A stretch of DNA of 13,680 bases, from positions 69,536 to 83,215 of the forward strand of contig JBBDYA010000085.1 in NCBI GenBank assembly GCA_040902005.1, given 5' to 3'. The notes beneath the pieces are model-generated. The model was not told the DNA's origin, ran no database searches, and saw only the letters and a list, made by a program, of their open reading frames with translations. Positions 1 to 13,680 of the stretch are shown here, in pieces. A program made the position numbers and the translations under genes. The DNA comes from Gemmatimonadaceae bacterium. Its GTDB lineage: Bacteria; Gemmatimonadota; Gemmatimonadetes; Gemmatimonadales; Gemmatimonadaceae. Each line of letters opens with the position of its first letter. Positions within the stretch are counted from its first letter, which is position 1.

Positions 1-1
1 G

Positions 2-292
2 CGCGCGGCGATCAGCTTTCTGGAGGGCCTGGGCGCGTGGGACTGGCCGAAGGTCGTGGTGTCTGCCGGCACGCTGATCGCCTCGCAGGACTCGCTGCGA
101 TGGATTCCCGACGCGCTGCTGCGCAACGGAGCCACGATCGGGCACATCAAGCTGCGCAACTACCAGAGCGCGAAAGAGGTGCAGCGGTCCTTCGCGAGGA
201 TAGCCGGAGTGGACCCCTTCCGCGATCGGCTGATCGCCACGTACCTGGCGTTTTCCGATACCGCGCGTTGGCAGCAAACGGCATGGCGGTAA
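2..292 (+). CDS. C-terminal fragment of a protein entering from the left edge (RAAISFLEGLGAWDWPK...WQQTAWR*); function unknown
   Basis: The frame starting at base 2 is open to TAA at 290-292, with GC-ending codons. The stop overlaps the next ATG (283), which suggests an operon. Too little sequence to assign a product. Confidence 0.65.
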   Translation, partial: RAAISFLEGLGAWDWPKVVVSAGTLIASQDSLRWIPDALLRNGATIGHIKLRNYQSAKEVQRSFARIAGVDPFRDRLIATYLAFSDTARWQQTAWR

Positions 293-1437
293 GGCGCGAA
301 CACGTTCTCGCGACGGTCTGGATCCTCGCGGTCGCGGTGGCGTCCGTCGAGGCGACCGCGCTCCAGTCCAACAATTTCCTCATCTTCCGAACGGCGTGGT
401 TTAATCTCCAGGCCGGCGCGGACCTCTACGGTCCGAGCACGAAGCACTGGGATGTGTTCCTGTATCCGCCACCATTCGCGCTGTTGTTCGCGCCGTTCGC
501 CTCCGTGCCGTTTCTGCTGGGGGTCCTGCTGTGGAACGGCGCGAACGCCGGCGCGCTGTACTGGGGCCTGGGTCGGGTACTGGGCGCGGACCTGGCATTC
601 GCGGCGCGCGCGATCGTGTTCATGGACACCTTCGGTGCCATGCAGATCGTGCAGAGCAACGCGCTCGTCGCCGGCCTGATGCTCCTGGCCGTCGCGGACC
701 TGGAGCGGCGGCGCGAGCTGCGCGCCGCGATCGCGATCGCGGTCGGCAGCGCTATCAAGGTGTTCCCGCTGGCCATCGCCGCGTACGCGATCTTTCGCCC
801 GTACCGGCTGCCGAGGTTCGCGCTCGTCGCGCTGGCCGCGGCCGCCATCATCATCGCGGCGCCGCTGATCGTGGCGTCACCGCAGGAACTGGCGGACCAC
901 TATCGGGCGTGGGGCGCCATGCAGCGCTCGGACGCCACGGCGCGCGGCTTCTCGCTGATGTTCCATCTCCAGCTCTGGTTCGGCATGGACTGGCCCAACT
1001 GGCCGGTGCAGCTCGCGGGCATCGCGATTTTGCTCGCGCCGCTCGCGCGCGTGGCGCTCTGGGGGCAGGAGCGCTTCCGGGTGCGGTTCCTCGCGTCGGT
1101 GCTGATGTTCTGCGTGCTGTTCAACCACCGGTCGGAGAGCGCAACCTTTGTGCTGGCGGCCGCGGGGATCGCGACGTGGTTCGCCATGGCGGACCGGAAC
1201 GCCGTGACCTGGACCGTTCTGGCCGTCGCCATCATCGGCACGGTCCTCTCGTCCAGCGAGGCCATGCCGCACGTGATTCAGGAGCGATTCTTCGAGCCGT
1301 ACCGGGTCAAGACGCTTCCAGTGTTGTTCGTCTGGCTGCTCACCCAGGTGGAGTTGTGGAGGGCGCCTCGAAATACGACGTCGAAATTCCCATCGCCTGG
1401 ATCGCCGGCCCGAGCTCCGGCGACGTCAGCGCCCTGA
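283..1437 (+). CDS. Glycosyltransferase family 87 / DUF2029 membrane protein (GT-C fold, polyprenyl-phosphate-sugar dependent), 384 aa
   Basis: ATG at 283, in the frame of ORF 37..1437. Motifs NNFLIFRTA..DLY, FLYPPPFALLFAPF, QSNALVAGL, IKVFP and FNHRSESATF, plus many hydrophobic TM-like segments, are typical of GT87/DUF2029. Confidence 0.85.
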   Translation: MAVRREHVLATVWILAVAVASVEATALQSNNFLIFRTAWFNLQAGADLYGPSTKHWDVFLYPPPFALLFAPFASVPFLLGVLLWNGANAGALYWGLGRVLGADLAFAARAIVFMDTFGAMQIVQSNALVAGLMLLAVADLERRRELRAAIAIAVGSAIKVFPLAIAAYAIFRPYRLPRFALVALAAAAIIIAAPLIVASPQELADHYRAWGAMQRSDATARGFSLMFHLQLWFGMDWPNWPVQLAGIAILLAPLARVALWGQERFRVRFLASVLMFCVLFNHRSESATFVLAAAGIATWFAMADRNAVTWTVLAVAIIGTVLSSSEAMPHVIQERFFEPYRVKTLPVLFVWLLTQVELWRAPRNTTSKFPSPGSPARAPATSAP

Positions 1438-2200
1438 GTTCGCGCTCACGCTCGGCGCGATAGGAATCCAGCGCCGCCAGCTCGGGGGAATCATATCCGG
1501 GGTGCACCATCAGCTCGGTGGTCCCCGCGGGCAACACGGCCAGCAGCGCGAGGATGTCGCGCGCGAAGGTGGGCGATGCCATCAGCGCGATGCCGGCGAA
1601 CGCCGTAGCGGCTTCCTCCCGTGGCGTCCCGAGCGCCGCCCGCAGCGCCCGTGACTTGAGGCGCGGGACGGGGCGCCCCAGCAGCGTGGCGTCGACTTCG
1701 CTCGCGCGGCGCACGTGGGCGATGCCGTGCCGGCGCGCCGTCGCGCGCACGACGTCGGCGATGCCGGGAAGGCAGTGCGTGTGGCGATGCGAGTCGACGT
1801 GGGTCACGCGCAGGCCCAGCGGGGCGAGCAGCGCCTCGGCCCGCGCGAGCTGTGCCTCGAACTCCGTCTCCACCTCGCGCAGGTCGGCACGGCGCAACCA
1901 GGCGCGCCAGAGCTGGGACAGGAGTGGACGGAACCGGCCCGTGCGCGCATCCCGAAGGGAGGAGCACGCGCTGAGTGGCGCTCCCATCACGATGTTGAAG
2001 TGCAGCCCGATGCTCATCGCCACGCCGCGCGCGCGCAGCGGCGCGAGTTGCCCAGCGGCATCGGAGGATGCGGGCATGTTCACCATCAGCGACGCCGACC
2101 GCACGTTGCCGGCCGCCAGCGCCTCCGCGATGCCGCGATTTACGCTTCGCGCGAGACCAAGATCGTCCGCGTTGATGATGAGGCGCCTGATGTGTGGCAC
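1340..2200 (-). CDS. YdjC/ChbG/HpnK family carbohydrate deacetylase
   Basis: Family motifs LIINADDLG, SASLMVN, GLHFN, THVDSHRHTH, ELMVHPG and RERELRAL. The start is uncertain (GTG at 2200 or 2230) and overlaps the 3' end of the GT2 gene. Confidence 0.9.
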   Translation of the reverse strand: MPHIRRLIINADDLGLARSVNRGIAEALAAGNVRSASLMVNMPASSDAAGQLAPLRARGVAMSIGLHFNIVMGAPLSACSSLRDARTGRFRPLLSQLWRAWLRRADLREVETEFEAQLARAEALLAPLGLRVTHVDSHRHTHCLPGIADVVRATARRHGIAHVRRASEVDATLLGRPVPRLKSRALRAALGTPREEAATAFAGIALMASPTFARDILALLAVLPAGTTELMVHPGYDSPELAALDSYRAERERELRALTSPELGPAIQAMGISTSYFEAPSTTPPG

Positions 2201-2952
2201 GCGGGTGAAAGCTGGTACTTGCCGGTCCACGCGCGCCAGCGGATGCGCCCGAGGTCGCCGGCCATGGTCACCGCGTCGCGCAGATACCGCACGGTGGACG
2301 GCTCGTCATCGTACTGGAAGCGGACCGGCACCTGATCCACGCGCAGGTCGAGCTGGCGCGCGAGGTACAGGCATTCGAGGTCGAAACCGAAGCCCCCGAT
2401 GCCGACGCGCGAGAAAACATCTTCCGCCGCGCGGGCCGTGTAGCCCTTGAGTCCCGCCTGGGTATCCGTCAGGCCGGGCAGCAGCGCGAGCCGCACCATG
2501 CCGTTGAAGGCGCGGCTCATGGCGTAGCGCGTGTAGCGATACGTGAGGTAGCCCGCGTCGAGGTGATACCGCGACTCGGCATGCACGCGGGTGGCGATCG
2601 CGACGTCGGCGCCGCGGTGCAGCGCGGCGGCAATGCGCCAGACCTCGTCCAGCGGGTACGCCAGATCGGCGTCGGTGAATATCCGGAGGGCCGCCGTGGT
2701 CTCGAGCATGCCGCGCCGCACGGAGTAGCCCTTGCCCCGGTTCCGGTCGTTGCACAGCAGGCGCACGTCGGGGCGGCGGGCGAAGTCCTGCAGCAGCGAG
2801 CCCGCCGTGGGGTCCGTCCCCCGGTCGTCCACGAGAATGACCTCGCACGGCACAGGCGAGTGTTCGAGGAATCGCTCGAGTTCGCCCAGCGTGCGCTGCA
2901 GGCGCCCCGCGCAGTGGTAGACCGGAATGACCAGGGCCAGATCCACGATCAT
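2140..2952 (-). CDS. Glycosyltransferase family 2, dolichyl/polyprenyl-phosphate glycosyltransferase-like, 270 aa
   Basis: Motifs VIPVY, VDDRGTD, NRGKGYSVRRG, FTDADL (DxD), DTQAGLKG (cf. DTQCGFK) and FGFDLE. GAGGG immediately precedes the ATG. Confidence 0.9.
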   Translation of the reverse strand: MIVDLALVIPVYHCAGRLQRTLGELERFLEHSPVPCEVILVDDRGTDPTAGSLLQDFARRPDVRLLCNDRNRGKGYSVRRGMLETTAALRIFTDADLAYPLDEVWRIAAALHRGADVAIATRVHAESRYHLDAGYLTYRYTRYAMSRAFNGMVRLALLPGLTDTQAGLKGYTARAAEDVFSRVGIGGFGFDLECLYLARQLDLRVDQVPVRFQYDDEPSTVRYLRDAVTMAGDLGRIRWRAWTGKYQLSPACHTSGASSSTRTILVSREA

Positions 2953-2988
2953 CCCTCGCTCATCCGGCGCCGTTGCTGTGCATCGCGC

Positions 2989-3603
2989 TCAGGGGGTCGC
3001 CGGGGGGGGGGACGCGGCTTTGGCGAGGGACTGCCGTAGCGAGCGCGCCTTGTCCGCGTGCTTCTGGAGGATCGGAACCGACTGGCGGATGTATTCCTTC
3101 ACCGCTGAATCCTGCGTGGCGGCGAGCGCGCGCGCCGTGTTTTCCATGGACGCCTCGTGCGCGGCGAGCGCATACTCCACGTAGGCGCGGTCCCAACCAC
3201 CGCCGAGTGGCGTGGCAAGCAGAGCCTCGCGCATCAGATCCGGCGCCCGCGCGGGCGCCACGCGCGGCGGCTCGCTCGCGATGTTCAGTCCCCTCGCCAC
3301 CGCGGCGGCCTCCCGTCGAAGCGCGATGTGTTCGCGCATCATCATGCGGCCGAATTCCTTGATTTCCAGCGTGGATCCGTGCTGCGCGCCGAGGGCGCCC
3401 ATCGCGCTGTCCGCCGCATGGGAGTGCTCGAGCAACCCAAGGGTGCGATGCTCGTTCAGCGACGCCGCGGCCGTTCCGGCGATGCTGTCACGGATGCCGC
3501 TGGTATCCTCCCGGACCTCACCGGCACTCGCGCCCTCGGATTCGGGGGCGACGCAACCGGCCAGCGCGCACGTGACCGCCAGAAGCGCACTGGATATTCG
3601 CAT
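2989..3603 (-). CDS. DUF4142-like (ferritin-like) lipoprotein, 204 aa
   Basis: Signal peptide with lipobox LAGC. The helical pattern EIKEFGRMMMREH...WDRAYVE...HE...VKEYIRQSVPILQKHADKARSL matches DUF4142. GAGGA lies 5 nt before the ATG. Confidence 0.8.
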   Translation of the reverse strand: MRISSALLAVTCALAGCVAPESEGASAGEVREDTSGIRDSIAGTAAASLNEHRTLGLLEHSHAADSAMGALGAQHGSTLEIKEFGRMMMREHIALRREAAAVARGLNIASEPPRVAPARAPDLMREALLATPLGGGWDRAYVEYALAAHEASMENTARALAATQDSAVKEYIRQSVPILQKHADKARSLRQSLAKAASPPPATP

Positions 3604-3665
3604 TACGATCCTCGACGATGGACTGTGAGTTGATCAGCCTCCGTACCCGGGTCGCCATGCAGTAA

Positions 3666-3690
3666 CGCCCCGAGCCCGAGGCTCGGGGCG
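3666..3690 (-). terminator. GC-rich hairpin downstream of the S9 peptidase gene; probable intrinsic terminator, possibly bidirectional
   Basis: Perfect 11-bp stem CGCCCCGAGCC / GGCTCGGGGCG with a 3-nt loop, about 30 nt after the S9 stop. U-tracts are weak (TTACT on minus, GCATTTT on plus). Confidence 0.6.
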
Positions 3691-3719
3691 GCATTTTGCA
3701 AAAAGCGTACTCGTCGGTG

Positions 3720-5867
3720 CTAGCGCTCGTTTGGCGTGGGAGCCCCGCCGCCAGGCCGCAGCGTGCGCGAGAAGTACTCGCCGACCGCCGCGTTCACGCG
3801 GACCTGGTTCTCGTGCCGCATGAAGTGGTGGGTGTCGTCCGGGATGACGATCTCCTCGTACGGGATGCCCGCCGCGGCCAGCCGCCGCACGAGGTCGGTC
3901 GTCTGGGCGAAGCGCACGTTCCGGTCGTCGTCGCCGTGGATCAGCAGCACGGGGGACTTCCAGGTGGCAATGGACGAGACCGGTGACGACGTCCATGCCA
4001 CCTCCAGCGCGCGCGCGGCGTCGGGCGCGGTTTCGTACCGGTCCCGGCTCGTGAGATTCGTGGCGCGGCCCACGGAAAAATCGTGAACGCCATGGATGTC
4101 CACCCCGACCGCGAACAGATCGGAATCGCGCGCGAGTGCGAGGGCGGTGAGGTAGCCGCCGTACGATCCCCCGTAAACGCCGATGCGACCGGGGTCTACG
4201 TTGGGCTGCCGCCGCAGCCACTCGCCCGCCGCGCGAATATCCTGATACTCCGATGCCCCCCGCGCGCCGCCATCGCGGGGATGGTGAAAGTCGCGTCCGT
4301 AGCCGATGCCCAGGCGGTAATTGACCGACATCACGATGAAGCCCCGGCTCGCGAGGAACTGGTTCATCGCATACGCGTTCGAGTAGTAATCGGAGTAGTG
4401 CCAGCCAAGCAGCATCTGCCGCGGCGGGCCGCCGTGGACGTAGATCACCGCGGGGCGTCGTCCCGCCGCGCCGTTGTCGAAGAGCTGCGCGTGCACCCGC
4501 GTGCCGTCCGGCGCGTCGAACACCACCTGCCGCGGCACCACGAGCCGGCGCGCCGGAAAGTCCTGCGGAATACGGTCGGCGCTGATCACACGCGATTGCC
4601 CGGTGGCGGCCGACATCACCGCCACGACCGGTGGCCGCTGCGCCGTGGCGCCGATGTACGCGATGCTCGCGCCGTCCCCGGTGAACACGGGGGTCCATTC
4701 GAGGCCGGTGCCGGGCGTGAGCACCTCGGGCGCGACGCGGTCCACGGGCACGCGCACCACGTGGCGGCGGTCGATGTCCCGCGCGTCCGGGCCGGTATTG
4801 CCGGCGAACGCGAGGAAGCGACGATCGGGACTCACCGTCACGTATTCCGCCATGTAGGGACCCGGTGTGAGCAGCAGGGGTGCACCGCCGTTCTCGGAGA
4901 TGGAATACAGGTGCGGCCAGCCATCCATGTACGAGAGGAAGGCGATGCGTCCGCCCGCGACCCAATTCAGGTTCACGCCGCCATGCGTGGAAGGCACCGA
5001 CCCATGCACGGTGCGCGGACTCTCCCAGAGCAGACGGGCGTCGCCCGTACGGGCGTCCGCGGTCCAGATGGCCCACGGCGTGTGCCGCTCCGCAAGAATG
5101 GAATCGGGGACCCCACCAGCGCCCGGCCGTCGCACGAAGACAATGCGCGTGCCGTCCGGGGACCAGCGCGGCGAGGCATCACGCGACGTCGTGGGGGAGA
5201 TCCACCGCATGGGCGTGGAGTCTCCGCTGTAGACGCCGATGAATGCGTGGTCGCCGCGATTGGCGACGAACGCGAGCCGGCTGCCGTCCGGCGACCACAC
5301 GGGTGAGCCGGCACTCCCGCGAGGCGCGATGGCCCGCCGCGGTGGCGCGGATCCGTCCACCGGCACGAACCAGATGGCGCGATCGCGCGTGAACGCCACG
5401 CGGTCACCCCGCGGCGAAATGGTCGGCGCCTCACCCTCCGCGATCGCCCTCGGCTCGCCGCCCGTGAAGGGCACCGCCAGAATCTGCACGCGCGGCGGCA
5501 GCGGGTGGTTCAGCACATTGACCGGGACGGCATCCTCGAAATTCGAGCTGAAATCACCGCCGCGCAGATAGACGACCCAGTGGCCGTCGCTCGAGAGCTG
5601 GAGACTGGTGATCTCCTGACCGTCGTCCGTGTCGTACGGCGTGAGCTGCCGGGGACGGAAGTCGGGGCCCTCCGCGACCCACACGTTGCGCTTCCCCTGT
5701 TCGTTCAATGCCCACGCGATCCGGCTCCCTCCCCCCCCACCGGTTCCCGCGGCGGTGAGTCCGTTCGGGAAGGGATAGCTCTTCACCTGCTCCATCGTGA
5801 ATGGCGCCTGGGCGAAGGCCGCGTTCGCGGCGAGCGTGACGATCGAAATTACGGCAGGAGCGCGCAT
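3720..5867 (-). CDS. Secreted S9 family (prolyl oligopeptidase / dipeptidyl aminopeptidase) serine peptidase with N-terminal TolB-like beta-propeller, 715 aa
   Basis: Signal peptide ending AFA-Q. Repeated P.WSPDG propeller motifs, VHGGP, nucleophile motif GGSYGG, Asp in HGDDDRNV and His in DDTHHF. SD GGGAG upstream. Confidence 0.93.
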   Translation of the reverse strand: MRAPAVISIVTLAANAAFAQAPFTMEQVKSYPFPNGLTAAGTGGGGGSRIAWALNEQGKRNVWVAEGPDFRPRQLTPYDTDDGQEITSLQLSSDGHWVVYLRGGDFSSNFEDAVPVNVLNHPLPPRVQILAVPFTGGEPRAIAEGEAPTISPRGDRVAFTRDRAIWFVPVDGSAPPRRAIAPRGSAGSPVWSPDGSRLAFVANRGDHAFIGVYSGDSTPMRWISPTTSRDASPRWSPDGTRIVFVRRPGAGGVPDSILAERHTPWAIWTADARTGDARLLWESPRTVHGSVPSTHGGVNLNWVAGGRIAFLSYMDGWPHLYSISENGGAPLLLTPGPYMAEYVTVSPDRRFLAFAGNTGPDARDIDRRHVVRVPVDRVAPEVLTPGTGLEWTPVFTGDGASIAYIGATAQRPPVVAVMSAATGQSRVISADRIPQDFPARRLVVPRQVVFDAPDGTRVHAQLFDNGAAGRRPAVIYVHGGPPRQMLLGWHYSDYYSNAYAMNQFLASRGFIVMSVNYRLGIGYGRDFHHPRDGGARGASEYQDIRAAGEWLRRQPNVDPGRIGVYGGSYGGYLTALALARDSDLFAVGVDIHGVHDFSVGRATNLTSRDRYETAPDAARALEVAWTSSPVSSIATWKSPVLLIHGDDDRNVRFAQTTDLVRRLAAAGIPYEEIVIPDDTHHFMRHENQVRVNAAVGEYFSRTLRPGGGAPTPNER

Positions 5868-5905
5868 GGGATCTCCCGGTGTGGTGGCGCGCTAAAGTAG
5901 CTCTG

Positions 5906-5934
5906 AAAAAGGGCGAGCGGGAAGCGCGCCGCTC
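5906..5934 (-). terminator. Possible weak terminator after the fourth fimbrial subunit gene
   Basis: On the minus strand, GAGCGG-8 nt-CCGCTC is followed by GCCC and TTTTT. The stem is short and overlaps the stop codon. Confidence 0.3.
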
Positions 5935-6415
5935 AGGAACCCGAGACGATCGTGAACGTTACCGTTCGCGTCTGTGGTGCGGTGATCGCGGTGGTGATCG
6001 CGGCGCTCAGCCGGTACGCGATCGGTAGCGCGGAGGCCATGCCGGCCGAGATCCCGGTGACCACGTCCGCGGCGGCAACACCGAGGGCGACGTGTCCGGC
6101 GCTCGTGGCGCCACTGGGGGCGGCGAGGAAGACTTCGAGCGTCACGCCGGTGGGGAGCGGCTGGTCGATGGCCGCGGTGACCTTCTTGTTCGCCTCGTTC
6201 GTCGTGATCGCCCAGGTCGATCCCGTGCCATTGACGGCCGTCGGCGCGCTGCCCGCCGTCGCCAGACCGATGACCATCGGGGACGGATCACCGGACATCG
6301 CCATCTGGTTGACCGCGGTCACCTGAAACTGCACGACCTGCGTCGCGGATTGTCCCTGAAGGGACGATCCCGCGAGTGCGACCGCGACGATACCTGTCAT
6401 GACCATCCGGACCAT
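5933..6415 (-). CDS. Putative fimbrial/pilin-like secreted subunit (paralogue 4), 160 aa
   Basis: ATG at 6415 gives a signal peptide (MVRMVMTGIVAVALAGSSLQG-Q). The mature part aligns by eye with the other subunits: ATQ.V.FQV.A.NQ, AGSAP, WAITTN, P.GVTL, LAAP.GA.SAG, DVVT, RTVT[FY]TI. Confidence 0.8.
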   Translation of the reverse strand: MVRMVMTGIVAVALAGSSLQGQSATQVVQFQVTAVNQMAMSGDPSPMVIGLATAGSAPTAVNGTGSTWAITTNEANKKVTAAIDQPLPTGVTLEVFLAAPSGATSAGHVALGVAAADVVTGISAGMASALPIAYRLSAAITTAITAPQTRTVTFTIVSGS

Positions 6416-6450
6416 GCCCTGAGTATCGGCGGTCCGGCCGTAATGTCTAG

Positions 6451-6633
6451 GGGAGCTCTGAAAAACCAAGGGGCCGGAGCGGAGGTGTTCCGGCCGGCGC
6501 GAGCCAGTACCAATACTTGGACGCGAGAGATCTCAATAGGCATGTAAGGCTCGAGTCAGTCGTCCAAGTATTGGTACTATGCTCGTGCCGGCCGGAACAC
6601 CTCCGCCCCGGCCCCGTGTTTTTCAGAGCTTCC
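6451..6633. mobile_element. 183-bp non-autonomous foldback MITE-like element with IS5-like termini and CTAG flanks
   Basis: Arms 6451-6523 and 6561-6633 (73 nt each) are inverted repeats with 5 substitutions and 2 single-base gaps by hand alignment, around a 37-nt spacer. CTAG lies at 6447-6450 and 6634-6637. Termini read GG(G/A)AGCTCTGAAAAAC. No transposase ORF. Confidence 0.7.
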
Positions 6634-7347
6634 CTAGGGGATCGGGAAGTGGATCGTGAACCGCGATCCCGTGCCGGGGTCGCTCACGACGGACAGTCGG
6701 CAGCCCATTGCCTCGCACAGTTGGTGGGCCAGCGGCAGGCCCAGCCCCGCGCCTTCATGGCTCCGTCCCATGCCGGCGTCACCCTGCTCGAAGGGCTCGA
6801 AAATTCGCGCCAGGTTCGCAACGGGAATTCCGACACCCGTGTCCACGACCTCCAGCCGCACCGGGCGGTTGGCGGCGTCCGTGACGACGTTCACGTTGAC
6901 CGTGCCGTGCTGGGTGAACTTGACGGCATTGGCCACGAGGTGGCGCACCACCTGGACGAATTGCTCCTCATCGAGGCGTACGGCCGGCGCCTTCTCGGGG
7001 AGCGCGAGAACGATGCGCACCCCCTTCTCGGTGGCGGATCGACGGTGCCTCGCTGCGACGGTCGCGGCAATGTCGGCCACGTTGGTGTCGGTGATATGCA
7101 TTTGCAGCATCCCTCGTCGGATGCGGGAATGATCGAGCACGTCCTGCACGAGCTGCAACAGCTGTTCGCCGTTCTCGCGCACGCGCTGCAGCAACGCGAG
7201 GTCTTCCGGACGCTGGTTCCCGGCCCGGTTTGCTTCGAGCACCCGCGAGAACCCGATGACGGCGTTCAGCGGGGTGCGCAGTTCGTGGCTCATGCGGGAC
7301 AGAAACTCGTCCCGTGTCTGCTCGAGTTGGGTGGGTTGCAGTGACAT
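6634..7347 (-). CDS. Cytoplasmic histidine kinase, HisKA + HATPase_c only, no sensor domain, 237 aa
   Basis: H box FLSRMSHELRTPLNAVIGFS, N box ANAVKFT, G1 DTGVGI, F box IFEPF, G2 GAGLGL. An in-frame TAG near 7410 rules out a long N-terminal extension. Confidence 0.92.
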   Translation of the reverse strand: MSLQPTQLEQTRDEFLSRMSHELRTPLNAVIGFSRVLEANRAGNQRPEDLALLQRVRENGEQLLQLVQDVLDHSRIRRGMLQMHITDTNVADIAATVAARHRRSATEKGVRIVLALPEKAPAVRLDEEQFVQVVRHLVANAVKFTQHGTVNVNVVTDAANRPVRLEVVDTGVGIPVANLARIFEPFEQGDAGMGRSHEGAGLGLPLAHQLCEAMGCRLSVVSDPGTGSRFTIHFPIP

Positions 7348-7351
7348 GCGT

Positions 7352-7597
7352 CTAGGAGGATTGGCCTGATTCGTTATTGGCAGCGGTCTCGCGAGGGTCG
7401 GGGTTCGCTATGTGGCCCGTGTCGGGCTTCGGCGGCAGCGACTTCGCGGCGGACTGCGCCGCGGAACCGGCCGGGGATGGGGCGGGGTTGTCGGTACCCG
7501 TCACCGCAATGATGATCGAACCGCCCACCTGATTCGGGTATGCGTCGAGAGACATGGTCGTTGCCGGTTGTCGAGTGGTCGCGGCGTCGCGACCCAT
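7352..7597 (-). CDS. Small hypothetical protein, 81 aa, Pro/Ala/Ser-rich
   Basis: Fills the gap between the 7613 hairpin and the kinase and stops 4 nt before the kinase ATG. Purine-rich GAGAACGAG precedes the ATG. No recognisable motif. Confidence 0.35.
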   Translation of the reverse strand: MGRDAATTRQPATTMSLDAYPNQVGGSIIIAVTGTDNPAPSPAGSAAQSAAKSLPPKPDTGHIANPDPRETAANNESGQSS

Positions 7598-7612
7598 CTC
7601 GTTCTCACTGCA

Positions 7613-7638
7613 CGCCTGGCGGCATCCGCCGCCAGGCG
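7613..7638 (-). terminator. Strong hairpin 3' of subunit gene 7670-8146 (terminator without U-tract, or mRNA 3' stabiliser)
   Basis: Perfect 11-bp stem CGCCTGGCGGC / GCCGCCAGGCG with a 4-nt loop, about 30 nt after the stop. No poly-U. Confidence 0.5.
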
Positions 7639-7669
7639 CCAGCGAGCATCCTGGTTGACGATCGGGTGT

Positions 7670-8146
7670 TTAGGAACCCGAGGTGATCGTGTACGTCACG
7701 GTGCGGCTCTGCGAGCTCACCACGCCGGAGGACAGCGCCGCCGTCAGCTCGTAGGTCACGTTCAGGCCACTCTCGGCCTTTCCGGAGATGGCGGTGACGA
7801 CGTCCGCCGCGGTCGTGGACAGCGTCGTGGCGCCGGCGCTGCTGCCGCCGGTGGGCGCCGCCAGGTTGGCGGTGAGCGTCAGCCCGGCCGGCATCGCCGA
7901 GTTGATCTGCGCGGTGATTTTCATGCTGGTACCGTTGGTCGTGACGGCCCACGTCCCACTCGCCTGCTCCGCCGTCGGCGCGCTGCCGGCAACGGCCGTG
8001 GTGATGGAGATGGACGGGCTGCCTGCAAAGGCGATCTGGTTGATCGCGTCCACCTGGAATGTCACGTCCTGCGTGGCGGTCTGGGCCTGGGCGGCACTCG
8101 CCGCGGTCAGAAGGGCCATCGTCGCCAGGATGCGTCCTGCGTTCAT
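7670..8146 (-). CDS. Putative major fimbrial/pilin-like subunit (paralogue 3), 158 aa
   Basis: Signal peptide ending AQA-Q, no Cys, Ala/Thr/Ser-rich. Gapless alignment to the 12351-12827 product gives 113/158 identities by hand count. SD GGAG upstream. Confidence 0.85.
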   Translation of the reverse strand: MNAGRILATMALLTAASAAQAQTATQDVTFQVDAINQIAFAGSPSISITTAVAGSAPTAEQASGTWAVTTNGTSMKITAQINSAMPAGLTLTANLAAPTGGSSAGATTLSTTAADVVTAISGKAESGLNVTYELTAALSSGVVSSQSRTVTYTITSGS

Positions 8147-8223
8147 TGTCGTTCTCCGATAGGGGAAGTTTGACCTGCGCAGGAAGGATGTCCCTCACCG
8201 GATTACAGGATTCTGTCCGCCGA

Positions 8224-8239
8224 ATTACGGTTTTGTCAT
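8224..8239. promoter_or_regulatory. Putative OmpR-family (CusR/CopR/CzcR-type) binding box ATTAC-GGTTTT-GTCAT, with an extra ATTAC half-site at 8202-8206
   Basis: Imperfect 5-6-5 palindrome, with a 15/16 identical copy at 12906-12921 at essentially the same distance from the paralogous start codon. Confidence 0.65.
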
Positions 8240-8269
8240 CGAGCGTCCGGCGCGCCCTGGAGGCCCGTT

Positions 8270-11032
8270 TCACTGCTGAATCCCCGCATTCGGCTTGATG
8301 GTCTTCGTGCCGGCGGCGGGTGCCTGGGTCTTGGGCGCGGCCTGGATGGATCGGAGTTCCTCGTCTTCGCCGATGATCTGCACCTCGCGTCGGCGGGGCA
8401 TCAGGCGGAAGCTCAGGGTGCGTGTTTCTCCGGGCTCCAGCGTCAATTCCACCCGGTCTGGATCAAAGCGGTGGTGGGCCGGCGCGTCACCGCGGATGCT
8501 GAGCAGCCAGTCGCCGGGCGGCACGTCGGCGAAGGACACCTTGCCGGACGCGTTCGTCGTCCGATACAGGGTGTCGCGGGCGCCGGTGAGCATCAGGGTC
8601 GCATTGGACAGGGCGCCGGCGTCCGCCAGCGAGTCCGGCGCGCCAGCCACTCCGGTACGGGCAACGATGAACTGCCGGACGTCGATGTCGATCCGGGCGC
8701 TGCGCGCGATGGCCATCGCGAACGTCGTCGGCGTGTGCCGAAGGCTGTCCACCATGAGCGTGGGATCGCCTACGAACACGGCGTTCGCGAAGGACGTTTC
8801 CTGTGACATGGACAGCCGGTGCTCGCCACCGGGTACGCCACCAAACGCCACCTGCCCCTGCCGGTCGGTGATCGCCACCTGGGGCCCGAGCCGCACCAGC
8901 GCGTTGGGCACGCCCTGACCGCTCACCGCGTCCACCACCCGGCCGTAGACGCGACCGGGAGTGCGCAACCGGGACACCGGCAGTTGCAATGGAATGCCGA
9001 ATTCGAGATAGGCCACGTTCTGGTCACCAGCGTCGAGCGTTCCTCCTCGCATGAGACGCGTCCGCAGGGAGATGCTGCTGCCATTGGCTCTCGTGTGCGA
9101 GATCAGCCCGTCCAGCTGTGAGTGCCATCCGGCGCCGGACGATTGCACGCGCGTGCCATAGCCCATGAGCGAGAGGTGCGTGGAGCGGTTCAGCCGTACC
9201 GAGACGTCGCCGCCGCCGGTGATCGCCCCATCAAGACCCTTGGTGACGCCGCCGCCGCTGTACCGCTCCACGTACGCGCCGAACGATCCGGCGCGGACGG
9301 CACTGCGGATGCCGACGGACGCCTCCGTGAACGTCCGCGAGGCCGCGTCGCTGAAGCGCGACCGACCCCTTTCGATTTCCAGCTGCAGCGTGCCGAACGG
9401 AACGCGCAGGTCCGATCGCGCGCGCAGGCTGTTCTGCACGCCCGACCGGGAAATCCCCTGCACCGTGGTGCCGCGTGAGACCGTCCCGAGTTCCAGCGTC
9501 ACCTGGTCCATGATCGTCGTGGAGATCGACCCGAGGTCGAAGCGCTCCACGTAGGGCACGCCTGTCGTGCGGCTGAGGTCCGCCTCCTGCCGGCTGCCGT
9601 TCACATTGAACGCCAGGCCGTCGCGTGCGCGCACATAGCTCGTGACATAGAGATGGTCGGCGGCGCGCTGGGCTCCGGCGAACGTGGTATCCGCCGAGCG
9701 GTGGCCCACGTCCAGGGAAAACGACTGGGCGCCGACACTGACGCGCATCGTGTGCGCGAGTCCCGGCCCGCCCCCCCCCCCGGACGCGCTCCGGCTGCGC
9801 GCCAGCTCGGCGCTGGCGCTGAGAATATCCCGATCGAATGATGCGATGCCGCTCGCAATGGCGCCGGGAAGCGCGCCACCGATCCGGTCCACCAGGTTTA
9901 CTGTGAACCGTGTGTCGAGCCGCGGCTGCGCCGTGAGGAACAGGCCGCCTTCCGCGCCGCGCTCCGGCACCCGGCGAAACTGCTGCCCATACCCACCGAA
10001 GGAAAACATGCCGCGCGTGCCGTCCGCGCCAAGCCCGAAGCCGGGCTGCCCGGAGCCGGTCAACGACGACAGCATGAACAGCTGGTCGCCGCCGCGGGCG
10101 CGCCATGAGGGCGCGCTCAGCTCCACGCGGTACTCGTCCCGCTCGCCGAACGCGGCGTAATGCCCCGTCGGACCGCGCATGAGAAAGTCGAGCGTCACGG
10201 TGCCGCCATCCACCAGCTTGCCCTGCCCGAACAGTTCGAACGGGGACACGCCATCCGACGTGGCCGCGCGAAGATGGACGCGTGTCGGGATGCGCAGGAA
10301 CTCCTCGATCTTCCGGCTTGGCTCGGGCACCACGGTAGTTCGCGCCGATGCATTGGCGGCATGTTCGTCGCCCTCCTGGAAGGCGGCAACCTCGAGGACG
10401 TCGTCTTGCGCGCCCTGCAGTCCAGCGGGCGTATGCGACGTGACGCGCACCACGCGCGATTCCTGCGACTGCAGTGCGAAGGCCGTGTCGGACAGTGTGA
10501 CGGCACCCAGGGATCCCCTGGCCGTGAGTCGCATGCGTCCCGCGACGTTGCCGCGGTTGCGCACGAGGAACGTGGCCTCGTAGCCCTTGCCACTGACCAC
10601 GAAGCCCGGACGATCGAGCAGCGTGATTTCCACCGCGCGCCGGGGCTGGACCAGCACCAGGATGGAGTCCATTACCCCCTCCGGATTCGCGGTCGTGGTG
10701 ACGGTCAATCGGACGGGGTACACCCCGGCGGCCGCGCGCGAGGGCACCACAATGCTCAGCATCAGCATCTCGGTGGAGCGCGGCGGCACGGGCAGCAGTG
10801 CGCCGCCCGTGAGCATGGTCCAGGTCTCGGGCAATTCGACGTGCGGCATCACCTGGACCGCCTCGTCGCGGCGGTTCACAACCGTGAACGCCGCCGTGAC
10901 GGTAGCGGACGCGGCAATCGTGTCCCGGCGCGCGGCGCGAATGCCAAGGGCGTCCGTGTCCTGCGCGCCTGCCGACGCGCCGACGCTTAGCGTCAGGAGC
11001 GTCGCGAACAGGACGAGGGACTGACGTCGCAC
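8270..11032 (-). CDS. Large secreted/outer-membrane protein, usher-like architecture (N-terminal Ig/NEW3-like domains, central beta-rich region, two C-terminal carboxypeptidase-regulatory-like domains), 920 aa
   Basis: GTG at 11032, 11 nt after the upstream stop, gives a signal peptide ending AGA-Q. Ig-like motifs F.VRNRGN and AAAGVYPVRL; a long Gly/aromatic amphipathic region; GRVVDAVSGQGVPNALV..TDRQGQVAFGGVPGG and TNASGKVSFADVPPGDW. The CDS is solid; the usher role is inference. Confidence 0.7.
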   Translation of the reverse strand: MRRQSLVLFATLLTLSVGASAGAQDTDALGIRAARRDTIAASATVTAAFTVVNRRDEAVQVMPHVELPETWTMLTGGALLPVPPRSTEMLMLSIVVPSRAAAGVYPVRLTVTTTANPEGVMDSILVLVQPRRAVEITLLDRPGFVVSGKGYEATFLVRNRGNVAGRMRLTARGSLGAVTLSDTAFALQSQESRVVRVTSHTPAGLQGAQDDVLEVAAFQEGDEHAANASARTTVVPEPSRKIEEFLRIPTRVHLRAATSDGVSPFELFGQGKLVDGGTVTLDFLMRGPTGHYAAFGERDEYRVELSAPSWRARGGDQLFMLSSLTGSGQPGFGLGADGTRGMFSFGGYGQQFRRVPERGAEGGLFLTAQPRLDTRFTVNLVDRIGGALPGAIASGIASFDRDILSASAELARSRSASGGGGGPGLAHTMRVSVGAQSFSLDVGHRSADTTFAGAQRAADHLYVTSYVRARDGLAFNVNGSRQEADLSRTTGVPYVERFDLGSISTTIMDQVTLELGTVSRGTTVQGISRSGVQNSLRARSDLRVPFGTLQLEIERGRSRFSDAASRTFTEASVGIRSAVRAGSFGAYVERYSGGGVTKGLDGAITGGGDVSVRLNRSTHLSLMGYGTRVQSSGAGWHSQLDGLISHTRANGSSISLRTRLMRGGTLDAGDQNVAYLEFGIPLQLPVSRLRTPGRVYGRVVDAVSGQGVPNALVRLGPQVAITDRQGQVAFGGVPGGEHRLSMSQETSFANAVFVGDPTLMVDSLRHTPTTFAMAIARSARIDIDVRQFIVARTGVAGAPDSLADAGALSNATLMLTGARDTLYRTTNASGKVSFADVPPGDWLLSIRGDAPAHHRFDPDRVELTLEPGETRTLSFRLMPRRREVQIIGEDEELRSIQAAPKTQAPAAGTKTIKPNAGIQQ
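9771..9781 (-). repeat. G11 homopolymer inside the usher-like gene (codes GGGG), currently in frame
   Basis: C11 on the + strand; the minus strand reads TCC GGG GGG GGG GGC GGG. Confidence 0.9.
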
Positions 11033-11043
11033 GGCAACGGTTC

Positions 11044-11868
11044 CTAGAACCGCAGCGTGAACTGCGAGGCGAATACCGCGTCCTCGCCGGAATCGGCGAA
11101 GACGATGGCGCGATACGTTCCGGGCGCCAGTCGGCCGAGCGCGAACGTCTGGTGCAGCGACGTACCGGGATACAGCAGTCCCCGCTCCTGTCGCGCGTTG
11201 GCGCGCAGTGTTCCCTGCTCGTCGTACACCTCGATCCACAGCGCCGGCCGGTAGGCGCGCTCACCCACGTTCTGCACCTCGAGCTCGAACGACTGCGTGC
11301 TGTCCGGATTCGTGAGGAAGCGCGAGTTGGCGAAGCCCACCTTGCGACTGCCACTCGTGCGAATGTGCGTGGCCACCTGCACCGCGTACCGGGTGACCGA
11401 CCCGATGCCCACCTGCGGACGCCCGCCAGAGGAGCGTCCGGCTTCGTTGGGCGCCCCCTCCACCATCACGGCGCTCCAGAAGGTGCCGGCCAGGGAGTCG
11501 TTCGCCGGCACCACCACGGAGTAGGTCACCGTCATTTCACTGTTGGGCGGCACCAGGAGCGAACGCACCGTGGGCGTGATCCAGCGGGCATTGGAGCGCG
11601 GTGAGGTGCCGGGATCATTGAAGTGCGAGGTGCCGTCCGCGAAGAACAGGTAGTCCGTCTGATAGATGCGCACCGGCTGGTCTTCCTGCGTGAGGTTGCG
11701 CACCACGATCGTTCCCACGTAGGTCTCGCCAGGCGAGGCGACGCGCTCCTCCACGGTGTTGCCCACCACGGAGATCTGCGCCTGTGCGAGATCCGCCGCG
11801 AACAGAAGGGCCGCGAGGGCAAGCAGATGCCTGCGCGGACAGGCGATTACGGGTGCAAGGAAGCGCAT
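11044..11868 (-). CDS. Secreted two-Ig-domain pilus chaperone-like protein (PapD-like / DUF916-like), 274 aa
   Basis: ATG at 11868, 5 nt after the upstream stop; signal peptide ending AQA-Q. Motifs PGETYVGTIVVRN, SNARWI, VPPNSEMTVTY, GTFWSAVMVE, RYAVQV; second domain with VQNVGE, LLYPGTS and LAPGTYRAIVFAD. Confidence 0.7.
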   Translation of the reverse strand: MRFLAPVIACPRRHLLALAALLFAADLAQAQISVVGNTVEERVASPGETYVGTIVVRNLTQEDQPVRIYQTDYLFFADGTSHFNDPGTSPRSNARWITPTVRSLLVPPNSEMTVTYSVVVPANDSLAGTFWSAVMVEGAPNEAGRSSGGRPQVGIGSVTRYAVQVATHIRTSGSRKVGFANSRFLTNPDSTQSFELEVQNVGERAYRPALWIEVYDEQGTLRANARQERGLLYPGTSLHQTFALGRLAPGTYRAIVFADSGEDAVFASQFTLRF

Positions 11869-11873
11869 GAGTC

Positions 11874-12335
11874 TCACGGGGCCTGGACGATGGTGAGCGT
11901 GACCGTTCGGGTACTGAGGGGGACGACGCCGGCGAGCACGGTGGCGCTGAGCTGGTAGGTGATGCCGTGCGTGGAGGTCGTACGCCGGGGAATGCCGACC
12001 ACGACGTTCCGCGCGGTCTGGTCCAGCGCGATCTGGCCCACCGACGTGGCACCCGCCGGCGCCGCGTAGGTGCCGGTGAGCGTGACGCCGGCCGGCATCG
12101 CCGCGTTGAGCTGCGCCGTGATATCGTACGTGCGGTTCGGATTGCCGGTGTCTACCGTGTACGTCGTCGTGCTGTTCCCCACTGAAATCGGCTGGGACCC
12201 CGCTACCGCCGTGCTGATGCGGAGCAGGCCGGGGTTGCCCGATACGCTCAACGTCGCCGGCTGCGCGTTCGCCGCCCTGCCGCCAATTGGCAGCAGCGCG
12301 GCGAGTGCGAGCAGGAGAACGCGAAGCCTCGGCAT
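11874..12335 (-). CDS. Putative minor/tip fimbrial subunit (paralogue 2) lacking the N-terminal extension, 153 aa
   Basis: ATG at 12335 (alternative TTG at 12347); signal peptide ending ANA-Q. Shares ITAQLNAAMPAGVTLT, AAPAGATS, TYQLSAT..AGVV and RTVT.TI with the other subunits. Confidence 0.8.
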   Translation of the reverse strand: MPRLRVLLLALAALLPIGGRAANAQPATLSVSGNPGLLRISTAVAGSQPISVGNSTTTYTVDTGNPNRTYDITAQLNAAMPAGVTLTGTYAAPAGATSVGQIALDQTARNVVVGIPRRTTSTHGITYQLSATVLAGVVPLSTRTVTLTIVQAP

Positions 12336-12350
12336 GGTCACGAACAACGC

Positions 12351-12827
12351 TCAGGTGCCGCCGGTGATGGTGTAGGTCACGGTGCGGCTCTGCGATGCCA
12401 CGACACCGGCGGCAGCGGTCGCCGAGAGACCGTACGTCACGTTCAAGGATCCTTCCGCCACCTGCGTGAGGCTGGTGACGACGTCCACCGCGGTGGTGCC
12501 AAGCGTCGTGGCGCCGGCGCTGCTTGCGCCCGCGGGCGCGGCGAGGTTCGCCGTCAGCGTCACACCGGAAGGCATCGCCGAATTGATGCTCGCCGTGATC
12601 TTGGCGTTGGACTGGTTCGTGGTGATCGCCCACGAGCCGGACGCCGTCGCCGACGCGGGTGCGCTGCCGGCCGTGGCGCTGTTGATTACGAGCGACGGGC
12701 TGCCGGTGAAGGCGATCTGATTGATCGCATCCACCTGGAAGGTCACGGTCTGCGTCGCGGTCTGGGCCTGCGCGGCGGTCGCGGCAGTCAGCAGAGCCAG
12801 CGTCGCCAGAAGTCGGGTCGTGTTCAT
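12351..12827 (-). CDS. Putative major fimbrial/pilin-like subunit (paralogue 1, first gene of the operon), 158 aa
   Basis: Signal peptide ending AQA-Q. Mature N-terminus QTATQTVTFQVDAINQI has alternating hydrophobic residues; C-terminal strand RTVTYTIT; no Cys. Confidence 0.85.
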   Translation of the reverse strand: MNTTRLLATLALLTAATAAQAQTATQTVTFQVDAINQIAFTGSPSLVINSATAGSAPASATASGSWAITTNQSNAKITASINSAMPSGVTLTANLAAPAGASSAGATTLGTTAVDVVTSLTQVAEGSLNVTYGLSATAAAGVVASQSRTVTYTITGGT

Positions 12828-12905
12828 GATGGGCGTCTCGTGAAGGCTGTCTTGTCCTGCACGAGAAGAGTGACCCCCGGGCGATTACACGAGTCTTGCA
12901 ACGGC

Positions 12906-12921
12906 ATTACGGTTCTGTCAT
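12906..12921. promoter_or_regulatory. Putative OmpR-family (CusR/CopR/CzcR-type) binding box ATTAC-GGTTCT-GTCAT, with an extra ATTAC half-site at 12884-12888
   Basis: Lies in the divergent intergenic region between the subunit operon and the response regulator; conserved copy at 8224-8239. Confidence 0.65.
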
Positions 12922-12965
12922 AGAACTGCCGGGATATGGCTCGTTCCCCTTTCCCCATCTCTTAA

Positions 12966-13680
<715 letters not shown>

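Follow-up and report, generated by a model that had tools for sequence, protein, structure and literature searches.

Gene Content and Layout of the Locus

The 13,680-nt stretch of Gemmatimonadaceae DNA analyzed here (the window) carries, all on the minus strand and in this order, genes for two putative pilus subunits (S1 and S2), a chaperone, a 920-residue outer membrane protein and a third subunit (S3), followed by a small open reading frame (ORF), a histidine kinase gene and the gene for a fourth subunit (S4). The gaps between the first four genes are 15 nt (S1-S2), 5 nt (S2-chaperone), and 11 nt (chaperone-large gene), and those after the large gene measure, in order, 123, 72, 4, and 218 nt. 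An earlier note on this DNA had described this order on one strand, with gaps of only 5-15 nt from S1 to the large gene, and the ORF coordinates agree; the span it gave, 5933..12827, takes in the listed ORFs but misses a divergent response regulator that begins at 12966. The six signal peptides with predicted cleavage before Gln that it had reported are also present, all six structural genes having a Sec-type signal (basic n-region, hydrophobic h-region, and A/G-x-A/G followed by Gln) when read by eye. The signal peptide of an S9 peptidase encoded next door is likewise followed by Gln, therefore this residue is not peculiar to the pilus-like system. No glutaminyl cyclase (PF05096) was found in the genome, and pyroglutamate capping by that enzyme is thus unsupported. 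Families PF00577, PF00345, and PF06030 had no match anywhere in the genome, which is 93% complete.

Four Paralogous Subunits, One Without a Donor Strand

S1 (12351..12827, minus strand; 158 residues) is likely the major subunit and comprises a signal peptide, a 14-residue putative donor strand (V7-x-F9-x-V11) and a predicted six-strand pilin domain (model pLDDT 87.5). S3 (7670..8146, minus strand) is 72% identical to S1 by alignment and is apparently a second major-type subunit, with a donor strand and its own promoter box, while S4 (5933..6415, minus strand; ATG start, 160 residues; 47% identity), which is conserved after the kinase, appears to be a minor subunit with a donor strand. S2 (11874..12335, minus strand; ATG start, 153 residues; 45% identity) lacks 12 residues of the N-terminal alternating strand and is likely the tip or initiator subunit, judging from the alignment and from the chaperone-adjacent subunits of related loci. 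These paralogs are the sole four copies in the genome and none contains Cys, which is also absent from 120 of 134 subunit homologs; the four cysteine-free paralogs of the earlier note, and the alternating hydrophobic strand with which it had S1, S3, and S4 begin, are both seen here. Columns 7, 9, and 11 of this strand are hydrophobic in 98-99% of the 134 diverse homologs.

The difference between S2 and its paralogs recurs. The chaperone-adjacent subunit lacks the donor strand in 63 of 64 scored related loci and the next subunit along bears it in 49 of 49, counts that omit 12 and 7 unscored rows, respectively, mostly cut by contig ends; the strand is also kept in 15/15 downstream subunits. In one locus a strand-bearing subunit adjoins the chaperone, and genomes G106 and G273 each have a single subunit, of the strand-bearing type, from which it follows that S2 is not indispensable. 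S3 is covered by contigs from all three RNA libraries examined (three runs of one study), which is not proof of transcription, as such contigs give no levels and may contain DNA.

Searches of Pfam, NCBIfam, and PDB sequences named no family for the four subunits, whose own family is sizable (1,935 clusters at 50% identity) and unannotated. SCPU had no match among 76 subunit members, nor among 134 in the 25/26 families listed, and HHalign of the subunit profile against Fim, EcpA, DUF4402-type, WxL-like, and other Gemmatimonadota subunits gave probabilities below 1% throughout. The WxL Pfam domain likewise had no match in the subunits, the HHalign value for the Arthrobacter WxL-like pair being 0.2%. 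In the Atlas, WxL is the nearest named cluster to the subunit (0.90, 164 shared features), which is a lead only, and no WxL pilin structure occurred among the subunit fold matches listed, an absence that excludes nothing.

In the S1 model strands of the six-strand domain occur only from residue 15 and the N-terminal 14-residue strand is free, with a pLDDT of 65 for residues 1-10. As modeled, the subunit is an incomplete Ig domain with an N-terminal extension, as in subunits of the chaperone-usher (CU) pathway. Its best structural matches are the class 5 pilins CS17, CfaB, and CooA (VIA Z 7.9-8.6, rmsd about 3 over 101-113 residues); for CS17/CfaB the middling Z of 8.4 covers residues 15-135, and a Z of about 8 can be reached by unrelated small sandwiches. 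CfaB-type alignments begin at residue 14-15 and the model superposes on the CfaB, FimA, and PapA domains. Further donor-strand pilins and fold matches were CanA, FimA, PapA, and CsuA/B, and Foldseek E-values were 0.004 at best.

The Chaperone Is Related to WxL-Interacting Proteins

The gene at 11044..11868 (minus strand; 274 residues) encodes a predicted soluble periplasmic chaperone that profile comparisons relate to DUF916/WxLIP proteins and link to PapD_N-bearing paralogs. By sequence, its closest solved relative appears to be a WxL-interacting (DUF916) protein: the chaperone profile matched EfmWxLIP1 (Enterococcus faecium WxLIP1) in the PDB over 177 columns and both domains (E 0.0014), and matched none of the solved CU chaperones there. 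HHalign gave 94% (E 1e-7) for an Arthrobacter DUF916 protein and 93% for paralogs that pass the PapD_N cut-off, versus about 1% or less for EcpB/FimC. The chaperone itself is below every Pfam cut-off, that of DUF916 included; at E < 0.1, 4 of 54 members match DUF916, and none of the 54 matches PapD_N at E 0.1. A C-terminal hydrophobic or transmembrane segment is absent from all 54 rows. CfaA/EcpB-type chaperones have an invariant Arg89 (PMC4654587); opposite EcpB Arg89 the chaperone has an invariant Ser102, not Arg, in an alignment of low probability (about 1%). Members of the WxLIP family are demonstrated donor-strand chaperones (bioRxiv 10.64898/2026.10.17.759780). In PLSDB the D. deserti chaperone is named "FimB/Mfa2"; we rejected this name, as it derives from a 58-residue match just at the cut-off.

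A Predicted Usher-Like Barrel With No Plug-Sized Insert

The large gene (8270..11032, minus strand; GTG start, 920 residues) encodes a protein that is modeled (pLDDT 91.6) as two N-terminal Ig domains, a barrel and two C-terminal sandwiches, an outer membrane barrel with periplasmic N-terminal and two C-terminal domains (CTDs), as in ushers. Counted from the DSSP string, the predicted barrel has about 26 strands with long and short loops alternating, and its longest inter-strand segment, of 13 residues, leaves no room for a plug-sized insert. Loop alternation and a barrel span of 436-459 residues are kept across 116 sequences, and the D. deserti barrel alignment has no plug insert. There was no sequence similarity or family match to FimD, EcpC, or Usher PF00577. 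By structure, Foldseek ranks 1-7 were FimD/PapC (FimD E 3.8e-14), with alignments passing through the barrel and both CTDs (7lhh, 219-857) and a whole-chain TM to FimD of 0.24.

The CTDs bear on the proposal that the barrel merely exports or anchors subunits which, once released, self-assemble outside as matrix fibers or tubes resembling cannulae or TasA, with the chaperone serving for folding only. Cannula CanA ties with CfaB as an S1 match over the full length (Z 7.5-8.2, residues 1-137), TasA is in the subunit's Foldseek list, and the absence of an adhesin and of a plug would fit such a scheme; that two usher-like domains aligned to the FimD/PapC CTDs have been kept, that one subunit is dedicated to being strand-less and that chaperone-barrel adjacency is near-invariant makes it, in our opinion, improbable.

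In VIA the best match to the barrel was MtrB (Z 20.9), and the PapC pore (Z 17.0) tied with Occ porins. That MtrB and porins score as high as PapC, together with the weak E-values of the subunit, could be taken to mean that no fiber is formed and that the subunits are monomeric or short periplasmic or surface Ig proteins that form a static assembly with a porin-like barrel, as an accessory of transport or of the S-layer. This we consider very unlikely in view of the free, conserved, amphipathic N-terminal strand that is lost in one dedicated paralog, the homology of the chaperone, and recurring neighbors of related loci among which there are no transport or redox genes.

Conservation of the Cluster

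The cluster is conserved in Gemmatimonadota and is also found in Deinococcus deserti, which has the same gene kit, including the pair of strand-less and strand-bearing subunits. Of 301 genomes, 11 have matches to the subunit, and the same 11 have strong matches to the chaperone. In related loci, which were chosen by similarity and include near-duplicates, a subunit gene lies immediately upstream of the chaperone gene in 69/69 and the large gene immediately downstream in 71/72. A tblastn search of plasmids with the subunit gave no match; a profile search did find the D. deserti subunit. No two-domain adhesin is encoded in the window or among the recurring neighbors of 88 loci, many of them short, and the window has no LPxTG subunit.

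Regulation and Repeats

An OmpR-family response regulator (12966..13629, plus strand; Response_reg and Trans_reg_C) is encoded divergently, runs into a poly-G assembly gap and is likely the operon regulator; a divergent homolog, 54-85% identical, is present in 32 of the 46 related loci with room for it and absent from 14. Upstream of S1 is a conserved box of direct repeats at 11/22-bp spacing (12878..12923, minus strand), from its pattern probably a regulator-binding promoter, with a second copy before S3 (8196..8241, minus strand) that overlaps a sigma70-like match. The two boxes are the two top genome-wide sites; 25 of the 88 loci contain the pattern, with 26 occurrences in all and none on the opposite strand. 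The histidine kinase (6634..7347, minus strand; HisKA and HATPase by Pfam) has no sensor domain and is likely the regulator's partner; in nine of 29 loci with room, a close homolog follows the large gene at a distance of no more than 2 kb, and the other 20 have none. The two-component pair belongs to the module.

The 81-codon ORF at 7352..7597 (minus strand), which the earlier note had listed with the other genes, has no homolog in 88 related loci by blastp, and its best tblastn match (E 0.017) is to a low-complexity stretch. The listed variants in a relative's contig fall at codon positions 3/2/1 in numbers of 4/4/3, versus 14/1/1 for S3; with no homolog and no third-position bias, it is probably non-coding. 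The 218-nt gap before S4 contains a 191-nt palindromic repeat (6447..6637, no strand assigned; hairpin z -19.6) that is flanked by CTAG, resembles a MITE/REPIN insertion, has many copies genome-wide and is no part of the system; in the relative's contig, 6446 is joined to 6634 and the repeat is missing. The terminator-like hairpin after S4 (5914..5935, minus strand) is formed by one end of a member of this repeat family. Rfam returned only chance miRNA matches for hairpin sequence.

A Model for Assembly

We believe the cluster most probably encodes a donor-strand pilus that is assembled with the help of a chaperone and represents a lineage not yet classified. Fold models and homology support the donor-strand-exchanged fiber with its own chaperone and export pore that the earlier note had proposed, and the two folds on which that proposal might have failed came out in its favor: S1 is modeled not as a self-complete monomer but with its N-terminal strand outside a domain best matched by CfaB/CS17/CooA, and the large protein is modeled as a barrel in usher-like domain order. 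Sequence and profile searches gave no strong match that would place the cluster among the Fim, Pap, Csu, Coo, or Ecp systems, to which the note had not assigned it either, and we did not find such a cluster in print.

Based on their signals, the six proteins would enter the periplasm, where the first domain of the chaperone likely lends a strand to each six-strand subunit, in the manner of WxLIP/ElrE and CU chaperones. Fold matches and conservation make it likely that the N- and C-terminal sandwich domains of the barrel protein are docking sites for chaperone-subunit pairs and that the chaperone strand gives way to the N-terminal strand of an incoming S1, S3, or S4. Having no strand to give, S2 could act only as an acceptor and would be confined to the distal end, where it likely starts and caps the fiber, a single-domain tip taking the place of an adhesin with two domains. 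In every solved usher known to us a plug seals the pore and its displacement activates it; a plug-less barrel raises the questions of what keeps the outer membrane sealed and what sets off assembly. At rest, the pore would probably be blocked by something other than a classical plug, e.g., by an Ig domain from the N-terminus or by a subunit parked there. The kinase that has no sensor domain likely phosphorylates the divergent regulator, which would control S1 and S3 through their common box, and the likely function of the fiber is surface attachment or biofilm matrix formation.

Comparison With Known Systems

Could the cluster be an ordinary but very divergent class 5/ECP member of the alternative CU pili, whose normal gated usher has been misdrawn by the model? 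Class 5 pilins are the best structural matches of the subunit, ushers top the Foldseek list and the subunits are cysteine-free; the pili of this group (CFA/I CfaABCE, CS1, CS17; ECP) are like those described here in subunit fold and size, an N-terminal extension of about 13 residues, lack of Cys and a four-gene chaperone-subunit-usher layout (PMC7531860). However, sequence similarity is undetectable in any part, the PDB sequence search led to WxLIP1 and to no solved CU chaperone, and the Arg89 signature is missing, with Ser in its place by the low-probability alignment (PMC4654587). Neither the cluster nor its recurring neighbors supply a two-domain tip adhesin (CfaE/EcpD), and the barrel has two Ig N-terminal domains and, with its 13-residue maximum loop and a span of 436-459 residues in 116 sequences, no plug-sized insert. 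We therefore regard this explanation as unlikely, if the best of those competing with an unclassified donor-strand pilus.

Compared with FimD/PapC ushers, the order of N-terminal domain, barrel, CTD1, and CTD2 is the same; there are 24 strands in those ushers versus about 26 here by secondary-structure count, and the β-sandwich plug inside their barrel (PMC11459180) is absent from our model, as is a PF00577 match. Archaic (sigma) CU pili (Csu/CupE) match the subunit at the fold level (Z about 6.3) and are known outside Proteobacteria, Deinococcota included, but have a conserved subunit disulfide that is absent here (PMC10104325), and the cluster has no SCPU, PapD_N, or Usher match. The Pam pilus of CPR bacteria is also a donor-strand pilus outside Proteobacteria, with PapD-like chaperones and a predicted single-domain tip pilin, PamT; unlike the present system, its chaperones are membrane-anchored, its pilins are larger and it has no usher (PMC13278184).

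The Elr/WxL pilus of Bacillota is related through the chaperone, a sequence relative of the DUF916/DUF3324 WxLIP, and through a [V/I]-x-F core that the donor strand shares with the WxL consensus, whereas the subunits have no WxL sequence match. The chaperone is membrane-anchored there and soluble here, sortase/LPxTG there is replaced by an outer membrane barrel here, and confinement to Bacillota (bioRxiv 10.64898/2026.10.17.759780) contrasts with diderm hosts, Gemmatimonadota and Deinococcus. In the Elr preprint of October 2026, WxL and CU chaperones are regarded as disjoint families and the WxL system as usher-free and found in Bacillota only (bioRxiv 10.64898/2026.10.17.759780). In the present case a single chaperone profile connects to WxLIP1, to a DUF916 protein from an actinobacterium and to proteins that carry PapD_N, and the chaperone is encoded next to a barrel of usher shape in diderm hosts. 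It is conceivable, though we hold this only tentatively, that the cluster represents a third lineage of chaperone-assisted donor-strand pili that bridges the WxL and CU systems at the sequence level. Its usher would be simpler, with 26 strands and no plug of its own, and would be gated in trans by S2 or an N-terminal Ig domain, parked in the pore as a detachable plug that leaves as the fiber tip. If so, this would show the origin of the usher plug from a captured subunit. The cultured D. deserti VCD115 has a four-gene version of the cluster, and these questions are therefore directly testable.

Gene Organization and the Subunit Family

The cluster is real and conserved. Eight open reading frames, all on the minus strand, lie where the earlier note had placed them, with the tight spacing it described (15 nt between S1 and S2, 5 nt between S2 and the chaperone gene and 11 nt between the chaperone gene and that of the 920-aa protein). 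Alignment and reading of the sequences confirmed that the four subunits (S1, 12827-12351; S2, 12335-11874; S3, 8146-7670; S4, 6415-5933) are paralogs without cysteine; the genome, which is 93% complete, has no further copies. Signal peptides with a putative cleavage site before Gln were recognized by eye, but they are no hallmark of the system, as a neighboring peptidase shares the Gln. The small ORF of 81 codons is probably non-coding. The gap preceding S4 is an inserted palindrome (6447-6637), a near-perfect, CTAG-flanked, MITE/REPIN-like hairpin of 191 nt belonging to a genome-wide family. A relative's contig has an empty site, family ends also occur at 5892-5910 and elsewhere in the genome (45 end motifs), and many copies lie at contig ends.

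Neither family searches nor searches of PDB sequences matched the subunits to anything. Their own family is nevertheless large: word search gave 2,326 proteins, and a profile search gave 1,935 clusters at 50% identity. Taxon names were obtained for one of the 10 clusters looked up, and it includes members named Desulfobacterales/Deltaproteobacteria. In an alignment of 134 diverse homologs, 98-99% have hydrophobic residues at columns 7, 9, and 11, with polar columns in between.

The predicted model of mature S1 (pLDDT 87.5) has the form expected of an incomplete subunit with a free N-terminal strand: residues 1-14 are unpaired and of lower confidence, strands begin at residue 15 and the C-terminal end is a strand. 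Foldseek ranked CfaB first, with an E-value no better than 0.004, and a VIA search of 48,161 chains gave CS17, CfaB, and CooA as best matches (Z 7.9-8.4, rmsd about 3, residues 14/15-136), followed by cannulae and other pilins. These Z values are middling, and the weight of the predicted match lies in a list made up almost wholly of donor-strand pilins. That the cluster makes no fiber at all appears most improbable. In three RNA libraries from one study, contigs of a close relative span S3 and portions of the other genes, which leaves transcription unproven.

A Subunit without a Donor Strand

N-terminus length, from the cleavage site to a fixed Gly, was scored across 88 related loci (those of the 80 best among 288 chaperone matches and of eight subunit matches, near-duplicates included). 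Of 76 chaperone-adjacent subunits, the position of S2 here, 64 were scored and 63 have 17-23 residues. Of the 56 subunits one place further upstream, 49 were scored and all have 30-34, as do all 15 downstream subunits. Lacking a donor strand, S2 could be placed only at the distal end of a chain. SafD and AfaD are comparable distal subunits without a donor strand. PamT, a predicted single-domain tip (PMC13278184), is likewise comparable. Two genomes (G106 and G273) show a single, strand-bearing subunit, which counts against the S2 type being essential.

Chaperone and Large Predicted Barrel Protein

Searched against all PDB sequences, a 54-row profile of the chaperone (274 aa, 11868-11044) had EfmWxLIP1 as its sole significant match, with an E-value of 0.0014 over 177 columns that take in both domains; chaperone-usher chaperones gave no match at E 10. 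Pfam detected WxLIP_PGBD in 4/54 rows, below cut-off, and PapD_N in none. By HHalign the chaperone matched an Arthrobacter DUF916 protein, whose gene adjoins a WxL-like gene, at 94% and EcpB, EcpE, and FimC at about 1% or less; shuffled decoys scored <9 bits, vs. 29. It is equally near (93-96%) the chaperones encoded at other pilus-like loci in Gemmatimonadota; two of these chaperones exceed the PapD_N cut-off, and one adjoins DUF4402 subunits. Because it is equally near both groups, its sequence points to a link between the WxLIP and PapD-type families and to no clear WxLIP. It has no C-terminal membrane helix, which the Elr preprint on the WxL pilus reports in 96.7% of WxL chaperones (bioRxiv 10.64898/2026.10.17.759780).

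The model of the 920-aa protein (11032-8270; pLDDT 91.6, pTM 0.66) comprises two Ig domains (1-215), 26 strands (222-665) with alternating long and short loops, and two C-terminal sandwiches, in keeping with the proposed outer-membrane barrel. In Foldseek the first seven ranks all went to FimD and PapC, the best at E 3.8e-14 although with a TM of just 0.24. VIA aligned the barrel and both C-terminal domains to PapC/FimD, with MtrB scoring above them (Z 20.9 vs. 17.0) and porins level with PapC; in sequence the protein resembles neither FimD nor EcpC. As inter-strand segments are ≤13 residues and the barrel spans 436-459 residues in 116/116 sequences, the modeled barrel would have no space for a plug, which is described in PMC11459180 as the defining feature of ushers.

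Conservation and Proposed Regulation

A subunit gene lies directly upstream of the chaperone gene in 69/69 loci with room, and the barrel gene directly downstream in 71/72. Among 301 genomes of the phylum, subunit matches and strong chaperone matches coincide in the same 11. Named relatives are Gemmatimonadota. On plasmid 2 of D. deserti VCD115, four genes (DEIDE_RS15110, 15115, 15120, and 15125) encode a subunit, a strand-less subunit, a chaperone, and a barrel that HHalign matched at 99% over 744 columns. We regard it as decidedly unlikely that the subunits are exported and then self-assemble outside.

The divergent OmpR-family regulator (12966..13629, plus strand) is present in 32/46 loci and a close homolog of the kinase (7347-6634) in 9/29. 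The regulator's end is truncated by a scaffold gap (13630-13680, a poly-G run followed by N). Among kinase relatives (including L047:8092-9120 and L058:11133-12038), some have a short N-terminal membrane segment; here and in other relatives the start lies just ahead of the H-box. S1 and S3 each have upstream a 46-bp box containing direct repeats (12878..12923 and 8196..8241, respectively). The box occurs in 25/88 loci, never on the opposite strand; its 11-bp repeat period suits OmpR/PhoB-type binding, making it a putative site. A third, weaker copy (G000:C124:59428; L132:3929-3974) precedes an ORF of 156 aa that carries a lipoprotein-like signal, possibly a further regulon member. The downstream GT87, YdjC, GT2, and DUF4142 genes (247-3603) also adjoin the cluster in three related loci (L058, L066, and L067), probably through local synteny.

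Relationship to Known Pili

We consider it likely that the cluster encodes a chaperone-assisted donor-strand pilus growing through the barrel. Extrusion would begin with S2, S1 and S3 would form the shaft with S4 as a minor subunit, and production would be under two-component control. The genes with their order and conservation, the donor strand's presence or absence, and the homologies are observed, and the folds are predicted; binding, polymerization, gating, regulation, and a role in attachment are what we infer for such a system. It would work like a chaperone-usher pilus, but it differs from that class in plug, usher family, adhesin (no large one recurs among neighbors of the 88 loci), Arg89, and disulfide, and from WxL pili in chaperone membrane anchor and sortase; we assign it to neither. 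The usher-like Foldseek ranks notwithstanding, a divergent but ordinary alternative-clade system seems unlikely. We found no description of the family in the literature searched, though the supplement of the Elr preprint may list it; the main text makes no mention of Gemmatimonad, Deinococc or diderm (bioRxiv 10.64898/2026.10.17.759780).

Other pilus-like loci were encountered. A second Gemmatimonadota type (L125, L126, L127, and L130) has a related chaperone and an outer-membrane-like protein of about 1000 aa that shares the N-terminal Ig domains. Its subunits are different: they have N-terminal cysteines, and one gave a weak SCPU match. A third type (L128, L129, and L131) combines DUF4402 subunits with a chaperone bearing PapD_N and a protein of 856 aa whose C-terminal domains are usher-like but which PF00577 does not match. 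Plasmids of Deinococcus NW-56 and AB2017081 (L120:6905-12478, L122:4836-10521) encode a related chaperone and barrel, with unrelated-looking subunit candidates of 290 and 190 aa. On an Arthrobacter plasmid (L121:5229-7534) a membrane-anchored DUF916 chaperone is flanked by two WxL-like secreted proteins, and similar loci occur on Streptomyces and Curtobacterium plasmids.
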